DNA of 64,000 bases from Mobula hypostoma. Taxonomy: Eukaryota. Below, one piece after another: positions 1 to 64,000 of the stretch (its first letter is position 1; every line of letters begins with the position of its first letter). Under the pieces are notes generated by a model. That model saw nothing but the letters and a program-made list of their open reading frames with translations, was not told where the DNA came from and made no database searches. The stretch is taken from assembly GCF_963921235.1 (NCBI RefSeq), contig NC_086108.1, positions 17,298,001 through 17,362,000 on the forward strand, written 5' to 3'. Made by a program: the position numbers and the translations under genes.

Positions 1-1109
1 CAGGGGCTTCCTTCAGACTGGGTCATGACCAGGCCTGAAGAACCACCGGGAAAACGTGCTGCAGTTAGGAAGCCATGGGTGCACACTTAGAGAAGTACCT
101 GTTTGTTGAATGTTTAGCTTTGCAGTTGTATAACTTGGTGGGGGAGGGAGTGGCTGGAGGGGTGGTTAATGAAGTACGTGTTTGAGTTAGAATTGTTATT
201 GAATATTTAGTGTCCTATTTTTGTAACTTAGGGAGCTTAGATGAGCACTTGTTTGACTTAGATGCTTGGTTGAGTGCGTCACTTTTTTGTAAATAAATAT
301 CAATGTGCTTACTTGCAAATTCAGTTTTTTCTGTCCCATTTACTGAATCTGCGAATTTGCTTTCACATAACAGAGGCAGAGTCAGGCCAGGTATAAGAGA
401 ACTGATTGTTATATAAAAACTGCAAACTTTCAGTTTTTCTTTTGTCATTGTTCTTTATTTCTGAAGAACACAAGTAGTGATAACGAAGCATAGGATATCG
501 TTATTGTAATTACACCAGCAATCCATATCTGCGTCTTTTTCAAAACCACTGTCATGTTCTTACAATATGTATATTCCAACATGATTAGTCTTTGCACAGT
601 TTAGTTTACACAAAAGCCATTCCTTCCCCACCCCGATTAGATTTATCTTTTCCACTGTGTGTTTGGCTTTGGGTTGGGAGAGAAAAAACTTTCCCACAGA
701 TAGAAACACATTGTATTTGTACTGATACCTGGAAATCCAAAGGTAATTTTTAAGTGTTAGTCAGACCAGATTTCATACTGAGCTAATATTGTTGATTTGG
801 CTGACCTATCATGACTGTTACATTCCCGACCCCACCCATCCACTGACAGATGTGAGATCCTCAGCGGAAGCCAATGCCTCATTCAGCAGTCACACGGTTT
901 CCTTCCCATTCATTTTAGTAGAAGTGGTCAAGCAGGTTTCTACCCAGAATAGGACACCCTCCCTGTTCTGATCTTCCTCTCTGTTTACCTCCACCCATTT
1001 TCCCTCTCATTCTCACATCCTGGCAGAGAGAACTTTCAGCTGCCCAGTTCTGCTCAGCCAACAGAACTGCTTCTAGTTGCATTCCTTACCAATAGCAGCA
1101 GTTATCACA

Positions 1110-1322
1110 AACACAAGAGACTGTGCAGATGCTGGAAATACAGAGCAACGCACACAAAATGCCAGAGGAACTCGGCAGGTCAGGCAGCATCTATAGATAA
1201 AAATAAAGAGTTGATACTTTGGGCCAGAACCCCTCATCAGGACCTGATGAAGGGTCTCAGCTCAAAATGTTGACTCTATTTCTCTGACCTGCTGAGTTGG
1301 TCTAGCATTTTGTGTGTGTTGC
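1110..1322. mobile_element. Penelope-like pLTR fragments in fold-back arrangement, each arm with a degenerate minimal hammerhead motif
   Basis: Arms are inverted around catcaggacctgatg (~1236-1250); plus arm reads CTGATGAAGGGTCTCAGCTCAAAATGTTGAC; same repeat family as 3634-4207 and 35340-36008. Confidence 0.7.
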
Positions 1323-1789
1323 AGTAGCTATCACTCTGTTTTTGACACAAGAGACTGCATATACTGGAATTTGGGGTAGCAAACAATATAGGTCAGGAAG
1401 CCTCTGTGGAAGTTTTGGGTGGAGATCTTGCATCAGAACTGAGAGGGTAGAGGGGAGGTAGCCATCATAAAGAAGTGAGAGGGAGGGGTGCAGGCTGGTA
1501 GGTAAAAATATGAGATGGAGCTAGGGGAGGGAGTAGTTAGAGACAAGAAGTTAGCAGGCAATAATAGGAACTAGGTAAGTGAGGGATGATGGGAAATTCA
1601 ACCAGATGGTGTAGGGGTCAGGAAAGGTATGCCAAAGGAGAAGAAAACAAGGCAGATAAGTCTGTGAGTGAAGGGAAGGTGGAACCAGATGGGGAAGGAT
1701 GCTGTCCGGATACTCGGGGGTGGCGGGGGCCGGGGGTAGAATGGAAAAGCTGAACAGAAGGACAGAGACCATAGGTGGATTGATTGGAG

Positions 1790-2070
1790 TGGAATAGGAA
1801 TACAGGGTTACCTGAAATGTTCAGACCATTGGGTTTAAAGGTGAAATATGAGGTGCCATTCTACTAGTTTGTGTTTGGCCTCACTGTGGCAGTGGAGAAG
1901 GCTGAGGACAAGCAGGTGACTGTGGGAATGAGGGTTGGGGGGCGGGTGGGATTTGAAATGACATGGCACCAGAAGCTCAAGCTGGCTGTTTATCACTTTG
2001 TTGTCTCACCAGGTTGCCAAACCACAGTGTAGCCTTTCAATCTAGGAGAGGTCCACATAGACCACCGCTG
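1790..2070 (-). mobile_element. Degraded Penelope-like GIY-YIG C-terminal fragment
   Basis: Similar by eye to the better-preserved copies at 3960-4207 and 44840-45040. Confidence 0.5.
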
Positions 2071-2120
2071 ACAGCAGAACATCTTGGGGGTGTTTACAAG
2101 AAAGGGTTAAATGTATCAGC

Positions 2121-3036
2121 TATCGAAATCCCTTTAGTTATATGAGAGTCAGATTCAGTCATAGATATGTGCTAACACACGTGCTAATGAGTGCAAGAAT
2201 AGCATGATCAGGCATATTAATGCGTGGCTGAGAGACTGGTGTAGCGGAAAGGGTTCCTGGATCATTGGGGCCTCTTCTGGGGGAGGTACGATCTGTACAA
2301 CAAGGACAGGTTACACATGAACACAAAGGGGTCCAATATCCTAGCAGGCTTGGGAGTCCTTGTGCAGGATACCCTAAGGTTGAGTCGGTGGTGAAGAAGG
2401 CAAATGCAATGTTGGCATTCATTTCTAGAAGTATAGAACATAAGAGCAGGGATGTGATGTTGAGGCTCTATAAGGCACTCATGAGACCACACTTGGAGTA
2501 CTGTGTACAGTTTTGGGCACCTTATTTTAGAAAGGATATACTGAAATTGGAGAGGGTTAAGAGAAGATTCACAAGAATGTTTCCAGGAATGAAAGGGTTA
2601 TCGTATGAGGAACGTCTGGCAGCTCTTGGGCTGTATTCCCTGGAGTTCAGGAGAATGAGGGGAGATCTCATAGAAACATTCCAAATGTTAAAAGGCCTGA
2701 ACAAATTAGATATGGCAAAGTTATTTTCTATGGTAGGGAAGTCCAGAACAAGAGGGCACGACTTCAGGATTGAAGGACATCCGCTTAGAACAGAGACGCA
2801 GAGAAACTACTTTAGTTAGAGAGAATTTGTTGCCACAAGTGACTGTGGAGGCCAAGTCATTGGGTGCATTTAAGGCAGAGATAGATAGGTTCTTGATTAG
2901 CCAGGGCATCAAAGGGTATGGGAAGAAGGCAGGGGAGTGAGGATGACTGAAAGAATTGGATGATTGAATGGCGGAGCAGAATCGATGGCTGAATGGCCTA
3001 CTTCTGCTCCTATATCTTATGATCTTATGGTCTTAT
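2121..3036 (+). mobile_element. CR1 LINE, internally deleted (ORF1 esterase fragment joined to ORF2 C-terminus and 3' UTR)
   Basis: ORF 2265-2819 contains LYKALMRPHLEYCVQFWAPY...LEFRRMRGDLIETF...RTRGH; tail tcttatgatcttatggtctta. Confidence 0.9.
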
Positions 3037-3633
3037 ATCAGAAGCAGAAGGCTATTCGGCCCCTTGACACTGTTGCTCTGTGTCCGATCTGATTGTAACC
3101 CCAACTTCAGATTCCCGTCGACCCCGGTAATATTTCACCTCCTTGATGTGCAAGCATATGCAGCACAATATTCAAAGACTCTGTTTCCACCACTGTTTGA
3201 GGAAGAGAATTCCAAAGACTCACAGCTCTCTGAAAGAAAAATATAAATAGTGCTGCTCGCAGGAGTTGGGGGGAGCGGTTAAACTAGAGTTGCAGGGGGA
3301 TGGAAACCAGAATGCCAGAGCAGACAGTGGAGACCTTGAGGGAGAAAGATGTTGTTAAACCTACATCAAAGTCAGTAATCAAAAGGTTGAGCATGGTGGG
3401 ACCAATGTTCTGAGCTGCATATATTTCAATGTGAGAAATATTATAGAAAAGTGGATGAGCTCAGAGCATGGATTTGCACATGAAATTATGATATTGTAGT
3501 CATGAGTGAGACTTGCAAGAAGGACAGGACTGGAAGCTCAATATTCCGGGGTTCTGTTGTTTTAGAGGTGATAGAGCAGGTGGAGGGGTGGCATTACAAG
3601 TCAGGGAAAATTGTCACAGCAATACTCAGACAG

Positions 3634-4207
3634 CACACTCACAACACGCTGGAGGAACTCAGCAGGTCAGGCAGCATCCATGGAAATGATGAGTTGACAT
3701 TTCGGGTCGGAACCCTTCGTCAGGACTGAAGAGGGAAGGGGCAGGGGCAGGGGCCCTATAAAGAAAATGGGGGAGGGTTGGAAGTAGAAGGTTGGTAGGT
3801 TCAGTTGAAAAACCAGTAATTTGAAAGACAAAGGGGTGGGGGAGGGGAAGCAGGGAGGTGATAGGCTGGAAAACAATGGGTAGTAGAAGGAGGCGGAACC
3901 ATGAGGGAGGTGATAGGCAGCTGGGGGAGGGGCAGAGTGAAATAGGGATAGAGGAAGGGAAGGGGAGAGAATTACTGGGAGTTGGAGAATTCTATGTTCA
4001 TACCAAGGGGCTGGAGGCTACCTAGACGGTATATGAGATGTTGCTCCTCCAACCTGAGTTTAGCCTCACCATGGAAGTAGAGGAGGCCACATATGGACAT
4101 ATCCGAAGGGAATGGGAAGCAGAGTTGAAGTGGGTGGCTACTGGGAGATCCTGTCTGTTGTGGCAGATGGAGCAGAGGTGCTCAACGAAGCGGTCCCCCA
4201 ATCTGCG
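3634..4207 (-). mobile_element. Penelope-like element 3' part (GIY-YIG end plus pLTR with minimal hammerhead at 3691-3728)
   Basis: Minus strand encodes ...QDLPVATHFNSASH..DMSI..L...KLRLEEQHLIYRLGSLQPLGMNIEF; HHR-like CAGTC CTGACGA AGGGTTCCGACCC GAAA TGTC. Confidence 0.85.
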
Positions 4208-4541
4208 CCAGGACTGGGGAGCTTGTTCAGTGAGGCTTTATTGGTAGAATTGGGGAATGTGAAAGGCATGGCCATGTTATTAGGAATATATTATAGACCC
4301 CCAACAGTCCATGGGATTTAGAGGAGCAATTTTGTAGAGAGATCGCAGACTGTTGCAAGAAACATAAGGTTATGATAGTAGGTAATTTTAACTTTCCACA
4401 TATTGACTGGGACTCCATACTGTAAAAGGGCTGGATGGGAAAGAGTTTGTCAAATGTGTTCAGGAAAGTTTCCTTCATGAAAGTACATAGAAATCCCAAC
4501 TAGAGCGAGGGCAATGCTTGATCTGCTAGTAGGGAATAAGC

Positions 4542-5657
4542 CCATAAGACCACAAGATGTAGAAGCAGAATTAGGTCATTTGGCCCATCGAATCTGCTCT
4601 GCCATTTCATCACAGTTGATCCAATTTTCTTCTCAGCCCCAATCTCCAGCCATCTCCCTGTATCCCTCTTGCCCTAACCAATCAAGAATCTATCAGCCTC
4701 TGCCTTAAATATACATAAAGGCTTCACGTCCACAGCTGCCTGATTCCACAGATTCACCCCTCTCTGGCTAAAGAAACTCCACCTCATCTCCGGTTTAAAA
4801 GAACTCCCCTCTATTCTGAGGCGGTGTTCTCTGATCTTCAATTCTCTCACCATAGAAACATCCTTTCCACATTCACTCTAACAAGGCCTTTCACCATTCA
4901 GTAAGTTTCAATGTGGTCACCCCTCATCTTCAGAATTCTAGCGAATACAGGCACAGAGCCATCAAACAAATATGACAAGCTATCCAATCCTGGAATCATT
5001 TTCGTGAACCTCCTTTGAACTCTGTCCAGTTTCAACACAGCCTTTCTTAGATAAGGGGCCCAAACCTGCTCACAATACTCCAAGTCAGGCCTCACCAGTG
5101 TTTGGTAAAGTCTCAACATTACATCCTTGCTTTCATATTCCAGTCCTCTTGAAATGAATGCTAACATCGTATTTGCCTTCTTCACTACAGATTCAATCTG
5201 CAAATTAACCTTTAGGGAATCCTGCACAAGGACTCCCAAGTCCCTTTGTGCCTCAGCCTTTTTTCCTATTTTCTCTCCATTTAGAAACCCTTTAACTCCT
5301 TCTACTAAAATGAATGACCATACACCTCCCAACACTGTTCCCAAAATCTGCCACATCTTTGCCCATTCTCCTTGTCAAACTAAGTCCTTCTGTAGTTTCT
5401 CTACTTCCTCAGAACTACCTGCCCCCTCCATCTATCTTTGTATCATCTGCAGACCATGCAACAAAGTCATCAATTCCATCGTCCAAATCATTGAAATATG
5501 AAGTAAAAAGAATCGGTCCCAATACAGACCCCTAGAACATCACTAGTCTTGGGCAGCCAACCACAAAAGGCTCCATTTATTCCCACTCTTTGCCTTGTGC
5601 CAATTAACCACTGCTAGAATCTTTCCTGTAATACCATGGGCTCGTAGCTAGTTAAGA
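4542..5657 (-). mobile_element. 5'-truncated CR1 LINE
   Basis: ORF 4898-5356 has QRDLGVLV...LYQTLVRPDLEYC...RGDHIETY; tail at the left end (cataagaccacaag). Confidence 0.9.
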
Positions 5658-5918
5658 ATGAGAAAGGGCAGGTGAGAGAAGTTAGTGAAGTGGAATACTT
5701 TGCATCTAGCAATCATAATGCCATTAGTTTCAAGGTAATTATGGAAAAGGATAGGTCTGGTCCATGGGTTGAGATTCTAAATTGAAGAAAGGCCAATTTT
5801 GATGGGATCAGAAAGGATATGGCAAATGTGGATAGGGATAGGTTGGTTACTGGCTCAGGTATACTTAGTAAGTGGGAGGCCTTCCCAAGTGAAATTTTGA
5901 GAGTATAGTGTTTGAATG

Positions 5919-7435
5919 GAAACATAGAAACATAAAAAACCTACAGCACAGTACAGGTCCTTCAGCCCTTAAAGCTGTGCCGAACATGTTCTTACCTTAG
6001 AACTACCTAGGCTTACCCATAGTCCTCTATATTTCTAAGCTCCATGTACCTACCCAGGAGTCTCTCAAAAGGCCCTATCATATCTGCCTCCACCACTGTC
6101 ACCAGCAGCCCATTCCAAGCACTCACCACTCTCTGCGTAAAAAACTTACCCCTGACATCCCCTCTGTACCTTCTTCCAAGCACTTCAAAAATGTTAGCTA
6201 TTTCAGCCCTGGGAAAAAGCCTCTGACTATCCACACGATCAATGCCTCTCATCATCTTATACACCACTCATCAGGTCACCACTCTAAGGAGAAAAGGCCG
6301 AGTTCACTCAACCTATTCTCATAAGCCATGCTCCCCAATCTGGCCAACATCCTTGTAAATCTCCGCACCCTTTAATCAGTTTCCACATACTTCCTGTGGT
6401 GAGGTAACCAGAACTGAGCACAGTACTCCAAGTAGGGTCTGACCAGGTTCCTATATAGCTGTGACATTACTTCTCAGCTCTTAAACCCAATCCCACTGTT
6501 GATGAAGGCCAATGCACCGTATGCCTTCTAAACCAGAGTCAACCTGAACAGCAGCTTTGAGTGTCCTATGGACTTGGATCCCAAGATCCCTCTGATCCTC
6601 CGCACTGCCAAGAGTCTTACCATTGATACTATATTTTGCCATCATATTTGACCTAACAAAATGAACCACCTCACACTTATCCGGGTTGAACTCCACCTGC
6701 CACTTCTCAGCCCAGTTTTGCATCCTATCGATATCCCATTGTAACCTCTGACAGACCTCCACACTATCCACAACACCTCCAACCTTTGTGTCATCCCTTA
6801 CTAACCCATCCCTTTACTTCCTCATCCAGGTAATTTATAAAAATCACGAAGAGAAGGGGTCCCTGAGGCACTCCACTAGTCACCAACCTCCATGCAGAAT
6901 ATGACTCATCTACAACCACTCTTTGCCTTCTGTGGGCAAGCTAGTTCTGGATCCACAAAGCAAGGTCCCCATGGATCCCATGCCTCCTTACTTTCTCAAT
7001 AAGCCTTGTATGGGGTAACTTATCAAATGCCTTGCTGAAATCCATATACACCACATCTACTGTTCTACCTTCATCAATGTGTTTACTCACATCCTCAAAA
7101 AATTCAATCAGGCTCATAAGGCACAACCTGCCTTTGACAAAGCCTTGCTGACTATTCCTAATCATATTATGCCTCTCCAAATGTTCATAAATCCTGCCTC
7201 TCAGGATCTTCTGCATCTACTTACCAAACCACAGAAGTAAGATTCACTGGTCTATAATTTCCTGGGCTATCTCTACTCCCTTTCTTGAATAAGGGAACAA
7301 CATCTACAACCCTCCAATCATCCAGAACTTCTCCTGTCCCCATTAATGATGCAAAGATCATTGCCAGAGACTCAGCAATTTCCTCCCTCGCCTTCCACAG
7401 TAGCCTGGGATACATCTTCTCCGGTCCCACAGACT
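5919..7435 (-). mobile_element. 5'-truncated CR1 LINE, (CTATGTTT)n-tail subfamily
   Basis: RT motifs PLFKKG..PGNYRPV.LTS, Q.GF.KGR.C, YMDFSKAFDK, W...FNPDKC; tail gaaacatagaaacata. Confidence 0.9.
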
Positions 7436-7937
7436 TGAAACATAGAAACATAGAAAGGATATGGCAAATGTGGATAGGGATAGGTTGGTTACTGGCTCAG
7501 GTATACTTGGTAAGTGGGAGGCCTTCCCAAGTGAAATTTTGAGAGTACAGTGTTTGTATGGAAACATAGAAACATAGAAAACCTACAGCACAATATAGGC
7601 CCTTCAGCCCACAAAGCTGTGCCGAACATGTCCTTACCCATAGCCTCCTATTTTTCTAATCTCCATGTACCTATCCAGGAGACTCTTAAAAGACCCTATT
7701 GTTTCTGCCTCCACCACTGCTGCCGGCAGCCCATTCCACGCACTCACCACTCTCTTCATAAAAATCTTACCCCTAACATCTCTTCTGTACTTTCTTCCAA
7801 GCACCTTAAAACTATGCCTTCTCGTGTTAGCCATTTCAGCCCTGGGAAAAAGCCTCTGACTATCCACACAATCAATGCCCGTCATCATCTTGTACACCTC
7901 TATCAGGTCACCTCTCATCCTCCGTTGCTCCAAGGAG

Positions 7938-9538
7938 TTACAAAATACACGTGGCCTAAGATGTTAACTGTCCTGTGCTATCACCAGTGGGATCATCAGT
8001 TGATCTGCCACCTGTCTTCAGGAGTTTCAGCCCACTTATGATCAAGACTCCCTCGAGGTGGTGGGCCAGCAGTGCGAAAGCACCACCTCCCACTGGTGAG
8101 CTTAAAAACTTGGCATCTGCTTCTATCAGAGTTGTTGGTCACTTCCATCCAACAGATAGTCTGCTCTTCAGGTGTCTATGCAACTACTGAAGGGTTTGCA
8201 AAAGATGTATACACTGTCTGACTATCTGCCCCTCTGGACATACTTGGTGCACACCCATGCTGATCCTTTCTCTGCTGCCTCAGCTACAGCCCTGCTAGTT
8301 GACATGATCTCTCTTCTAGTGAAGCCAAGGTCACGCAGCCACTTCTGGAGACTGAACGCAATAAACCCACGGCAGCCTACTTTGAATGGATAGCATGAGA
8401 CCTTCCACCCTCTGTCTCTGCACTCTGATCTTAATTCTGCATACTTGGTTAACTTGCGCTCATGGGCTTCATCGATGTTGTCTTCCCAGGGGACTTTGAG
8501 TTCACCAATAACCACTTCTCTACCGGTGTCAGACCATACGATTATATCTGGACGCAATGTTGTGAAAGCTATTTGCTCTGGGAAACTGCCTTTCCCGTCC
8601 AGGTCAGCCTTGACACACCAATCATTGGCTGAAGAAAGTATGCTTGATCATGAGCCTGCGCTGTACTCGTTGATCTTCTGTTCCATTGCCTAATGCTCTT
8701 GGAGATCAGCAAGCCCTGGCTTGTCACCCTCACTTGCTACCTTCCACCTCTGTCTCAATGATCTAAGCTCTCTCCTCAACCTACTAACCTCCTTCTGGCG
8801 CCTGCTTGTTTGCTGTGTAGGCTTTGCTTTCTTCAACTCAACCAAACCAGACCTGTACTTTCCAACATCGTAAATCATATCACCCATCACTTCCAACTTT
8901 CTCTTTGATGTTCCCCTGAGAGTGTTCTCCAACATCATACTGATATCCTCATCAAATACACGCTAAGCCTTCTCAACTGCCATTGCTGGCCACTTGACCT
9001 TCCTCTTCTTCTCTACCTCCACACCACCGCCATCATGCGAAGGATCTACCTGGGTATTGTGGTCTGAAACCTGACCCGGGTTATCTCTCTTCTGACCTGG
9101 AGTATGATGACTCTCTCCAGAGCGAATCGCTGTGGCTTGGGAATCAGTGGTTGAAAAGACCACATCATCTGTGCTTGGTGAAGTAATCTCATCTTCATCC
9201 ACTGGGATGGAATAGCACTTCAACTTTGCTTGGTGGACTCGTAAACCTTTAATGCTGGAAAATGCTCTCCTACACGAACACACTGGACACTCAGAGCCTC
9301 TTATCCTAGCTCTTGGTCGTAGTTGTTCCCTGTAATTAACCGTATCCGTCTGATTGGGTCCATCATTCTCCCTCCCTCTTGGAGGAGCCTGAGGGTATGT
9401 TTCTCCATGTGAACCAGAAGCTTCAAGAGGTAGGTGCTCTTCTGAGCTGGTGCCCGGACTGCCAATCCTGACACCCCCCGGTGCCAGTCTTTCCTGGCTG
9501 TCCGCTGTCTCTCCACGCTGTCACCGGACTATTCCCAG
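7938..9538 (-). mobile_element. HERO/R2-group (REL endonuclease) non-LTR retrotransposon, internally deleted and lacking RT
   Basis: N-terminal zinc finger CSCRRAFSSIKGLRVHQAKLKC, then VKWPA; C-terminal PD-(D/E)xK domain RPDIIVW...ELKVPWED..EAHERKLTKY..L...GW.....F.VGCRG (8222-8557); flanked by AGGAG at 7933-7937 and 9539-9543, where the CR1 reads through. Confidence 0.88.
7986..8061 (-). ncRNA. Candidate non-circularly permuted (pseudoknotted) hammerhead ribozyme with a kink-turn, in the HERO 3' UTR
   Basis: Minus-strand RNA: CCACCU CGA GGGAGU C UUGAUC AUA AGUGGG CU GAAA CUCCU GAA GA C AGGUGG CA GAUCAA CUGAUGA U CCCACU. Stem III GGGAGU/ACUCCU, stem I UUGAUC/GAUCAA, stem II CCCACU/AGUGGG. 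Confidence 0.75.
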
Positions 9539-9639
9539 AGGAGAAAAGGCCAAGTTCACTCAACCTATATCTCATAAGACATGCTCCCCAATCAGGCAAC
9601 ATCCTTATACATCTTCTCTGCACTCTTTCTATGGTTTCG

Positions 9640-10072
9640 TAGAAACATAGAAAATAGGTGCAGGACTAACCCTTTGAGCTTGCACTGCCATTCAGTATGA
9701 TCATGGCTGATCATCCAACTCAGAACCCTGTACCTGCTTTCTCTCCATACCCCCGATCCCTTTAGCCACAAGGGCCATATCTAACTTCCTCTTAAATATA
9801 GCCAGTGAACTGGCCTCAACTGTTTCCTGTGGCAGAGAATTCCACAGATTCACCACTCTCTGTGTGAAGAAGTTTTTCCTCATCTTGGTCCTAAAAGGCT
9901 TCCCCTTTATCCTTAAACTGTGACCCCTCGTTCTGGACTTCCCCAACATCGGGAACAATCTTCCTGCATCTAGCCTGTCCAACCCCTTTAGAATTTTATA
10001 CGTTTCAATAAGATCCCCCCTCAATCTTCTAAATTCCAGCGAGTATAAGCCTAGTCAATCCAGTCTTTCTTC
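9640..10072 (-). mobile_element. CR1 3' fragment of a different subfamily, nested in the CR1 at 7561-10960
   Basis: ORF 9701-10024 LRGDLIETYKILKGLDRLDAGRLFPM...RTRGH; tail tagaaacataga. Confidence 0.85.
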
Positions 10073-11236
10073 ACCTCACATCCTTCCTGTAGTGAGGTGA
10101 CCAGAACTGAGCACAGTACTCCAAGTGGGGTCTGACCAGGTCCTATATAGCTGCAACATTACATCTCGGCTCTTAAATTCAATCCCACGATTGATGAAGG
10201 CCTATGCACCATATGCCTTCTTAACCATAGAGTCAACTTGCGCTGCAGCTTTGAGTGTCCTGTTGACTCGGACCCCAAGATCCCTCTGATCCTCCACACT
10301 GCCAAGAGTCTTACCATTAATGCTATATTATGTCATCATATTTGACCTACTAAAATGAAACACCTCATACTTATCTTGGTTGAACTCCATCTGCCATTTC
10401 TCAGCCCAGTTTTAAATCCTATTAATGTCCCGCTGTAACCTCTGACAGCCCTCCACACTTTCCACAACACCCTCAACCTTTGTGTCATCAGCAAATTTAC
10501 TAACCCATCCCTCCATTTCCTCATCCAAGTCATTTATAAAAATCACGAAGAGTAGGGGTTCCAGAACCGATCCCTGAGGCACACCACTGGTCACCGACCT
10601 CCATGCAGAATATAGACTTATCCAACTTGGTGCTTTCCAAAAGCTCCAGCACATCCTCTTTCTTCATGTCTATATGCTCAAACTTTTCAATCCACTGTAA
10701 GTCATCCCTACCATTGCCAAGGTCCTTTTCCGTAGTGAATAATGAAGCAAGCATTCATTAAGTATCTCCGTTACCTCCTCTGTTTGCATACACACTTTTC
10801 CACTGTCACATTTGATTGGTCCTATTCTCTCACTTCTTATCCTCTTGTTCTTTACATACTTGTAGAATGCCTTGGGGTTTTCTTTAATCCTGCTCGCCAA
10901 GGCCTTCTCATGTCCCCTTCTGGCTCTCCTACTTTCATTCTGTCCTTTCTGTCATCTTCCTATATGTTCCTGTCAGAATAAAAGGCAAGGATAACAGGTT
11001 TAAGGAACCATGGTTTTTGAGAGATATTGAGGCCCTGGTTAAGAAAAAGGAGGAGGTGCACAGCAGGTATAGGCAGGAAGGAATAAATGAGGTACTTAAC
11101 AAGTATAAGTAGTGCAAGTGAACACTTGAGAAAGAAATCAGGAGGGCTAAAAGAAGGCATGGAGTTGCTCTGGCAGACCAGGTGAAGAAGAATCCTGAGG
11201 GATTCTACAGATATATCAAGAGCAAAAGGATAATAA

Positions 11237-14157
11237 CGGTTTTCAAGATGGCGCCGGTATCTGGTAACTCTGCGTGTGCTGTCCTGAGCAAACTGCCCTC
11301 TACACTATCCTATACCAGAGAAATCCTTCTAAACCTCCAATCTGCTACACCTAGCAAGATCAACAACACCCTGGCAAAGCTACTGACCCAGCTGGAGACC
11401 ACCACGCCAGAATTGCTTCTTCAACTCCGGACCGCACCTGGACCCAACCAGCGAGGCCCACCACGTTCCCGGAGACCTGCAGGCTGCTACCGTGCCGGAC
11501 AGCTTGGAGACACAGCCCATTCCGACCAGCACCTCTCCGGAGCAGACGACCACACAGAAGTGACGTCGGAGACCTCAAGGTTCCCCAGACGCTTCCCCGG
11601 CTGCTGTAAGTGAGGCCTCCACCGCCGACCTCGGAAATCGAGCAAAAGGTGAAGTATCGTCCCTACTATCTGCCACGGGAATTCACCATACTGACAACAG
11701 TCTACATTCCCCCCCAGGTGTACGTGGAGTGTGCTCTGAATATACTGTATGCCAACATCAGTGAACTTGAGACCAGGTATCCGGAGGCTTTGTTCATTAC
11801 AGCTGGGGACTTTTACCAGGCCAACCTCAGAAAGGCGCTGCCAAAGATATACTAACACATCTCTTGCCCCACTAGAGGCCTGAATATACTTGACCACTGC
11901 TACACAGCAGTCAAGGATGCCTACCGTTCCGTCCCACGACCTCACTTCAGAAAATCGGACCATCAGGCCTTACTCCTCCTCCTGGCTTACAAACAGAAAC
12001 TGAAGCGGGAGGTCACGGTGTCAAAAGTGGTGTTGCGTTGGACGGGGGAAGCAGATGAGGTCCTCCGTGACTGCTTTGAATTGGTGGACTGGTTAGTATT
12101 CAAGGACTCAGCAGCTAATCTCGATGAGTATGCCTCAGCTGTCATGGACTTTATCTGGAAATGCACAGAGCACTGTGTGTCTTGCAAGACAATCTGGGTA
12201 TTCCCTAACCGGAAACCTTGGATGAATTATGAGGTCAAGTCCCTTTTGAAGGCTAGAGCTGTGGCTTTTAGGTCCGGGGATACCAGTCGTTACACGGAAT
12301 CCAGGCGTGAACTCCGGAAAGTCATTAAAGGCGCCAAGAGGCAATATCGAGCCAAGTTGGAAGCCCAGGCTAACCAAAGGGATGCCAGTAGACTACGGCA
12401 GGATCTAAATGAGATCACTGGGTGCAAAGAAAAGGCTGGGAATATCAATAACTGTAGCGCTTCTCTTCCTGACGAACTTAACGTATTCTACGCAAGATTC
12501 GAACAGAAGAGGAGCGTCCCGCTCCGTCTGGATGAACTGGACCTGGGGGCATCGAGATTCATCGTCACCGAGGAGGACGTTAGAAGGGCCTTCCTGAAGA
12601 TAAATCCAAGGAAGGCGACGGGTCGAGATGGCGTCCCAGGATGGGTTCTCCAGGCCTGTGCAAGCGAGCTAGCTGGAGTGTTTGCTGACATCTTCAACTG
12701 CTCCTTGCTTCAGTCTAAGATCCCCTTGTGTTTTAAGAAGGCAACGATAATCCTGGTGCCGAAGAAGAGCAAGGTGGCATGCCTGATGACTATCAGCCTG
12801 TGGCTCTGACACCAATTGCTATGAAGTGCTTCGAGCTATTGGTTATGGCACACATCAACCACAGACTACCGGTCAACCTCGACGTTTTGCAATTTGCCTA
12901 CCGGAGCAACAGGTCAACGGCAGATGCCATCCCTCTGGCCCTACATTCCTCCTTAGAATACCTGGAGAATAAAGACGCATATGTAAGGCTCCTTCTCATT
13001 GACTACAGCTCTGCTTTTAATACCACCATTCCAAATAAACTGATTCCTAAGCTCCGGAACCTGGGCCTTAGCACTTAGATCTGCAGCTGGATCTTCAACT
13101 TCCTCACAGACAGGACCCAGGCTGTAAAAATAGGGGACAAGCTCTCCTCTACAATCACTCTGAGCACCGGTGCCCCACAAGGCTGTGTACTCAGGCCCCT
13201 GCTGTACTCACTGTACACCCATGATTGTGTAGCCAAGTTTCCATCAAACTCAATATATAAGTTTGCTGATGACACCACAATTGTAGGTTGTATCTTGGGT
13301 AATTATGAGTTTGAGTACAGAGAGGAAATTAAGAACCTGGTGGCATGGTGCGAAGACAATAACCTATCCCTCAACATCAGCAAGACGAAGGAATTGGTTG
13401 TTGACTTCAGAAGGAGTAGCGGCCTGCACGACCCCATTTACATCGGTGGTGTGCAAGTGGAACAGGTCAAAAGCTTTCCTCGGGGTCAATATCAAAAATG
13501 ACCTGACTTGGTCCAACCAAGCAGAGTCCACTGCCAAGAAGGCCCATCAGTGCCTTTACTTCCTGAGAAAGCTAAAGAAATTTGGCCTGTCCCCTAAGAC
13601 CCTCACTAATTTTTATAGATGCACTGTAGAAAGCATTCTTCTAGGGTGCATCACAACCTGGTATGGAAGTTGTCCTGTCCAAGACCAGAAGAAGCTGCAG
13701 AAGATTGTGAACACAGCCCAGCACATCACACAAACCAATCTTCCATCCTTGGACTCACTTTACACTGCACACTGTCGGAGCAGTGCTGCCAGGATAATCA
13801 AGGACACGACCCACCCAGCCAACACACTTTTTGTCCCTCTTCCCTCCGGGAGAAGGCTCAGGAGCTTGAAGATTCATACGGCCAGATTTGGGAACAGCTT
13901 CTTTCCAACTGTGATAAGACTGCTGAACGGATCCTGACCCGGATCTGGGCCGTACCCTCCAAATATCCGGACTTGCCTCTCGGTTTTTTTGCACTACCTT
14001 ACTTTCCCTTTTCTATTTTCTATTTATGATTTATAATTTCAATTTTTAATATTTACTATTGATTTGTACTCCAGGGAGCACGAAACGCAGAATCAAATGT
14101 CACTGTGATGATTGTACGTTCTAGTATCAATTGTTTGGTGACAATGAAGTATAAAGT
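11237..14157 (+). mobile_element. Rex/Babar-type LINE with an intact-looking 5' end, partially deleted endonuclease and frameshifted RT
   Basis: [76 protein letters not shown]; tail (gtataaa); TSD ATAATAA at 11230-11236 and 14158-14164. Confidence 0.9.
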
Positions 14158-14996
14158 ATAATAAGGGACAAAATTGATAAGATCAGTATGGTAATCCATG
14201 TGTGAAAACAAAAGAGATGGGGGAGATCTTCAATGAATTTTTTGCATCTGTATTTAGTCAGGAGATGGACACAGAGTCTATGGAAGTGTAGCAAATCTGA
14301 TGATAATGTGGTTAACCGGATCAGCAAAATTTTGGATGACACCAAGATTGGGGGTCTAATGGACAGTGAGGAAGACTATCAGAGGGATCTGGACCAGCTG
14401 GAAAAATGGGCTGATAAATGGCAGATAGAAAAATGGCAGCTGGAAAAATGGGCTGATAAATGGTGTTGCACTTTGGTAGGACCAGCCTGGATATATATTA
14501 CACAGTGCACGGAAGGGCACTGAAGGGTTTTTGTAGAACAAAGGGATCTGGGAATATAGGTCGATAATTCATTGGAAGTGATGTTTCAGGTAGAGAGGAT
14601 CACAAAGAAAGCCTTGGGCACATTGGCCTTCATAAATCAAAGTGTTGAGCACAGGAGGTGGGATGTTATGTTGACGTATAAGACATTGGTGAGGCCTAAT
14701 TTGGAGTATTGTGAGTAGTTTTGGTCACCTAATAGGAAGATGTAAATAAGATTGAAAGAGTACAGAAAAAAATTACAAGGATTTTGCCAGATTTGGAAGA
14801 CCTGAGTTATCAGGAAAGATTGAATAGATTAGGACTTTATTCCTTGGTACATAGAAGATTGAGAGAATATTTGATAGAGGTATGCAAAATTATGAGGGGT
14901 ATAGATAGGGTAAATGCTAGCTGGCCTTTTCCACTGAGGTTGGGTGGCACTACAACTAGAGGTCATTGGTGAAAAGTTTAAGGGGAACATGAGGGA

Positions 14997-15500
14997 TACT
15001 TCACTACAGGAAGGATGTGGATGCTATAGAGAGAGGGCAGAAGAGATTTACAAGGATGTTACCTGGATTGGGGAGCATGCCTTATGAGAATAGGTTGAGT
15101 GAACTTGGTCTTTTCTCCTTGGAGCGACGGAGGATGAGAGGTGACCTGATAGAAGTGTATAACATGATGAAAGGCATTGATCACGTGGATAGTCAGAGGC
15201 TTTTTCCCAGGGCTGAAATGGCTAACACGAGAGGGCACAGTTTTAAGGTGCCTGGAAGGAGGTACCGAGGAGATATCAGGGGTAAGTTTTCTACGTAGAG
15301 AATAGTGAGTGCATGGAATGGGCTGCCGGTGACGGTGGTTGAGGCAGATACAATAGGGTCTTTTAAGAGACTCTTGGATAGGTACATGGAGCTTAGAAAA
15401 ATAGAGGGTTATGGGTAACCCTCAATAATTTCTAAAGTAAGTACATGATTGGCACAGCAACGTGGGCTAAAATGCCTGTATTGTGCTATATGTTTTCTAT
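14997..15500 (+). mobile_element. CR1 3' fragment
   Basis: ORF 15017-15298 ERRRMRGDLIEVY...; tail atgttttctat. Confidence 0.85.
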
Positions 15501-16334
15501 AAGTGCATGCATGCACAGATGAAGTGAAAAACTTGCTTGCGGTCTCATCATGGGCACATGGTCCCATATATACAACATTAATAATAAACACAAACATTAA
15601 ACATAAATTACACAAAATTATACAAGGAAGGTCCAATACAGTGCGAAAAATCAAAGTGGTTATAGTGTTGGGCTGAAGTTGTGATTAGGGTTGTGCAGGT
15701 TGGTTTTAGGATGCTCCCTTCAAGATTCCATGCTTTTCCCCAAGCCCCTGTCTCCTCACTTATTGCTGGTCCAAAATTGATACAACTCCCTCAATTTTTG
15801 AGTCATACAGCCCAAAACAGGCTGTTCAGTACATCAAGCTCATACCAAGCATCAATGACCCCTGTACACCAATCTTTCACTAATCACATTTTATTCTCCC
15901 CATTTCTCCGTAAATTCTATCACTCTCCAACACAGTGAGAGCAATCTATAGAAACCAACTGACCTGGGAATCTGCATGTGTTTGAGGTGTTGGAGGAAAT
16001 GTGAGCACCTGGTTGAAACCAATGCTGTGCAAGCTCCACATAAGCATCAAGAAGTTATTGGCAGACCTGTGGCATTGAGGTTGTGGGCCTCAAAGGTTTT
16101 TTTCCTTTCTCAAAGGACTTGAAAAGCAACTTCTCAGTAACTCAGGGTTTCATCTGTGGGAAGTACTTAAGGAGATCATGAAGGTTCAGACCAAACATGT
16201 TCCCAACAAACACAAAGGGGAACTCCTAAATCAAGCCAAGTAGCAAACAGTATCAAAAAAAGGAAGTTCATGACACATATTGAGAATTCAACAATGCAGA
16301 AAGCTGAGGGGAGCTGAGAAGAGGTGAAATTAAA

Positions 16335-18272
16335 AAGGATGAAGGCAGAACAGCAATGGTTGGAGTTTCTGGGGGAAATTCAGATGGCGCAGGAGATATA
16401 AATTATAAAGATAAAGAAGTATTCTAAAGGGAGGATGAGGCAACTGTGGCTGACAAGGAAAGTCAAGGACAGCATAAAAACAAAAGAAAGAGCATATAAC
16501 ATCGGAAGAATTTTTAAACCTACAGAAGGCAACTAAAAACTCACAAGGGGGGAAAAGATGAAATATGAAGGTAAATTAGCCAATAATATCAAAGAAGATA
16601 CCAAATGTTTTTCAGATATATAAAAAGAGAGGCGAGAATGGTTATTGGACTGCTGGGAAATGATGCTGGAGAGGTAGTGGTGGGTGACAAAGAAATGGTA
16701 GACAAACTTAATATTGCATCTTCGCTGTGGAAGACACCACCAGTATGCCAGAAATTGGGGAGTGTCAGGGGTAGGAATGTTATTACTATTACTAAGGAGA
16801 AGGTGTGTGGGAATCTGAAAAGTCTGAAGATAGAAAAGTCACCTAGACTAGATGGACTATACCACAGGATTCTGAAAAAGTTAGCTGAAGAGATTGTGGA
16901 AGCATTAGTAATGATCACTAGATCATTAGATTCTGGACTGATTCTGGAGGACAAATGTCACTCCATTCTTTAAGAGGGGACGGAGGCAGAAGAAAAGAAA
17001 TTATAGGCCAATTAGCCTGACTTCAGTCGTTGGAAAGATGTTGGAATCAATCGTTAATGAAGTTGTTTTCGGGGTACTTGGAGGCATAGTAAAGTAGGCT
17101 ACAGTCGGCCTGGCTTCCTTAAGGAGAAATTTTCCCTGACAAGTCTTTTGGAATTCTTTGAGGAAACAACAGGCAAGATAGACAAAGGAGAGTTGGAAGC
17201 TATTGTTTTACTTTGATTTTCAGAAGGTCTTTGACAAGGTACCGCATATGAGGTTGCTGAACAAGATATTACAGGAAAGATACCAACATGGATAGAAGAT
17301 TGGCTGACTGACGGGGAGGCAAAGAATAAGGGGAGTAAACGGAATAAAGGGACCTTTTCTAGTTGGCTGCCTGTGACTAGTGATGTTCCGCAGGGTTTGC
17401 TTGTTGGGACTGCTTCTCTTCAGCTTATGTGTATGATGGAATTGATGGCTTTGTGGCCAAGCTTTTAGATGATACAAAGGCAGGTGTGTAGGCAGGTGTG
17501 TGGGCAGGTAGTGCTGAGGAAGCAGAGAGTCCACAGAAGGATATAGACAGTTTTGGAGAATGGGCAAAGAAGAGACAGATGGAATTAGTGTAGGGAAGTG
17601 AACAGTCATGCACTTTGGTAGAAGGAGTAAAGACGTATACTACTTCCTAAACATGGAGAAAATTGAAAATATGAGGTGCAAAGAGACTTGGGAATCTTTC
17701 TACAGGATTCCTTAAAGTTTAATCTGCAGGTTGAGTTGGCAGTGAGGAAGGCAAATGCAATGTTAGCATTCATTTTGAAAGGACTAGAATGTAAAAGCAA
17801 GGATGTAATGCTGAGGTTTTATAAGGCATGCGTCAGACCACATTTGGAGTATTGTGAGCAGTTTTGGGCCTCTTATCTAAGAAAAGATGTGCTGGCATTG
17901 GAGAGGGTCCAGAGGAGGTTCACGAGAACGATTCTAGGAATGAAAGGGTTAATGTACAAGGAGTATTTGATGGCTCTGGGCCTGTACGCTCATCTCATAG
18001 AAACCTATTAAATATTGGAAGATCTAGACAGAGTTGACGTGGAGAGGGTGGAATCTGTGGAATTCATTGACATGGGTGGCTGTGCAGTCCAAGTCATTAA
18101 GCATTTTTAAAGCAGAGGTTGATAGGTTTTTGATCATTCAGGGCATCAAACGTTACAGGGAGAAGGGGTTGAGAATGGGGTTGAGAGGGATAATAATTCA
18201 GCCTTGAAGGATTAGTGAAACAAACTCAATGGGCTGAATGGCTTAATTATCTTCTTATATCTTATGGTTTTA
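16335..18272 (+). mobile_element. 5'-truncated, degraded CR1 LINE
   Basis: FFRYIKR.., KSPRLDGLY.RILK, NYRPISLTS and ORF 17676-18011 (RPHLEYCEQFW); tail tcttatgg. Confidence 0.85.
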
Positions 18273-18282
18273 TTTCTCGTCC

Positions 18283-18597
18283 TTGGTCAGGATAAGAAAC
18301 AGTTTCTTCCCCCAGGCCATAAGGCTTCTGAACTCTCTGCCCCATTGTATTTGAATGTCACTGGTTAATCCGTTCTGTTCCTTACAATATTTAATATTAA
18401 TGTGCTTTAGTTTGTTATTTATGTGTGATTCAACTGTAGATTATATCCTTATCTTCATAAGTTTACGTGTGTTATGTGTACTACTGTGCTTTACACTCTG
18501 GTTTGAAGAAACATTGTCTCATTTCTATATACAGTACATTAAATGGTGAAACAACATTATATACATGTATGTAGTTAAATGACAATAAATTTGACTT
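18283..18597 (+). mobile_element. Rex/Babar 3' end fragment
   Basis: RNSFFPQAIRLLN followed by a 3' UTR similar to the minus-strand copy at 36009-36180. Confidence 0.7.
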
Positions 18598-20152
18598 GTA
18601 TCACAAAGCAAAAGAGCATACATGAAACAATTCTATCAAAGGAAAGTCCCAAGATTTTAATGAGTACATGATAGGATAACAAAGAAAGCTGTAGGTCAAT
18701 TGCTGCTGAAAATGAGTATGAGTGTGGAGATTGGAGGGGTGTACAGTCATAGATTGCATCTGTGTTCACAGATGAGGAGATGGTACAGATATTGACCATA
18801 GGGAGGAAGAGTATGAAATCTTCTACATGATAAAACTAGTGTGAGGTGACAGATTGAAGCATTTAGCATTTTAAAAATCAACAGATCACCAAGTCCAGAT
18901 AAAATGTGACCCATGTTTCTAAAAGAAGGTTTGAATGGAATAATGGAGCCTGACAATAACTTGTTTTGGCTACAGGAGGATAGCTAGTCATTAATGCAAT
19001 ATCAGTACTTATAATGTAAAAACAACATAACCTAAATAACTCATAAATCCAACACTGGTGGTTGGCAAATTATTGGAAAAATGTCTCAAACACACCATAA
19101 ATCAGTGCTTAAAGCAAAGCTTAATCAAAGAGAGTTGACATGGATTTAAGAGAGCAAAGGCTCTGACTGTTTTGAATAAATGTTTTGAGTAGTTCATTAG
19201 GAATTTCTTTTATGCCTATCAGGGATGTGGCTTCACAGGCAGGGGCCAGCTTTTAATTGCTCATCCCTGGTTTCCGATAAAATGATGGCAATTTTGGTCA
19301 CAGTGGCCTCTCTGGGTCCAACAAATGGTGCAGATGTGTGTCTTAAACAATTTTCACCTGATCGCAAGACCCAGTTTGACATTGGTAGTATAAAATACTG
19401 CGTCCGGTTCATTGGCTCATTGGAGAGACCGAGGGCAGGGGAGCTGCATGGCTTTGGCTGTTGCATGGACCAGACTCCCATGCCACAGCCTCACCTGTTA
19501 CAGCCAAACAGAAGAAAATGCACTGGTGGCAGTGTGGGAAAGAACAGAGGCATGTTGGTAATATCATACATGCTGAGTTGGAGGCTAGCCCTGCCCATCG
19601 ATGCTGCCTTCCAGGATAACATCCCTTGGACCATTAATCTTCAGGCCATGCCACTCAGGAACTGATGCTGACTGTTTGTGCTATCATAACTATATGTGCA
19701 GTGTGCGTGTGTGACTGTGTGTACAGTGTTTTATACCGTAGCCCTGGAGGAATGCTGTTATGTTTAGCTGTATACATGTGTATGGTTGAATGACAATTAA
19801 ACTGGAACTTGAACTTGAACTGTCATTGAGAAGGTGTTGGTGAACTTCCTTCCTGAACTGCTGTAGTACTTGAAGGGTGGATATGAACTGATGATGCTAG
19901 CACATTTCATGTTGACAGGTTAGAAGAGGCCTAGAAGAATGGTATTGGTGATTATTGGTGACGTTCTGTGGGCTGCAGAAAACTGTTTCAAAAATTATTT
20001 TTAATATACCTCTTTTGAATTACTCTCACTGCGATCTGCAGCATGTAACTTCCCTTTAAGCAATAAATTTTTAAATCTGCTGAATGATCTTCAGATCTCA
20101 CAATCGATTGAAGGACTTGACCGACCAAAGCAGGCACATTTAAGTGGTTGAA

Positions 20153-20223
20153 GCGAAACATCAACTGTACCTCTTCCTAGAGATGCTGCCTGGCCTGCTG
20201 CGTTCACCAGCAACTTTGATGTG
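20153..20223 (+). mobile_element. 71-bp Penelope pLTR fragment with a 21-bp TSD
   Basis: aggcacatttaagtggttgaa at 20132-20152 and 20224-20244; the insert matches 57863-57932. Confidence 0.85.
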
Positions 20224-22369
20224 AGGCACATTTAAGTGGTTGAATGTTCATCAACAGGGACGAAAGTGAGGCAAGAAGGGGTGGGGGAGGACAAGATTAC
20301 AGTAGCAGAGAGAAATGAGAGCCTGTTCTAGGTCTGCTTGATTGAAACATGGCTTTATCCCAGCACTGTATATACAGCGATCAGGTTTCTTGATTTACAG
20401 AATGGACCAAACTGCTGATTCGGGAAAGGCAACAGTTGGAGGTGTGGGTTTCATGATAAACTCTCGGTGGTACTCTGATGTAGCAGTTTGTTGAATTTGA
20501 CCCTGACCTTGAACACCTAACAGTCAGATGCCATCTGTGCTATTTATCTAGGGAATCCTCCTCCGTAATTATGACCGTAGTTTACATAGCACCAGCTGCC
20601 GACTGTAATCAAGTGCTTGCGATACTGCATGATGCCATCTCCAAACAAGAAACAGTCCATCCTGATGTATTTGAAATCATAGTCTGAGATTTCAACCAGA
20701 CTTGTTTGAAGAAAACCCTGCCCAATTACCATCATCATACGGTGCCGAGAAAAAGTATTCACCACCTCGGACGTTTTCATGTTTGACTGTTTTACAACAT
20801 TGAATCACAGTGGATTTAATTTGCCTGTTTTTGACACTGATCAACTGAAAAAGACTCTTTTGTGTCAAAGTGAAAACAGACCTCTACAAAGTGTTCTAAG
20901 TTAATTACCAATATAAAATACAGAATAATTGATTGCATCAGTATTCACCACCTTCAAATCAATATTTAGTAGATGCACCTTTGGTAGCAATTACAGCCTT
21001 GTGTCTGTGTGGATAGGTCGCTATCAGCTTTGCACATCTGGACATTGCAATTTCCCCCCATCCTTCTTTACAAAACTACTCAGACTCTGTCAGATTGCAT
21101 GGGGATCGTGAGTGATTAGCCCTTTTCAAGTCCAGCCACATATTCTCAATTGCATTGAGGTCTGGACTCTGACTTGGCCAATCCAGGACATTAACTTCGT
21201 TGTTCTTAAGCCATTCTTGTGTAGCTTTGTCTTTATGTTTGGGGTTATTTTCTTGCTGAAAAAGCAAATCTTCTCCCATGTTGCAGGCTCTTGCAGACTG
21301 CATCAGGTTTTCCTCCAGGATTTCCCTGTATTTTGGTGCATTCAATTTACCCTCTACCTTCACAAGCCTTCCAGAGTTTGCTGCAGTGAAGCATCCCCAC
21401 AGCCTGATGTAGCCATCACCATGCTTCATGGAAAGGATGGTGTGTTTTTAATAATGATGTGCGGTGCTTGGCTTATGTCAAACATAACATTTAGTCTGAT
21501 GACCAAAAAGCTCATCAGACCATAGAACCTTCTTGTACGTGATAGTACATGACCTATCAGTGGCATCTATAGAGCTTTACCAAGAGGGATTTTTTGCAGG
21601 TTGGCAGCAGTTACTTAAAAAGGGAGCTTTGAGAGCGTTTGTCCATTGTACATGGCTTATCAGCAGCATCTATAGAGCTTTACAAGAGGAATTTCTCACA
21701 GGTCCATGGCAGTTATTTAAAATGGGAGCTACGAGAGTGTTTGTCCATTGTATGTGGCCTATCAGCAGCGTCAACAGAGCTCTACAAACTAAATAAAAGT
21801 ACAGAAGGGATAAGTAGAGCAGCCATTGTCGGGAGTAGAAGCATCAGGCTTTGGCTCAAAAGAGGTGTAGGCTCTGTTTAAAGAGCCTGTTAACGTTTCC
21901 TTTTTGTTTTTTTCTCCCCCGTCTCTTACTGTACCGTTTAAATGGCTGTGGTGTGCTCTTCCTGCCAGATGTTGGAGAACTGGGAGATCTGGAATCTCCT
22001 GGAGAACTACATCTGCATGAAGTGCATCCAGCTGCAACTGCTTGAAGACTATGTTAGGGATCTGGAGCAGCAACTGGATGACCTTTGGCTTGTATGGAAG
22101 AACAAGGATATAATTGATCAAAGTTACAGGTAGGTAGTCACCCTGAAGTTGCAGGAAGCGAGTAGCTGAGTGACTGTCAGGAGAAATGGAAATAGGCAGT
22201 TAGAGCAGAGCACCCCGTGGCCGTTCCCCTCAAAAACAGGTATACCACTTTGGATACTTTTGTGGGGATACCTGCCGGGAGAATGCTATGGTGCCCGGGT
22301 TACAGGCACCGAACATGGGTCTGTGGTGCAGAAGGGAAAGTGGGAAAAGAGGGGAATGGTAGTGATAGG

Positions 22370-23740
22370 TGTGACAGGATCCTGAATTATCCCTCTGAAT
22401 TGTGTTTTTAAAAAGAGAGAGAGAGAGTTGTACGACACAAACACCTTGGTATTAAGAGAGAGAGAGAGGCGAAGACTGCTTTGAGATGGTGTTATGGTTT
22501 CCCTGCAGCATGTTTACACTTTTGCCAGCTTCTGTGTTCCTACAGAGAGAGAAGGGAGGAGCTACTTGATGGACAGCTGGTGTTCAGCATGGTGAGATAA
22601 ATAGACACAGACACATGATTTTGGACTCTGGATGAGCTTTGCTGTGCCCACAGGAAGGTAGGTTTTTGGAGGATCGATCAGTGGCTCTCACAATGTGAAA
22701 AAGGTGTGACCGGTGGGGAGTTATTAGGGTGTCCAACCCTCGCCTGGGTTGATAACTCCAGCATTGAAAATGGTGCCCTTGTTGTGGTCACATTCGGTGA
22801 CTTCTAAAGGATTTCGGAGGACAACGGGAAGATCAGCAGCATCAGCTCGCCTGATGCTGATCTATTTCTGCCGGTTCTTTAACCCGTCATGGGGTATGTG
22901 ACAAAATTGTGGGCTCGTCCGGGATTTGAACCCGAGACCTAAAAGGAGGGGGGTGTGACAAAATAGAAAACACTTTGGAGTCTGGTATTGCTATTAACTA
23001 ATACTATTTATTAGTAACTACGCAATACAATAATATAAATTCAGATATATCAAACAGGTTAGCAAAGATTATATAAGATTATAAGTGTGGAAATATAGAA
23101 ACCAAGCTTCTTCAAGCCTAGGAGTAAATGGATACAGTCTTACGTTGATGAGGAAAGTTCAGTTCAGTTCGTGGTATTCAGTTGAGTAGTGATGGAGAGA
23201 GAGAGAGGTGTTTAGTTCTTCAGGTGAGCTGATACCGTCGATCTTCCCGTTGTCCTCCGAAATCCTTTAGAAGTCACCGAATGTGACCACAACAAGGGGA
23301 TCGTTTCCTGTGCTGGAGTTAACAACCCAGGCGTGGGTTGGACACACTAATAACTCCCCACCAGTCACACCTTTTCCACACTGTGAGAGCCACTGATTGA
23401 TTCCCCTGATCGACCCTCCAAAAACCCACCTTTCTGTGGGCACAACAAAGCTCATCCAGTGTCCAAAATCATGTGTCTGTGTCTTCCAGCTGACCTTCTA
23501 TTTATCTCACCATGCTAAACACCAGCTGTCTATCAAGTAGCTCCTCCCTTCTCTTTCTGTAGGAACACAGAAGCTGGCAGTGTCCTTGCAAAAGTGTAAA
23601 CACACTGCAGGGAAACCATAACACCATCTCAAAGAAGTTTCGCCTCTCTCTCTCTTAATACCAAGGTGTTTGTGTTGTACAACACTCTCTCTCTCTTTTT
23701 AAAAACACAGTTCAGAGGGATAATTCAGGATCTCATCTCA
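22370..23740. mobile_element. Non-coding LTR-derived element: LTR(+, internally deleted) - tRNA-Pro copy - PPT - inverted LTR(-), with a 4-bp TSD
   Basis: TG...CA ends, TSD TAGG (22366-22369 and 23741-23744); 22370-22855 is inverted to ~23220-23740; interrupts the CR1 ORF1 at VIG/DS. Confidence 0.85.
22908..22953 (+). promoter_or_regulatory. Extended tRNA-Pro primer-binding site (22908-22940) directly followed by a polypurine tract (22941-22953)
   Basis: TGTGGGCTCGTCCGGGATTTGAACCCGAGACCT is 31/33 complementary to the vertebrate tRNA-Pro 3' end (recalled sequence); then AAAAGGAGGGGGG and TGTGACA. Confidence 0.85.
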
Positions 23741-26700
23741 TAGGGAACTCGATAGTCAGAAAAAACAGACAGGAGATTCTGTGGACATGAATGAGACACC
23801 TAGATAGTATGTTGCCTCCCAGGTGTTGGGATCAGGGATGTCTCAGATTGCATCCACAACATTTTGGAGAGGGAGGGGGAGCAGCCAAATGTCTTGGTAC
23901 ATATTGGTACCAATGACAGAGGAAGGAAAAGCAATGAGGTTCTGAAAAGAGAATTTAGAGAGCTAGGTAGGAAGCAGGACCTCCTGGGCAGTAATTTCTG
24001 CATTGCTACCTGTGCCATGTGCCAGAAACAGGATGATTTGGCAGATAAGTGCGAGGCTGAGAAGCTGGTGCAAGGGGCAGGGCTTCATGTTCTTGGATAA
24101 TTGGGATCTCTTCTGGGGGAGGTATGACCTTTTCAAAAGTGACAGGTTGCACCTGAACCCAAGGGGGACCAATATTCTTGAGGGCAGGTTTGTTAGAGCT
24201 GTTGGGGAGAGTTTAAACTAACTTGGCAGGAGGGTGGGAACCGGAGTGAAGGGACTCAGAAACGGAAAGATGTTAATAAAGTAAAGATAGCGTTCAGTCA
24301 GACTGTCAGGAGGGGCAGGCAGGTGATGGGACTTACTTGCAGCCAACAGGCTGAGTATCAAATCATTAGGGATGCAGAGTCAGAAAGGATAGCAAATACG
24401 GTACTCAAGGTGTTGTATCTAAATGCACATAGTATAAGAAATGAGGTGGATGATCTTGTTGCAATATTACAGATTGCCAGGTATGATGTTGTGGCTATCA
24501 CTGAATCATGGTTGTAGTTGGGAGCTGAATGTCCAAGGTTACATGTTATATCGGAGGGATAGGAAGGTAGGCAGAGAGGGTGATGTGGCTCTGCTGGTAA
24601 AGAATGGCATCAAATCAGTAGAAAGATGTGACATAAGATCAGAAGATTTTGAATCCTTGTGGTTTGAGTTAAGAAGCTGCAAGGGTAAAAGGACATTGAT
24701 GGCAGTTATATACGGACCAGGATATAGGACTGCTAGAAAATGGGGCAGGAGAAATAATAATGAGGGACAAGGAGATGGTTGCTGAACTAAATGAGTATTT
24801 TGCATCAGTCTTTACTGTGGAAGACACTAGCAGAATGGCTGATGTTGTAGTGTGTGAAGGAAGAGAAGCGGGTGCAGTTACCGTTACAAGAGAGAAGGTG
24901 CTCAAAAAATTGAATGACTTAAAGGTACATAAGTCACCTGGACCAGATGAACTGCACCCTAGGGTTCTGAAAGAGGTAGCATTGGAGATTATGGTGGAAT
25001 TAGAAATGATCTTTCAAGAACATTGAACTCTGGCATGGTGCTAAAGGACTGGAAAATTGAAAATGTTTCTCCACCCTTTAAGAAAGGAGGAAGGCAGCAG
25101 AAAGGAAATTATAGACCAGTTAGCCTGACCTCAGTGGTTGGGAAGATGTTAGGTTTGATTGTTAAGGATGAGGTGATGGAGTACTTGGTAACGCAGGACA
25201 AGATAGTACAAAGTCAGCATGGTTTCCTTCAGGGAAAATCCTGCCTGACAAACCTGTTGGAATTCTTTGAAGAAATTACAAGTAGGATGGATAAAGGGGA
25301 TGCAGTGGATGTTGTGTATTTGGACTTTCAGAATGCCTTTGACAAGGTGCCACACATGAGGCTGCTTACCAAATTAAGAACCCTTGGAATTACAGGAAAG
25401 TTACTAACATGGTTAGAGCATTGACTGATGGGTAGGAGGCAGCGAGTGGGAATAAAAGGATCCTTTTCTGATTGGCTGCCAGTAACTAGTGGTGTTCTGA
25501 AGGGGTCAGTGTTGGGACCACTTCTTTTTATGCTGCATATAAATGATTAAGATGATAGAATAGATGGCTTTGTTGCCAAGTTTTCAGATGATACGAAGAT
25601 TGGTGGAGGGGCAGGTAGTGTTGAGGAAACAGATAGGATGCAGAAGATCAGGAAAATGGCAAGAAAGTGGCAAATGAAATACAATGTTGGGAAATGCATG
25701 TTCATGCACTTTGGTAGTAGAAATAAATGTGCGGACTAATTTCTAAACAGGGAGAAAATCCAGGAATCTGAGATGCAGAGGGTCTTGGGAGTCCTTGTGC
25801 AGAACACCTTGAAGGTTAACTTGCAGATTGAGTTGGTGGTGAGGAAGGCAAATGCCATGTTAGCATTAATTTCAAGAGGTCTAGAATACAAGAGCAAGGA
25901 TGTGATGCTGAGGCTTTATAAGGCACTGGTGAGGCCTCACCTTTAATATTGTGAACAGTTTTGGGCCCCTCATCTTATAAAAAGATGTGCTGGCATTGGA
26001 GAGGGTCCAGGACAGGTTCACAAGGATGCTTCCAGGAATGAAAGTGTTATCATACGAGGAACGCTTGATGGCTCTGGGTCTGTACTCACTGGAATTTAGA
26101 AGGATGAGGGGGGAAATCTCATTGTTTCGAATGTTGAAAGCCCTAGACAGAGTAGATGTTTCCCATAGTGGGACAGTCTAGGACAAGAGGGCACTGCCTC
26201 AGGATAGAGGGATGCCCTTTCAAAACAGAGATGCAGAGAAATTTCTTTAGCCAAAGAGTGGTGAATTTGTGGAATTTGTTGCCACATGCAGCTGTGGAGG
26301 CCAGGTCGTTGGGTGTATTTAAGGCAGAGGTTGATAGGTTCTTGATTGGACATGGCATCAAAGGTTATGGGGAGAAGGCCGGGATCTGGGGTTGAGGGGG
26401 GGGAGATAGAAAAAAGGACAGCCATGATTGAATGGCGGAACAGATTCAATGAGCCGGGTGGCCTAATTCTGCTCCTACGTCTTATGGTCTTCTTCCAGCA
26501 GACTTCAGACTCTCCCACATACCTTCTGGCAAACCCTTGCTGAGATTTCATGAGCGATTTTTCAACAGTGGCTTTCTCTTTGCCATTCTCCCATAAAGCT
26601 GCAACTGATGAAGCAGCCAGGCAACAGTTTTTGTATGTGCAGTCTCTCCCATCTCAGCCACTGAAGCTTGTAACTCCTCCAGAGCTGCCATAGGTCTCTT

Positions 26701-28123
26701 GGTGGCTTTCCTCTTTCATCCTCTTCTTGCACAGTTACTCAGTTTTTGTGGACGTCCTGCTTTAGGAAGACTTACAGCGAAGCCATATTCTTTCCATTTC
26801 TTGATGATTGACTTAACTATACTCTAAGAGATATTCAGTGACTTGGAATGTTTCTTATATCCTGACTTTTCAATAATCTTTTTGTGGAGTTGCTTGGAGT
26901 GTTCTTTTATCTTCATGGTGTAGTTTTTGCCAGGGTGCTGACTCACCAGCAGTTGTACCTTCCAGATAGGGTGTATTTTTACTGCAATCAATTGAAACCC
27001 CTAGACTGCACACAGGTGATCTCCATTTAACGAATTATGTTACTTCTAAAACCAATTGGCTGCACCAGTGATTTGGTGTGTCAAGGGGGTTGGGGGGGGG
27101 AATACTTATGAAATCAATTATTTTGTGTTTTATATTTGTAATTAATTTTGATCACTTTGCAGAGATCTGTTTTCACTTTGACATGAAAGAGTCTTTTTCT
27201 GTTGATCAGTGTCTTTTTAAAGGCACTATATAACCTGTAGCACCAGAAGTCCCAATATACTAGATTACTGTTATACTAAGATAAAGAATGTCTACCGCTC
27301 CATGGCCAGACCGCATTTCAGTAAATCAGATCACTTGGCTGTCCCCCTACCTGCATACATGCATAGAGGCTAAAGAGCAAAACTCCAGAGATTAGGACAA
27401 CAAAGAGGTAACTGTGGGAGGCAGAGGACTGACTACGGGATTGCTTCGAGTCAGTGAACTGGGCTGTGTTCAAGCACTCATCTGTGGATCCGAATAAATA
27501 TACCATGATTGTAACGGACTTTATTAAAACAGTTGTAGAGGAGTGTGTCTCCACAAAATCATACTGAGTTTTCTTCAGTCATAAGCCTGTGCTGAACCAT
27601 GAGATCTGAAATCTGCTGAGAGCCAGATCAAAGCATTAAAGTCTGGTTACAAGAGGTCCAGGTATGATCCCCAGAAAGCCATATCATGGGCCAAGTGGAA
27701 ATTCCGGACCAAACTTGAATCTAAGATGGATGCTCGGCAGTTATGGCAGGGATGGAATACTATCATCTCTTATAAAGTTAAATTAACTGACATGGGTAAC
27801 AACAGAGCTTGACTTCCAGATGAGCTCAGTGCCTTCTATGCTCACTCTGACTGTCTATACATGGAGGAACTATCACAAACTCCCACATCCCCGATGATCT
27901 GATGATTTCAGTCAGCCTCAGCGAGCTGCTTCCAGGAGGGTGAACCCATGACAAGCATCCAGTCCATTCGGGGAACCTGGCTAAGTACTAAAAACCTGTG
28001 CTGATTATCTGGCTGTTGCGTTCACTCAGATCGTTAACCTCTCGTTTCGGCAGTGTGTGGTACCTACCTGCTTCAAGCAGGCTTCAGTTCTACTGGTACC
28101 AAGAACAGCATGGTGACCTGCTT

Positions 28124-28258
28124 CATAAACAAGAGAAAATCTGCAGATGTGGAAATCTGAGCAATACACACAAAAAGAGTACAGCTAGCCCAAAACGTCG
28201 ACTGTAGTCTTTTCCTAGATGCTGCCAAGTTCCTTCAGCATTTTGTGTGTGTTGTTCG
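28124..28258. mobile_element. Short Penelope pLTR fold-back fragment inside the Rex element
   Basis: aaatctgcagatg..gcaatacacacaaaa ... cccaaaacgtcgactg..gatgctgcc..cattttgtgtgtgttg. Confidence 0.65.
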
Positions 28259-30559
28259 GTGACCATCACCCACTAACACTTACATCCACAGTGATGAAGT
28301 GTTTTAAGAGGTTGGTATTGAAACATATCAATTCCCTCCTGAGAAGTGACTTAAATCCACTCCAATTTGCATACTAAAGCAACTGGGCCACAGCAGATGC
28401 CACCTCATTGGCTCTTCACTTAACCCTGGAACATCTAGACAGCAAAGGTGCACACACCAGGATGCTTTTTATTGACTACAGCTCGGCATTCAATCCCATC
28501 ATCCCCTCAAAGCTAATCAATAAGCTCCAAGACCTTGGCTCAATCCCTCTTAGTGCAATTGAATCCTGGATTTCATCACTTGTAGATCCCAGTTATTTTG
28601 GATTGGCAATAACATCTCCTTCACAATCTCCATCAGCACAGGTGCACCACAGGGCTGTGTGCTTAGCCCCTGCTCTACGTGTTTTATACCTATTGTCTAT
28701 GTGGCTAGGCACAGCTCCAATGCCATATTTAAATTTGCTGATGACCACCACAGTAGATGGCCATATCAAAGTTAGTGATGAGGGAGATTGAAAATCTGGC
28801 TGAATAGTTTCATGACAACAGCCCCTACTCAAATATCAAAAAGACCAAGGAACTGATTATAGACTTCAGCAGAGGGAAACCAGATATCCATGAGTAAGTC
28901 CTCATTGGAGGATCAGAGGTGAACAACTTTAAATTCCTGGGTGTTATTATCTTAGAGGACCTGCCCTGGACCCAGCATGAAAGTGCAATTACAAAGAAAG
29001 CCCAGCAACAACTCTACTTCCTTAGGAGTTTGCGGAGATTTGGCATGACGTCTAGAACTTTGATAAATCTCGATAGATGCGTAGTGGAGTGTGTATTGAC
29101 TGGTTGCACCACAGCCTAGTATGGAAACACCAATGTTCTTGAATGAAGGTTTCTGCAAAAACTAGTGGATACAGCTAGTCCATCACGGGTAAATCCTGCC
29201 CAACTATTGAACATATCTGCATGAAACGCTGTTGCAGGAAAGCAGCATCCATCATCAGGGATCCCACCACCCAGAACATGCTATCTTCTCACTGCTGCCA
29301 TGCCCCTCAAGGTTCAGGAACAGTTACTACCCCTCAATGATCTGGCTCTTGAACAAAGGAGATAACTTTTCTCAACTGCACTTTCCTCATTATTGAAATG
29401 TTCCTACAACCAATGGACTCACTTTCTTTTTCTCATGTTTTTGATATTTATTTATAATTATTTACACAGTTTGTTGTCTTCTTCACTCTGGTTGAATGCC
29501 CCAGTTGGGGGATCTTTCAATGATTCTGTTACAGTTACTATTCTGTAGTTTTGCTGAGATTGCCCACAAGAAAATGAATCTCAGGATTGCATGCTTTTGA
29601 ACTCCAGAGGTGTATACGTGAAGGCCATAGGGTGAATGCACACTATACTTTCTCCCAGGTTTGGTGAATTATGAATTAGCGAGCATAGCGAGACGAAGGA
29701 GATTTGATAGGAACCTGAAGGACAACCTTTTCATCCAGAGGGTGGTCTGCATTCATAATGAGCATCCAGATAAGTGGTCAACCATCAATCATTTAAAAGG
29801 CACTTGAATTAATGCTTGGGTAGGAAAAGGTTGGAGGGATATTGGCCAAACAAGAGAAAATGGGACTCATTGAGTTGATATCTTGGATTGCTTGGGCCAA
29901 GGGGCCCACTTCTGTGCTGCATTTCTCCACGACTCTACCTGATCTGTATGGATTTTAGAAGACATTCTGACAAAGTTACAGATGACAAGTTAATCAGAAA
30001 TTAAATGCTCTTGGAATTCATGAGAAAATGGCAAGATGGATTAAAAACTAGGTTCGCAGGAAGAAGTAAATGACATTAGTGGAGTTCAAGGCTATGTCCG
30101 CTTGGTCCCACATGTCTCAGTGTACTGTACATAGGTTACAGTACTATATATAAATAATTTGGTCTTAAAAGTAGGAACTACATTGAAGTTTGGAAATAAT
30201 TTCAAAATGCATTAGCTTGTGAGCAAGGAAGCTGCAGGCTCCAAGAGACCATCAATAGGCGGACACAGAGTGGCAGATGGAATTCAACCTGGAGAACTTT
30301 AAGGGAATGTTTCTGGGGAGGCCAGACAAGATGAGGGAATACATGAACAATAGATCTCAGTTTTGGAGGAACAGAGGAGAATCTTGGAGTTCTGGTGCAA
30401 TGATCCCTGAGCTAGTGAGACAGGTGAAAAAGATAGCACATGGGATATTTGGTGTTGCCATCTGAGGCATGGAAAACATACAATGGGAGCAGAAGTAGGC
30501 CATTCAGCTCCTCAAACCTGCCCCACATTCGATATGGTCATGACTGATCTGCCCAGATC

Positions 30560-33500
30560 TAAAGTGCGTAAAAGGTAGAACAGGAACAGGCCCTTCAGCC
30601 CACAATGTTGTGCTAAACTAATAACATTAGTATTTAAAGGCCCGACTAAAATAATTCCTTCTGCCTACACAATATTGTTCCATTCCCTGCACTTTTATAT
30701 GCCTATCTAATTCTCTGAAATGCGTCTATCATATTTGTCTAAATGCCTCTATCATATTTGCCACCACCTCCACCTCTGGAAGTGCATTACAGGTAACCAC
30801 TATTCTCCGTGTAAAATACTTTCCCTACACATCTTCTTTGAACTTTCCCTCATCACTTTAAATGCATACCCCCTGGTATTAGACATTTCAATCCTTGGAA
30901 AAAAGATAACGGCTATCTTTTCTGTCTATGCCCCTCATAATCTTCAAACCTCTATCAGATCTCCTATCAGCCTCTGCTGCTCCAGAGAAAACAGCTGAAG
31001 TTTGTCCATTTCCTCCTTAAGACACATGCCCATTATTCCCGGCAGTGTCCTGGTAAAGATCTTGTGCACCTTCTCCAAAGCCTTGATGTTTCTTTGATAA
31101 TGGGCGACCAGAACCAGATGTGGCCTAAAGAGAGTTTTATTAAGCTGCCACATAACTTCCTAACACTTGAACTCAAATCCTTGACTAACAAAGGGAAGTG
31201 TTCCATATGTCAGCTTATGTCAACTTCATAAGGGAAGCATGCCATATGCCTTCTCTACCATCCTGTCAACTTATTTTGTTACTTTCAGGTAGCTGTGGAC
31301 TTTGATCCCAAGATCACTCTACAAACCAACACTGTTAAGGATTTTACCATTGCAGTATACATTCCATTTACATCTGATCTCCCAAAGTGCAATAGTTCAT
31401 ATTTAGCCAGGTTAAGCTCCATATGCCATTTCTCCACCAATATCTGCAATTGATCTTTATCCCACTGTATCCTTTGACAGTCTTCTACACTATCCACAAT
31501 GCCACCAATCTTTGTTACATCTGCAAGCTTACTAACCTACCCATCTACAATTTCATCCAGGTCATTTATAAATACTACAAAGAGCAGTGGTCCCAGTGCA
31601 GATCCATGCAGAACACTGTTTGTAACAGACATCATACCAGAATGCCCCATCATTCACTGCCCTCTGACTTCCAATTCTAACTCCAAATGGCCAATTCACC
31701 ATGGATCCCATGCAGCTTAATCTTCTGAATGAGCTTCCCAAGAGGGACCCTGTCAAATGCCTTATTAAAGTTCATGTAGACAACATCCACAGCTCTACCT
31801 TTATCAATCACTTTTGTCACCTACTTAAGAAACTCAATAAAGTTAGTTGCACACGACTTGCCTCACACAAAGCTACACTAAATGTCCCTAAGTTGGCCAT
31901 GGGTTTCCATGGCTCATAAATCTTATGCTGAAGAATCCTTTCCAGTAACTACTGACGTGAGACTCATCTGTCTATAGTTCTCAGAATTATCACTATTTCC
32001 TTTTTCAATAATAGAATAACATCAGCCACTCACCTGTGGCTAGAGAGGACACAAAAATAGTCATGAATATCCCAGCAGTCTCATCTCTTGCTTCTCTCAC
32101 TAACCTGGAGTAAATCCCATCAGCTCCTGGAGATTTATCCACCTTAATGTTTTTTTCAGAGACTCAACACTACCCTCCTTTTTTTAATCTCAAAATGCCC
32201 TGGCATATTAGCACACACCACACTCATCTTCCTATCACATCCTTCTTCTTGGTAAATTCTGATGCAAAGTACTCAGTTAAGGCCTTACCCACCTCCTCAA
32301 CCTCTAAGCACATGTACCCTTATTTATCCTTGAATGCTCTTCACTGCTCCCTAGTTATCCTCTTGCTCTTGATGCATGCTTAGAATCCCTTGGTATTTTC
32401 TTTAATCCTATTTGCCCATGATTTTTCATGGCCCTTCTAGGCTCTGCTAGTTCCCTTCTTGAGTTTGTTTCTGGCTTCTTTATAGTCCTCAAGAGCTCTG
32501 TTTGAGTTTTAGCTTCCTAAATCTTGCATATACTTTCTTTTTCTTCTTGACCAAATGGACCTTCCCTCTTGACATCCAAGGTTCAAAGTTCAAAGTTCAG
32601 AGTTCATGCATTTCACCACATACAACCCTGAGATTCTTTTTCTGCGGGCATATTTAGCAAATCTACAGAACAGTAACTGTAAACAGGATCGATGAACAAC
32701 AACAGTGCAAATGAAAATATAATGAAATAACAACAAATAATGATAACATAAAAGAACAAGATAAAGAGCCCTTAAAGTGAGACCATCGGTTGTGCGAACA
32801 CCAGAAATAGAGTGAGTGTAGTTATCCCCATTTTGTTCAAGTGCCTGATGGTTGAGGGGTAGTAACTGTTCTTGAACCTGGTGGTGAGAGTCCTGAGGCA
32901 CTTGTACCTTCTACCTGATGGCAGCACTGAGAAAAGAGGTGCCTGGGCGGTGAGAATTTTTGATAATGGATGCTGCTTTTCCACGGCAGTGTTTCATTTA
33001 GGATATGTTCAATCTCACAGCTCTCTGTCCTCATAGGTTCTCCTAGCTTGCCATCATTGTCCTCCCTTCTTACTGAAATATACCTGTCCTGTACTCTGTG
33101 CAGTTGGCCTTTAAATACTTTCCACATTTCAGATATGGACTTACCCAAAAAAACCCCTTTATAATTAATTAACTCCCCCCAGTACCTTCCTAATACTGTT
33201 GTAAGTTGCCCTGCTCCAGTTTAGTACTCTTCCACAAGGTTATCTATCCAGGGAGGTGAAAAAGATGAAAGAGATCTCAAATGGATTCTTTGCAACTCTA
33301 TTTATTCAGGATATGGACACAGTTTAGAGAACTAAGGCAAAACAGCAGTGAGGTCATGGACCATAGACGGATTAAAGAGGACAAGGTGCTTGCTATAATG
33401 GGGCAAATTAGGATGTATAAATCCCCAGGGTCTGACAAGGTGTCCCCTCAGACCTTGTCAGAGATGAGGGCAGAAATTGCAAGGCTCTAGCAGAGGTGCT

Positions 33501-34760
33501 TAAAGCATCCGTAGGTGCCAGAGGATTGGAGGATAGCTAATGTTGTTCTTTTGTTTAAGAAAGGCTCTAAGAATAAGCTGGGAAATTATAGGTTGATGAG
33601 CCTGACATCAGTAGTGGGTAAGTTAACATAGAAACATAGAAAACCTACAGCACAATACAGGCCCTTCGGCCCACAAAGCTGTGCTGAACATGTCCTTACC
33701 TTAGAAATTATCTAGGGTTACCTATAGCCCTCTATTTTTCTAAGCTCCATGTACCTATCCAGGAGTCTCTTAAAAGACTCTATCATATCCGCCTCCACCA
33801 CTGTTGCCGGCAGCCCATTCCACGCACTCACCACTCTCTGTGTAAAAAATTTACCTCTGACATCCTCTCTGTAACTACCTCCAAGGACCTTAAAACTGTG
33901 CTCTCTCGTATCAGCCATTTCAGCCCTGGGAAAAAGCCTCTGACTATCCACGTGATCAATGCCTCTCATCATCTTATACACCTCTATCAGGTCACCTCTC
34001 ATCCTATAGAGAGAGTGCAGAGGAGACCAACAAGGATGTTGCCTGGATTGGGGAGCACATCCTATGAGAAAAGGTTGAGTGAACTTTGCCTTTTCTCCTT
34101 GGAGCGACAGAGTATGAGAGATGACCTGATAGAGGTGTATAAGATGATGAGAGGCATTGATCATGTGGATAGTCAGAGGCTTTTTTCCCAGGGCTGAAAT
34201 GGCTAGCACGAGAGGGCATAGTTTTAAGGTGCTTGGAAGCAGGTACAGAGGAGATGTTAGGGGTAAGTTTTTCATACAGAGCGTGGTGGGTGCATGGAAT
34301 CCACTGCCAATGATAGTGGTAGAAGCGGATATAATATGGTCTTTTAAGAGAATCTTAGGTAGTACATGGAACTTAGAAAAATAGAGGGCTATGCAATAGG
34401 GAAATTCTAGGCAGTTTCTAGAGTAGGTTACAGGGTCGGCACAACATTTTGGCCAAAGGGACTGTAATGTGCTGTAGATTTCTATGTTCTATTAAACATC
34501 CATTTCTGACACTCTCAATAAAGTTTCTGTTATGGCTACTTCATAGTTCCACATACTGTTCCATGCTCTAAGTTCATTATCTTCACTCATACCATTAAAA
34601 TACATGTACTTCAAGCTGTCAAGACTATTACCTTGCTCCCACCTGCTCTTACTGGTCATGACAGCGACCTTCCTTTTAATTCCTCTACTTTCTGACCTGG
34701 GGCTCTGGTTCCCATCTACCTACTATCACCTTCTTTAAACCCTCGAGAAGCACTAGTGAA
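30560..34760 (-). mobile_element. Old CR1 LINE (segments ~30560-33245 and 34493-34760) with nested Rex 3' fragment (32580-33020) and younger CR1 pieces (33250-34491)
   Basis: Degraded RT and C-terminal ORFs 30944-31153 and 31285-31497; Rex fragment PSGRRYKCLRTLTTRFKNSYYPSTIRHLN. Confidence 0.7.
33627..34491. mobile_element. Two CR1 3' ends joined head-to-head (minus 33627-34005, plus 34006-34491)
   Basis: Both encode RGDLIEVYKMMRGIDHVDSQRLF...; tails point outward at each end. Confidence 0.85.
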
Positions 34761-35184
34761 ACTCCTGGCCAGGACATTGATTCCCCTCCAGTCCCTCCAG
34801 TAAATTACTCCGTGCTAGTTCTCCAGAACCTTTAATCCCCTGACCTTTTTCTTTAAATACCCCCAATGATAATGCCTCTCTGAGATCCTGTAGTCGAGAA
34901 TTCCAGAGATTCACCATCATATGTGAGAAGAGGTTCATTGCATGCCTCTGTTTTAGATGACCAACCGCAATCTTGTGAATATATTCCTTCATTAAAGGTT
35001 CTCCCACTGGTGGAAATATCTCAATATCACCCATCGTTCTTCTACATTCCAGTGATATAATTTCTTTAGCTACTCCTGATAGGACAACCCTCTCATCCTA
35101 AGAATTAGACTAGTGAATCGTTTTTGAACTGCCTCCAATGTCAGTATAATAAGGAAACCAAGATTATGCATAGTACTGCAGGTC

Positions 35185-37740
35185 AAGTTGAGTCAAGTCA
35201 AGTTTTTTGTCATTTAACTATATACATGTATATAAAGTACATAACCACAGACTGTATAAAGAAACAAGACAATGTTTCTCTAAACCAGGTTGTAAAACAC
35301 AGTAGTGCACATAACACATGATAACCTATGAAGGTAAGGTGCTCCTGGTGCGGCCTCCTCTACATCGGTGAAACCCGACGCAGATTGGGGGACTACTTTG
35401 TCGAGCACCTCCGCTCTGTCCGCCACAACAGACAGGATCTCCCGGTAGCCACCCACTTTAACTCTGCTTCCCATTCCTATTCAGATATGTCCGTACATGG
35501 CCTCCTCTACTGCCATGATGAGGCTCAGCTTAGGTTGGAGGAACAACACCTCATATACCGTCTAGGTAGTTTCCAGCCCCTTGGTATGAACATAGAATTC
35601 TCCAACTTCTGGTAATTCCCTCCCCCTCCCTTGCTCTATCCCTATTTCACTCTGCCCCCTCCCCCAGCTGCCTATCACCTCCCTCATGGTTCCGCCTCCT
35701 TCTACTACCCATTGTGTTTTCTCCTATTCCTCCTTCACCTTTCCTGCCTATCACCTCCCTGCTTCCACTCCCCCTCCCCTTTGTCTTTCCCCTTACTGGT
35801 TTTTCACCTGGAACCTACCAACCTTCTTCCCACCCTCCCCCCACTTTCTTTATAGGGCCTCTGCACCTTCCCTCTTCAGTCCTGACGAAGGGTTCCGGCC
35901 CAAAACATTGACTGATCGTTTCCACGGATGCTGCCCGACCTGCTGAGTTCCTCCAGCGTGTTGTGAGTGTTGCTTTGATCCCAGCATCTGCAGAGTATTT
36001 TGTGTTTGTGAAGGTAAGGATAAAATCTACAGATGAGTCACACATAAATAACAAACTAAAGTTTATTAATTTTAAATAATGTAAGTTGCAGAATAGATTA
36101 ACCAGTGATGGTTTGAATACGATGTGGCAAGGAGTTCAGATGCCTAAAGGCCTGAGGGAAGAAACTGTTTCTCATCCTGACCATTCTTGTTTTTATGCAT
36201 CTAAGTTTCCTGCCTGATGGTGGAAAATCAAAGAGGATATTGGATGGATGGGTGTGATCCTTAATAATACTAAGGGCCCTGAATACACAGCGATCCTGAT
36301 AAATGTCCTTGATGGATGGTAGGGAGATCCCTATGATCCTCTCAGCTGTTCTCACAGTCCTTTGTAGGGACTTTGAGTCTGATGCTTGATGGCTGCCATA
36401 CCAGATGGAGATGCAGCTTGTCAGGATGCTGTCAGTGGTGCTCCTGTAAAACACAGTTAAGATGGTGGGGGGGGGAAGGTGGGAGAACCTTGCTTGCCTC
36501 AGTATTCCTAGGAAGTGGAGGCACTGCTGGGCCTTCTTGCTCAGGGAGGTGATGTTAAGGGACCAGCTGAGGTAATCCGTGATGTTAACTCCCTGGAAAC
36601 TTGGTGTACAGGGAGCTCTCTACAGGAGGAACTGTCTTTTCACAGAGGGGGATGGTTCATCTGCACCTCCCTGAAGTTCACAATGATTTCCTTTGTCTTC
36701 TCCACATTCAGGTTTAGGTTGTGCTTCTCACACCAATCCACCAGCCACTCCACTTCCTCTTTATACTCCGTCTCATCATCATTCTTGATAAGGCCAAACA
36801 CTGTTGTGTCATCCAGAAACTTGATGACACGGTTTGAGCTGGATCCTGCGACACAGCCATGAGTCAGCAGTGTGAACAGCAGCGGACTGAGCACACAGCC
36901 TTGGGGAGCACCAGTGCTCAGTGTAATGGGACTGGAGACATTGCTGCCCACACAGACTGACTGTGGCCTTTCTGTTAAGAAGTTCAGGATCCAGTTATAG
37001 AGGGAAGTTTTGAGACCCAGCAAGGACAGTTTCCCCTCCAGTTTCTGGGGTTATGATGGTGCTGAATGCCGAACCAAAGTCTATAAACAGCAGCCTGGTA
37101 TATGAGACCCCATTTTCTGGGTGGAACAGGACAGAGTGGAGGGCAGAGGCTATTGCATCATCAGTGGATCAACTTGAATGATAAGCAAACTGGAAAGGGT
37201 CCAATGTAACTAGGAGAAAGGCTTTAAAGTGCTCTATTGCCAGCCACTCAAAGCATTCCATAATGGCTGCTGTTAATGCCACCAGCCGATAGTCATTTAG
37301 GCAGGTTACTGTCGCCTTCTTTGGCACTGGAATGATGGTTGCTGCCTTGAAAACAGAAGGGACAATGGACTGTTCCAGAGAGATGTTGAATATATTTGTC
37401 AGCTGGGCTGCGCAGTCTTTCAGAACCTGACCTGGTACATTGTTGGGCCCCACAGCTTTGTGTGGATTGACTCTGGCCAGGATCTTCCTCACTTCAGTTT
37501 CAGCCAGACGGAGTGTTTGCACCCCTAGGGATGCGCATCAGATTGGCTGTAGAAAACATTCAACCCCTCAAGGAATGAAGCATCCTGGTCAATGACTCAC
37601 AGTGTAGGCATAGTCTGAAAACCTTTGAATTCCATGCCACATGCACCTTGTGTCTCTGGTATCAGAGAAGTCGCTGTAAATTCTCTGAGAATGCTCCCAT
37701 TTTACCTTACTGATGAAGCAGGAAAGCACAGTTCTTGGTG
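35185..37740 (-). mobile_element. 5'-truncated Rex/Babar LINE with Penelope inserted in its 3' UTR
   Basis: ORFs 37169-37522, 36640-37023 ([20 protein letters not shown]) and 36098-36454; tail (caagt)n near 35185-35202. Confidence 0.88.
35340..36008 (+). mobile_element. Penelope-like element 3' part: GIY-YIG endonuclease end plus pLTR
   Basis: ORF 35328-35615 CSWCGLLYIGETRRRLGDYFVEHLRSV...PVATHFN...RLEEQHLIYRL; TSD TGAAGGTAAGG at 35329-35339 and 36009-36019. Confidence 0.92.
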
Positions 37741-38316
37741 AACTGAGGCCTCACCAGTATGACTGTAACAATACTTCCCTGGTTATAAACTCTAGCCTTC
37801 TTGTAATAGAGGCCAATGTGGCCATTTGCCCTTCTATTTGCTGAACATGTCCTGCTGACTTTTTTACAATAGAAAAGAGGTATCCAGAGCTGTCAGAACC
37901 ACTTCAGGCAGCCTCACAGTCACCACAGAGGAGGCCCAGAACCTAAGATTGCTTTCACAACCACAAGTCTTACCTGGCAAGCAGAGTAACCTTCCTTATC
38001 ATGCTAGACATTATTCTACAAGAGTAAGAAATCCTCTATGCTGTGAATGTCTATATATAGTAATAGTATTATGTAGTTGAGCTATTGTATACTTGTGTTA
38101 TTATGGTTATTGTATTTATTGAGTATGCCTGCAAGGAAATGAATCTCAGGGTTGTATGTGGTGACATATATGTACTTTGATAATGAAGTTACTTTGAACT
38201 TAGAACATCAGGATAGAAGCTGTCCTTGAGTTTGGTGGTTTGTGCTCTTAGGCTGTTGTACCTTCTGCCTGATGGAAGTAGGGAGAAGGGAGAATGACTG
38301 GGTGAGTGGCCCTGGA

Positions 38317-38607
38317 TTATTTATTTAGAGATCCAGTGCAGAATCAGCTTTCCAGACCTATGAGCCGCTCTGCCCAGCAACTCCCCAGTTTAACCCTAGC
38401 CTAAACATAGGACAATTCATAACGACCAAATGACCTACTAACCGGCGCATCTTTGGGCTGTGGGTGGAAGGTGGAGCACCGGGAGGAATCCCACGCATTC
38501 TGCGGGGAGGACATACAAACTCCTTGTAGAGGCTGCCGGGATTGAACTCCGAACACTAGCGGCCTGAGCTGTAATAGTGTTGTGCTAACCGCTACACTAT
38601 CATGGCA
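38317..38607 (-). mobile_element. tRNA-derived V-SINE (HE1-like)
   Basis: Minus strand shows A box tagtgtagcggttagc, B box gagttcaatccc, V-domain ggagtttgtatgtcctcccc...tgggattcctcccggtgctcc..ccacagcccaaagatg and a (taaa)n tail. Confidence 0.85.
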
Positions 38608-39849
38608 TCTGCTTGTGTCGGCTGCTTTCCTGAGGCAGCAGGAAGTGGGGATGAAACTAACAGAGGGGAGACAGGATTTTTGGACTGGACTGTGTTCACA
38701 AGACTATCTTATCAGTCATTGCCTTGAATATATACAATACTCTACATCCAAATCTCTCTGGTGTGAAGGATTTCAGAGATTTGTAATAGTCTAAAATGAA
38801 ATTTCTCCTCATTTCTCTCTTAAATGTGCAATCCTTTATTCTGACCCCATTTCCGTGCTGTTTTCCATTCACTGGCACATCTGAAGTTAGCCGTGAAACC
38901 AGTAAATGCAGTATGTTGGAATTTCCAAACCATCTGATAAGACTCAACATAAAAACTTACTGCACTAGATCTCCTTATGTTGGGGTCGATCTGTTAGAAC
39001 AGGCAGAAAATTACAGAACTGCAGGATGGTGGGACAGGTGAGTGATCTAGGGATGGCAAAACAGTATTTGAAAACTGGACTGAATGAGTGATTGAAGGGA
39101 AGAAAGGTGCAGTTCTATGGAGAGTGATTGAACACACAGCCAACACAGACCTCCTGAGGAACAAAATAGCCTTTAGCCATGCTGTAGTGTGCCAGCGCTT
39201 AGGAGAAGTTCCTCCCATGGAATAATTTGTTTTTGCTTTATATTGCTTGAGGCAGTATTCTTTTTAGGGAAAATTGGAATAGAAAAGGTAGACGGATGAC
39301 TGGATAGATTCTGTATTGCTCTTGAGAAAAGTAGATATGGATATAATGAGCTGATTCCATGCCCTAAAATGTCATGGTTGAAGTTATCTGGAATAGGGAA
39401 GATGGGGGAGAGGAGGAGTGGGTTTGCCCACGGGAAAACAAACTTATTGTAATCTTATAACCTCACTCCTGTTGACATGGCGCAGTTTAACAATACTTCC
39501 GTTCAAGAAACTGCCAGTCACACCCAGGAGAGCAGCAACTTAGTCATTCCAGGAAGTACAGGAGAAAATGGCAACAAAGAATGCTTAAAATAGAAAGGGT
39601 TTTTTTTGGCTCTGAATTGGTGAAATGATTTCAACTTCAATTTTCTAAATGGCTGCACAAGGCCCATTGAATTCTCTTGTATCTTGTCATTCAGACCCAG
39701 TCAACTATTGGTGTTTAATGAAAACAGAAAAAGCAAACACATGACAAGCCAGGGAGCATCTGTGGAGAGAGAAAACAAGCCAACATTTCTGTTGAAAAAC
39801 CTTGCATCATTCTTTTGTATGGTTTATGCACTCAAGAGCTAATGATTAT

Positions 39850-42800
39850 TAGCAGAGCATCCCTCTGGACATTCCCATCAATAATAAGTATACCGTTTTG
39901 GATACTTTTGTGCAGGATGAGCTTCCAGGGAAATGCCATGGAGACCAGGTTACTGGCACTGAGCATAGGTTTGTGGTGCAGAAGGGAAAGAGGGTGAAGA
40001 GGGGAGTGGTAGTGATAGGAGACTCAATAGTCAGAGAAACAGACAGGAGATTCTGTGAATGTGAATGGGACACCCAGATGTTATGTTGCCTCCCAGGTGC
40101 CAGAGTCAGGGACGTCTCGGACTGTGTCCATGTCACTTTGGAGGGGATGAAGAGCGGTCAGATGTCTTGGTACATATTGGTACCAATGACATAGGAAGGA
40201 AAGCAAAGAGGTCCTGAAGAGAGAATTTAGACAGCTAGGCAGAAAGCTGAGAAGCAGAACCCCCAGGGTAGAAGTTTCTTGATTGCTACCTCTGCCACAT
40301 GCCAGTGAGGGAAGAAACAGGATGATTGGCAGATAAATGCATGGCTGAGAAGCTGGTGCAGGGGGCAGGGATTCAGGTTCTTGGGTAATTGTATCTCTTT
40401 TGGGGGACGTACAAAAGCGACGGGTTGCACCTGAACTCGAGGGGGACCATTATTCTTGTGGGTAGGTTTGTTACAGTTGTTGAGAAGGGTTTAAACTAAT
40501 TTGGCAGGGGGATGGGAATCAGAGTAATGGGACTCAGGATAGGACAGATGGTAAAAAAAGCAAAGATAGTGTGTGGTCAGACTGTCAAGAAGGGCAGGCA
40601 GATGATACCACAAAAGTACAGGCAGCAGGGTGAGTATCAGTGTATTAGCGATGCAGAATCAAAAACTGTAGCAAATATAGTACTCAAAGTATTATATCTC
40701 AATGCACAAAGTATAAGAAATAAGGTGGATGATCTTGTTGCATTATTATAGATTGTCGGGTATGATGTTGTGGCCATCACTGAATTATGGCTGAAGGATG
40801 GTTGTAGTTGGAAGCTGAATGCCCAACATTGTATTAAGTGTTACGAGAATACACATAAAATTAAGATGTTTGCTGGCCTGGGCTAGCATCAGTGGCATCA
40901 GCAGTTGGTCTGCCACCTGCCCTCAGGGGAAGGAGAGATAAGGAACAATGGAGCAGCGTCTGGAGATGTGTAATGAAGGGATGTGGGAGAGAGAGCTGTC
41001 TGGAGCGGCTCCCCCCTTTGAACCCTGAACTGTTTGAAGTGATGGACAGGCGATACCCCAGCAGGGGGATAAAAAGGGACAGGTTCGCTAAGACAGGGAC
41101 ACACACGCCACCCGAGGTAATGAGACCCTGGAAGCGGTGCGCCTCTCACGAGTGGTGAGAAGTACCGGACAACGCACAGGGTGGAAAGGTACGATCAGCG
41201 GGAACCCGGTGTGTGTCCGCCCTTGCCTGGGTGCTGGGTTCACTGCAGAGGATCGACCGCATCTGGAGGAGGGGTCACAGTCGGTGACCTCAGGTGACAT
41301 CACCAAGGACCCGCCCAAAAGTTGCTCGTGAGCAATCTCGCTGGTCTGTGAGTGAAGCTGTGCTGAATGATGAGTTGTTCTCTCTGTCTCTCTTCCCCCA
41401 CCTTGTCCATCGCCATGGCAACGATTACTGCGAACTGAACTTTGAGTCATTTTGAAATTGGTCATTTACCCCTAGACAACGATAGAGCTTGATTGATGCT
41501 GTTATCTTAATTCTGTGCACATGTGTGGTTATCATTGTTGAATTGTTGCATTTATTATCCTTTCGATTACTGTGTTGCTTGTTTCTTTAATAAAACTTTC
41601 TTAGTTCTAGTACTCCAGACTCCAACTGAGTGATCCATTTCTGCTGGTTTGGCAACCCAGTTACGGGGTACGTAACATAAGAAGGTAGGCAGAGGGTGGC
41701 TGCTGCTAAAGAATGGCATCAAATCAGTAGAAAGATGTGGCATGGGAGCAGAAGATGTTGAATCCTTGTGGGTTGAATTAAGAAATTGCAAGGGTAAAAG
41801 GACCCTGATGGCAGTTATATACAGGTCTTCAAGCAGTATCTGGGATGACAACAGGGAATATGAAAGGCTTGTTGAAAGGGGAATGATATGATAGTCATGG
41901 GGTATTTTAACATACAGGTAGATCGAGAAAATCATGTGGTTAATGGATCTCAAGGGAGTGAATTTGTTGAATGCCTATGAGATGGCTTTTTAGAGCAGTT
42001 TGTTTCTGAGCCTGCTAGGGGATCAGCTATACTAGATTGTTATGAAATGAACTGCTGGCAATTAGGGAGCTGAAGGTAAAGGGATTCTTAGGAGGTAGTG
42101 ATCATAATATGATTGAGTTCAACTTGAAATTTGATAGGGAGAAAGAAAAGTCTGACATAGTAGTATTTCAGCAGAGGAAAGGAAATTAACAGTGGTATGA
42201 GAGAGGCCAATGTAAATTGGAAGGAGATGTCTATAGGGATGACAGCAGAGCAGCAATGGCTGGAGTTTCTGGGAAAAATGAAGAAGGTACGGGATAGCTG
42301 TATTCCAAAAACAAAGAAATACTCAAATGACAAAATAGTAAAATGGCTGACAAGGGAACTCAAAGCTAATGTAAAAGCAAAAGAGAGGGCATACAACAAA
42401 GCATAAATCAGTGGGAAGACAAAGGATCAGGAAGCTTTTAAAACCCTACCGAGAGCAACTAAATGAATCAGTCGGAGGGAAAAGATGAAATATGAAAGCA
42501 AGCTAGCAAACAATATCAAGGTGGATAGAAAAAGCTTTTTTAAGTATATAGAAAATAAAACAGAGATGAAAGTGGATATTGGACCGCTAGAAAATGTGGC
42601 TGGAGAAATAATAACCGGGGGACAAGGAGATGGCAAATGAACTAAATGAGTGTTCTGCATCAGTCTTCACTGTAAAAGATGCAGTGTACCAGATATTGAA
42701 TGGTGTGGGGGAAGAGAAGTGGGTGTAGTTACTATTATAAGGGAGAAGGCGCTCAAAAAGCTGAAAGACCTAAAGGTACATAGGTCACCTGGACCAGATG

Positions 42801-44350
42801 AACTGCACCCAAGGGTTCTGAAAGAGATGGCGGTAGAGATTGTGGTGGCATTAGAAATGATCTTTCAAGAATCATGGATTCTGGTATGATTCTGGAGGAC
42901 TGGAAAATTATAAATGTCACTCCACTCTTTAAGAAAGGAGGGAGGCCGCAGAAAGGAAATTATAGATCAGTAGGCCTGACCTCAGTGGTTGGGAAGATGT
43001 AAGAGTCAGTTGTTAAGGATGAGGTGATGGAGTACTTGGTGACATAGGACAAGATAGGACAAAGTTAGCATTGTTTCCTTAACGGAAAATCTTGCCTGAC
43101 AAACATGTTGGAATTCTTTAAGGAGATTACACGTAGGATGGATAAAGGGATGCTGTGGATGTTGTATATTTGGATTTTCAAAAGGCCTTTGACAAGGTGC
43201 CACACATAAGGCTGCTTACCAAGTTAAGAGCCCATGGTATTATAGGAAAGTTACTAACATGATTAGAGCATTGGCTGATTGGCAGGAGGCAGTAAGTGGG
43301 AATAAAAGGATCCTTTTCTTGTTGTCTGCCAGTGACTAGTGGTGTTCAACAGGGGCTGGTGTTGGGACTACTTCTTTTTATCAATGATTTTTATCAATGA
43401 TTTAGACAATCGAATGGATGGCTTTGTTGGAAAGCTTGAAGATGATACTCATTGAACCAATTTCCCCCGGGATCAATAAAGTATGACTATGACTGTGACT
43501 ATGACTATTAGATTGTTGGAGGGGCAAGTAGTGTTGAGGAAACAAATAGGTTGCAGAAGGAATTAGACAGATTAGGAGAATGAGCAAAAAATATGGCGAA
43601 TAAAATACGATGTTGGAAAATGCATGGTAGAAATGTGCAGACTATTTTCTAAACGTGGAGAAAATACAAAAATCTGAGATGCAAAGGGACTTGGGAGTCC
43701 TTGTGTAGAACACCATAAAGGTTAACTTACAGGTTGAGTTAGTGGTGAGGAAGGCAAATGCAATGTTAGCATTCAGTTCAAGAGGTCTAGAATATAAGAG
43801 AAGGGGTGTGATACTAAGGCTTTATAAGGCACTAGTGAGGCCTCACCTTGAGTATTGTGAACAGTTTTGAGCTCCTTATCTCAGAAAAGATGTACTGGCA
43901 TTGGAGAGGGTTCAAAGGAGATTCACAAGGATGATTCTGAGAATGGAAAGATTATGATATGAGGAATGTTTGATGGCTCTGGGCCTGTACTTGTTGGAAT
44001 TTAGAAGGACGTGGGGTGGGGGATCTCATTGAAACCTTCTGCATGTTGAAAGGCCTGGACAGTGTAGACGTGGAAAGGAGGTTTCCATGGTGGGGGAGAC
44101 TAGGATAAGAGGGCACAGCCTCAGATAGAGGGCATCCATTTAAAATAGAGATGGGGTGAAATTTCTTCAACCAGAGTGTGGTGAATTTGTAGAATTTGTT
44201 ACCACAGGCAGCTGTGGAGGCCAGCTTGTTGGGTGCATTTAAGTCAGAGCTTGAAAGTTTCTTGATTGGACACGGCATTAAAGGTTACGGGGAGAAGGCT
44301 GAGGAGGTGAAAAAAGGATCAGCCATGGTTGATGGTCTTATGGTCTTATT
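39850..44350 (+). mobile_element. Near full-length CR1 LINE (ORF1 esterase, ORF2 EN-RT), same family as 21535-26488
   Basis: VIGDSIVR..CCLPGARV, YLNAQSIRNK, SPGPDELHPRVLKE, RT motifs and tail tcttatggtctta. Confidence 0.9.
40839..41677 (+). mobile_element. Solo LTR (Gypsy, Gmr1-like) with a 4-bp TSD
   Basis: TGTTACG...CGTAACA termini; TSD TAAG at 40835-40838 and 41678-41681; AATAAA at ~41589; 3' end resembles that of the 22370 LTR. Confidence 0.9.
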
Positions 44351-44503
44351 ATATAATGTAACCATAGGAAATCCGCTATTTATTGCCATTTATATATTCT
44401 GCTAATTATTTGATATTATCACTGGTGTAGAGTATTGCATGAACATATCATCTAGGGCTTGCCTTCAGTAGAAAGCTTCAACTTGCAAGTTCAGTGTACA
44501 GTA

Positions 44504-45107
44504 ACACACATAAAAGTTGCTGGTGAATGCAGCAGGCCAGGTAGGACTAACTGAAGGAAGAGTTAGTAAGAGATTTGAAAGTGGGAGGGGGAGGGGGAGA
44601 TCCAAAATGATAGGAGAAGACAGGAGGGGGAGGGATGGAGCCAAGAGCTGGACAGTTGATTGGCAAAAGGGATATGAGAGGATCATGGGACAGGAGGCTT
44701 AGGGAGAAAGAAAAGGGGGAGGGGGGAAGCCCAGAGGATGGGCAAGGGGTATAGTCAGAGGGACAGAGGGAGAAAAAGGAGAGAGAGAAAAAGAATATGT
44801 GTATATAAATAAATAATGGATGGGGTACGAGGGGGAGGTAGGGCATTAGCGGAAGTTAGAGAAGTCAATGTTCATGCCATCAGGTTGGAGGCTACCCAGA
44901 TGGAATATAAGGTGTTGTTCCTCCAACCTGAGTGTGGCTTCACCTTTACAGTAGAGGAGGCTGTGGATAGACATATCAGAATGGGAATGGGACGTGGAAT
45001 TAAAATGTGTGGCCACTGGGAGACCCTGCTTTCTCTGGAATCGACTGTACCTCTTCCTATAGATGCTGCCTGGCCTGCTGCATTCACCAGCAACTTTTAT
45101 GTGTGTT
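44504..45107 (-). mobile_element. Penelope-like fragment with an inverted pLTR at the truncation point
   Basis: GIY-YIG end on the minus strand; terminal inverted arms 44503-44541 and 45069-45107; TSD-like gttcagtgtacagta / gtttaatgtacagta. Confidence 0.85.
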
Positions 45108-46491
45108 GTTTAATGTACAGTACATTAGTGCAATTGAATGGAATGACAGGTGAGGCAGGGGTGACATCTGGTGCTTGCAGTGGGCACTGCAATTCCCATT
45201 GTTTGACTTTTACTTAAGATTTTGGGGACTAGGTTATGATACATGGTATGAATTATTTGGTACTTTGGGCATTGATTGGTTGCCAGTTTTGAAAACCATC
45301 ATTAGAGGCTGTGACCAGTACCTTTAGTGGATGTATGCAAGCAGACAACTGCTGACCAAAATGAACTGCTAATCAAAATGAAATTCAGAAACACAGGAAA
45401 CTGCAGATGCTGCAACGATCCCAAACGGATTCAGAACCTGGACTCCACTGCCATCAGTGCAGATTGTAACAACCCAAGACAACTTCAAAATGCCTACTAC
45501 ACAACCTCTAACTGGAGGAGCTGGGTCAGGCAGCATCTGTGGAGGAAATCAGCTAGTCATTGTTACAGGTAGGTCTAAGGGGTGGGAAGAAAATTGAAGA
45601 TGCAGATGGGAAGGAGAGAGAGTAAAGAAAGGACAGAGAAGGGAACTGAAGGAGAGGAAGAACAGGAAGAGAAAAGAGGCTCATGTGGGAGTGTGGGCTG
45701 TTGAAGAAGCTGTTGTAGGAGAAAAGAGAGGAGGAGCTGTAAGACAGAGGAATAAAAGGAGGATCAAGGGGCAGAAGAACAAGGCTTATTCTTATTTCAA
45801 GTCCTGAAAAAATTGTCTGCAAAGAAAATAAAAAGTAATCTGGGTTTCAGAGAAGAAATAGAAAATGATGAATTGTGCAGCATTTTCATAGAACCAACAT
45901 ATGTAGAAATGCGTTTAAGTGGCTCCTTTCGGTGCTTTATGATGCCAAGCCAGTCTGATGGCTCTCTTTGGCCTCTTGATTGCTGGCTGGTTTCCAGTTC
46001 CTGGATTAGTGTCAGTAAGCTGCTTAACTATGGAAGGCAGCACATTTGAGCTGACAATAGCGTCTCTTAAAGTGTGTGGTCTCTTTCTGGTCGGGATTGT
46101 GGGACGCTGAAATGAATCAACATCATGTATTTCAACATGGGAAGGGAACATGTCCAGAGATACATCAGAGTAACAGAGGTAGCCAAAGTAGACGGCAGTT
46201 GTACAATGGGTTATAATATTCCCACTGTGTTTCCCTTTTTCAGAAATGTTGGGGATGGATATGAGCTGGTGCCAAGCATGAGTGGACCAGAAACTGGAGA
46301 GCTGGGGGCCAGAAATGGGAGAGCTGGGAAGTTTGAATGGGTGAGGATCACAAAATGTAGGAAGATGGTTAAGGTTAGGAGTGGAGTGGGGTCAGAGAGG
46401 TGGGGAAGTTGACATCAAATGGGGTGAAGGTTGGAAAGGAAGTCAGATTTAAAGGTGGGATAGGTTGCTAAGAGGGGGGAGGTGTGGGGTG

Positions 46492-49400
46492 TGTTGTGTA
46501 TTTAATATTTCAGTAATATTTGAGTAGTATTGTAAATATATTGTTTGATGATGTGTTTTTTCTTTTCATAATTTACTGCTGGTTATATGTAAAAGTAGGT
46601 GAATGGCATACATCATCAGGTCACCACGTCATCTGTGTGTGCCTTGTTAAAAGTAAAATCGAAATGTATACGTTATCCTGGGTTCCTGTCTTTTCTTTCA
46701 AATAGTTTTATGTTTTGGAGTTTAAAAAGTAACAGTGGTGACAAGAAAGTTTTAAATAAACTCAACAAAACTACCTACCTATTGAAGTGTACTGAGATGA
46801 TCGAGTTTTAAAAAAGTGCAGCAAGAAATGGTTGAGTAAAAAAACACACTGCAGCATGTGCTTCTTCTGGAAGGGACGGAGATGGACAAGTTAAAAACAA
46901 GGCAAAAACTGATGAATATATTGGTTTATAAGCAGTGAGTACCGGGTGATAATAATCATAAATGATAAAAAGAGTAGAAATGGCTGGCTACTTCGAAAAG
47001 ATAGACACATTCAATTGCACGATATTGCATACTGAATAAACTGAGCAGTATTTTGAAGAAAATGTAATTGCCAATGCAAAGCGGGAGTCAGTTTTACAGA
47101 GTATATGAGGTGGAAGAGCATACAATTTGCTTAGAAGTTTGACTGCTCCAACCAAACCAGCCAAAATGAACTTTGCTGATATCATGAAAGTAATGCAAGA
47201 ACATTTAGAACCAAAACAATTGTTGATTGCAGAATGCTTTAGAGTTCATAAGCACAATCAAACTGACGAGGAATCCATTTCAGCGAACATGGCTGAACTA
47301 ATGACATTGTCTGAGTATTGTCAGTTCAGTGATGGGCTTAATGATACAACATACAAACAATACCAGAGGATATCAACTGGCCAGGCAGCATCTATGGAAA
47401 AGAGTACACTGTTGATATTTTGGGCTGAGACCCTTCATCAGGACTGGAAAAAAAGATGAGAGATCAGAGCAAGAAGGTGAGGGGAGGAGAGGAAGAAATA
47501 CAAGGTGGTAGTGACAGGTGAAACTGGGAAGGGGGAAGGGAGAACTATAGAGCTGGGAAGTAGATTGGTGAAAGAGATAAAGGGATGGAGCAACACTCAC
47601 AACACGCTGGAGGAACTCAGCAGGTCGGGCAGCATCCATGGAAACGATCAGTCAATGTTTTGGGCCGGAACCCTTCGTCAGGACTGAAGAGGGAAGGGGC
47701 AGAGGCCCAATAAAGAAGGTGGGGGGAGGGTGGGAAGGAGAAGGCTGGTAGGTATCAGGTGAAAAACCAGTATGGGGAAAGATAAAGGGGTGGGGGAGGG
47801 GAAGCAGGGAGGTGATAGGCAGGAAAGGTGAAGAAGGAATAGGGGAAAACACAATGGGTCGTGGAAGGAGGCGGAACCATGAGGGAGGTAGTAGGCAGCT
47901 GGGGGAGGGGGCAGAGTGAAAGAGGGATAGGGGAAGTGGGGGGAGGGAATGACCAGAAGTTGGAGAATTCGATGTTCATACCGAGGGGCTGGAGACTACC
48001 CAGACAGTATATGAGGTGTTGCTCCTCCAACCTGAGTTTAGCCTCATCGTGGCAGTAGAGTAGGCCATGTATGGACATATCCAAATGGGAGTGTGAAGTA
48101 GAGGGATGGAGGATGGGGCATCTGATAGGAGAGGGTAGAAGACCATGGACGAAAGAGGAAGAGGAACACCAGAGAGGGGTGATGGGCAGGTAAGGAGATA
48201 AGGTGAGAGAGGGAAACGAGAATGGGGAATGGTGAAGGAGAGGGGGAGGGCAATTACCGGACATTAGAGAAATCAGTGTTCATGCCATCAGCTTGGAGAC
48301 TACCTAGATGGAATATAAGGTGTTGCTCCTCCAACCTGAGGGTGGCCTCATCGCAGCAATTGGGAAGGCCATGGACTGACATGTCAGAATGGGAATGGGA
48401 AGTAGAATTGAAACAGGTGGCCATCGGGAGGTCCTGCTTTTTCTGGTGGTCAGTGAAGCAGTCTCCCACTCTATGTTGGGTCTCACTGATATACAGGAGG
48501 CCATACTGGGAGCCCTGGCTACAGTAGATGACCCCAACAGACTCAGGTGAAGTGTTGCTACACCTGGAAAGACTGTTTGAGGCCCTGAATGGTAGTGAGG
48601 GAGGTGGTGTAGGGTCAGGTGAGGCACTTGTTCCACTTGCAAGGGTAAGTACCAGGAGGGAGATCAGTGGGGAGGGATGAATAACCTAGGGAGTTGTGTA
48701 TCGATCCTTGTGGAAAGCAAAAAAATGTTGGGTTGGGGGGAGAAGGAGATGCTTGGTGGTGGGATCCCGTTGGAGATGGCAGAAGTTACAGAGATTTATG
48801 CGCTGGACGCAGAAGCTGGTGAGGTGGTAGAGGAACTCTATCCTTGGTTGGGTAGCGGAAGGATGCTGGTGAGGGCAGCATCGATGGTGGAGGAAGGAAA
48901 GCCCTCATCCTGAGAGCCGATGCGGTGGAGATGGAGGAACTGAGCAAAGCAGATGGCATTTTTTTATAAGTGACAGGGCGGGAAAAGATATAATCCAGGT
49001 AGCTGTGAGAATTAGTGGGTTTATTACAGATATCGGTGGATAAACTGTCTCTAGAGATAGAGACAGAGAGATCAAGAAAGGGAAGGGAGGTGTTGGAAAT
49101 GGACCAGGTAAGTTTGAGGGCAAGGTGGAAGTTGGAGGCAAAAGTGATGATGTCGATGAGCTCCCCATGGGTGCAGGAGGCAGCACCAATACAGTTGTCG
49201 TTGTAGCACAGGAAAAGTTGGGGAGTGATACCGTTGTAGGCTTGGAATATAGACTGTTCCACGTAGCTGACAAATGGCAGGCATATCTGGGGTCCATGCG
49301 ACTGCCCATGGCTACACCTTTCACTTGAAGGAAGTGGGAGGAGCCAAAGAAGAAATTGAGCATGTGGACTAGTCCTGCCAATTGGAGGAAAGTGGTGGCA

Positions 49401-52400
49401 GAAGGGAACAGGTTATGTGTGTTATCCAGAAAGAAACAGAGAACTTTAAGGCCATCCTGATGGGGGAATGAAGGTAGATAGGGACAGGGTATCCATAGTG
49501 AAAATGACACAATAGGGGCCTAGGAACTCAAAGTCATTGAAAAGATCCAGAGCATGTGAAGTGCCAAGGATGTAGGTTAGAAGGGACTGAACCGGGGGTG
49601 GGGGGGTGGGGGGGTGGGGGATAAAATAGAGTTGAGGTATGCAGATATAAGTTAGATATAAGTTCAGTGGGGCAGGAACAAGCAGAAACAATGAGTCTAC
49701 CTGGACAAGCGTGTTTGTGGACCTTGGGTAGGAAGTAGAAACAGGAGGTGCGGGGTAAGGGAACTATGAGGTTGCTGGCAGTGCATGGGAGATCCCCAGG
49801 GTTAATAAGATCAGAGACGGTGAAGGTGACAACAACATGGTGATTCCTAGTGGAGTCTTGTTCAAGAGGTAAGTTAGAGGAGGTGTCTGAGAGTTCGCGC
49901 TCGGCCTCAGCTAGGTAGAGGTCAGTACACCAGACTTCTCCAGCACCACCCCCCCCCCCCCATCTGCAGTTTGATGGTGAGGTTAGGAGTAGTGCAGAGA
50001 GAGTGGAGAGCTGTGTGTTTGGAGGAAGTGACGTTAGAATTGGAGAGAGGAGTGGTAAAGTCTAGACAGTTGATGTTTCCTTGGCAATGAAAAGGTCCAG
50101 ATCAGGCAGAAAACCAGAGCAGGGTGTCTAGGAAGTGGAAGAGGGTTGAAGACGCGAGAAGGAGTTAACAGTGTGGGCTGGAGAGACCTTGCCAAAGGAG
50201 ATAGATGCAGCAGAAGAAAAGCAGGCACAGAACTCGCTGAGATGTGGGTGCAGGGGGGCAAAGGTGAGGCCCTTACAGAGAACAGAATGTTCTGTCTCAG
50301 AGAGAGGAAGGTCAGAGGGAATAGTGAAGATCCGATACAGATGAGAGCTGGGATCAGAAGGGAGGAAGAGGGTAGGGGTTTTCAGGGAAGGTGGGGTTGG
50401 AGGAAATGGAGTTTCCAAGGACCCAAGAGCTGGCAGTGGAACCTGAGAGGCACAGGATTGCAGAGTGGTAGTGGAGGAAATGGAGACAGGGGTTCCAGTG
50501 GCTGTGCGTGAAGTCCTGGCCTGGAGGTGCTGTCTGTCAAGGAGCCAAAGTTGGAGGTTATGCAGTAGAACCAGCATTGATGACAATGGAGTCCGGGTTC
50601 TGAATCTGCTTGGGATCATTGAAACTGTTGAGATTGCCAGCAGAGCTCACTGTCTAGGGATTTCCGTGGCTGCTGGCATTGGAGATGGCAGATTCTATAG
50701 TCTGTAGAAGGGCAATCTCCTGATCCTTTCTGGAGGTGAGAAAGGCAAAGAACCAGTGATTGAAAGTGTGGATCTGGTGAAGGATAAGATATTGGACAGG
50801 TCTATTTCAGGCAGTGGAGAGAGAATCCTAGAGTTGTGGAAGCCACTGGGCTAGGAATACCAAGTACCTCCTCATGGGGGAAGGCGTGGCACATAGAATG
50901 CAGCGAGAGAAGCAGTGGGAGAAGGAGTCAATTAAATGGGGGTCTTTAGAGGGTCCGAATTGAGAAGTTTGAAGATGAATCTGGAAGCCATGCAGCACAA
51001 GATGGCAGCAAAAACATGTTCCCAGGAAGGCTGTGGTAGCAGGCTTAATAATGCATTGAGAGATCATTTAGCTTGTGGAATCTTACAAGAAAGCATTCAA
51101 AAATGTCTCCTAATTGAAACATAATTTACATTTAAAAGAGTAGTTGAAATTGCTGTATCAATGGAAACAGCAGATAGAAATGCAATTAAGCTGCAGTCAG
51201 GAATGAAAATGAGCGTGAACAAAATTGTAACATTTAAACAGAAAACTGCCTGGCCAAACAAATTGTGACAGGGGCTTACATGCACTAGACCAATGCAGAT
51301 TTAAAGGTTAAACTTGCAAAAAATGCAACAAGGTAGGGTACATACAAAGGGTATGTCAGGCTGACAAAAGTAAATAACTGCACAGAGAAGACAAAAAGAT
51401 AAAAAGTCAAATTGCACTTTCAAAAGAGTACTAATCTGCGTACTGTTGATGAAAAATCTGATAATGATGAGAGTGGGTAGCCTTGAGATTTACAATGAGA
51501 AAACTAATAGACAAGCCATAAGGCTTACACCAGAAGTGAATGCCAAATTAATTAAAATAGAATTGGACTCTGGCTTGACAGTTTCAGTCATTCCACAAAA
51601 TGAGTTTGAATGATATTACAAAGACACTAAGCTGAAATCTGCAGGTATCCAATTAAGAACTTATACTGGAGAAAAGATAACTCTTGTGCGAATGACATCT
51701 GTAACAGTGGAATACAACAACCAACAAGCCACATTGAGCTTGTGTGTGGTAAAAATTAGAGGGTGAGCATTGTGGGAGTGTGATTAGCTGAGACAACTAC
51801 AAATTGATTGGAGATCCATCCACCATCTGCATGCCACATCCCCTGCAATAGAGTTAACTGAAAACAAATTAAGAAAGGTACTGGATGATGCCACGGCAGT
51901 GTTCAAGGATAACACTGGAAAACTCAAACATATCAAGGGTCAAATACTGTTAAATGGAAATGCCATACTGAAGTTTTGCAAAGCCCTTCCTGTTCCTTAC
52001 ACCATCGGTGATGAAGTGGCCAGTGAGCTAAATGATGGAAGCTGAAGGAATTCTTTCCAAGCTTGAGTGGGACCCATGGAAAATTTGTGCACCAATTGAC
52101 AGAGAGGCCTTGAACTTGGTTTGGGTTGTAACACGTTTCAACCAGTACTTGTATGGGAAAGAGTTTAGTCCCACATCAATCATTAATGCCCATTTTCAAA
52201 CACAGAGGGTGTTGCACAAACAGCAGCAGCACAAATGTAGAGATGGGTCTGTTGGACCTCTTGGAGAACACAATTACAAGATCAAGTCCAAGAGGACAAC
52301 TAATCATGGAAATGCTGATGGATTGTCCTGTTTACCCTTGGATAAGGTAATACCTGAAAAATTTACTGAAGAGGACACTCCTTATAGAGGTATTCTCCCT

Positions 52401-53290
52401 AATGCAAAATGAAAGTCTCCCTATTATGGCAGAGATTATCCAAAGGCAAATCAGAAAAGTCCATGTGGCAACTCAAAATGACTAGAATGTGCAGCAGAAA
52501 CTCCATTTCCCCCGTTTTTACCAGTACCAGGAAGAATTTGCTCTTGATGGATGTTGCCTTATGTGGGGATTGAGTGTTGTTGTACAATCTAAGCTGAGAG
52601 CTATAATGCTGGAGGAGCTGCATGCTGGTCATCCAGGCATGGTCAAAATGAAAATGTTGGCTCAAAGTATTGTCTGGTGACCTGGGATAGATCAGCAGAT
52701 TGAGCAGCTTGTTCAGGATGCCAACATGCCCAGAAGAAAAGTGTCCAGAACTGTCAGAACCATTTCCTGCAGTCCCAGAGTCAACTTGTACAACCACCAT
52801 GGAGAGAGCCCCAGAAAGATGTTAGCCCACAAGAGTAAGAAATCTTCCACAGCGATTAAATCTTTAAGCCCAAATGGGGCAATTTAAAAATTACACTGCT
52901 GTGGACGTGTGTATAGTAGTTACATTGTCTCGTATACTCTGTAATCTATCTATATATATATATATATAGATGACTAGAGAGCAATATGTTATGTGTTTGA
53001 GTTGAGATGCATTCTATATTGAGTTGGAGTTTTTAGCTAAGCAGGGAGGAGTGTTGTGTAGTTAATATTTCAGTAATGTTTAGGTAATATTGTAAATATA
53101 TCATTTGATTAAGCATTCTTTCTTGTTTACATTATTCCTTGTGTAAAAATATGTGAATGGCATACATCATCATGTCATGACATCATATGTGTACACCTCA
53201 CTAAAGATGAAATTGAAATACACACATTATCCTAGGTTCTAGTCTTTTTCTTTCAATTAGTTTTGTTTTATGTTTTGAAGTTACAAAATT
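46492..53290 (+). mobile_element. Gypsy (Mag-like) LTR retrotransposon, internally deleted (RT and IN core missing)
   Basis: LTRs ~46492-46734 and ~53052-53290 (tgttgtgta.ttaatatttcagtaat...); PBS-like tggtgacaag; PPT agcagggaggag; gag LLRSLTAPTKP...LIAE.F, zinc knuckle CKKCNKVGY.Q.VC, protease LDSG, RNase H HGNADGLS, IN HAGHPGMVKMK. Confidence 0.88.
47349..51041 (-). mobile_element. Near full-length Penelope-like element (RT plus GIY-YIG), with a second Penelope 3' fragment nested at ~47591-48097
   Basis: LSETEHSVLCKGLTFAP, QVKGVAMGSRMDP, degenerate YxDD (CYNDNC), LPFLD, LLYISET; TSD-like ggcttaatgataca (47335-47348) and ggcttaataatgca (51042-51055); Gypsy gag resumes at LNNALRDHLACG. Confidence 0.88.
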
Positions 53291-53774
53291 TAGTGTTTAA
53301 AATTCTGCAGCTTCAGTTGGCAAACTTCCTGTGGATGGTGTATTTTCAGAACTGCTTGAAACTGTAAATTAGCAAGTCAACATTACTCATCAATTTTCGC
53401 TCTGCCAACGGTCACAGCACAGTTGCTAATTCTGGTCACTGTGTAATGCTTTAGCATGAAATCATTCATGAGTGACTAGACATTGGTTTGTATGCCCTGG
53501 TTCCTCCACACAGTGGGATCCCAGGTCCATGTATTGTCCATGTAAAATGTATTGCTGATCATTTCCAGATGAAATTGTGCCAGTCCTCGAATTTCCTGAT
53601 GTGCTGTCTGACATTTCCAGAGCATCAGGGGTGCACTTAATAAAGTCAATCATCCTGCATGTTTGAAAGCTTCCCTGCATAAATTGGAGTTGCAGGTTCA
53701 GAAAACAACTGTGGCAATTTTGCGGTTACACAGACAGAAGAATAGCCTGCCAATTTCTCTATTGAAATTTGTGT

Positions 53775-53995
53775 GGGCACGTGGCCAAGTGGTTAAGGCG
53801 TTTATCTAGTGATCTCAAGGTCGCTAGTTCGAGCCTTAGCTGTGGCAGCGTGTTTGTGTCCTTGAGCAAGGCACACATTGCTCTAGTGTCTGTGCGAGGA
53901 GTGGTGCCCCACACAGACTTCCAATCTGCGCCTTGTAAGGCATGAAAATGCCCGATGCAAGCCTCTCATGGTCTGAGTCGACGTTCCCCTCCCCC
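53775..53995 (+). mobile_element. tRNA-derived SINE with a CORE-like segment
   Basis: A box TGGCCAAGTGG, B box AGTTCGAGCC, then gtgtccttgagcaaggcac. Confidence 0.8.
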
Positions 53996-54347
53996 TCTCC
54001 TCTCCATTGAAGCTCCCAGTGGGATTCTTCACAAACAGCTTTAAAAGCCCACTGAAGGTTCTCACATGCCTGCTAATGTGCTGACACTGGGTCAAAATGA
54101 TAACCAGGAATGGAGGGTTTACCAGCTAAAGAATATTTAGTGGGCGATGTGGAGGTGCAACTCTCCAGACTGGTGAGGCACTGCACCCAAGGGTGTTCCC
54201 ACCCCGACCTTCCTCCCCCCCAACCCTGGCACCTTCTATTTCTTTGAGAATGTGAAACAATTGATGCTTTCCTTTAGGCATCTATGATTTTCTTCAATGT
54301 TGGTGGTTATGGGGATCTTGGGGGATGTCAAAGATGTTGTAGTGGAT

Positions 54348-54510
54348 TGTGTGTGTGTGTGTGTGTCCATCTGTGTCTGGGTGTTTGTCTGCATGTCTGT
54401 GACAGTGCATTTCTGTGTGTGTAATAGGTTGTGTGTGTATATGTGAGGTGTATATGCACATGTTTGTCTATGAGTGTATGTGCTTGCACACATGTATCTG
54501 TACACATCTC
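54348..54510. repeat. Degenerate (TG)n microsatellite
   Basis: tgtgtgtgtgtgtgtgtg followed by a TG-rich decayed run. Confidence 0.85.
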
Positions 54511-55686
54511 TGAACAAATATCAGCACTAAAGAATGGTATTTATTGTTTGTCATAAATAGTTATATTGTGTGTTTTATAAATGTTGCATTCAATTCTCTT
54601 TCCTTTTCAGAACATTGTGTGTTTCTTTTTTGGGATTCTGTGTGTAGTTCTGAGCATGCTGAGTATATTGTTTGCAGATCTGTCCACACTGGTGCTCTTC
54701 CCCTGCCCTCTCCTCACTTGCTCTCTCCTCCATGAAAGCCACAGTGGACTGCCAGGGTACTTTAAGGATTGATGCTTTGCTCTGTTTGCTGTATAGCAGA
54801 GAGGTGCACCTGCAATATCCTGGGATTGCTGCTTTCAGGATCAATGTTTCTACACCTTTATTGTAGAAAGCAAATATCACCACTATACATTAGCTAATTT
54901 TGCAATTTCGCATGGACTTGATTTGGCCCAATATACAATGTTTTCCAGCAAAAAAGGTGAAATCAAAGTTCTAGGCAGGTCTTTCACTTTGAAGCCAATA
55001 TGTTTCAAATAAAATAAACCCTGGGCAATACCACCAACAATTTAGTCTTTACAGTGAACAATCTTTCAAAGACTTTTGAAATTTATATTGAGAGTATGGC
55101 TTAATTTAAACATCTTCCTTAGTTATAACTTGGAGAATAACTTACTACTTAGAATGAATTCAAGGAATTCTACTTGTAATGAGATGGCTGATATGACTAC
55201 AACCAAGCTGGAAGATACAATAGGGTTGGGAGGGTTGGAGCCCAAGTATCAGGAGTGTTGATTCTCCTCACCTCTCTCAGCAAGCGAGTGTACACTTCTT
55301 TTTCAATCCATAGAACTACTCTAATCCTGTCAGGTTTGGTGGTTCAAGTACTTCCTCAGGACTGGTGGTAGGTCCAGTTGATTGATGACATGCAGGCTAC
55401 TTATTACTTTGAGGTATTTTCGAATAGTCAGTCTGGTAAATGACATCAAGGATCTTGGCTGAGCTGAAAACCAAGGACACAATGGTAAATTGGGTATGCA
55501 TATAGTGATTACCCAGCCCTATGGGCATGGAAACCACACTAAAATGGTAAGTTGGTGAATCAGTTTATTATTGTCACATGTTCTGAGGTACAGTGAAAAA
55601 CATGTCTTGCAAAATTCCTATGCAGATCAATTCATTACTACAATACATTGAGGTAGTACAAGGTAAAGCAAATGCAGATTATAGTG

Positions 55687-55892
55687 ACATACATCAAAGT
55701 TGCTGGTGAACGCAGCAGGCCAGGCAGCATCTGTAGGAAGAGGTGCAGTCAACGTTTCAGGCTGAGACCCTTCGTCATATCCTGAAACGTCGACTGCACC
55801 TCTTCCTACAGATGCTGCCTGGCCTGCTGCGTTCACCAGCAATTTTGATGTATGTTGCTTGAGTTTCCAGCATCTGCAGAATTCCTGTTGTT
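55687..55892. mobile_element. Penelope pLTR palindrome (75-bp arms) with a 14-bp TSD
   Basis: Arms 55687-55761 and 55781-55855 with 2 mismatches; TGCAGATTATAGTG at 55673-55686 and 55893-55906. Confidence 0.9.
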
Positions 55893-56380
55893 TGCAGATT
55901 ATAGTGTCATAGTTACAGAGAAAATGCAGTGCAGGTAAACAATGAGGTAGATTGTGAGATCAAGAGACTGCCTTGTATTAGAAGACAGTTCAATATTCTT
56001 AAAACATCAGGGTAGTTAATCCTGGTGGTTCATGGCTTCAGGATTTGTATCTTCTGCCCACAGGAAGACAGAGTGACCAGGGATAATGAGGTGTTTGATT
56101 ATGTTGGCAGCTTTACCAAAGCAGCAAGAAGTGTAGTCAGCGTCTATGGAGGGGAGGCTGGTTTCCACAATATGCTGAGCTGAGTCCACAATTCTCCGCA
56201 GTTACTTGCAGTTATGGGCAGAGCAGCTGCTGCACCAAGCTATGATGCATCCAGATGGGATGCTTTCTGTGGTTCAACAATAAAAATTAGCAAGGGTCAA
56301 GGGGAACGTGCCAAATTTCTATAGCCTCCTGCGAAAGTAGAGGCACTGGTGAGCTTTCTTGGCTGTGGTGTTAATGTGGT

Positions 56381-56809
56381 TGTGGTAGAAATGGTTAAAA
56401 CTAGTGTATGATGGGATATTTGACCACTCTGGAGCAGCTGGGCTTAAGACTGCTGCTGTGTATGGCGAATAACCTTGGATAATAAGTGCAGTACCAGGAA
56501 CTCCAATTAATAGGCCCCTGGAGCCAAGAGGGAGATGCATCTGGGGGTAAGTTATGAGTCCTGATAACAGGAAGCAGGAAGAACTGTTAGACTCAAGCTG
56601 AGATTGATTATGTACTGATAGTGAGATGCCAAACAAAGTTATGTGAAGTTGTTTGTCTTGTTGTATAATATGAACTCTCTGTATAACCTAGAATTCAGAG
56701 TTCTGGTGGCAGTGGAGATTGCTGCAGACTCTCCATGATATCACGTTAATAAACTCCGAAAACGAAACTCAAAGTCACTCTGGTGTTCTTAGTTAGTGTT
56801 TCCACGACA
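56381..56809 (+). repeat. ERV 5' LTR (429 bp)
   Basis: Direct repeat of 61234-61695; TATA-like tgtataata; AATAAA at ~56748. Confidence 0.95.
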
Positions 56810-56814
56810 GGATC

Positions 56815-56830
56815 TGGCGACAAGGATGGG
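56815..56830 (+). promoter_or_regulatory. ERV primer-binding site, tRNA-Ser(GCU)
   Basis: TGGCGACAAGGATGGG versus TGGCGACGAGGATGGG, the complement of the recalled tRNA-Ser(GCU) 3' end (15/16). Confidence 0.8.
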
Positions 56831-57398
56831 CTCTCCATTAAGCGAGATCCGAAGAAAGGCTAACTAAGAGGGCCAAGTTAAATAGGGGACTGCCCTAGCT
56901 GAAATGGGGGTAGAGTCCGAATTAAATTAAGGGACTGCTCTAGAGAAAAGGTGGGTAGCGGCCTAATGGAACTGCTCTAGCTGAAAGGGTAGTTGCCAAA
57001 AACCTCCCTGGGAGAAGGGAAGGGAATTAGTGCCCAGCCGGTGACCAGGATGCCAGGATGCCTGCACGGCTGAGACTGGAAGAAGACTCGTGAAGAAAAC
57101 AAGCTAGGGCTACGGAAAAAAGAGAAGGAAAAAAGAAAAGAAAAATGTAGCTACGGGGGAAAAAGTAAAAGGAGACTTCGAGGTTCGTAGATGGAGAATC
57201 AGTGATCATTGTGTACATAAAGAAACTTTGTGCTGTCTTAACTGAAATTAAAATCCTAAAGAGGAAAATTGGGAAGTCGATCAGCTGGCGCTGCTCCTGC
57301 CAATAAACCAAAGAGTTCCGGAGGTAAGACGAAGGTTTTGAACACTCAACCACAAGCAGGTAGGAAAAAAGACCGCCAAAAAGATTAAAAAAGATAAA

Positions 57399-57775
57399 AT
57401 GGCACCGCCAGCAAATAGGAGACCCTTTAGTCCCGCCTGGATTGCCGGCAGATACGGTAATCAGAGAGACCGGAGAGGATCGTTCTGCGGTAACAGACAG
57501 CAGTGATTTGTATGAGTGGTCACATGGGGATTGGCCGTATGGGGAAGTTTTAATCTGAGACTAATACAAAACTGGGAGGACGCCACCGAAATGGGGACAG
57601 CGATCCAAATTGAGATGCTGATTACATGTTAAAATGTTTTAAACGATGGAAGGAGATGGCTAAAAGACACCAACCTCCAAAGAAAAGGGAGACTAAGCAG
57701 CCTGAAACAGAAAAGTCTGGGGCTGAAACGAAACCTGCCACGGGACTTTATCCCCGATTCCCCGTACCGGCCAGG
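57399..57775 (+). pseudogene. gag: ERV gag N-terminal (matrix-like) remnant
   Basis: ATG GCA CCG...; W.HGDWP.(G)SF matrix-like motif across a frameshift; basic, Pro-rich segment ending PATGLYPRFPVP. Confidence 0.6.
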
Positions 57776-57974
57776 AGGGGGAGGGGGAGGGGGAGGGGGA
57801 GATCACTTTTAAATCTCTCACTAACTCTTCCTTCAGTTAGTCCTTTCGAAGGGTCTCGGCCTGAAACGTCGACTGTACCTCTTCCTAGAGATGCTGCCTG
57901 GCCTGCTGCGTTCACCAGCAACTTTGATGTGTGCTGCTTGAATTTCCAGCATCTGCAGAATTCCTCCTGTTTGC

Positions 57975-59337
57975 CTCCTTAGTACTGAACCTTTTAAAAG
58001 CTATACAGTCGCCACAGGCCTTAGCAATAATTAAATGCGAGGCACGCACCTCAGGATGAGGTGAGGTCTCCAAGGGAAATCGGTTTGCAGACATGGTAGC
58101 TAATATAGGTGGCTCTTCAGCAACAACCTGTGCTTCAGACCCCTCAGGTTCAATCGGGAGGGAAGAAGCTCCCTGTGTATATTGATGTCCAGTGGTTGCA
58201 GGAAGCCCAAAATCTTGCCTCACAGCAAGAGAAAATCTGGATGCTACCAGGATACCGGGCTATGGCGTCACCCAGACGGCCGAGTAGTGTGCTCGCGTAG
58301 TTTATTTTTGCCCCTGGCTCGCCTGGCACATGGGCAAAGGAGGGATGCAGTATGCCGTCACTCGACAATGGTATGCCCCAGGGATAACAGTATCTATCGA
58401 GAAGGTAGCACGGACTTGTTTAGTTTGCCAGCAAAACAATAGAGGAAAGACGCCTGCCAGATTTGATCAGCTGCCCCAACCGGAAATGCCTTTCGAAAAC
58501 TTGCAAATTGATTTTGTACATATGAAAGGGGGTTTAGGTATATATTGGTAATAGTAGACATGTTTTCCAGATGGGTGGAGGCCTATCCAAATAGGAGGGA
58601 TGATGCAAGAACTGTGGTGAACATATTGATGAAAGAAATTATACCTAGGTTTGGAATTCCCCGAGAGATAAGTAGCGATAGGGGAACCCATTTTACAAAT
58701 AAATTAGTGCAGGGACTGAAGGAAGCCTTGGGGTTCCAGTGGAAAGTGCATATCCCCTACCAGCCTCAGTCCTCAGGTATGGTGGAAAGAACAAATGGGA
58801 AGATAAAAGCGGCTTTGACAAAAGTTTGTCTGCAAAACTGTCTCGGATGGCCAGATGCACTGCCCTTAGTAATGTACACTCTGCGGAATCAGAAGAATAG
58901 AAATACAGGACTTACCCCTCATGAAATGTTGATGGGGTGGCTTATAACAACAGGAACTAAGCCTCCCATGACCCCAGAAAAGGTAGTGCTAATGTGGAAT
59001 GATGAGAAGACACTGAAATACGCACAAGCGTTGTGTCAGGAGGCGGGAAAATTGTTGTGAGAGGGTCCGGAAAGCCCAGGTATCTTTAACTGAGGGTAAT
59101 GTGCATCTGTTTAAGCCGGGAGATAGAACATATGTGAGATCAATGAATAAAGATTCTTTCTCTCCCAGGTGGAAAGGTCCCTATCTAGTGCTGCTGACGA
59201 CCCGTACAGCCGCTAAGGTGAAGGAGAAACCTGATTGGATGCACACCAGCAGGTGCAAGTTGCACCACGACGAGGACGAAATAAACGCTGAACAATTAGC
59301 ATCTTCCCCGAGAGAGAGGAACGGCGCTCAGAACTAA
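57975..59337 (+). pseudogene. pol: ERV pol 3' part: RNase H C-terminus and integrase (frameshifted)
   Basis: LLKAIQSPQALAIIKCEA..G*.EVSKGNRFAD; H.GKGGM...CLVCQQ; QIDF; VDMFSRWVEAYP; SDRGTHF; GMVERTNG; RWKGPYLVLLTT. Confidence 0.93.
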
Positions 59338-59374
59338 GAACCAAGTGTTATTGAGAGACTGGAAAAGGCCACAG

Positions 59375-59613
59375 GCCTGAGCAAGATTGTACGGAAGACC
59401 AGCAGATGCCTATGCTGCAAGTCTCCCCTCTCCACGCCACCGATATTGTCCAAGGGAAGGGCATTAGGACCCATACAGCTTGGCACCGGTGTCATCGCAG
59501 AGCAATGTGTGGTTAAGTGCCTTGCTCAAGGACACAGACACTGCCTCAGCCAAGGCTCGAACTAGTGACCTTCAAATCACTAGATGAATGCCTTAACCAC
59601 TTGGCCACACACC
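59375..59613 (-). mobile_element. tRNA-derived CORE-like SINE inserted in the ERV between pol and env
   Basis: Minus strand tggccaagtggttaagg...agttcgagcc...gtgtccttgagcaaggcacttaacc; adjacent (CA)n. Confidence 0.82.
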
Positions 59614-59679
59614 AACACACACACACACACAGTGACTGATAGTGACTAACAAAATATATACTCGATAGAGGACTAATGT

Positions 59680-61177
59680 GAAGGAAGTAGTAGTAATGAT
59701 CATAGTGGGGTAGGCCTAACAGCGCCGGAGGGCAAATACAAGGAAATACAGAAGTTTTGAGCATGTAAAGGAAGGACAATACATGGTGGCTGTTTGCTAA
59801 TTATACGGCCTACTGTGCAAATTTAACAAACTGTTATGCTTGTATGGCAGTTCCCCATTCCGCACAGAGTCCTGTATATCTTAAGCCCCTGCCGGTTGGA
59901 AGAGAATCCTCACTGTGTATATTGATAGGATTACAGACCCATACTATTTCAGGCAGCGAGTCTAACGAAAACCAATTTCCCCCTGAGATGAATAAAGTAA
60001 AGTATGACTACTGTGACTGCTCGAAATTGTCTTGACTCCGTAAAGTATCAGGTCTTGAATAGCCTTGAAGTTATAGGGCAGTACCACCACTAACTTTACA
60101 ACACTGTGCTGTATTGTCTCCAAGCTCGGGCCTTAGATAATAGCTCCAACACTACCACTGTGCCAAGAGGGGTGTATGTAAAAACACGCGTACCCCGGCT
60201 CCGGTCTGTGTTCAGGACCAGGGTCTAAAAACAACTGGTTAGGATTTTCATTTATACTTCCTTCACACCCCTAATGCAGTGGCCTAATCAACCCGATAAT
60301 GTGACCAGTAGAGAGTATTGGACAGGTAAAAATTGGACCTACGTTACTGTTCCATGAATGGCAATGGGAGTATATGGGGTGTCCGGGGTAAGCTGGATTT
60401 GTGGGTCTAGGACATATCCGTGGCTCCCTAGGCAATCGGCTGGCTGCTGCTAATTGGGAAAATTGTCTACTTCTGTTACAAATAGAGTCCCGCCACCCAA
60501 TGTTTCTCATGCAGACCACCTACACTCATGAACCAGACGTGGCCTTTGGATTTCTGTGGGGAATAAGATTTTAGCAGGATTACTCCCCTGGTAGGGTACA
60601 GTAGATAATGCCAATATAATGGACATTATGTTTAGAACGAGAACAGTTGGCCAGTAAGACTATAGAGGGATTCACCATTCTGAACCAAGTTCTTTGACTG
60701 GTTACCTTACAGAACAGAATGGCCCTAGTCTATGTATCAGACAGGGAAGGAAGGGTCTGTGCATTAGCAGGGAAAGAATGTTGCACCTACATACCCGAAG
60801 ATTCAGAAGATATGATGCATGTGTCAGAACATATGACCCAGCTATGAGATGAAATACGTAGACTGAACTTTCAACCCCCTCCAGAAGACTGGGATTTCTT
60901 TAGGTGGGTTAAATCAGTGCTAGGAGAAGGAGTATTTTCCTGGTCTCAGCCCCTCTTTTATGGTTTCATTACCCTGATCTGCTTAGTGGTGGTAGTTCAT
61001 TGTGTCATACAACTATGCATTCGCTGGGTCTGCACCCCTCCAAAGTCAAAGCCAGGGCAGACGGTAGCATTACTCTATGCGCAATCTCACATCATGGGAG
61101 AGGGGAAAGAAGAAGAGAGTTACGATGAGAGATGCTCCCTTATCCAGTGGGTTATGGGCCCCTTTTATACAAATTAG
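59680..61177 (+). pseudogene. env: ERV env (gamma-type), disrupted
   Basis: SU CXXC (NCYAC), WICGSRTYPWLP..GCC; TM immunosuppressive domain LQNRMAL, CX6CC (CALAGKECC) then TYIP; membrane anchor FYGFITLICLVVVVHCVI; stop codons present. Confidence 0.92.
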
Positions 61178-61233
61178 AAAGAAGGGAATACGAATCTTTA
61201 AGTGTTGATCAGAAAGATCAACAAGAAGGGATT

Positions 61234-61695
61234 TGTGGTAGAAATGGTTAAAACTAGTGTATGAAGGGGTACCTGACCATTCTGGAGCAGCTGAGCTTAA
61301 GACTGCTGACGTGAGTCGAGAATAACCTTGGTTGATAAGCGCAGTACCAGGAACTCCAATTAATAAGATACTAGGCCTCTGGCATCAGGAGGGAGGATGC
61401 ATCTGGGGGTAAATTATGAGTCCTGATAACAGGAAGCAGGGAGAACTGTTAGACTCACACTGAGGGATAATTGACATATCTTTTAAACAATTGATCATGT
61501 AGTGACCGTGGGATGCCAAACAAAGTTATATGATGTTGTTTACCTTGCTGTATAAATATGAGCTCCGTATAACCTAAAAATCGGAGTTCTGGTGGAAACG
61601 GAGACTGCTGCAGACTCTCCATGATATCATTTTCTAAACTCTCAAAATGAAACTCAAAATCTCTCTGTGTGTTCTTAGCTAGTGTTTCCACGACA
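61234..61695 (+). repeat. ERV 3' LTR (462 bp)
   Basis: Follows the PPT; ends CACGACA then the TSD GTGGT. Confidence 0.95.
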
Positions 61696-61848
61696 GTGGT
61701 TACAAAAGGAAAGGCTGTAAGTGATGTTCACTTCTAGGGAAATTGAAACTCCTTGACTTCAGCACTGTAACTGTAAACAATGTGCAGCACCTCACTTCCT
61801 GATAACAATAACCAACTCTTTTACTTTGCTGACATTGAGGGGAAGGTT

Positions 61849-64000
61849 TAGAAACATAGACAACCTACAGCACAATATAGGCCCTTCGACCCACAATTCT
61901 GTGCTGAATACGTACTTACTTTAGAAATGACCTAGGGTTACCCATTGCCCTCCGTTTTTCTAAGCTCCATATACCTATCCGGGGTCTTTTAAAGGGCCCT
62001 ATTGTATCCGCCTCCACCATTGTTGCCAGCAGCCCATTCCACCACTCTTTGCGTAAAAAACTTATCCCTGACATCTCCTCTGTACCTTCTTCCAAGCACC
62101 TTAAAACTGTGCCCTCTCATGCTAGCCATTTCACTTTTGAGAAAAAGCCACTGGCTGTCCACACGTTCAATGCCTCTCATCATCTTATACACCTCTATCA
62201 GGTCACCTCTCATCCTCTGCTGCTCCAGGTGAAAAGGCCAAGTTCACTCAATTTATTCTCATAAGGCATGCTCCCCAAACCAGACAACATCCTTGTAAAT
62301 CTCCTCTGCACCCTTTCTATGGTTTCCACATCCTTCCTGTAGTGAGGTGACCAGAACTGGGCACAGAACTCCAAATGGGATCTGACCAGGGCCCTATATA
62401 ACTGTAACATTACCTCTCTGCTCTTAAACTCAATCCCACGATTGACGAAGGCCAATGTACTGCATGCCTTCCTAACCAGACAGTCAACCTGCACAGCAGC
62501 TTTGAGTGTTCTATGGACTCGGACCCCAAGATCACTCTGATCCTCCACACTGCCAAGAGTCTTATCATTAATACTATATTCTACCATCATATTTGACCTA
62601 CCAAAATGAACCACCTCACACTTATCCAGGTTGAACTCCATCTGCCACTTCTCAGCCCAGTTTTGCTTCCTACCAATGTCTCGCTGTAACCTCTGAAAGC
62701 CCTCCACACTATCCACAACACCCCCAACCATTGTGTCATCAGAAAATTTACTAACCCATCCCTCCAATTCCTCATCCAGGTCATTTATAAAAATCATGAA
62801 GAACAGGTGTCCCAGAAGAGATCCCTGAGGCACACCACTGGTCACTGACCTCCATGCAGAATATGATCCATCTACAACTACTCTTTGCCTTCTGTGAACA
62901 GGCCAGTTCTGGATCCACAAAGCGAGGTCCCCTTGGATCCCATGCCTCCTTATTTTCTCAATAAGCCTGGCATGGGGTACCTTATCAAATGCCTTGCTGA
63001 AATCCATATAAACTACATTTACTGCTCGACCTTCATCAATGTGTTTTGTCACATCCTCAAAAAATTCAATCAGACTCGTAAGGCACAATCTGCCTTTGAC
63101 AAAGCCATGCTGACTGTTCTTAATCATATTATGGCTCTCAAAATGTTCGTTAAGTCCTAGCTCTCAGGATCTTTCCATCAACTTACCAACCACTGAAGTA
63201 AGGCTCACTGGTCTATAATTTCTTGGGCTATCTCTACTCCCTTTCTTGAATAAGGGAACAACATCGGCAACCCTCCAATCTTCTGGAACTTCTCTCATCC
63301 CCATTGATGATGCAAAGATCATTGCCAGAGGTTCAGCAATCTTCTCCCTCACCTCCCACATTAGCCTGTGGTACATCTCGTCCAGTCCCGGAGACTTATC
63401 CAACTTGATGCTTTCCAAAAGCTCTAGCACATCTTTCTTAATGTCAAAATGCTCAAGCTTTTCAATCCATTGGAAGTCATCCCTACAATTTCCAAGATCC
63501 TTTTCCACAGTGAATACTGAAGCAAAGTATTCATTATGTACCTCTGCTATCTCCTCCAGTTCCATACACACTTTTCCACTGTCACACTTGTTTGGTCCTA
63601 TTCTCTCACATGTTATCCTCTTGCTTTTCACATGCTTGTAGAATGCTTTGGGGTTTTCTTTAATTCTGCTCGCCAAGGCCTTCTCATGGCTCCTAATTTC
63701 ATTCTTAATCTCCTTCCTGCTAGCCATATAATCTTCTATATCTCTATCACTACTTTGTTTTTGAACTTTTTGTAGCTTTTCTTTTCTTCTTGACTATATT
63801 TTCAACAGCCTTTGTACACCACGGTTCCTGTATCCTACCATCCTTTCTTTGTCTCATTGGAACGTACCTATGCAGAACACCACGCAAATATCCCATGAAC
63901 ATTTGCCACATTTCTGCCGTACATTTCCCCTGAGAACATCCATTCCCAATTTATGCTTCCAAGTTCCTGCCTGGTAGCTTCTTATTTCCCCCTACTCCAA
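61849..64000 (-). mobile_element. Relatively young CR1 LINE ORF2 (runs off the window end)
   Basis: ORFs 63164-63727 and 62210-63127 with the full RT motif set (QHGF, DFSKAFDKV, GVPQGS, SKFSDDT); tail tagaaacataga. Confidence 0.93.

What the first reader, a model, noticed from the sequence alone, without database searches (positions are those of the whole stretch)
7986..8061. Non-circularly permuted, pseudoknotted hammerhead ribozyme with a kink-turn in a HERO retrotransposon 3' UTR
Seen: on the minus strand the three hammerhead strands are all present. Strand A is GGGAGU-C-UUGAUC (8052-8040, GUC cleavage triplet, predicted cut between 8046 and 8045). Strand C is AGUGGG-CU-GAAA-CUCCU (8036-8020). 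Strand B is GAUCAA-CUGAUGA-U-CCCACU (8005-7986). Stem I (UUGAUC/GAUCAA), stem II (CCCACU/AGUGGG) and stem III (GGGAGU/ACUCCU, one G-U) are each 6 bp. Established: types I, II and III are circular permutations with order A-B-C; here the order is A-C-B, which no circular permutation produces. Inference: the fold is feasible because a 3-nt AUA joins the outer ends of stems I and II, which lie side by side in the active fold. Stem III also continues into a consensus kink-turn (GAA bulge, tandem G.A/A.G, C.C, then AGGUGG/CCACCU) that could fold the chain back to stem I. Caveats: the base of stem II lacks the usual G10.1-C11.1 pair (U opposite CU; CUGAAA may be CpG-decayed CCGAAA). I recall natural non-circular hammerhead permutations being reported recently, so novelty for this family needs checking.
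Basis: partly seen in the sequence, partly recalled or inferred. Interest (0 to 1): 0.95.

Follow-up and report, generated by a model that had tools for sequence, protein, structure and literature searches.

The report
Rewired hammerhead ribozyme in retrotransposon tail
The untranslated tail of a very abundant jumping gene holds a conserved, knotted RNA fold with every catalytic letter of the hammerhead self-cutting ribozyme, wired in an order not described before, although cutting itself has not been tested.

Summary
The motif is not chance. The same domain lies in the ORF-sense 3' region of about 38 of 79 distant relatives (32-61% protein identity) from metagenomes, with different stem sequences. 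It is perfect only because this copy lost a CpG; the family majority is AGCGGG. The true stem II is GGCCC (8067-8063) with GGGCC just before GAAA (8033-8029), which restores G10.1-C11.1. The letters after CUGAUGA instead form a 12-bp closing helix P0 (8099-8088/7992-7981), followed by a hairpin Px.

The chain is therefore open between A9 and G10.1. This makes the RNA a circular permutation of the published type-SGC hammerhead (Eckert et al. 2023), and none of that paper's six block orders fits it. The host is a restriction-like-endonuclease non-LTR retrotransposon with at least 1,000 copies; the HERO label is plausible but untested. Self-cleavage is inferred, not shown, and no genomic copy starts at the predicted cut. 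My searches of this scan's earlier notes found no earlier record of this RNA on other DNA.

The parts
8088..8099 (-). P0 closing helix, 5' strand (UCACCAGUGGGA)
   Evidence: Pairs over 12 bp with 7992-7981. The equivalent helix starts at the base right after A9 in relatives, and 10 of 10 pairs show compensatory changes.
8068..8087 (-). Px hairpin (GGUGGUGC-UUUC-GCACUGCU) between P0 and G10.1
   Evidence: A hairpin at the same place in relatives, typically GGCAGUGA...UCACUGCC. RNAalifold predicts it de novo. Paired in 82-88% of cells.
8063..8067 (-). True stem II, 5' strand (G10.1 GCCC)
   Evidence: Pairs with 8033-8029. Covarying examples are GACCC/GGGUC, GACUC/GAGUC, GCUCC/GGAGC, GGGUC/GACCC, GAUGA/UCAUC and GCUGA/UCAGC. 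Paired in 96.6% of cells.
8056..8061 (-). Stem IV, 5' strand (CCACCU)
   Evidence: Pairs with 8013-8008. 5 of 6 pairs show compensatory changes and 92.5% of cells are paired.
8053..8055 (-). K-turn, non-bulged strand (C-G-A: 3n, 2n, 1n)
   Evidence: The signature G(2n), A(1n), G(1b), A(2b) is present in 24 of 43 distinct rows.
8046..8052 (-). Stem III 5' strand GGGAGU plus C17; predicted cut between 8046 and 8045
   Evidence: The A15.1-U16.1 pair is kept in 37 of 38 instances. Position 17 is A 15, C 11, U 11. The 38th instance, the weakest hit, has no U16.1 and reads G at position 17.
8040..8045 (-). Stem I, 5' strand (UUGAUC)
   Evidence: Pairs with 8005-8000. Positions 1-5 are paired in 33-37 of 38 instances, with 4-5 pair types each.
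8034..8039 (-). Joiner from stem I to stem II (AUAAGU; family majority AUAAGC)
8029..8033 (-). True stem II, 3' strand (GGGCU here; GGGCC in the family, C11.1 = 8029)
8025..8028 (-). GAAA (G12 A13 A14 A15.1)
   Evidence: Invariant in 38 of 38 unique instances.
8020..8024 (-). Stem III, 3' strand (CUCCU after A15.1)
8014..8019 (-). K-turn, bulged strand (GAA loop, then G-A-C)
8008..8013 (-). Stem IV, 3' strand (AGGUGG)
8000..8005 (-). Stem I, 3' strand (GAUCAA)
7993..7999 (-). CUGAUGA box (C3-A9)
   Evidence: CUGAnGA in 37 of 38 instances. N7 is U 24, C 10, A 2, G 1.
7981..7992 (-). P0 closing helix, 3' strand (UCCCACUGGUGA).
7936..7980 (-). 3' tail of the element, ending ...GUGUAUUUUGUAAC
   Evidence: Similarity among 30 copies ends at about 7935 in most and at 7942 in others. 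In partial tandems this tail abuts the next unit's 5' end.
7942..9535 (-). The retrotransposon copy in the window, internally deleted
   Evidence: Unit positions 57-899 map to 9535-8692 and 3138-3862 map to 8666-7942, measured against a 3,868-nt genomic unit used as a ruler.

Best explanation
Window 8099-7981 (minus strand) is a compact domain of about 120 nt in the 3' UTR of a non-LTR retrotransposon that carries a restriction-like endonuclease. The domain holds a complete hammerhead catalytic core in a wiring not described before.

The 5'-to-3' order is: P0 5' strand, Px hairpin, stem II 5' strand starting with G10.1, stem IV 5' strand, k-turn, stem III 5' strand, C17 (the cut site), stem I 5' strand, a 6-nt joiner, stem II 3' strand, GAAA, stem III 3' strand, k-turn, stem IV 3' strand, stem I 3' strand, CUGAUGA, P0 3' strand.

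Stems I, II and III meet at the catalytic junction. Stems I, II and IV meet at a second junction. The k-turn bends stem IV back onto stem III, which closes the cage. The RNA chain enters and leaves between A9 and G10.1 through P0. This is a circular permutation of the published type-SGC hammerhead, opened inside its 'Block C'.

Shown: the helices, the core and their conservation. Inferred: the RNA cuts itself after C8046. After a cut, the two products would stay held together by P0, II, III and IV, about 29 bp.

I think the most likely role is to trim read-through or multi-unit transcripts of partial-tandem copies to unit length, possibly with re-ligation or circle formation. The domain may also serve as the fold the reverse transcriptase recognises.
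For: - **Core:** CUGAnGA in 37 of 38 unique instances, with all four bases at N7. GAAA in 38 of 38. U16.1 followed by a non-G base in 37 of 38.
- **Helices, sequence-only alignment:** on a MAFFT alignment of 18 distinct sequences, 39 pairs in 7 helices are 90.1% paired against 62.0% in shuffles. The covariation score is 0.698 against 0.200. No shuffle of 500 reached the observed value on any of the five measures. Slid partners give 33-47% paired.
- **Helices, model-fitted alignment:** on 44 distinct rows, 87.2% paired against 62.6%. Stems I and II were not part of that model.
- **De novo prediction:** RNAalifold predicts P0, Px and stem II on its own.
- **G10.1-C11.1:** G-C in 17 of 18 sequences, plus one G-U.
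- **Place and strand:** 49 of 50 covariance-model hits lie on the ORF-sense strand. 20 of 29 loci that hold the ORF end and at least 200 nt downstream carry the domain, in 19 of them starting 60-172 nt after the ORF.
- **Scanner control:** 23 hits against 0 on the other strand and 0.35 expected from shuffles.
- **Relation to type SGC:** the SGC-1 oligos in the supplement of PMC10085705 read S, G, a linker, the stem I 3' strand, CUGAUGA, U, GGUCC, GCUCUCU. The last piece pairs with the linker. The adjacencies II-5' to IV-5' and IV-3' to I-3' are the same as here.
- **Published activity of relatives in kind:** five type-SGC RNAs cleaved in vitro at the predicted site.
- **Partial tandems:** in this genome L142 and L143 show a 351- or 797-nt partial unit followed by a full unit of about 3,850-3,868 nt. 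Metagenome contigs carry the domain on both sides of one ORF.
Against: - No cleavage assay and no RNA end data exist for this RNA. No listed run is on record as RNA, and only contigs could be laid.
- No natural hammerhead that I know of has its backbone opened between A9 and G10.1. This rests on recall and on the block assumption stated in PMC10085705. The effect on catalysis is unknown.
- Genomic copies run straight through the cut site. 0 of 30 copies sampled by their C-block/P0 strand start at 8045. Genome-wide, 0 copies have five unrelated bases just before UUGAUC. RNAs that served as templates were therefore uncut, re-ligated or bridged.
- Rfam models give no hit, as expected for a pseudoknotted permutation.
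- 9 of 29 relatives with downstream sequence lack a hit in that downstream region.
- The k-turn signature is absent or misaligned in 19 of 43 rows.
- The 18 sequences were chosen, from 38 unique instances, for having P0 of at least 8 bp. This favours P0.
- The scanner seeds required U followed by a non-G base at the cut site, which biases position 17 mildly.
- The window copy itself has G10.1.U11.1 and sits in a dead, internally deleted element.
Confidence: 0.7

Rival explanations
1. The domain is a real, conserved RNA fold that descends from or converges on a hammerhead, but it no longer cuts. It serves as the 3' UTR structure that the element's reverse transcriptase binds to start target-primed reverse transcription, as the R2 3' UTR does.
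For: The domain lies about 45 nt from the element's 3' end, where a recognition fold is expected. All genomic copies read through the cut site, and none starts there. The chain break at A9/G10.1 is unprecedented for an active hammerhead. The role of the R2 3' UTR is recalled, not checked here.
Against: All catalytic positions are kept, while N7 varies freely and position 17 avoids G. That is the pattern of active hammerheads. G10.1-C11.1 is kept. Type-SGC relatives in kind do cut. The two roles do not exclude each other.
Confidence: 0.22
2. One reading: a plain type-SGC hammerhead whose stem II is CCCACU (7991-7986) with AGUGGG (8036-8031), joined to stem I by AUA.
For: The six pairs exist in the window copy. 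The block order S-G-C and a 3-nt joiner match the published type.
Against: The family majority is AGCGGG, giving an A.C mismatch in 22 of 30 copies, and other organisms read the same. In relatives the segment after CUGAnGA has no consistent complement before GAAA. It pairs instead with an upstream strand of up to 15 bp. The 5 nt before GAAA covary with the far 5' strand.
Confidence: 0.03
3. The hammerhead-like words in a structured 3' UTR are a chance resemblance.
For: A rough hand estimate (inference, no call) gives about 1e-4 to 1e-3 chance sites of this quality per 64-kb window. A scan of some 250,000 windows would therefore meet some by chance.
Against: The core and its adjoining helices recur at the homologous place in relatives with 32-61% protein identity. 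The count is 23 hits against 0.35 expected, with compensatory changes in all helices.
Confidence: 0.02

Closest known systems
Type-SGC hammerhead ribozymes (HRIMA-1 motif and variants; Eckert, Friedrich, Weinberg & Weinberg, NAR 2023, PMC10085705)
   Same: The hammerhead core is the same, and the cut-site block comes before the GAAA block. A short joiner runs from the stem I 5' strand to the stem II 3' strand. A fourth stem ties the other strands of stems I and II together. Both folds have multiple pseudoknots.
   Different: The stem II 5' strand and the stem IV 5' strand lie upstream of the cut-site block instead of after CUGAnGA, so 'Block C' is split between A9 and G10.1. A closing helix P0 and a hairpin Px sit in that gap. 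A k-turn joins stem IV covalently to stem III. The joiner is 6 nt, not 3. The hosts also differ: that paper reports its RNAs almost only from metatranscriptomes and none of this type in genomes of known organisms. Here the RNA sits in an animal-type genome, inside a retrotransposon with at least 1,000 copies.
Minimal type I hammerheads of Penelope-like elements (Cervera & de la Pena 2014, PMC4209133; cited, not read)
   Same: Both are hammerheads carried near the ends of a retroelement whose copies often sit as partial head-to-tail tandems. The PLE tandem arrangement is recalled, not checked.
   Different: This element has a restriction-like endonuclease rather than the GIY-YIG type (recalled). 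The PLE motifs are ordinary type I with a tiny stem III. Here all the stems are closed onto each other.
HDV-like ribozymes at the 5' end of R2 and other non-LTR elements (Eickbush & Eickbush 2010; Ruminski et al. 2011; cited, not read)
   Same: Both are self-cleaving RNAs in restriction-like-endonuclease or other non-LTR retrotransposons. Both cut at their own 5' edge, so the ribozyme stays on the downstream product, which suits trimming of co-transcripts.
   Different: The ribozyme class differs. This one lies in the 3' UTR of the unit and precedes a coding unit only in tandem or partial-tandem copies.
Kink-turn (k-turn) motif
   Same: It has a 3-nt bulge, tandem G.A/A.G and flanking canonical and non-canonical helices, at window 8055-8053 and 8019-8014. 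The consensus definition is recalled.
   Different: I found no paper on a k-turn in a retrotransposon hammerhead (search). Kinking and L7Ae-type binding are untested.

Membership tests
Hammerhead ribozyme | CUGAnGA box with a free N7 | tested here: met
   Window 7999-7993. 37 of 38 unique instances; N7 is U 24, C 10, A 2, G 1.
Hammerhead ribozyme | GAAA (G12-A15.1), with A15.1-U16.1 and a non-G base at position 17 | tested here: met
   GAAA in 38 of 38. A-U in 37 of 38. Position 17 is A 15, C 11, U 11. The seeds required U followed by a non-G base, a mild bias.
Hammerhead ribozyme | Three helices I, II and III abutting the core in the right polarity, supported by covariation | tested here: met
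   This holds only after stem II is re-assigned to 8067-8063/8033-8029.
Hammerhead ribozyme | G10.1-C11.1 at the base of stem II | tested here: met
   G-C in 17 of 18 sequences plus one G-U. The family majority has C at 8029. The window copy has G.U.
Hammerhead ribozyme | Continuous strand from A9 into stem II, at most 1-2 extra bases (as stated in PMC10085705) | tested here: not met
   After A9 the chain enters P0. G10.1 lies about 74 nt upstream in the sequence.
Hammerhead ribozyme | Site-specific self-cleavage 3' of position 17 | not testable with these tools
   No RNA reads were available. Contigs cannot show RNA ends.
Type-SGC hammerhead (Eckert et al. 2023) | Order S-G-C with each block uninterrupted | tested here: not met
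   S comes before G, but Block C is split. The order is II-5' ... S ... G ... I-3'+CUGAnGA.
Type-SGC hammerhead (Eckert et al. 2023) | Fourth stem tying the other strands of stems I and II | tested here: met
   Stem IV, 8061-8056/8013-8008, is 92.5% paired and 5 of 6 pairs have compensatory changes. The homology to the SGC-1 stem is inferred from the oligo sequences; the figures were not seen.
Type-SGC hammerhead (Eckert et al. 2023) | Joiner of typically 3 nt from stem I to stem II | tested here: not met
   With the true stem II the joiner is 6 nt here (8039-8034). It is of variable length, mostly longer than 3 nt, in relatives.
Kink-turn | 3-nt bulge followed by tandem sheared G.A/A.G between two helices | tested here: met
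   The window has GAA, then G-A, opposite G-A. The signature is present in 24 of 43 rows, and both flanking helices covary.
Kink-turn | Tight kink, and binding by L7Ae-family proteins | not testable with these tools
   No RNA 3D tool or assay is available.
HERO clade of non-LTR retrotransposons | Reverse transcriptase plus a C-terminal zinc knuckle and a PD-(D/E)xK restriction-like endonuclease | tested here: met
   The motifs CAACGEKGTLQHILSAC and RPDIIVWSD...ELTVPWE...K..KY were read by eye. zf-RVT is a weak hit. Full-length homologues carry PF00078.
HERO clade of non-LTR retrotransposons | Placement in the HERO branch of the RT tree, apart from R2, R4, NeSL and CRE | not tested
   No reference sequences were at hand. 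Dispersed, non-site-specific copies fit what PMC4640811 says of HERO. Homologues occur in teleosts, amphioxus and bivalves.

The most novel reading that the evidence does not exclude
This is a new hammerhead topology. The conserved CUGAnGA strand is cut loose from stem II. Two three-way junctions are bridged by a k-turn, and the termini sit in a helix inserted between A9 and G10.1. The fold is conserved across HERO-type retrotransposons of animals.

In this reading the RNA cuts and, because about 29 bp hold the products together, re-ligates. Multi-unit transcripts become unit-length or circular RNAs that are both message and template. Reverse transcription running round such a template would explain the partial-tandem copies.
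Probability: 0.25. Interest if true: 0.95.

Novelty: new variant of a known kind. Interest (0 to 1): 0.85.

Why it matters
Non-circular permutations of a ribozyme were first shown in 2023, and only in environmental RNA of unknown hosts. Three things would follow if this reading holds.

- **Placement in known biology:** such an RNA would be placed in a defined biological system, the 3' UTR of a widespread, recently active retrotransposon clade of animals.
- **Search rules:** the 'blocks' used to search for permutations can themselves be split, so present descriptor searches miss whole families.
- **Design:** the fold offers a natural blueprint of k-turn, second junction and closing helix for locking a hammerhead's products together. 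That bears on ribozyme engineering and on how restriction-like-endonuclease retrotransposons process or circularise their template RNA.

A short in vitro transcription would test it directly.

Tried and rejected
- **Rfam:** no hit at the gathering threshold on the whole window. At E up to 10 on 7700-8400, only three chance lncRNA or snoRNA matches appeared.
- **RNA evidence:** no RNA holder was listed. The four runs laid were contigs, so starts, ends and strand cannot be read, and table 6 was empty. The falling contig depth from 7995 towards 8090 was not used as evidence.
- **Earlier notes of this scan:** by words, only Penelope-element hammerheads came up. By sequence and by place, nothing came up.
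- **Miscounted pattern:** my first genome pattern had one N too many. It found a single odd copy, L031, with AAGCGGG replaced by CACCAGGG. I treated this as a one-off.
- **Within-family variation** looks like neutral decay and says nothing about selection. I dropped it as covariation evidence.
- **Pfam on window ORF fragments:** no hits.
- **Copies that begin at the cut site:** none found.
- **Fetching upstream of full-length copies:** I wanted 20 copies to see how often a full unit is preceded by a partial one. The four I could fetch were all 5'-truncated or internally deleted. The partial-tandem rule therefore rests on two own-genome cases plus the metagenome contigs.
- **Competitor hairpin:** GAGGUGGUG (8089-8081) with CACCACCUC (8062-8054) looked like a possible switch. 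I saw no equivalent in the flanks of relatives printed, and made no dedicated search, so I dropped it.
- **Scanner hit in L091** has a 70-nt linker. I dropped it as a false positive before alignment A2.
- **Near-duplicates:** L070, L073 and the first L107 site were left out of A2.
Full report
**Observation.** CCACCU-CGA lies just upstream (8061-8053). Rfam finds nothing. That is expected, because the proposed stems all cross one another. A scanner I wrote looks for blocks S, G and C in any order, with stems counted outward from the core. It finds this as the only 6/6/6 site in the window.

**The host element.**
- The stretch belongs to a very abundant, young repeat. A 141-base query has over 1,195 candidates in the 3.48-Gb assembly, and the best 40 are 98-100% identical.
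- An S-to-G pattern has 829 exact matches, and a 25-base C-block pattern has 1,035. Both controls gave 0.
- Upstream lies an ORF whose C-terminus has a CCHC knuckle and the PD...E...K signature of restriction-like endonucleases (read by eye).
- Full-length homologues of 900-1,200 aa carry PF00078. They come from teleosts, amphioxus and bivalves, and from many contigs of about 4 kb.
- PMC4640811 (passages) lists five clades with this endonuclease and says that HERO holds many non-site-specific families. That fits the dispersed copies here. I did not build an RT tree, so 'HERO' stays plausible but untested.
- Copies end at about 7935-7942, and most are 5'-truncated at scattered points.
- The window's own copy is internally deleted: unit 57-899 joined to unit 3138-3862.

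**The family state differs from the window copy.** I took 30 copies in genome order, anchored only on the C-block/P0 strand. In 22 of them the base at 8034 is C, and in 23 the base at 8029 is C. The first 100 of the 829 pattern matches look the same. Contigs of four other coded organisms mostly read C at both places.

**Known relatives in print.** Its features are a joiner of typically 3 nt, a fourth stem, and in vitro cleavage of five examples. They state that no RNA of this kind was found in genomes of known organisms.

**Distant relatives.** I aligned 15 homologues and scanned metagenome contigs. This gave 79 loci with 32-61% protein identity, all oriented with the ORF on the + strand.
- My relaxed scanner found 23 SGC-order motifs in 21 loci on the + strand and 0 on the - strand. 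Twenty dinucleotide shuffles gave a mean of 0.35.
- A covariance model built on stems IV and III only then found 50 matches at E up to 1. Of these, 49 are on the ORF strand, in about 38 loci at E below 2e-4.
- Of 29 loci that hold the ORF end and at least 200 nt downstream, 20 carry the domain. In 19 of them it starts 60-172 nt after the protein match; in one it starts at 723 nt.

**Revision of the fold.** The model-fitted alignment shows that the 5 nt just before GAAA pair with the 5 nt at the far 5' edge. Examples are GGCCC/GGGCC, GACCC/GGGUC, GACUC/GAGUC, GCUCC/GGAGC, GGGUC/GACCC, GAUGA/UCAUC and GCUGA/UCAGC. This is stem II, and it gives the canonical G10.1-C11.1.

The bases after CUGAnGA pair, from the very first base, with a strand 17-27 nt upstream of G10.1, over up to 15 bp. 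A run of 8 bp or more occurs in 19 of 35 instances, against 8.6% of shuffled controls. In the window this helix, P0, is 8099-8088 with 7992-7981, 12 bp. A hairpin, Px, fills the gap between P0 and G10.1 (8087-8068).

RNAalifold, given 18 sequences without any structure, predicts P0, Px and stem II.

**Counts.**
- On the MAFFT alignment A4 (18 distinct sequences, chosen from 38 unique instances for having P0 of at least 8 bp), 39 pairs in 7 helices are 90.1% paired against 62.0% in shuffles. Compensatory cells number 186 against 54.6. The covariation score is 0.698 against 0.200. No shuffle of 500 reached the observed value on any of the five measures, and slid partners give 33-47%.
- On the model-fitted alignment A3 (44 distinct rows) the figures are 87.2% against 62.6%, and 0.507 against 0.154. 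Stems I and II were not part of that model.
- Counting from the core outward on 38 unique instances, stem I positions 1-5 are paired in 33-37 of 38, and stem III positions 1-6 in 28-38 of 38. CUGAnGA is present in 37, GAAA in 38, and U followed by a non-G base in 37.
- The k-turn signature is present in 24 of 43 rows. The rest have another junction or are misaligned.

**What the wiring means.** Stem IV follows the stem II 5' strand and precedes the stem I 3' strand. The same adjacency can be read from the SGC-1 oligos. This is my inference, since I did not see the figures. The RNA is thus a type-SGC hammerhead whose former 3' end is joined through a k-turn to its former 5' end. It is re-opened between A9 and G10.1, with P0 and Px inserted there. 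That splits Block C, which the 2023 paper assumed cannot be interrupted.

**Function.**
- *Shown:* the structure, its conservation, its strand and its place.
- *Inferred:* self-cleavage after C8046. For it speak the intact catalytic set, the free N7, the avoidance of G at position 17, and the activity of published type-SGC RNAs. Against it stand the untested A9/G10.1 break and the fact that no genomic copy starts at the cut (0 of 30; 0 genome-wide).
- Two full units in this genome are each preceded head-to-tail by a partial unit of 351 or 797 nt. Several metagenome contigs carry the domain on both sides of one ORF, at spacings of 3.6-4.4 kb.
- I therefore favour trimming of multi-unit or read-through transcripts. 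The products would be held together by about 29 bp, which would allow re-ligation or circle formation. A pure role as a recognition fold for the reverse transcriptase is the main rival, and the two may coexist.

**Novelty.** Eight literature searches and passages of two recent papers gave no report of a hammerhead in HERO or other restriction-like-endonuclease elements, of a k-turn hammerhead, or of this permutation. Papers outside the library, and bioRxiv supplements, could not be checked.

Noticed in passing
window 7900-7937: Right after the element's 3' end lies part of a different repeat. It is extremely abundant in the contigs of all four runs laid, with depths of about 900 to 46,000 against tens to thousands for the element. 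Loose ends continue as AAAAGGCC....
   Followed up: no
L093, L088, L107, L099, L118, L138, L100 (Px loops); L101, L113, L128, L117: In many relatives the Px hairpin loop is a 6-nt palindrome, UGAUCA or UGGCCA. That is the kind of loop that can form kissing dimers. The own family has UUUA instead.
   Followed up: no
window 7942-9535; L145: The window copy and one other copy are internally deleted. They keep roughly the first 800-900 nt and the last 600-725 nt of the unit, with different breakpoints, and both start near unit position 47-57. This may be a non-autonomous form or template switching.
   Followed up: partly
L142 4931-9149; L143 4330-8976: Both loci show a partial-tandem organisation: a 5'-truncated partial unit directly followed by a full unit. 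The tail GUGUAUUUUGUAAC abuts a shared 5' end that reads UCUUUUGUUCUGG or a near variant.
   Followed up: partly
L065, L100, L101, L107, L124, L128: These metagenome contigs carry the domain on both sides of one ORF at spacings of 3.6-4.4 kb. Many contigs are about one unit long and start at arbitrary points of the unit. This fits tandem arrays or circular templates.
   Followed up: partly
L031 (G000:C21:179290735-179290763): A single copy has AAGCGGG replaced by CACCAGGG. The new letters lengthen the complementarity to the P0 3' strand.
   Followed up: partly
window 19843-19904 (+): A weak covariance-model match (14 bits, E 0.52) contains CUGAUGA but no GAAA block. It is probably chance.
   Followed up: no
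window 8089-8081 with 8062-8054: In this family GAGGUGGUG can pair with CACCACCUC. That would compete with Px, with stem IV and with the adjoining k-turn strand. I saw no equivalent in the flanks of relatives printed.
   Followed up: partly

Follow-up and report, generated by a model that had tools for sequence, protein, structure and literature searches.

An inverted LTR pair enclosing a tRNA-Pro copy and a polypurine tract within one target-site duplication of Mobula hypostoma: a probable one-off product of reverse transcription

The window analysed here, a stretch of 64,000 nucleotides from Mobula hypostoma (contig NC_086108.1), is eukaryotic DNA rich in repeats, and it contains fragments of LINE reverse transcriptase (RVT_1 at 24963-25421 and 62213-63163). 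Two frames, at 13287-13937 (plus strand) and 36098-36619 (minus strand), match Pfam ALKBH8_N with E values of about 3.5e-12 and are presumably the C-terminal part of LINE proteins. A LINE-type repeat also occurs as an inverted pair at 33755-33935 and 34182-34362 (181 nt, 80% identity, 246 nt apart). The open frame at 58512-59060 (plus strand) encodes an integrase core domain (Pfam rve, E 1.6e-15), and no match to either LTR of the element described below was found near this frame.

The element occupies positions 22370-23740 (1371 nt), and all of its parts but the right LTR are given here on the plus strand. The 5' part of the left LTR (22370-22854), which is probably U3 and part of R, forms the left arm of an inverted repeat and matches the right arm in 447 of 482 aligned columns. 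About 259 nt are missing from the centre of this LTR, and a small hairpin is predicted at the junction of the loss (22826-22870; DNA fold of -10.6 kcal/mol, z -2.89, equalled by 3 of 200 shuffles). The 3' (U5) end of the left LTR, with a terminal CA (22855-22903), is 77% identical over 47 nt to the 3' end (41631-41677) of a related solo LTR in the window. It is followed by a spacer of 4 nt (22904-22907), which recurs at 22961-22964, by an over-long primer-binding site of 33 nt (22908-22940), which is the complement of the 3' end of mature tRNA-Pro with 2 mismatches, and by a polypurine tract (PPT) of 13 nt (22941-22953). A 7-nt stub (22954-22960), identical to the LTR start (at 22370) and the LTR end (at 22897), leads into the right LTR (22961-23740), which is 780 nt long, lies on the minus strand with its U3 end outward, and lacks its final 36 nt. 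The initial annotation had listed the same parts, from the left LTR to the inverted one, and each of them was found where it had been placed.

The interior of the element is thus 50 nt (22904-22953). A primer-binding site after the 5' LTR and a PPT before an LTR start are both present, and the two LTRs are inverted instead of standing in the canonical direct arrangement, which has one U3 end and one U5 end. TG stands at both outer ends, and the next 6 bases differ between the arms at 4 positions. The window has seven plus-strand occurrences of the stub sequence, TGTGACA, and three of these belong to the element (LTR start, LTR end and after the purine tract). We found no open reading frame of 150 amino acids overlapping the element and no second copy of it in the 64-kb window.

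A 24-nt pattern taken from the sequence that follows the left LTR matched 128 loci, and ARAGORN placed a tRNA-Pro at the match in all 40 of the loci that were given (40 of the 128). Beyond the pattern, five of six window bases agreed with the tRNA-Pro genes, each in 125 to 128 of the 128 matches; the agreement stopped at 22940, and none of the 128 loci agreed at 22941. Over 22911-22940, 29 of 30 bases matched the tRNA-Pro genes. The copy therefore spans from the CCA end back to tRNA position 44, the last 33 nt of mature tRNA-Pro. Since tRNA genes do not encode CCA, the CCA part of the copy, in which 2 of 3 bases match, rests on established knowledge of the mature tRNA. The 128 loci showed no similarity to the LTRs of the element, ARAGORN found no tRNA gene in the window, and the sole match in an Rfam scan of 22000-24200 was a weak tmRNA T-loop (12.1 bits against a cut-off of 47). 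According to the available text of PMC8599865, a normal primer-binding site measures 18 nt, strong-stop synthesis copying 18 nt and halting before m1A58 of the tRNA; when this stop is missing, extra tRNA is copied, and the product is stated there to be unable to integrate.

The purine run is exactly 13 nt with no non-purine base inside it, abuts the tRNA copy without other internal sequence, and starts at the very next base, as would be expected of a trimmed PPT primer. A purine run with TG after it is in itself no rarity (21 in 128,000 nt); the run here leads into the LTR-start 7-mer. Compared up to this shared 7-mer, the LTR end agrees with the PPT junction in 11 of 13 positions. At the inner junction, the LTR end plus spacer is repeated exactly over 11 nt.

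The polarity of the two LTRs was determined with the related solo LTR, which is complete (40839-41677, plus strand; 839 nt, TG...CA) and is flanked by a 4-bp target-site duplication (TSD), TAAG. Read on the minus strand, the right arm is collinear with the solo LTR over positions 206-780, with 68% identity in 528 columns; the alignment score was 108, and the maximum of 60 shuffles was 43. Moreover, 240 of the 259 nt absent from the left LTR align to the solo LTR with 70% identity. From these alignments it follows that the central loss in the left LTR is real and that the right LTR ends 36 nt short. The inner end of the right LTR matches the left LTR over 7 nt ending at 22867, which is 36 nt before the LTR end, in agreement with the earlier description of an inverted LTR without its last ~36 nt. 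The solo LTR likewise fixes both outer ends of the element as 5' (U3) ends, as the initial annotation had proposed, and shows that this clan of LTRs makes a 4-bp duplication. The termini are LTR sequence homologous to the solo LTR, not the transposase-element termini that would mark a MITE.

The solo LTR sits within a second, paralogous copy of the LINE into which the element is inserted, and this copy (39851-40572, plus strand), which lies outside the element, served as an empty-site control for the target site. The element is flanked by TAGG on the left (22366-22369, plus strand) and on the right (23741-23744, plus strand). Identity to the paralogous LINE is 81% over 169 nt for the left flank, TAGG included, and 80% over 571 nt for the right flank starting at TAGG. 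The paralogous copy contains TAGG once, at 40016-40019. The TAGG pair is thus a duplication made by insertion and not a chance 4-mer, which upholds the suggestion of one integrase-type event with a clean TSD. The LINE paralogues are collinear piecewise, and the second has about 1.6 kb of extra sequence (24518-24720 versus 40797-42574), of which 839 nt are the solo LTR. The targets of both insertions of this LTR clan in the window are TA(A/G)G in the same LINE family (n = 2).

We then compared the two arms (22370-22854 versus reverse 23740-23220). There were 447 matches and 35 mismatches (26 transitions and 9 transversions; K2P 0.077). Three blocks, of 11, 15 and 13 nt, are missing from the left arm, with microhomology of 3, 3 and 0 nt at these losses, and the right arm has gaps of 2 and 1 nt. 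The arms therefore do differ by substitutions and small indels, as had been noted. CpG was lost at four sites in the right arm only, at three in the left arm only and at two in both, so that CpG loss was 11 of 28, compared with a non-CpG change of 2.6% per arm. This balanced loss indicates that the two arms aged alike and fits a long residence of both in the chromosome. Because the arms differ by 7.7% with a pattern of CpG decay, the element is old and not an echo of assembly.

Some features of the arms suggested that they were perhaps never identical. The mismatches fall into three clusters (permutation p 0.033), each of the four block losses affects the left arm (p 0.125), and immediately ahead of the inner junction the left LTR is closer to the solo LTR than the right arm is. 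The arms may derive from one template or from two related templates. At the right terminus, 4 of the first 8 bases differ from the left. Taken as proof of two subfamilies (fixed-window binomial p 0.0015), this difference was weakened: a window with 4 differences in 8 somewhere within the arms is common (p 0.23), and two of the four terminal differences fit CpG decay, being opposite decay outcomes at a CpG that the solo LTR retains, which leaves p 0.036 for the remaining ones. Polarising the arm differences by the solo LTR was uninformative: it gave 15 versus 25 in a three-way comparison in which the left LTR tail was misaligned, and 5 versus 15 in a pairwise comparison with a right-arm bias. 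At the large deletion, 6 nt with a 9-nt inverted match might be templated filler; they also align to the solo LTR.

The initial annotation had also proposed that the arms would form a long hairpin, and this potential proved real. In a predicted fold, the arms pair at -837.7 kcal/mol, compared with a mean of -203.5 for 20 shuffles, and they contain seven perfect runs of at least 21 nt. AATAAA occurs at position 729 of the right LTR (window position 23012) and is absent from the left LTR; the first poly(A) hexamer that the plus strand has downstream of 22900 lies at 24275. A transcript starting in the left LTR would, on this model, span both arms. Of 24 sequencing runs listed, 20 share part of the stretch; none contains half of its words (best 0.40), and no RNA run is listed among those that share it.

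Inverted LTRs are known from the inversion circles of M-MLV autointegration, in which integrase attacks its own DNA and the LTRs become inverted. Those circles resemble the element in this respect, but they are without tRNA read-through and are unintegrated. For HIV-1 and M-MLV, the available text of PMC8599865 describes over-extended plus-strand strong-stop DNA, which, like the element, carries over 18 nt of primer-tRNA complement after its LTR; the primer of M-MLV is tRNA-Pro, as in the element. The over-extended product is described in that text as unable to complete synthesis or to integrate, whereas in the element a PPT and an inverted LTR are attached to it and the whole lies inside a 4-bp TSD. 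The nearest integrated case is that of defective HIV-1 proviruses with asymmetric LTRs and inversions, which, in the part of PMC9278108 available, are likewise integrated template-switch products with unequal LTRs. What is described for those proviruses, however, is deletion within one LTR and inversion of internal sequence, and not a pair of outward U3 ends.

TRIMs, including Helenus and Ajax, are described in the accessible portions of PMC6934838 and PMC10886601 as non-coding, with two LTRs and an interior consisting of primer-binding site and PPT, and the animal Helenus makes a 4-bp TSD; the element has a short non-coding interior of the same kind and a TSD of the same length. According to the same portions, TRIMs have direct repeats and measure less than about 1 kb, whereas the element has inverted repeats and measures 1371 nt. 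The tRNA piece also differs, being antisense at the primer-binding site here and a promoter inside the LTR in the TRIM systems of those two sources. DIRS1-like tyrosine-recombinase retrotransposons have inverted terminal repeats as the element does, but DIRS elements, as far as the text at hand of PMC3266345 states, make no TSD and need internal complementary regions, whereas the element has a TSD, a tRNA primer-binding site, a PPT and TG...CA LTRs. The internal copy of the terminus that was seen in the element is 7 nt long and on the same strand. The element works like an integrase substrate yet belongs to neither TRIM nor DIRS. Searches of open-access text yielded no description of an inverted-LTR layout within one TSD.

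Our favoured reading, which we hold to be probable, is that an LTR retroelement gave rise here to one reverse-transcription product that was a dead end, that integrase inserted this product a single time by its two U3 ends, and that the centre of one arm was lost afterwards. What is observed is the set of parts in their order, with the polarity and the TSD; for the assembly we infer the following steps. Plus-strand strong-stop synthesis would have overrun A58 of the tRNA and halted at position 44, leaving a tail that could not make the normal strand transfer. Template jumps of reverse transcriptase would then have stitched together three plus-strand pieces, namely the over-long strong-stop DNA, the PPT with the first 7-8 nt, and a second plus strand ending 36 nt before the LTR end. 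The minus strand of the window can be read as one such synthesis, in which the 780-nt strand would prime on the PPT fragment, copy to its 5' end, jump to the 3' end at which the tRNA copy had stalled, and continue to the far U3 end. Alternatively, at the inner junction, the LTR end plus spacer may have snapped back onto a 4-nt match 36 nt upstream. The exact 11-nt repeat there speaks for the snap-back, and the 4-nt match is available at only 6 of 777 sites of the right arm. Mutual copying or fill-in would give a blunt palindrome of 1.6 kb with 780-nt arms, a spacer of 93 nt and U3 at both ends, which integrase would have inserted with a 4-bp stagger. Integrase most likely still accepted the faulty product because neither end would have appeared abnormal to it. 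A one-sided central deletion and ordinary decay would have followed in the chromosome.

Several observations favour this origin as a reverse-transcription product. The tRNA copy is at the position of the primer-binding site, read-through past A58 is a known strong-stop failure in the available text of PMC8599865, one TSD encloses all of the parts, and the empty site is single. Acceptance of two U3 ends by integrase is plausible because Ty1 integrase, in the part of PMC8487063 at hand, performs concerted integration in vitro with a single type of donor and prefers U3. The central deletion ends at most 13 nt from the inner end of the stem and widens the spacer of the palindrome from 93 to 365 nt. 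By analogy, it resembles the symmetry-breaking deletions that stabilise mouse palindromes in the available text of PMC8701086; short spacers can also stabilise them according to that text, and it is conceivable that the palindrome was already stable with its 93-nt spacer, which counts against our reading. Also against it, the arms may never have been identical, at least two template jumps are needed, only one locus is known, and read-through products are stated to be non-integrating in the accessible text of PMC8599865. The initial annotation had left the origin as an either/or. Its aberrant reverse-transcription product gains support from the empty site and the solo LTR, and its TRIM/MITE-like mobile family loses ground to the inverted repeats and the single copy in the window.

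Other explanations were weighed against the same observations. The 50-nt interior might come from a minimal TRIM-like family of the ordinary kind, whose LTRs are direct, the inversion alone being an accident of this copy, through fold-back of a cDNA end, loss of the 3' LTR between 7-nt terminal repeats and integration via two U3 ends. The 7-mer shared by LTR start and end, the 11-of-13 match with the PPT junction, and TRIM interiors that can be shorter than 100 nt (in the part of PMC6934838 available) speak for such a course; since it takes one step more than a direct reverse-transcription product, and no such element is present in the window, we consider it unlikely. The TSD could also record two independent insertions into one target, in which a mini-element entered at TAGG, a reverse LTR then entered at the right TAGG, and the resulting tail-to-tail palindrome was collapsed by deletion. 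This is quite unlikely: the same 4 bases must have been hit again with an identical stagger, a mini-element must already have been present, and nearly all of its 3' LTR must have been lost. The possible subfamily-level differences between the arms would suit two sources, but that case is weakened by the two of four terminal differences that are outcomes of CpG decay; a target preference is possible, given the similar TAAG target of the solo LTR (n = 2). Integrase may instead have attached two separate cDNAs by their U3 ends, one to each strand of a single target, with host end-joining fusing the inner ends. Two-donor concerted integration is the standard in vitro reaction in the available text of PMC8487063, and the inner junction has microhomology, but the tRNA-to-PPT joint is left unexplained and needs reverse transcriptase, and two cDNAs with free U3 ends are required at one site. 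We regard this course as very improbable.

We give equally little credence to a mobile non-autonomous inverted-LTR family spreading via two U3 att ends. A primer-binding site, a PPT, TG at both termini and a TSD are all present, as such a family would need, but the element falls outside both TRIMs and DIRS elements, the arms diverge by 7.7%, and the 64 kb hold no second copy. To our knowledge, integrases do not excise, which further counts against it. It is unlikely because there is no direct R repeat to rebuild the ends: by the canonical mechanism, a transcript from either LTR would meet only antisense R at its 3' end, so that minus-strand transfer would be unable to rebuild them. Inverted duplications are a known artefact of long reads, and the locus could in principle have been assembled from a chimeric fold-back read. 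Such a read would yield near-identical arms and no TSD; the 35 arm substitutions with their transition and CpG bias, the block indels, and a TSD that matches an independent empty site make this explanation extremely unlikely.

The element is probably dead and a one-time product that does not represent a new mobile family, and it cannot be copied again by the normal route. A bolder and rather doubtful idea is that tRNA read-through products, held to be unintegrable, have been repeatedly rescued in this lineage by folding back into two-U3 palindromes that integrase accepts. If so, there should be recurrent short inverted-LTR insertions, representing many independent events or even a self-propagating family, and each insertion could give hairpin RNA against its own LTR family; the hairpin idea comes from the loss of the poly(A) signal in the left LTR and the seven perfect runs. 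LTR finders that demand direct repeats would miss such loci. Without recurrence or expression, the element would be a curiosity. As a single fossil, it would be germ-line evidence for reverse transcriptase reading 33 nt into the primer tRNA and for integration via two U3 ends, both otherwise seen in vitro, and a counter-example to the statement, in the available text of PMC8599865, that read-through products cannot integrate. If recurrent, such insertions would let an LTR family produce hairpins that silence the family itself.
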